Assembly (NCBI GenBank): GCA_964388265.1 | Contig: CAYLXZ010000014.1 | Span: forward strand, 1 to 16,150 | Direction of reading: 5' to 3' | Source of the DNA: Candidatus Micrarchaeota archaeon | GTDB taxonomy: Archaea > B1Sed10-29 | DNA length: 16,150 nucleotides | Shown here: positions 1-16,150 of the stretch, piece after piece | Numbering within the stretch: position 1 is the first letter of the stretch | Layout: the number at the start of each line of letters is the position of its first letter | Notes under the pieces: model-generated | What the model saw: only the letters and a program-made list of their open reading frames with translations | What the model was told of the DNA's origin: nothing | Databases searched by the model: none | Program-made: the position numbers and the translations under genes

Positions 1-42
1 TAAATAAAGTAGATGTATATTAAAAAACTATGTTTTTGGTTT

Positions 43-423
43 TTAGTTGCATTCGTATGTTTTGTTTTGTGTTGTGAATGAGATGTGTATGTTGGTTGAG
101 GTTGGGAGTTTTTCCTGTATCGTGGTGCATTTTGTGTTGTTTATTTCTTGTAGTTTCTGTAGGTCCAGTATCTGTGGGTTGTTTCCTCTTTGGTTTAGTG
201 TGAGGCCTATTTGGTTCACTTGGTTTATCTGTGTCCAGTTTGATGGGTTTCCTGGGGTCCTGGTTATTATCTGTCGGTGTAGTTTGGATTCTCTTGTGTA
301 TATGTCTTGGGTTTGTTTTATTCCTGCTAGTGGATAGGTTACTGTTGTCATGAAGGTTGTGTAGATTATTAGGAACATTATGATTGCGAGGAGGAAGTCG
401 TATTCTAGTTGTCCTTTCTTCAT
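43..423 (-). CDS. Type IV pilin-like protein with class III signal peptide
   Basis: N-terminus MKKG|QLEYDFLLAIIMFLIIY (basic residues, Gly, then a hydrophobic helix). Starts 3 bp after the platform gene stop, and two C-terminal Cys are present. Confidence 0.8.
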   Translation of the reverse strand: MKKGQLEYDFLLAIIMFLIIYTTFMTTVTYPLAGIKQTQDIYTRESKLHRQIITRTPGNPSNWTQINQVNQIGLTLNQRGNNPQILDLQKLQEINNTKCTTIQEKLPTSTNIHISFTTQNKTYECN

Positions 424-426
424 GGG

Positions 427-1698
427 TTATTGACCTCCTCTTAGGGCTTCTGCTGATCCTTCTCCTTGTCCTCCTGATTCTCCTCCTAGTATTATTGTGT
501 ATTGTCCTTCTCCTTCTCCTTTTACTTTTACCCTTACGTCTGAGATTTTGTTTACCTTTATCTGGTTTCCTGATACTTCTAGGTCTCCTCTTGTGCATGG
601 TTCGCAGCTGAGTGGTTTGAATAGTAAGTCTTCACCTTTTATTTGTTGATGACTTTCTTTTCCTTCTTGTTCTGCTTTTTCTCTTACTAGTTGAGCTATT
701 TCTTCTGTGGTTACGGTGTGTTGTATTGTTAGTACTGCTTCGGATGACTCCATCTGTTGGGTGTTTGTGGGTATTTTGAGTATTTCGTTGGATACTGTGT
801 CTTTGAACCTTGGTGATACTAGGAAGAACTGGAATACTAGTAGGGTTGTTACTATGAGTATGATGGAGTGTTTTACTCCGGCTAGTACTCGTCCTGATCC
901 CATTTGTCCTGCTATTAGCCCTGCGAATAGTGCTTCTATTAGTGATAGGTGGAAGAATAGGTTCTTGAAGTCTCTTGGTGACATGTCGCTTGGGCTTCCT
1001 CCTACTACTGATGCGGCTTTGTTGAGGTCGGGTGTTGCTGGTACGAAGCTTACTACGAGGGCTACGATTATACCTAGGAATAGGAAGAATATAAAGTATA
1101 TTGAGACGAGGTAAACCCTTAGTTTGCTTTTTCTCTGAGTCCTTAACCTTCTTAGTGCTCTCATATCTTTGGATACTGTTTCTAGGACTTCTGCTATGTC
1201 TCCTCCAGACCTATGGCTTTCTACTACGATTGTTATTGCTCTGTTTACGACGTCGCTGTTTGATCTGTCTGCGAATTTCTGCATGGCTTCGTTGAAGGGT
1301 ATTCCCCAGCTTATTTGTGCTGCTGTTTTCTCCATTTCATCGGAGAGTGGTCCGTAGCTTCCTCTTGATGCTGATTCTATTGCTTTGGGGAGGGCCATTC
1401 CGGCTCTTAGTGATTCTGAAACGTCTCTGAGGTAGTCTGGTAGATATTTCTCTATTTTTCTTTTTCTTCTGTACATCCAGTACCTGTACATGGAGTAGGG
1501 GGATCCAGCTACCAAGGTTGATATTATTATTGTTATTTGGAATGTTTCTGTTCCAAAGAGGAATATGAAGGATAGGAATAGGGTTATTATCCCGGTTGCT
1601 GTTGCTCCTATGACTAGGATTTGGAATGTGGATAGTTCTTTTATTTTTTTTGTTAGGCTTTTGGTGTTTAGGCTTTTGTCCAGGTCTGGTGTCTTCAT
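427..1698 (-). CDS. Type II/IV secretion system F-family platform protein (TadC/PilC/FlaJ-like) with C-terminal extension
   Basis: T2SSF-like segment IEKYLPDYLRDVSESLRAGMALPKAI...YGPLSDEM...GIPFNEAM...SGGDIAEVL, several TM helices and GLIAGQMGSG...AGVKHS. Overlaps the upstream gene by 1 nt. Confidence 0.9.
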   Translation of the reverse strand: MKTPDLDKSLNTKSLTKKIKELSTFQILVIGATATGIITLFLSFIFLFGTETFQITIIISTLVAGSPYSMYRYWMYRRKRKIEKYLPDYLRDVSESLRAGMALPKAIESASRGSYGPLSDEMEKTAAQISWGIPFNEAMQKFADRSNSDVVNRAITIVVESHRSGGDIAEVLETVSKDMRALRRLRTQRKSKLRVYLVSIYFIFFLFLGIIVALVVSFVPATPDLNKAASVVGGSPSDMSPRDFKNLFFHLSLIEALFAGLIAGQMGSGRVLAGVKHSIILIVTTLLVFQFFLVSPRFKDTVSNEILKIPTNTQQMESSEAVLTIQHTVTTEEIAQLVREKAEQEGKESHQQIKGEDLLFKPLSCEPCTRGDLEVSGNQIKVNKISDVRVKVKGEGEGQYTIILGGESGGQGEGSAEALRGGQ

Positions 1699-2603
1699 TA
1701 TATTCCTCCGGAGGGTTTGGCTCCTTCAATCATGACCATGAACCCTATTGATAGTATTGGTAGCATTATGTAGGTTAGGAAGCTCAGTGTTGGGTGTAGG
1801 GGGAATGGTAGTCCTCCCATTGTTCCCATTACTGTTAGCATTATGATTGCTAGTATTGGTCCTGCTACGAATACGGTGGTGTATATCTCTGCCATTACTT
1901 CGAGTGAGTCTATGAACTCTCTTTCTTTGGTTTCTTGTTTATCCATGAATTCGTCTGCTTTTTGGAGTAGGAAGTCTCTTTCGCTTCCTCCTGTTCTTGT
2001 GATTGCTACTATTCCCCATAGTAGGTCTTTGAATGAGGATGATGGTGTTTTTTTCGCGGCTTCTGAGACTGCTGTGATGGTGTCGTATCCGAATACGTCT
2101 ATGTTTCTCCCTATTCTCTTGCATTCGTTTGCTACTTGTCCGTATTTTTCGAATCTTCCGATTATTTTGAATACTTTGAATATTGGTACTCCTGTTCCTG
2201 CTATGGTGGCCATATGGGCTGTTGCGTAGGGTAAGTGTCTTTCTATTGATTCTCTCATTCTATCTAGCCTGTAGGAGGGGTAGGCTATGAATGTGAATAG
2301 GATCAGCCCTACGTATACTGCTGTTAAGGCTATGCTTAGTGTTATTCCTCCTATGCCTTGCGCTATGAATGGGTTTACTAGTAGGAAGTGTAGAAATAGG
2401 AATGCGAATGGTGTGGTTATCATCATGGTGAATAGGGCTGTTGCTACGTATTCTTCTGTTGTTACGAATAGCCTGGCTCTGTGTAGTGTGGATTTTAGGG
2501 GTTCTATGGTGTCTCTTAACCATTGGATTTTGAGTAGCCCCATTCTTTTTATCACTTTGTAGGAGAGTATTCTGTAGGACCGGGTCATTATAGGGTTTTT
2601 CAT
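1698..2603 (-). CDS. Type II/IV secretion system F-family platform protein (TadB/PilC/FlaJ-like)
   Basis: IERHLPYATAHMATIAGTG...YGQVANE...GYDTITAV...TPSSSFKDLLWG...TGG and LEVMAEIYTTVFVAGP. Lies directly downstream of the ATPase. Confidence 0.9.
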   Translation of the reverse strand: MKNPIMTRSYRILSYKVIKRMGLLKIQWLRDTIEPLKSTLHRARLFVTTEEYVATALFTMMITTPFAFLFLHFLLVNPFIAQGIGGITLSIALTAVYVGLILFTFIAYPSYRLDRMRESIERHLPYATAHMATIAGTGVPIFKVFKIIGRFEKYGQVANECKRIGRNIDVFGYDTITAVSEAAKKTPSSSFKDLLWGIVAITRTGGSERDFLLQKADEFMDKQETKEREFIDSLEVMAEIYTTVFVAGPILAIIMLTVMGTMGGLPFPLHPTLSFLTYIMLPILSIGFMVMIEGAKPSGGI

Positions 2604-2606
2604 GGT

Positions 2607-5600
2607 TTATTCCTCTACTTTTTCCTCTCTCACCTTTTTCATTACTTCTTCGGGGTCGCTGTGGTATCTTGAGATTATTCTTCCTACTTCTTCGAATTCT
2701 GTTATGTCTTTTTCCTGCATCCACTTTAATACGGCTGCTCTTCTTTGCATTTCGTCCCATACGCTTTCTTTTGTAACTCCTTTTTCTTCTTTAACTTCTT
2801 TTAGTATGTAGCTTTCTTCTGAGGAGAATTCGAAGTAGTCTTCTGAGGGTATGTAGGTGAATAGTTCGTTGGTTATTGGTCTTCCGGTGTCTAGGTCTAT
2901 GTCCACTATTTCTACTACTTTTCTTACTCTTCTTACGTCCATTCCTTCTACTTTTGCGAATCCCATTATCATAATGAGATCTAGGTGTTGGAGTAGTCCT
3001 GGGGATAGGTTGATAGGAGGTGTCTTTAATCTGTTTATTACGGCGTCTACGCTGTCTGCGTGGATAGTTGAGAGTCCTGGGTGTCCTGTGTTATGTAGCA
3101 TTATCCCTCCTGATCCTCCTATGAAGTTCTGGGGGCCTGGGATGTTTAAGTCGTATACTGGCTCTGGTTCTTCTAGTTTTATCTCTTCTATTTCTTTTAC
3201 TGGGTCTCCGTAGACTTCTTTATCTATTCTTCCGCTGGGTTTCTTCTCTCTTGTAAGATTTATCTCTTTGTTTATTGGGTTTATGTGTTCTTGGAATTTT
3301 TCCTGGTCTTCTCTGCTGTAGAATTCGACTTGGTATATGTTTTTTTCTTCTCTATGGTATTTATGGGCTACTATTCCGTATTGGAGTAACATATGCATCA
3401 CTTGGTCTGCTAGTTCTTCTGAAGAGGTTGAGTACTGGAAGTTTTTCCTTGTGCAGGATCCGTCTCCTGTCCATAGCGCGGATAGAAGTTCATTTATTTT
3501 TTCTTTGGATAACCCAAAGATGAATTGGGGTATGCGTTTTTCTTTTGATCCATGTCCACATTTTTGTTTTAGGAACTCGTAGATTACTTTATGGTTGAAT
3601 GCTAGTTCTATTGCGTCTCCGTATCCTCCTACTTTTCTTCTTGTTGGTTCTTTGCCTGTCACTGTCTTTATGCATTTCTCCATATCTTTTAATACATCTT
3701 CATCACTGTTGTATAGTTGTATAGTGTTGTTTTTTCGTGCTGTGTTTAGTGATCCTTCTGATATGTAGTATCCTATTAGTCTAAGTAGCTCTGGCGTTAT
3801 TTCTAGTTTTGCTGGGTGTTTCTCACTTCTTCTTTCGAATTTCACTTCTGTTTCTGCTGGGTCATTGGTTATTCCAGCTTTTTCTAGGAGTTTGAAGTAC
3901 TGTGGTGCTTTTAATGCTGATATTGTGTTTTCTCCGTAGTAGTCGGATATTGTGGCTACTTCTGCTGTGTCTCCTGCTTTTCTCCATCCTATTTTCTCTG
4001 AGGCTTTTTTAACGTATTTCGGTGCCTTGACTCTTACGTCTCCGAGTTCTTTCGCTAGATTTAGGTATTCTTTATCTGCGTATCCTGTAGGTGCTTTTGC
4101 GGGTACTGCTAGGTTTTCTCCTTCTTCTAGTTCCGTGGTTTGTTTTTCTTTTACTTCTCCTTTTTCTTTGACGAATACTGAGTGGTCTCCTGTTACTGTT
4201 ACTTCTCTTCCTGTTGCTGTTTTGATTTTGTAGAGTTTTCCTCTTGGTTCGTGTTCTACGCATGCTTTTATGGGCTTTATTTTAACTTTCTTTGTTTCTG
4301 GGTTGATTGAAAGTGTTTTGTATCCTTTGAGGTCTTTGTTTTTCAGTTTCTCTATTTGAATGTGTTCGGTTTTTCCCTCTGGGTTTATGACCATGACTTT
4401 TTCATTTCCTCTGAGTGATGCCATTCCTTGGAATAGGTTGTAGGCTTCTTCTCCTCTAACTTCTCCTACGATTATTTCGTCTGGTCTTTCTCTTAGTCCT
4501 GATTTTATTAGGTCGAACATGGATATTTCTCCTTTTTCTTCTCCTCTTGAACCTGTTGCTGTTGCTATCTTGCTTATCCAGTGTTCATGTGGGAGGCGAA
4601 TTTCGGGGGTGTCTTCTATGCTTAGTATTTTCCTGTCTCGTGGTAGGAACATGCTTAGGGAGTTTAGTGCTGCGGTTTTTCCTGTTGCTGTTCCTCCTGA
4701 GACTAGTGCGGAGTTTCTGTTTTCTATTGCGAGCCAGAGGTATGCTCCCATGAGGGCTGGGATGGTTCCGAAGTTCATTTGATCTATGATTGTTAGTGGT
4801 TCTTCCATGAATTTCCTGATTGTGAAGTTTGATCCTTTCATTGCTATTTCTTTTCCTGCTGCGTATGTGGCTTGTACTCTGGATCCGCCCGGTAGTGCTC
4901 CTTGTAGTAGTGGGTCTGCGACTGATATGTGTTTCCCGGTTCTTTGTGCGAGTTTTGTTACGAACCTGTCGAGTTCGTCGCTGTCTTCATAGACTAGATT
5001 GGTTTTTAGCGATCCTAGTCTTCTGTGGTATACGTATATTGGTATTCCTACTCCATCGCAGGATAGGTCTTCTAGATCTGGGTCGTGCATCAATGGCTCT
5101 ATTTTTTCTAGTCCTAGGAAGTTTCTGTATACGTAGTATAGTAGTTTATCGTACTGTGATTTGGTTAGCGAGATCTCGTAGTCTTTTATTACTTGTTCTA
5201 TTTTTTCATCTAGGTATTCTTTGACGTTTCCTTTCTCTGTTACTTTCATTAGGTTTACGTCTAGCACGTCTATGAGTATTTCGTTCACTCTGTCTAGTTT
5301 TTCTTCTTCTTCAGGTGTTAGTGGTGGTTCTAGCACGTTGTAGATGAGTCTTTCTTGGTCTTCGTTCCATTTTATCCTGGCGTATGCCCATGGTTTGATT
5401 AGTTCGTATCTTTTGTCCACGTCTTCTAGGTCTGGTGGTTCCCAGGTTGGTGTTATCTTTTTCTTTGTGGCTCCTGGTATGGATAGTAGTTGGTCTGGTC
5501 CTCCTTGGATTTCTTGTATGGATGTGGTGTTTTCTATTTTTCTTTTTGACTTTACTTTCCTGGTTACTTCGGGCCATTTCCACATTTCGGGTTTTTCTTC

Positions 5601-5867
5601 TCTTTTTTTCACTTCTTCTGGTTTTTCGAATCCTCCTTCCCCTTTCTTTTCATCCATCTCTTGATATAGTTGCTTGATTGTTTTTCCTTGTTCTTCTACT
5701 TGTTTCATTTCTTTTTTCTTTGGTTTTTCTGGGGTTTGTGGTCTTTGTTTTTCTTTTTCTTGTCTTTTTTTCTTTCTTTTGTTCATTTTCTCTATGAATT
5801 CATCGTGTTTTCTTTCGTTTTCTTGAATTTTCCTTCCTGCTTTCTTCATCACGTCTTTAAGCGTCAC
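2607..5867 (-). CDS. Type IV pilus assembly ATPase (VirB11/FlaI/CpaF family), intein-containing; about 643 aa after splicing
   Basis: Walker A GGTATGKT, Asp box SIEDTPEI, LRERPDEIIVGEVRG Walker B and His box TGHPGLSTIHA. GTG start preceded by GGTGA. Confidence 0.95.
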   Translation of the reverse strand: MTLKDVMKKAGRKIQENERKHDEFIEKMNKRKKKRQEKEKQRPQTPEKPKKKEMKQVEEQGKTIKQLYQEMDEKKGEGGFEKPEEVKKREEKPEMWKWPEVTRKVKSKRKIENTTSIQEIQGGPDQLLSIPGATKKKITPTWEPPDLEDVDKRYELIKPWAYARIKWNEDQERLIYNVLEPPLTPEEEEKLDRVNEILIDVLDVNLMKVTEKGNVKEYLDEKIEQVIKDYEISLTKSQYDKLLYYVYRNFLGLEKIEPLMHDPDLEDLSCDGVGIPIYVYHRRLGSLKTNLVYEDSDELDRFVTKLAQRTGKHISVADPLLQGALPGGSRVQATYAAGKEIAMKGSNFTIRKFMEEPLTIIDQMNFGTIPALMGAYLWLAIENRNSALVSGGTATGKTAALNSLSMFLPRDRKILSIEDTPEIRLPHEHWISKIATATGSRGEEKGEISMFDLIKSGLRERPDEIIVGEVRGEEAYNLFQGMASLRGNEKVMVINPEGKTEHIQIEKLKNKDLKGYKTLSINPETKKVKIKPIKACVEHEPRGKLYKIKTATGREVTVTGDHSVFVKEKGEVKEKQTTELEEGENLAVPAKAPTGYADKEYLNLAKELGDVRVKAPKYVKKASEKIGWRKAGDTAEVATISDYYGENTISALKAPQYFKLLEKAGITNDPAETEVKFERRSEKHPAKLEITPELLRLIGYYISEGSLNTARKNNTIQLYNSDEDVLKDMEKCIKTVTGKEPTRRKVGGYGDAIELAFNHKVIYEFLKQKCGHGSKEKRIPQFIFGLSKEKINELLSALWTGDGSCTRKNFQYSTSSEELADQVMHMLLQYGIVAHKYHREEKNIYQVEFYSREDQEKFQEHINPINKEINLTREKKPSGRIDKEVYGDPVKEIEEIKLEEPEPVYDLNIPGPQNFIGGSGGIMLHNTGHPGLSTIHADSVDAVINRLKTPPINLSPGLLQHLDLIMIMGFAKVEGMDVRRVRKVVEIVDIDLDTGRPITNELFTYIPSEDYFEFSSEESYILKEVKEEKGVTKESVWDEMQRRAAVLKWMQEKDITEFEEVGRIISRYHSDPEEVMKKVREEKVEE
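3090..4418 (-). mobile_element. Intein with LAGLIDADG homing endonuclease (443 aa, residues 484-926)
   Basis: Begins SLRGNEKV (Ser1). Has block B VTVTGDHSVF, LAGLIDADG-like LIGYYISEGS and LSALWTGDGS, block F VYDLNI and C-terminal MLHN followed by Thr+1. Removing it restores FQGMA-TGH. Confidence 0.93.
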
Positions 5868-6300
5868 AGTCTCTCACCAGTTTCACGTTTGTTTGGGTTG
5901 AGTTTGTTTTGTTGAAGGTCATGCATCTTTCTCCTGGGAGTGCTTCTCCTGTTGCGTTGATCCAGCTGCATTTTAGCTGGGGTTTTAGGGTGCTGGTTTC
6001 TGTTCTTCTTGGGGATGATACGTTGACTAGTACTTCGTTGTTTTGGCATTCTAGTTCTACTGTGTATCCTTGTTCTATGAGTGGGAGGTGTAGTCTTTTT
6101 TGTATGGTTGTGTTGTATTCGTACATCATCCTCAGGCCCTGTGTAAGTGTATCTGCTGTGTGTTGTGCTATTTTCTCTATTTTTTCTTGGTGTAGTGATT
6201 TTCTCACGGAGTCTGCTTCGGCTTGTATCGTGAAGAAGGCTGCTGTTAGGATTACTCCCATTATTGCGTATCTTATGGTCACGGAAACACTTACTACCAT
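5857..6300 (-). CDS. Minor pilin-like / single-TM protein of the pilus operon
   Basis: N-terminal hydrophobic stretch followed by an amphipathic helix and a beta-rich domain with four Cys. Its stop overlaps the ATPase start. No basic leader precedes the hydrophobic segment. Confidence 0.7.
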   Translation of the reverse strand: MVVSVSVTIRYAIMGVILTAAFFTIQAEADSVRKSLHQEKIEKIAQHTADTLTQGLRMMYEYNTTIQKRLHLPLIEQGYTVELECQNNEVLVNVSSPRRTETSTLKPQLKCSWINATGEALPGERCMTFNKTNSTQTNVKLVRDCDA

Positions 6301-6391
6301 TTTGTTTTAACCTTGGGTTTTTTCTCTTTGTTTCGTGTGTGTAATTAAAGGTGTTTCCCATAAATAGTTTTTCCTTTATTGGGGTGGTTTT

Positions 6392-6451
6392 TCAGCAGAA
6401 GTCAATGCTTACTATTGGTGTTCCGTTTTGGCTTATGCCTTGTTTTTCTAT
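6392..6451 (-). pseudogene. Orphan copy of the 3' end of the LamG adhesin gene (...IEKQGISQNGTPIVSIDFC*)
   Basis: 6392-6431 matches 9200-9239 at 39/40 nt, and the match is about 53/60 over 6392-6451 vs 9200-9259. It includes the stop codon. Confidence 0.85.
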
Positions 6452-6472
6452 GGTTATAGGAATGGTATTTAA

Positions 6473-6935
6473 CTTTTGACTGAGAAATCCTTGGGCTTCA
6501 GCCTAATGGATGAATCAGCCAATGTATTGAGGAGCATAATGATTTAAAAAGGCTGTGGGTTAATTGTAATTAACTGAAGGCCGTTGGAAAAGAATTAAGT
6601 ATTGTTAGTTCCTAATAAAATACGAGTGGTTGGATCTGCTCGGGATATGGGAAAGCCTCAAGTTCTCAAGCTGGATGAGAGCATCAGAGCAGTGGAGAAT
6701 AAATCCTTCACTGAACATAGATAGCCTCTTCTCATATTGAGGGTGCTGTGACAGCGCCCGAAACCATTACTGTTGACCCAGTTCCCTGTATATCAAAGCT
6801 GACGAGGTAGATGGTAACCGTAAATGGTGAGCGTCTCACCACCACAGAGATGTGGTTTTCCATCAGGTAACTCGAAACCAAATGATACGAGTGAATAGAT
6901 GGAAGCCCCGACCTTCAGGTCGGGGAGGATGTCAC
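6473..6935 (+). mobile_element. Non-autonomous IS200/IS605-family element (463 bp, no TnpA or TnpB ORF)
   Basis: Preceded by TTTAA. Left-end hairpin TTGACTGA-GAA-ATCCTTGGGC-TTCA-GCCTAATGGAT-GAA-TCAGCCAA (6476-6522). Right end GGAAGCCCCGACC-TTCA-GGTCGGGGAGGATGTCAC (6901-6935) is typical of tnpB-element right ends. A second copy of the ends at 8335-8380 supports the boundaries. Confidence 0.8.
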
Positions 6936-6955
6936 GTAGATCCAAAGGTTTAAAT
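6741..6955 (+). ncRNA. Putative TnpB omegaRNA-like structured RNA (scaffold to 6935 plus about 20-nt flank-derived guide)
   Basis: Stems at GGGTGCTG/CAGCGCCC (6741-6759); GATGG/CCATC (6810-6864) enclosing GGTGAG/CTCACC and ACCACA-GAGA-TGTGGT; ACTCG/CGAGT (6870-6892); and the terminal right-end hairpin. The 5' boundary is uncertain. Confidence 0.5.
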
Positions 6956-6956
6956 A
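6943..6956 (+). promoter_or_regulatory. Archaeal BRE/TATA promoter for the AAA ATPase gene
   Basis: CAAAGG-TTTAAATA, an identical 14-mer to 8419-8432. Confidence 0.7.
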
Positions 6957-6969
6957 CCAAGTCCACTTT

Positions 6970-7033
6970 AATTGAGATGTTGTTAATAATAACCGACCTG
7001 AAATTGAGATATTATGAATAATAACCGACCTGA
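6970..7033 (+). repeat. Tandem 2 x 32-bp repeat spanning the AAA ATPase start codon
   Basis: AATTGAGATgttgttAATAATAACCGACCTGA and AATTGAGATattatgAATAATAACCGACCTGA, 29/32 identical. Confidence 0.9.
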
Positions 7034-8252
7034 TCCTTATATTGAGAGGGATTTAGAGAAGAAGCTTGAGAAGTACCTGGATGATCCTGAAATACTTGCA
7101 GTGATAGGTCCCAGGCAGTCAGGGAAAACCACTTTACTCCAGCATATTCAATCTAACCTAGAGAAAGCTAATTTCACTACTTTTGAAGACATGAAGACCC
7201 TGGAGTTATTTGAAGAGGATATAGATGGTTTTATTGAGCAAAATGTAGAGGGTTACAACTATTTATTTATAGATGAAGTTCAGTACTCGGAGAAGGCGGG
7301 TAAGAACCTGAAGTATATTTATGATACTAAAGATATTAAGATTCTGGTAACTGGTTCTTCATCCACGGAGCTGTCTTTCAGGGGACTTAAACATCTTACT
7401 GGAAGGGTTTTGGTGTTCCATTTATATCCTCTGTCCTTCAGAGAGTACCTTAGATTCAAGGATAACCGTCTCTATAGTTCTATAGAGAAGAAGAAACCTT
7501 CAGAACCTATTATAAAGGAAATTTTACCTTACTTTAAGGACTTCGTTCTCTATGGAGGGTACCCGAGGATCGCTCTTGAGGATGATGACTCCAAGAAGGA
7601 GAAGATTCTGGAGGATATCTATAATATCTTCATGTTAAGGGAAATCCAGGAGACGCTGGGTATAAAGGATAGGGTGAAGTTATCTAAACTTCTGAGGACT
7701 CTGTCTCTGCAGATAGGTAACTTAGTTAACTATAATAAGCTCTCTGATGCCACGGGCTACACTTATAGTAAGCTGAAGAGTAAGTTGAATATACTGCAGG
7801 AGACATTCATTTGTAGCGAGGTGGATCCTTTCTATACAAATAAGAAAAAGGAGATTGTGAAGAACCCGAAGATCTTTTTCTTTGATAATGGTCTTCGGAA
7901 CTCCGTGATCGGGAACTTCTCCAAGGAAAGGTCGGATATGGGAGAGCTTTATGAGAACTTCGTGTTCACGGAGTTGGTTAAAGAAGGGTTTGAACCTCGT
8001 TTTTGGAGGTCTAAGGATAAGGCGGAGGTTGACTTCGTAATTGAGAGAGATGGTGAGGTTGTTCCTATTGAGGTTAAGAATACTCTGCATAAAGAGAGGT
8101 TGACTAAATCGTTCACCAGTTTCTTAAGGAGCTATGAACCGGAGAGAGGTTACTTTCTCTCTAAGGACCTCATGGGTGAAAAGGGCTTTAAGGATACGGA
8201 TGTAGAGTACTTCCCTGCATTCTATTTGCATTGGGTGCTTGATAGGTTTTAG
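7014..8252 (+). CDS. AAA+ ATPase, COG1373 type (AAA_14 + DUF4143) with C-terminal PD-(D/E)xK nuclease-like domain
   Basis: Walker A GPRQSGKTT, Walker B LFIDEVQ, VTGSS, LTGR, LYPLSFREY, YGGYP, KIFFFDNG, LYENFV and EVDFV...IEVK. Confidence 0.92.
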   Translation: MNNNRPDPYIERDLEKKLEKYLDDPEILAVIGPRQSGKTTLLQHIQSNLEKANFTTFEDMKTLELFEEDIDGFIEQNVEGYNYLFIDEVQYSEKAGKNLKYIYDTKDIKILVTGSSSTELSFRGLKHLTGRVLVFHLYPLSFREYLRFKDNRLYSSIEKKKPSEPIIKEILPYFKDFVLYGGYPRIALEDDDSKKEKILEDIYNIFMLREIQETLGIKDRVKLSKLLRTLSLQIGNLVNYNKLSDATGYTYSKLKSKLNILQETFICSEVDPFYTNKKKEIVKNPKIFFFDNGLRNSVIGNFSKERSDMGELYENFVFTELVKEGFEPRFWRSKDKAEVDFVIERDGEVVPIEVKNTLHKERLTKSFTSFLRSYEPERGYFLSKDLMGEKGFKDTDVEYFPAFYLHWVLDRF

Positions 8253-8281
8253 TGGTTTTTCTAGCAGAACCGATGCTTACT
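8252..8281 (+). repeat. Degenerate copy of the adhesin 3'-end motif
   Basis: GTGGTTTTTCTAGCAGAACCGATGCTTACT compared with GTGGTTTTTCAGCAGAAGTCAATGCTTACT (6384-6413) and CAGCAGAAGTCGATGCTTACT (9201-9221). Confidence 0.75.
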
Positions 8282-8334
8282 TTCTTTAGGTGTAAAAACC
8301 AGTGGTTTACTAACTGTAGTTAACAGAATGTTAA

Positions 8335-8380
8335 CTTTTGGCTGAGAAATCCTTGGGCTTCAGCCCGGGGAGGACGTCAC
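8335..8380 (+). mobile_element. 46-bp minimal IS200/IS605 derivative (PATE-like left-end/right-end hybrid)
   Basis: CTTTTGGCTGAGAAATCCTTGGGCTTCAGCC matches 6473-6503 with 1 mismatch. It is fused to CGGGGAGGACGTCAC, which matches 6921-6935 with 1 mismatch. Preceded by GTTAA. Confidence 0.82.
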
Positions 8381-8418
8381 GTGGAGATAGAAAATAGGTT
8401 TTTTTACCCCTGGTAATG

Positions 8419-8452
8419 CAAAGGTTTAAATAGAAGTATGAATAAATCATAC
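8419..8452 (+). promoter_or_regulatory. BRE/TATA promoter plus inverted-repeat operator of the AbrB-VapC operon
   Basis: CAAAGGTTTAAATA (8419-8432) followed by GTATGA-ATAAA-TCATAC (8436-8452). Confidence 0.7.
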
Positions 8453-8495
8453 CTAGAGTATAACTAGATGGTTAACCCCAAACAGCTTTCAGGGA

Positions 8496-8765
8496 GTGAT
8501 TTACTTGAAATTAAAGAGAAAAGTAGGGCAGAAGGGTCAGGTCGTCATCCCTAAGGACCTGCGTGAAGAAGAGAACATCAGACCAAACACAAAAGTCTAC
8601 TTCACGAAACGAGACCATGAGATAGTGATAAAGAAACCTAGGAAGAACTTATCTGACCTGTTCAAAGAGATGTCTGAAGAAGAGATGGAAAAGAAGCCTA
8701 AGTCCTCAGATGAATCCTATGAACAGGAAATGAAGGAAAGAGCGGAGAAAGCAGGGATTGAATGA
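8496..8765 (+). CDS. AbrB/MazE/SpoVT-family antitoxin (VapB-like)
   Basis: RKVGQKGQVVIPKDLREEENI swapped-hairpin motif. ATGA overlap with the PIN gene. Confidence 0.9.
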   Translation: MIYLKLKRKVGQKGQVVIPKDLREEENIRPNTKVYFTKRDHEIVIKKPRKNLSDLFKEMSEEEMEKKPKSSDESYEQEMKERAEKAGIE

Positions 8766-9175
8766 CCTACTTAGATGCGAATATCTTCGTTAAAGCGGAG
8801 AACCCTAAAGATGAGGATTATTCAGAGGCTCTGGAGATTCTGGAGCGGATTGAAGCCGGGGAAATAAGATGCTGTACCTCGGTATTAACCGTAGACGAAG
8901 TAGTGTACAATATAAGTAGAGTTAGAGGCAAGAGGAGAGCAAGGGAAACCTGGAGAATCTTAATAGAGGAACCTAACCTGGATTTAATTCCCTTAAGTGA
9001 ACTGGATATGGATTCCGCTAAAGAGTTCTACCCAGAGCTTGATCCCAGGGACTGTATCCATGCCCAGGCCTATATAAAATCTGGAACTGATTTCTTTGTA
9101 ACAGAGGATGAGGATTTTGATGAGATCCAGGTTATAAACAATGTTTCAGTTTCAGAGTTTTCCGAAGAGTTTTAG
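8762..9175 (+). CDS. vapC: PIN-domain VapC-family toxin
   Basis: Acidic catalytic motifs YLDANIF, TVDEV, DPRDCIH and TEDEDFD. Translationally coupled to the AbrB gene. Confidence 0.9.
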   Translation: MTYLDANIFVKAENPKDEDYSEALEILERIEAGEIRCCTSVLTVDEVVYNISRVRGKRRARETWRILIEEPNLDLIPLSELDMDSAKEFYPELDPRDCIHAQAYIKSGTDFFVTEDEDFDEIQVINNVSVSEFSEEF

Positions 9176-9199
9176 AGAGATAGATTTTTTAGCGTCCGC

Positions 9200-11572
9200 T
9201 CAGCAGAAGTCGATGCTTACTATTGGTGTTCCGTTTTGGGTGATGTTTTGTTTTTTGATTAGTACGCTTGTTCTTTTTGCGGTTTTTCCTTGTATGCATT
9301 GTCCTTGCCATGTTAGGTTTATGTTGGGGTAGCATAGTGCTATTTCTGCTGTTCCTGGTCCTCCTGTTGCTCCTTTGTATACGTTTGTGTATTCGCTTTC
9401 TTTTTTGAGCAGTATTCCGGTGTAGCTGTCTCGTATGTAGTTTGATTCTTCTGTGCATGTGGTTGAGATGTTTTCTTCTTGTTCTTCTCCTAGGGTTGTG
9501 TCTGTTTGGTAGAGTTCTTGTATCTCGGTGTCACTCAATGTTCTGCTGTGTATCTTGGTGTTGTCTATGGAGCCGTTTAGGTTGTATGTTCCGTCTTGTC
9601 TGGCTCCGATGTATCCGTTGGTTGTGGTGGTGATTGGTATCCATGCTTCTTCTGTTGTGAAGTTCCATGTTGGGCTTGTGGTTGTGTCTGTGCTGTCGTT
9701 TGCTGTGGCGTACCAGTTGTATGTGGTTTCTGGGTTTAGGTTTAGGTTGTTTGTTGTTGCTGTGGATCCGTTTTCTACGTTGTTTATTTTCTGGATTTGT
9801 GTTCCGTTGTTCCAGTAGAAGGTTATGTTCATTGTGTCTCCGTCTGGGTCTGTGGCGTTCACGCTTAGGTTTGTGGTTGTTGATACTGTTGTTGCTCCGT
9901 TGTTTGGGCTTGGGTCTGAGGGGGCGTTTGGCCCTTCGCCTCCTGTTGTTTCTTTTGTTCCAAGCACTGGATCTGTATCTGGCTGTGTCTCGTTGTACAG
10001 TTCCTCTATCTCGGTGGCTGATAAGCTACGGTTGTAGATGCGCACATCGTCGATGGAGCCGTTGAAGTATCTTTGATTGTCCGCTGCATCTGCCCCGATA
10101 TAATCACTTGTCTTACTTGGTGTGCCAATGGTGGATTTTGAAGTTGAATTAACCTGGACGCCATTTTTGTAAAGGAATATTTGGGTTCCGTTCCAGATCC
10201 CTACCCAATGATTCCACACATTATTCGAGACATCGGCTTGGATGTTTGTCCCATCATGGTGTAGTTGAAAAGCTCCGTCTCCCCAATCACCAAGTACTAT
10301 ATTATTGTTTGAATAGAGGGCGAAGATTTCATCTAAGTCTCCATCGGAAACCGAGTCATGCTTTGACCAAACAGAAAGAGAGTAACTAGAAAATTGGCTA
10401 AAGGAACCGATATCCACGTAGTCGTCAGAACCATCGAATTGGTATCCTTTGTTTACCTGTCCGTCTGTGAATCGAGCAGAGTCAAACGCCGTGGATCCAG
10501 AATCTTCGTTTAGTCGCCATTGTCCGACTAACCCGTCTCTTGGTCCCCACTCCGTGCCGTTACTGGAGTTATAGATTTCCTCGATTTCTGATTGGTTCAG
10601 GGCACGGTCGTAGATGCGGACATCGTCTATGGAACTATTAGAGAAGCTACTGTCGCCTCGGTCTGAGCCTATATACACAACGCCAGTGTCTGTAACTGTT
10701 TGGCTTCCGCTTACCCCTCCTGACTTGACTTCTGTTCCATTAACGTATATTTTTAGGGTAACAGGGTCTTGGTCATCTGCAGAGAAACAGAGATGTTTCC
10801 AGGTACCCTGCCAATTTGAAGGAACATCATACTGCAATCCATCGTCACTCCATTCAAAATTTATCTCACCAGCACTTCCATGGGGTTGTCCCCATCCAAA
10901 TCCAGTATTATGACTTCCATCTGGTCTAAATCTCATCTCTATACTGTTGTCTTCTGTGGTAGTATCGAAACTAGGATTAATCCAGGTGCAGAAGGCAAGC
11001 CCATTATCAGTATTATCCAGACTCATAGAAGAAGTTTCCACGTAGTCGTCAGAACCGTCGAAGTCGTATGCTTTGTCGATGATTCCGGTTATGTTTTGTG
11101 TTGCTCCGTTGTTGGTTCCGTCGTTTGCTCCGTTGTGTGTGCCGTTGTTTTGGTTGATTGGGTCCCATGTTTCTGTTTGTGGGTTGTTTTCGTCTAGTGT
11201 CCAGTGTGATACGAGTCCGTTTGGTTTCTGTGGGCAGCTTTTTCTGTTGTTCAGTGTGTCGTATAGGCATGCTTCGGTGGATCCGTTTTGCCCTACTACT
11301 GTGTCTGTGTCGTTGTTGTAGAATAGTGCGTTGGCGTCGGGTACTCCGTACAGCATTTCGTTGTCTGTGTTTCCGTCTATGTCGCTCGTTGTAGAAAGAT
11401 TCAAAGGCAGGGTCAACGAAGAGTTACTGCCGGTTATATCTCTAGTGTAGTTGTATTCTGTGCCACCAACACTATATGACAAGCCCGCTCCGGACAGTAG
11501 GATCACTGACATTAGGATCAGGGTTAGTGAAATGTGTTTTACCTTTTTTCTACTTGGTTTGTTTTTATCCAT
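9200..11572 (-). CDS. Secreted/surface adhesin: signal peptide, two LamG-like (concanavalin A) domains, FN3/Ig-like module, partial LamG and Cys-containing C-terminal tail
   Basis: Basic N-region plus hydrophobic core. Two copies of LV.(H/Q)W.L.E...FDGSDDYV...SIDDVRIY.R.L...EIEE(I/L)Y. Module PNAPSDPSP...DPDGD...TTYNWY...WNFTT. Many N-x-S/T sequons. AGGAGA RBS. Confidence 0.88.
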   Translation of the reverse strand: MDKNKPSRKKVKHISLTLILMSVILLSGAGLSYSVGGTEYNYTRDITGSNSSLTLPLNLSTTSDIDGNTDNEMLYGVPDANALFYNNDTDTVVGQNGSTEACLYDTLNNRKSCPQKPNGLVSHWTLDENNPQTETWDPINQNNGTHNGANDGTNNGATQNITGIIDKAYDFDGSDDYVETSSMSLDNTDNGLAFCTWINPSFDTTTEDNSIEMRFRPDGSHNTGFGWGQPHGSAGEINFEWSDDGLQYDVPSNWQGTWKHLCFSADDQDPVTLKIYVNGTEVKSGGVSGSQTVTDTGVVYIGSDRGDSSFSNSSIDDVRIYDRALNQSEIEEIYNSSNGTEWGPRDGLVGQWRLNEDSGSTAFDSARFTDGQVNKGYQFDGSDDYVDIGSFSQFSSYSLSVWSKHDSVSDGDLDEIFALYSNNNIVLGDWGDGAFQLHHDGTNIQADVSNNVWNHWVGIWNGTQIFLYKNGVQVNSTSKSTIGTPSKTSDYIGADAADNQRYFNGSIDDVRIYNRSLSATEIEELYNETQPDTDPVLGTKETTGGEGPNAPSDPSPNNGATTVSTTTNLSVNATDPDGDTMNITFYWNNGTQIQKINNVENGSTATTNNLNLNPETTYNWYATANDSTDTTTSPTWNFTTEEAWIPITTTTNGYIGARQDGTYNLNGSIDNTKIHSRTLSDTEIQELYQTDTTLGEEQEENISTTCTEESNYIRDSYTGILLKKESEYTNVYKGATGGPGTAEIALCYPNINLTWQGQCIQGKTAKRTSVLIKKQNITQNGTPIVSIDFC

Positions 11573-11589
11573 GTTTATGGTCTCCTATG

Positions 11590-12594
11590 TTATGGTGTGT
11601 TTATGTGGAGGGTTCCGTTTCCATCTCCATCATAGTTGTATGTGATATGGTTCCATGCTCCTTCGGTGACTGCGGTGGAGTTTGCTTTACCTAGGAAGCT
11701 GGATCCGTTGTGTATTGCTGCTCTTAGCTCTCCGGATTTAACCATCATGGCAAAGACGTTTTCTGAGTTTTTTGCTTCTCCTATTAGGTACTGGTCGGTT
11801 GACAGGCTCTCTATGTTGGCCCACGTGGAAACCGAGAATGATTCACCAGTATCTATGGTGTTGAATGTACCGACGTCCACGTAGTCATCCGATCCGTCAA
11901 AGCTATACGCGGTGTTTATCTGTCCCGATGCTCCTTGGGTTGCTCCGTTGACCGTGCCGTTGTTCCCGTTTATCGGGTCCCAAGCATCTCCGCTGGCTTC
12001 ATCCAGAGGCCAAAATGACACTAGGCCCGAAGGTGGGTTTGGACAGCTTTTTCTTTGGTTTTCCGTGTCTACTAGGCAAGTTTCTTCTGAACTGTCTGCT
12101 GCGAGGATGTCGCTATCATTGTTGTAGTAAATGTAGTCTGGTGTTGCATATAGGAATTCTTGCTCTCCGTTCCCGTCCACGTCAGTGGGGGAGGTTCCGT
12201 TTAGGGGTAGCACGAGGTTTGAGTTAGAGTTTTCTTCTTCTCTTCTGTAGTCGTAGTTAGTGAATAACCAGTCACTTGAAATTGACGGTATGTTTGGAAT
12301 GGCTTCAACTCCTTGTTGGAATGTGAATGTAATTAAATTTTTATCTTTATCGAGTCTAATGGTTCCGCTTTCCGTGTAGAGTTCGAGTGAGTTCAGGAAA
12401 CCTACTCCGCCATGAGCAGCTTGTCTGACTGCGTAGTCGAGGCTTCTCACTTGGTTGGATAGGCTTTTAGATTTAGCTGATTCTCCTAGTTTCTGCATGT
12501 GAGGGTAAGCCCACATATAGGCTGCAGAAGCGGTCATCATCACGATCGCTACAATCATCACATAGGATATAACAGGAGATACACCTTTCTTCAT
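11590..12594 (-). CDS. Type IV pilin-like protein (class III signal) fused to a C-terminally truncated LamG domain
   Basis: Start moved to MKKG|VSPVISYVMIVAIV, which has an AGGTGA RBS. LamG motifs LVSFWPLDE, FDGSDDYV, FSVSTW and WNHIT are present, but the ORF stops at GTLHINTP* before the IG...IDDVRIY half. Confidence 0.85.
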   Translation of the reverse strand: MKKGVSPVISYVMIVAIVMMTASAAYMWAYPHMQKLGESAKSKSLSNQVRSLDYAVRQAAHGGVGFLNSLELYTESGTIRLDKDKNLITFTFQQGVEAIPNIPSISSDWLFTNYDYRREEENSNSNLVLPLNGTSPTDVDGNGEQEFLYATPDYIYYNNDSDILAADSSEETCLVDTENQRKSCPNPPSGLVSFWPLDEASGDAWDPINGNNGTVNGATQGASGQINTAYSFDGSDDYVDVGTFNTIDTGESFSVSTWANIESLSTDQYLIGEAKNSENVFAMMVKSGELRAAIHNGSSFLGKANSTAVTEGAWNHITYNYDGDGNGTLHINTP

Positions 12595-12607
12595 TAAGTC
12601 ACCTATC

Positions 12608-12655
12608 AACCATAAATCCACACATACATATAAAAGTATCCCATTAACCATAAAT
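12608..12655. promoter_or_regulatory. Divergent promoter region: minus-strand TATA flanked by AACCATAAAT direct repeats
   Basis: TTTTATA on the minus strand (12629-12635), about 35 nt upstream of the pilin ATG. AACCATAAAT at 12608-12617 and 12646-12655. Confidence 0.5.
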
Positions 12656-12706
12656 AACCGATTCATTTATCTATACAAGAGCCTGTAAAGGAAGAGATTG
12701 ATCAGT

Positions 12707-13375
12707 ATGTTAGAGTCGATTGGAATAATTCCAGATGGGAATAGGAGATATGCGGATAAAAAAGACATCACGTACGAAGAAGCATATCAACAGGGATTTG
12801 AAAAAGGCGAAGAAGTATTTGAATGGTGCATACAGCACCCTACCATAAAGAAAGCAGTGGTGTATGCCTTAAGCACTGAGAACGTAGCTAGAAAATCCTC
12901 GGAGCTAGACACATTGTTCACTTTATATAAAGAGAACCTGGAGAAACTGGCGGAGGACCCACAGATACATAGAAACAATGTGAACGTAGAGTTAATCGGA
13001 AGACAGAAACATCTAGAGCCACTGGAAGAACAGGTGAATAAACTGGAGAAAGAGACAGGGAACTACGATAACTACGAGTTGAAGATAGCTCTAGGATACG
13101 GAGGAAGAGCAGAGATAATAGATGCAGCGCGAAAGATAACTAGGAAAGATGAGGAGTTGACTGAGGAGAACTTCAAGAAAGAACTCTATTCTTCATCCGA
13201 TCTTGACTTGGTTGTCAGGACGGGGAAGTACCAGAGGTTGAGTAACTTTCAGTTATGGCAATCCGCGTATGCAGAGCTGTACTTCTCAGATAAACTTTGG
13301 CCTGAGTTCGATAAACAAGAGTTCGACAGAGCCGTGGAGTTCTACGAGGATACAAAGAGAAAGTTCGGGAAATAG
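12707..13375 (+). CDS. uppS: cis-prenyltransferase (undecaprenyl/polyprenyl diphosphate synthase)
   Basis: IIPDGNRR, YALSTEN..R, LGYGGRAEI, DLVVRTG..RLSNF.LWQSAYAEL and WPEF. ATG 12707 preferred; TTG 12698 is possible. Confidence 0.95.
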   Translation: MLESIGIIPDGNRRYADKKDITYEEAYQQGFEKGEEVFEWCIQHPTIKKAVVYALSTENVARKSSELDTLFTLYKENLEKLAEDPQIHRNNVNVELIGRQKHLEPLEEQVNKLEKETGNYDNYELKIALGYGGRAEIIDAARKITRKDEELTEENFKKELYSSSDLDLVVRTGKYQRLSNFQLWQSAYAELYFSDKLWPEFDKQEFDRAVEFYEDTKRKFGK

Positions 13376-13386
13376 ATGGATTATAT

Positions 13387-13818
13387 TTAAGTTATTTCTT
13401 CTTTTATCTTTCCCATGAGTTTTTCCGCTTGTTTGATTGTTTTCTTTGCTTCGGATCTAGACACGGTTTCCGGTTCATCGTAGACAGTGGCATGTCTTCT
13501 TTTCCTTACCCTGTCAAATAGATTTATCGTAGATTGGTCAAAGGTTTCTTGGAAGCATTGTAGGAACTGTACGGTTGATAGATGTTTGTGCGGTCCTTTT
13601 GGCCTGTATCCTTTGCTGTACATGTAGGCTCTTGATGCTTGTAGCATTGCATTGTACGATGTGATTAGAACCCAGTCGTAGTCTTCATTCTTGAATAGGT
13701 CTTTCGTGGTTTCCAAATCTCTTTCAGCTATTTCAAGAGTTTTTAATGGTTTTCTTTCATTGGTTTTCAGCTTGCTTATCTTGTCTTGTTTCAAGAGTTT
13801 TTCTAAATTCATCTTCAT
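13387..13818 (-). CDS. HEPN-domain protein (COG1895-like)
   Basis: AERDL...SYNAMLQASRA...GYRP...H and RKRRHATVY. Overlaps the upstream MNT gene. Confidence 0.85.
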   Translation of the reverse strand: MKMNLEKLLKQDKISKLKTNERKPLKTLEIAERDLETTKDLFKNEDYDWVLITSYNAMLQASRAYMYSKGYRPKGPHKHLSTVQFLQCFQETFDQSTINLFDRVRKRRHATVYDEPETVSRSEAKKTIKQAEKLMGKIKEEIT

Positions 13819-14377
13819 CCCCTTTGAGCATTATTATTTCTTGTTTAGCGATTTCCCTTAGTAGCGTTATCTTTTTCTTTGCTTTTTCTTTGAATTCGCT
13901 CTCCGTCCACAGTATGTAGTTTATTTCCCTTCCTGTTTCTTCTTCAAGTTCCATTATGGTTCTGTGTAGTTCTTTCTCAGGTGTTTTACCTATGAGGAGG
14001 AGGTCTATGTCACTCGCTTTCTCCTCTTTTCCTTTTGCGAAGCTTCCGTATATCAAGGCGTATTTTATCCTGTTATAGTTCTTTAGTTTCTTTTTCAGTG
14101 TCTTCCCAGTTCTCTGTGTTTTTATGTAGATTTTTCTAAGGTCGTTGTATATTGGTGATTCTTTGTTGACGCTGTATAGTGTTAGGTTTCCCTTCTTTTT
14201 CTTCTTTACTAACTTTGCTTCTTTAAGTTTAGTTAATTCTTTTTTTGCGTGGGATGGATTGGTGTTGGTTTTTCTGGATATCTCTCTTAGGTGGTACTCT
14301 TTCTCTGGGTTGAATAGTAGTTTTTCCAGGAGTTTTGCTCTTGTTTTGGAGGTGAATAGTTTCTCGATCATAAACAT
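13757..14377 (-). CDS. wHTH (ArsR-like) plus minimal nucleotidyltransferase, partner of the HEPN protein
   Basis: LFTSKTRAKLL...YHLREISR...KELTKLKEAKLV wHTH and YGSFAKG...SDIDLLLIG MNT motif. Start is ATG 14377 or 14371; the longer ORF-track start runs through the promoter. Confidence 0.9.
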   Translation of the reverse strand: MFMIEKLFTSKTRAKLLEKLLFNPEKEYHLREISRKTNTNPSHAKKELTKLKEAKLVKKKKKGNLTLYSVNKESPIYNDLRKIYIKTQRTGKTLKKKLKNYNRIKYALIYGSFAKGKEEKASDIDLLLIGKTPEKELHRTIMELEEETGREINYILWTESEFKEKAKKKITLLREIAKQEIIMLKGDEDEFRKTLETRQDKQAENQ

Positions 14378-14438
14378 CAACTGTATAATTTTTCCATACA
14401 ACTGTATAATTTTTGTGTACAAAGTATATAAGCCTTTC
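14378..14438 (-). promoter_or_regulatory. BRE/TATA promoter and tandem 21-bp operator repeats of the MNT-HEPN operon
   Basis: Minus-strand GAAAGG-CTTATATA (14425-14438). Plus-strand CAACTGTATAATTTTTccaTA and CAACTGTATAATTTTTgtgTA (14378-14419). Confidence 0.75.
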
Positions 14439-14562
14439 ACTTTTAACGATTATTTCAATCGCTCTGACTACAAAAATTAAAATTATTTATGTTTGAGCCT
14501 TTGTCTTGTGATTTCTTCGAATCCTTGGCAGATCACAGGTTCTTTTGTTTGAATCTTCGAGT

Positions 14563-15615
14563 CTATCTTTTGATCTTCCACCAGTACTTCAGTAGCAGTG
14601 GCCAGAGTCTTGGTTTCTTCATTACTTCTTTCTTAAGTCTAGCGGTGTGTTCCATGTCTCCGTGTTCCTCTATAACTTCGTCAAGGCTGTGTTTATTGAT
14701 TTTATTTATCAGTTTCTCTATGTTAGTGGAGTTCAGGAACTTTCTTACTTTCAGGTGGTTAAGGAGATCTGGATAGATGTTTTTCTTGTATTTCTTTCTG
14801 TATATCTTCATTTTTTCATCTTTAATCGCTTCCGATAGGTACTCTGATGATCTGCAGCCCATTACTACTCCTCCTCCTGTTGTGGCTTTCACTTGCCCGG
14901 CTGCATCTCCTACTAGAGCCCATTCTTCTCCTGTTATCTTCTTTCCTGGGTTGAATATGGGTATTGGAGAGGATTCCTTTCTCTCCACGTCGTTCAACTG
15001 TATTTCTTCTTTTCTGATGAATTCCTTGAACGCTTTCTCTGGATTTCTCTTCGTGCCTATTCCTATCTTGGCTTTTCCTTGGGTGTATGGTATTCTCCAT
15101 GCGAAGAACTCGGGAGCGTATTCTCCAAAGTATAGATCTACTTTGTCTCTATCTCCTTCGTAGTTCGCTATTACTTGGTAGGTGTTATATGTCTGGTTCT
15201 CTGTGGATTTTTCTCGAGCTACTTGGGAAAGAGCTCCGTCCGCGCCAACCAGGAACCCTTTACTTTTCTCTTCTTCTGGTTTCCAGGTTTCACCTAGCCG
15301 AAACTCCGCTCCTTTGTCTCTTGCTTTCTCTCTTGTGTTTTCTTTGAGTTTCACCATGTCTAGTACGTATGCTTGTGTGTTTTTCTTCTCTACTATGAAT
15401 GATTTGTTTCCTGCGTGTATTTCGGCGTTGTTAACTTCATTCACGATGGCTTCTTTGTAGGGTAGATCGAGTTCTTCCAGTCCTCTCTTTGATATGAGTC
15501 CTCCACAGGGTTTCCTGGATATGTCTTGGTTTTTTTCTATGATTTTTGCTTTTTCACCTAGCTTTGTGGCTAGGTAGCTTCCGATTATTCCTCCGCCTAT
15601 TATCTTTGTCTCCAT
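14563..15615 (-). CDS. Geranylgeranyl reductase family FAD-dependent oxidoreductase
   Basis: IIGGGIIG dinucleotide-binding motif, KPCGGLIS, GADG, FAWRIP and VGDAAGQVKATTGGGV. ATG 15615 preferred over 15633. Confidence 0.88.
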   Translation of the reverse strand: METKIIGGGIIGSYLATKLGEKAKIIEKNQDISRKPCGGLISKRGLEELDLPYKEAIVNEVNNAEIHAGNKSFIVEKKNTQAYVLDMVKLKENTREKARDKGAEFRLGETWKPEEEKSKGFLVGADGALSQVAREKSTENQTYNTYQVIANYEGDRDKVDLYFGEYAPEFFAWRIPYTQGKAKIGIGTKRNPEKAFKEFIRKEEIQLNDVERKESSPIPIFNPGKKITGEEWALVGDAAGQVKATTGGGVVMGCRSSEYLSEAIKDEKMKIYRKKYKKNIYPDLLNHLKVRKFLNSTNIEKLINKINKHSLDEVIEEHGDMEHTARLKKEVMKKPRLWPLLLKYWWKIKR

Positions 15616-15804
15616 GGTATCCCTTGTGTACATTAATTAAGAGGTGGATTAAATAGTTAAAGTAGGATTTATGCTCTATCAGGAGAAGTAATTTGCAGGG
15701 GTTTAATGAGATTGACTGTTTTTCACTGTTTTTAGTTAGTTTTGGTTAAATTAGATTTATATCTGTGGTTGAATAAAGATTTAGATAGGTTTATATCTTC
15801 AGAA

Positions 15805-15874
15805 GAAAGGTTTTTAAGTAAAGAAGACACAAATATGAAATAAGTATGAATTAAATATGAATTAGGTATGAATA
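15805..15874 (+). promoter_or_regulatory. BRE/TATA promoter followed by 4 x 11-bp tandem operator repeats
   Basis: GAAAGGTTTTTAAG (15805-15818), then AAATATGAAAT, AAGTATGAATT, AAATATGAATT, AGGTATGAATA (15831-15874), then an AGGTGA RBS. Confidence 0.75.
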
Positions 15875-15883
15875 GGTGATTTG

Positions 15884-16123
15884 ATGATAACTCGAAAAAT
15901 AGGAGCAAGAGGACAAATAACCATCCCAAAACAGATAAGGGAGAAGAAGAACCTGGAAAAAGGAGATGAACTAGAAGTGACCGAGAGAGGCAAGGAGATA
16001 GTTTTCAGGAAGAAGGTAGATAAGGAGAAACTCAAAGAAGGATATAAAAAGAACTCGGAAAGAGATAAAAAGCTAGCAGAGGAAATGATAGCCGCATCCA
16101 GCGAAGCAATAGCAGAAGAGTGA
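15884..16123 (+). CDS. AbrB/MazE/SpoVT-family DNA-binding protein (antitoxin-like)
   Basis: RKIGARGQITIPKQIREKKNLEKGDELEV and C-terminal LKEGY...LAEEM. Start is ATG 15884 or TTG 15881. Confidence 0.88.
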   Translation: MITRKIGARGQITIPKQIREKKNLEKGDELEVTERGKEIVFRKKVDKEKLKEGYKKNSERDKKLAEEMIAASSEAIAEE

Positions 16124-16150
16124 TTAAATAGAGATAAAATTCTCTCTAAT

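Follow-up and report, generated by a model that had tools for sequence, protein, structure and literature searches.

How did a 2.8-kb insert come to lie, on the opposite strand, between a Laminin_G adhesin gene and the next gene of a pilus operon? In the window, the whole stretch of 16,150 nucleotides analysed here, this insert consists of two units, one carrying an AAA_14-DUF4143 ATPase and the other an AbrB-VapC pair, and the units are delimited by three copies of the adhesin tail, called A, B and C in what follows. The best reading of the locus is that cassettes without a recombinase have accumulated in tandem at an att site formed by the tail of the gene.

The locus and its two units

The genes that frame the insert lie on the reverse strand: the adhesin gene is ORF 9200-11572, with three Laminin_G_3 domains, and the native downstream gene of the operon, at 5857-6300 in the ORF list, encodes 147 aa and directly adjoins an adhesin-type gene in relatives. 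Both units are transcribed away from the adhesin gene; each holds a single gene or operon, and they measure about 1.4 kb (unit 1) and 0.94 kb (unit 2). The region is covered without a single difference by Logan contigs of run X1, one of which, 2402 nt long, spans 7907-10200, and run X2, a second sample of the same study, has contigs across the junction between copy A and the first IS-type element (6418-6690) and across that between the ATPase gene and copy B (8009-8287): together they rule out a misassembly. A preliminary description of this DNA had listed the repeats, the IS-type ends, the promoter motif and the cargo, and each of them is present where it had been placed. It had also seen neither integrase nor transposase in the window and, indeed, none of the 15 ORFs scanned matches such families.

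Unit 1 carries a candidate defence gene on the forward strand at 7014-8252, an ATPase of 412 aa with AAA_14 and DUF4143 domains (Pfam E values 2.8e-31 and 2.1e-39). Its best outside homologue is 63% identical, it matches the PADLOC candidate PDC-S01 with an E value of 5.1e-87, and its stop codon overlaps copy B. Unit 2 has the layout of a type II toxin-antitoxin (VapBC-like) system: an antitoxin of AbrB/MazE type and fold (8496-8765, forward strand, 89 aa; PF04014, E 7.8e-12) lies directly upstream of a PIN-domain toxin of VapC type (8762-9175, forward strand, 137 aa; PF01850, E 3.9e-15), the two ORFs overlapping by 4 nt, with the start of the toxin over the stop of the antitoxin. The stop of the toxin gene lies about 25 nt before copy C, and a word-based search for VapC homologues returned only the query itself. 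The cargo is thus of defence or toxin-antitoxin type, as had been proposed. Its composition would count as foreign, judging from a coding-strand AT skew of 0.008 for the ATPase and 0.088 for VapC, at the 8th and 11th percentiles among 308 long ORFs.

Each unit also has a BRE/TATA-like box, a putative promoter, on the forward strand: that of unit 1 is at 6943-6956, 8 nt past the right end of an IS-type element, and that of unit 2 at 8419-8432. The motif CAAAGGTTTAAATA occurs exactly twice in the window, at 6943 and 8419, where 0.01 occurrences are expected. The common layout of the two units is largely forced, since the leader is the sole non-coding DNA of each unit on the ORF map.

Three copies of the adhesin tail

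Copy C, on the reverse strand at 9200-9255, is the live tail of the adhesin gene, as given by the ORF list, the repeat alignment and the domain search. Copy A, at 6384-6447, is a displaced tail whose positions 6392-6447 match 9200-9255 with 91% identity over 56 nt. The third repeat had already been recognised as the live end of the adhesin gene, which stands, while the length then given to the repeat, about 30 nt, has to be replaced by the 56 nt of the match between A and C. The segment GTGGTTTTTC at 6384-6393 belongs to the native DNA that follows the stop.

Translated on the reverse strand, copy A ends in IEKQGISQNGTPIVSIDFC and a stop, and the live tail in IKKQNITQNGTPIVSIDFC and a stop, so that copy A retains an open, tail-like frame. 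The mismatches between A and C are clustered: there is one within the first 40 nt, as against four at offsets 40-47. If the tail had decayed in place, this pattern and the open frame would be less expected than if it had crossed over with the tail of a diverged homologue; at two positions, copy A is closer than copy C to the tails of the family, which is weak evidence.

Between the units, at 8252-8282, lies copy B, a degenerate tail copy of the form GTGGTTTTTC-T-AGCAGAA-CC-GATGCTTACT. Its Smith-Waterman score against copy A is 38, while shuffled inserts have a mean score of 20.1 (sd 2.2) and none of 500 reaches 38; the comparison of B with C alone is weaker, with a score of 28 that three of the 500 shuffles reach.

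Comparison with another strain and with relatives

Run X4, a brine metagenome from another study, contains a strain about 86-90% identical to ours in the flanks of the insert (differences at 47 of 481, 29 of 221, 34 of 237 and 20 of 184 positions). One of its contigs, 1402 nt long with a depth of 19.6, reads 6418-6472, then 6936-8260, a single T, and 9202-9222. Unit 1 is thus present, and unit 2 is missing from tail copy to tail copy, the joint between 8260, the T and 9202 being at the repeat; the X4 contigs leave 8707-9040 uncovered. Since X4 holds unit 1 alone, with its joint at the repeat, unit 2 is a module in its own right, and the repeat marks its limits. This evidence comes from one contig of one run, with 21 letters past the unit-2 joint, and rare variants are lost from Logan contigs. 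The difference is either a gain here or a loss in X4.

The unit-1 cassette of X4 differs from ours at 33 of 1325 positions, an identity of 97.5%, against 86-90% in the flanks. This contrast marks the units as separate modules, and suggests that the unit-1 cassette has been exchanged between lineages. Between copy B and the tail there are three differences in 20 positions; because the adjacent cassette is only 2.5% diverged between the strains, this suggests that the differences arrived with unit 2, that is, that unit 2 may have brought its own att.

In all, 16 other genomes of the class have homologues of the 147-aa pilus gene. At 14 of these 16 loci, a homologue of the adhesin-type C-terminus ends about 0-160 nt from the pilus gene, leaving an empty site, which was read directly in one genome (G003). 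The ancestral state would accordingly have been two adjacent pilus genes. These 14 relatives, which belong to different genera, have no cassette at the site. The proposal that cassettes are gained or lost singly at a fixed, repeat-bounded site agrees with unit 1 standing alone in X4 and with the empty sites of the relatives; of the variable content predicted among strains, one strain pair provides an instance, and the 14 loci of other genera provide none. Neither a circular junction nor a fully empty site, both of which had been proposed as things to look for, was seen in the contigs of X1-X4.

Two IS200/IS605-type elements

Unit 1 contains a non-autonomous element of IS200/IS605 type, 463 nt long (6473-6935, forward strand), without tnpB, inserted 3' of TTTAA, with a hairpin at its left end and an omega-RNA/HgcC-like right end. 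Unit 2 has just 46 nt of this IS family (8335-8380, forward strand), a left end joined directly to a right end in the manner of a PATE. The left ends, 6469-6503 and 8331-8365, are 97% identical over 35 nt, the right ends, 6913-6940 and 8358-8385, 86% over 28 nt, and TTAA precedes both copies. The genome has just these two copies of the left end.

The assignment rests on several features of the 463-nt element. It matches HgcC at 6739-6943 with 35.8 bits and an E value of 3.6e-5, below the gathering score of 50; its RNA fold has a z-score of -5.6, and its hairpins are visible in both sequence and fold. The right-end motif recurs at 72 loci, whose flanks diverge immediately after GTCAC; at 11 of the 72, tnpB lies just upstream on the same strand (distant query, E<=1e-5). 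The element itself has no similarity to TnpB. Insertion 3' of a short motif, with neither target-site duplication nor terminal inverted repeats, subterminal hairpins, and a right end with a TnpB guide-RNA scaffold (the HgcC match below the gathering score) are PATE/MITE-like properties. The search for tnpA and tnpB elsewhere, which the preliminary description had called for, found three tnpB genes in the genome; a Y1 (HUH) transposase that could act in trans (PF01797) has no match in the assembled genome, which is 82% complete.

In the X4 contig, the 463-nt element is absent: the joint 6472/6936 has no ambiguity and no added letters, TTTAA being followed directly by GTAGATCC. The element thus moves on its own ends, since X4 carries unit 1 with the element precisely absent. 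Both elements are derivatives of the IS200/IS605 family (TnpB omega-RNA/HgcC type) inserted at TTAA, and they are passengers, not cassette heads. The box of unit 1 falls within the would-be guide stretch of the omega-RNA, and a resident TnpB could police or regulate the cassette, since this guide would cover the box.

How the units may have been inserted

We consider it somewhat probable that the cassettes were inserted successively, by crossover within the tail, by a site-specific recombinase acting in trans, the IS elements being separate TTAA insertions in the cassette leaders. The enzyme is assumed rather than seen, because the assembled genome has neither a recombinase nor another copy of the tail core. 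Tyrosine recombinases (PF00589) have no match at E<=1 in the 82%-complete genome or among the 15 ORFs of the window, serine recombinases (PF00239) have none in the assembled genome, of the same completeness, and the same holds for further copies of the tail core. A 20-mer search of the metagenome contigs gives only two chance matches, and a class-wide search for matches to the att site stays at background level.

Unit 1 would have come first, carrying its own tail copy of about 60 nt from another lineage, and its arrival would have displaced the native tail, the present copy A. Unit 2 would have come later, as a piece of about 0.94 kb with a diverged 20-nt tail copy (AGCAGAA-CC-GATGCTTACT). 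A crossover within AGCAGAA, the 7 nt that it shares with the gene-proximal copy, would then have left copy B, and rebuilt the live tail, copy C.

A more doubtful account does without a recombinase: small circles or linear pieces bearing a tail would be integrated by the host's own recombination, either by a Campbell-type single crossover or by homology-facilitated illegitimate recombination anchored in the adhesin gene, and would be lost again through exchange between the direct repeats. It draws support from an 82%-complete genome with no recombinase of the common families, and from the repeat of unit 1, which is long (about 56-66 nt) and mosaic. A second islet of the genome, on contig C10, bears on both accounts: a single ATPase gene lies there between copies of the aEF-1beta tail that agree over 32 nt with 100% identity. 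As another case of insertion at a gene tail, it supports the account with a recombinase in trans. Its repeat is unrelated to the adhesin tail, so one recombinase with one specificity cannot explain both islets; two islets at gene tails unrelated to each other, whose repeats measure 20, 32 and 56 nt, fit a sequence-independent mechanism. However, uninterrupted identity at the unit-2 repeat is limited to blocks of 7 and 10 nt, with an indel between them, which is short for strand exchange, and the account leaves unexplained how a cassette first acquired a copy of the tail.

It is quite improbable that the insert is what remains of a single larger virus or plasmid that had integrated and then lost its integrase, with copy B and the two-unit appearance produced secondarily, by internal deletion or by chance. 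Copies A and C do flank the whole 2.8 kb as attL and attR would, and integrated elements commonly lose their integrase; but the similarity of copy B, with its 500 shuffles, exceeds chance, the X4 joint is exactly at B/C with unit 1 kept, and the insert has no match in plasmid or phage records.

The suggestion that the hairpin ends head the cassettes and are used by a Y1 (HUH) transposase in trans, or by an integron-type integrase, could invoke IS ends of one family in the same relative place and orientation in both units, their absence from the rest of the genome and the three tnpB genes, but it is largely refuted and highly improbable, given a unit 1 in X4 cut exactly at the IS ends, unit boundaries (8261/9201) that do not coincide with the IS ends (8335/8380), a genome with neither Y1 transposase nor IntI, three tail copies with no common fold, and a BRE/TATA-like box in each unit.

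Relation to known systems

The preliminary description did not recognise a described system here, but the kind is in print (PMC3146451, PMC10872708): tandem accretion at gene-end repeats is known from CIMEs and from additive islands in which the end of a tRNA gene or of ssrA recurs. In Dehalococcoides, islands follow one another after the ssrA gene, and about 20 bp of its 3' end stand as a direct repeat at the limits of each; their content varies between strains, and some units without integration genes are read as cis-mobilizable via accretion (PMC3146451). The present units resemble them in all these respects: repeats of a gene 3' end, stacking, strain-variable content and units without integration genes. 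They differ in that many of those islands are large and have a serine-recombinase integration module (DsiB), whereas ours measure 0.94 and about 1.4 kb with no recombinase found in the genome, and in their target, ssrA there and the protein-coding tail of a pilin/adhesin gene in a small-genome archaeon here. Similarly, the flexible genomic island fGI-2 of 'Ca. Methylopumilus' is described as additive, with the final 20 bp of tRNA-Lys recurring in it (PMC10872708); its target is a bacterial tRNA gene, and ours the tail of a protein gene, whose displaced copy keeps a coding-like frame.

As in CIMEs, the units are flanked by direct repeats of a gene 3' end, their cargo is limited to the ATPase and AbrB-VapC, and in the one X4 contig, from one run, a unit is gained or lost independently at the repeats. 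A cognate element bearing an integrase at the same att site was found neither in the genome, nor in the metagenome contigs, nor among the class-wide matches.

Integrons, including archaeal ones (bioRxiv 10.1101/2022.02.06.479319), likewise gather small cassettes into an array at a single site, and their cargo includes toxin-antitoxin and defence-type genes. The integron-like reading first given to this locus nevertheless fails: no IntI adjoins the array and no attI was found; the three inter-unit stretches share no single-strand DNA fold of attC type (z-scores -2.2/-2.1 for B, -0.8/-1.1 for A and +0.4/+0.2 for C); the cassettes, unlike those of integrons, which mostly lack promoters, share one orientation and are read from a promoter of the platform, each have their own box with putative promoter activity; and the repeat reproduces the tail of a host gene.

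The passengers, for their part, resemble IS200/IS605 elements of IS1341 type, omega-RNA/HgcC and PATEs (PMC4615843): the right-end hairpin has a UUCA loop, there are HgcC-like matches, insertion occurs by a short motif without target duplication, and left and right ends are fused as in haloarchaeal PATEs. They differ in that they contain neither tnpB nor tnpA, that the 82%-complete genome has no tnpA at all, and that they travel as passengers of cassettes instead of moving them.

Gene tails as possible docking sites

A broader conjecture, which we regard as unlikely but worth stating, is that in small-genome archaea lacking a recombinase of their own, gene tails may be open sites at which minimal gene circles, each bearing a promoter, can dock. 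These cells would collect genes as integrons do, without IntI or attC, via a 7-bp core and an enzyme borrowed from host, virus or plasmid, or via the cell's own recombination. If this is true, the present locus would show the system at work, since a related strain lacks one of the two cassettes and the cassette that it does have is much better conserved than the DNA on either side.

Structure of the locus

The locus is a small additive island: the tail of an adhesin gene has accreted two cassettes, which carry IS200/IS605 remnants as passengers. The window covers almost the whole of its contig, one of the 45 contigs of a 726 kb assembly that is 82% complete; the phylum and class of the host count only 31 species genomes. 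The minus strand is an archaeal pilus-type operon, with two T2SSF genes, a T2SSE/PilB-type ATPase gene with an intein (2607-5867), a 147-aa gene (5857-6300) and, upstream of the insert, the genes of two Laminin_G proteins, one of 790 aa with three Laminin_G_3 domains (9200-11572), the other of 358 aa. The intein, inserted past residue ~500 of the ATPase, has a LAGLIDADG domain.

The tail of the adhesin gene, copy C at 9200-9255, is repeated at 6392-6447 as copy A, over 56 nt with 91% identity. Copy B, at 8252-8282, is shorter and degenerate: its score against copy A is 38, a value reached by none of 500 shuffles (mean 20.1). Between the tail copies lie two plus-strand units. Domain matches of the Pfam type identify an AAA_14 and DUF4143 ATPase in unit 1 (7014-8252, plus strand), and unit 2 contains an AbrB/MazE-type antitoxin and an overlapping PIN toxin (8496-9175, plus strand). 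Both units have the same layout, namely a leader with TTAA at its end, then DNA from one IS family, and finally the exact 14-mer CAAAGGTTTAAATA, which occurs twice in the window for 0.01 copies expected. The cassettes measure 0.9-1.4 kb, each with its own putative promoter, a BRE/TATA-like box. Every element listed in the preliminary description is found in the window.

This structure is real and well delimited. Since Logan contigs from two samples cover it without differences, an independent tiling of the region, misassembly is ruled out; a simple tandem duplication is ruled out by the unrelated cargos of the two units. The runs that contain the stretch are sediment and brine metagenomes, with no RNA run among those listed.

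The ATPase matches the PADLOC candidate PDC-S01, and DUF4143 has been placed among the PD-(D/E)XK families (PMC3424549). A word-based search for homologues of the VapC toxin returned only the toxin itself, and the whole insert, compared in distant mode with plasmid and phage records, had no match. Around nine homologous ATPase genes of the phylum, a scan for flanking direct repeats gave a single 14-nt match, with a sensitivity low enough to miss the A/B repeat of the window itself. The start region of the ATPase is covered by a 32-nt tandem duplication (6970-7033, 91%): its first copy holds an ATG and a short dead frame, and the real start, at 7014, is in the second. Toxin-antitoxin-type genes are plentiful on this contig, with more AbrB-like reading frames close to its end, and a HEPN/nucleotidyltransferase pair at 13387-14440 (minus) and 15881-16344 (plus) matches the PADLOC candidates PDC-M05B and PDC-M05A.

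Comparison with a related strain

A brine metagenome from another study, run X4, contains a strain that shares 86-90% identity with the window in the flanks (47/481, 29/221, 34/237 and 20/184 differences). One of its contigs, 1402 nt long, joins [6418-6472] to 6936-8260, then a single T, then 9202-9222; its depth of 19.6 is close to that of the flank contigs (24.4 and 17.6). The structure is that of one contig in one run, with only 21 letters past the unit-2 joint.

Two segments are missing from this contig. The first is the 463-nt element of unit 1, absent to the base: the joint 6472|6936 has no ambiguity and leaves TTTAA|GTAGATCC, within an IS-free allele that reads TTTAA followed by GTAGATCCAAAGG. 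The IS is therefore a discrete mobile unit, and the joint is a signature of the IS200/IS605 type, with no target duplication and a fixed short left motif. The second is unit 2, missing from tail copy to tail copy, with positions 8707-9040 left without cover in all of X4; the repeats delimit unit 2 as a module of its own. The comparison thus fixes the unit boundaries to the base, and parts two layers of mobility: the accretion of cassettes at the tail, and the insertion of IS200/IS605 elements at TTAA.

The unit-1 cassette itself differs at 33 of 1325 positions, an identity of 97.5% that is far above that of the flanks. Because the cassette is so much more conserved than its surroundings, the sequences suggest that it moved between the lineages, or into both, after their split, and reached the same landing site. 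The assembly behaviour suggests that the tail is present twice in the X4 strain, as identical copies of ~66 nt starting with GTGGTTTTT: three X4 contigs stop within the repeat, at offset 26 on both right-hand sides and at ~21 on the left.

The IS200/IS605-type elements

The element of unit 1 is strongly folded (463 nt, z -5.6), and no tnpB remnant is found in it at E<=10. Positions 6739-6943 match the Rfam model HgcC with 35.8 bits (E 3.6e-5), short of the gathering score of 50. A study of IS1341-type tnpB transcripts ties HgcC to the UUCA hairpin at the right end of tnpB elements, and reports transcribed fusions of left and right ends, called PATEs, in haloarchaea (PMC4615843). The element of unit 2 is a 46-nt fusion of left end and right end. 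A second HgcC match, over copy B (8252-8393, 21.3 bits, E 0.29), was judged to be due to the right-end hairpin.

A search of the species genomes gave 72 exact matches to the right-end motif CTTCAGNNCGGGGAGGANGTCAC, most of them archaeal. Where a set has several copies, the sequences part right after GTCAC, and a distant TnpB query finds tnpB directly upstream on the same strand at 11 of the 72 loci. The left end has no further copy in its own genome; its 22-mer is absent, with up to 3 mismatches, from the 30 other genomes of the class, and has no exact match in the genome contig collection or in viral contigs. Loci with the same right-end motif bear no convincing likeness to it.

Why, then, is the IS at the same place in both units? 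The insert has 27 TTAA sites per strand, and the leader is the sole non-coding DNA of each unit; since an insertion in the cargo would destroy it, insertion is tolerated mostly in the leader, and the shared layout reflects mostly this tolerance. The shared orientation is a one-in-two chance. The family has only two copies in this genome, and their closeness, 1.9 kb, suggests local spread or joint arrival.

Past the right end, 3 nt after GTCAC, the window has the 9-nt GATCCAAAG, which at the same offset also follows a related full-length tnpB element of another uncultured archaeon; coincidence, a common preference for the target or an extended right end would account for it. In runs X1-X4, depth within 6870-7036 rises to 63 over the right-end hairpin, and many contigs match 6901-6935 only and diverge on both sides, so the hairpin is abundant in other organisms of these communities. 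The would-be omega-RNA guide, 6936-6956, just past the right end (GTAGATCC...), extends into the ATPase's BRE/TATA-like box. Judging from the sequence, a TnpB loaded with the unit-1 RNA would target the IS-free allele, as in run X4, and the cassette promoter.

The empty site in relatives

Sixteen further genomes of the class have a homologue of the 147-aa gene. At 14 of the 16 loci fetched, a homologue of the adhesin C-terminal domain ends ~0-160 nt from it; one locus, in genome G003, was read base by base as ISIDFC and a stop, then 147 nt, then the next gene. Since these 14 loci are without it, the 2.8-kb insert is particular to this lineage. The relatives belong to other genera, their flanking protein being 35-39% identical within the family: what they document is the empty ancestral state of the site rather than turnover between strains. 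In another relative (G005:C24), just past the end of an adhesin-type gene, the tail and the first post-stop bases are tandemly repeated (GATTTCTGTTAAGAAATT, 3 nt, GATTTCTGCTAAGAAATT). The arrangement resembles a pair of att copies that enclose nothing, possibly the scar of a lost cassette.

Other repeat-bounded loci in the genome

Contig C10 has a second islet, in which the aEF-1beta tail occurs as two perfect 32-nt copies (711-742 and 2249-2280) with a lone ATPase gene between them; just a synonymous codon and a different stop set the second copy apart from the live end. This repeat is unrelated in sequence to the adhesin tail, and the islet has no IS remnant; near-palindromic ATTGTCCASACAAT boxes stand at both inner ends. 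Farther along C10, identical 46-nt hairpin copies with a UUCA-type loop (CCCCTGGTTTCAGCCAGGGG, then AGGAAGGCTC) at 21453-21498 and 23601-23646 enclose 2.1 kb with a KaiC-like gene and a 311-aa gene; they may be another small repeat derived from an IS end. On contig C7, at 7329-10917, direct repeats come in two pairs (54 nt with 89% identity, 39 nt with 92%), ~2.65 kb apart. They enclose small genes that lie between paralogous membrane-protein genes and resemble a RelE-type pair and a HEPN/nucleotidyltransferase pair.

What moves the cassettes

The tail copies themselves bear on the crossover. Copy A still has an open tail-like frame, ending in IEKQGISQNGTPIVSIDFC and a stop. Its mismatches with copy C are clustered, one in the first 40 nt and four at offsets 40-47, and such a mosaic is more readily explained by crossover of homologous tails that had diverged than by in-place decay. 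Copy A, rather than C, is closer to the family tails at two positions, which weakly supports a history in which A would be the displaced native tail and the live tail would have arrived with unit 1. Copies A and B have the native GTGGTTTTTC in common, after which copy B reads T-AGCAGAA-CC-GATGCTTACT, with three differences in 20 nt. Because the adjoining cassette diverged by only 2.5% between the strains, these differences were most likely brought in by unit 2, whose exchange would then fall in the 7-nt block AGCAGAA.

GTGGTTTTTC was also considered as an RNA stem and rejected: it is native DNA downstream of the stop, and relative G003 has a run of A past its stop as well. The tail 20-mer has only two matches in metagenome contigs, both chance matches in unrelated contexts on large contigs; class-wide, the tail core with up to 3 mismatches gives scattered single matches in 7 other genomes, against 2 control matches, a background level.

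The AGCAGAA block looks more like the crossover core of a site-specific system than like a substrate of homologous recombination, and we lean, by a modest degree, towards a site-specific recombinase supplied in trans. The genome, at 82% completeness, has three tnpB genes and no match to a tyrosine recombinase, a serine recombinase or a Y1 transposase. The main rival, an insertion of cassettes driven by homology, agrees with the mosaic of the tails but less well with the short block, and seems unlikely. The movement by an HUH enzyme using IS hairpins, proposed in the preliminary description, is largely excluded: the unit ends do not match the IS ends, and unit 1 does not need the IS, since the X4 contig has the one without the other. 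Stepwise gain or loss at one site is borne out by the two units at the adhesin tail and by the X4 strain with unit 1 only, but the IS elements once taken for cassette heads are passengers. The integron reading fails as well: the defining features of an archaeal integron are IntI and attC sites that fold (bioRxiv 10.1101/2022.02.06.479319), whereas this locus has neither integrase nor attC fold, and each unit has its own predicted promoter.

Additive islands are a known kind, and the crossover enzyme here is putative. Tandem units bounded by gene-end repeats are shared with Dehalococcoides, whose islands have 20-bp repeats of the ssrA end at their bounds, some being read as cis-mobilizable (PMC3146451); in Methylophilaceae, an additive island has repeats of the last 20 bp of tRNA-Lys and units down to one gene (PMC10872708). 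In the literature, with incomplete journal coverage, we found no description of such islets in Nanohaloarchaeota-type or DPANN genomes. The locus could serve as a test case for which enzyme performs the crossover where the genome shows no recombinase. It illustrates, in compact form, how very small archaeal genomes acquire genes for defence and for toxin-antitoxin systems: a surface-protein gene has the cassettes docked at its tail and remains undamaged.
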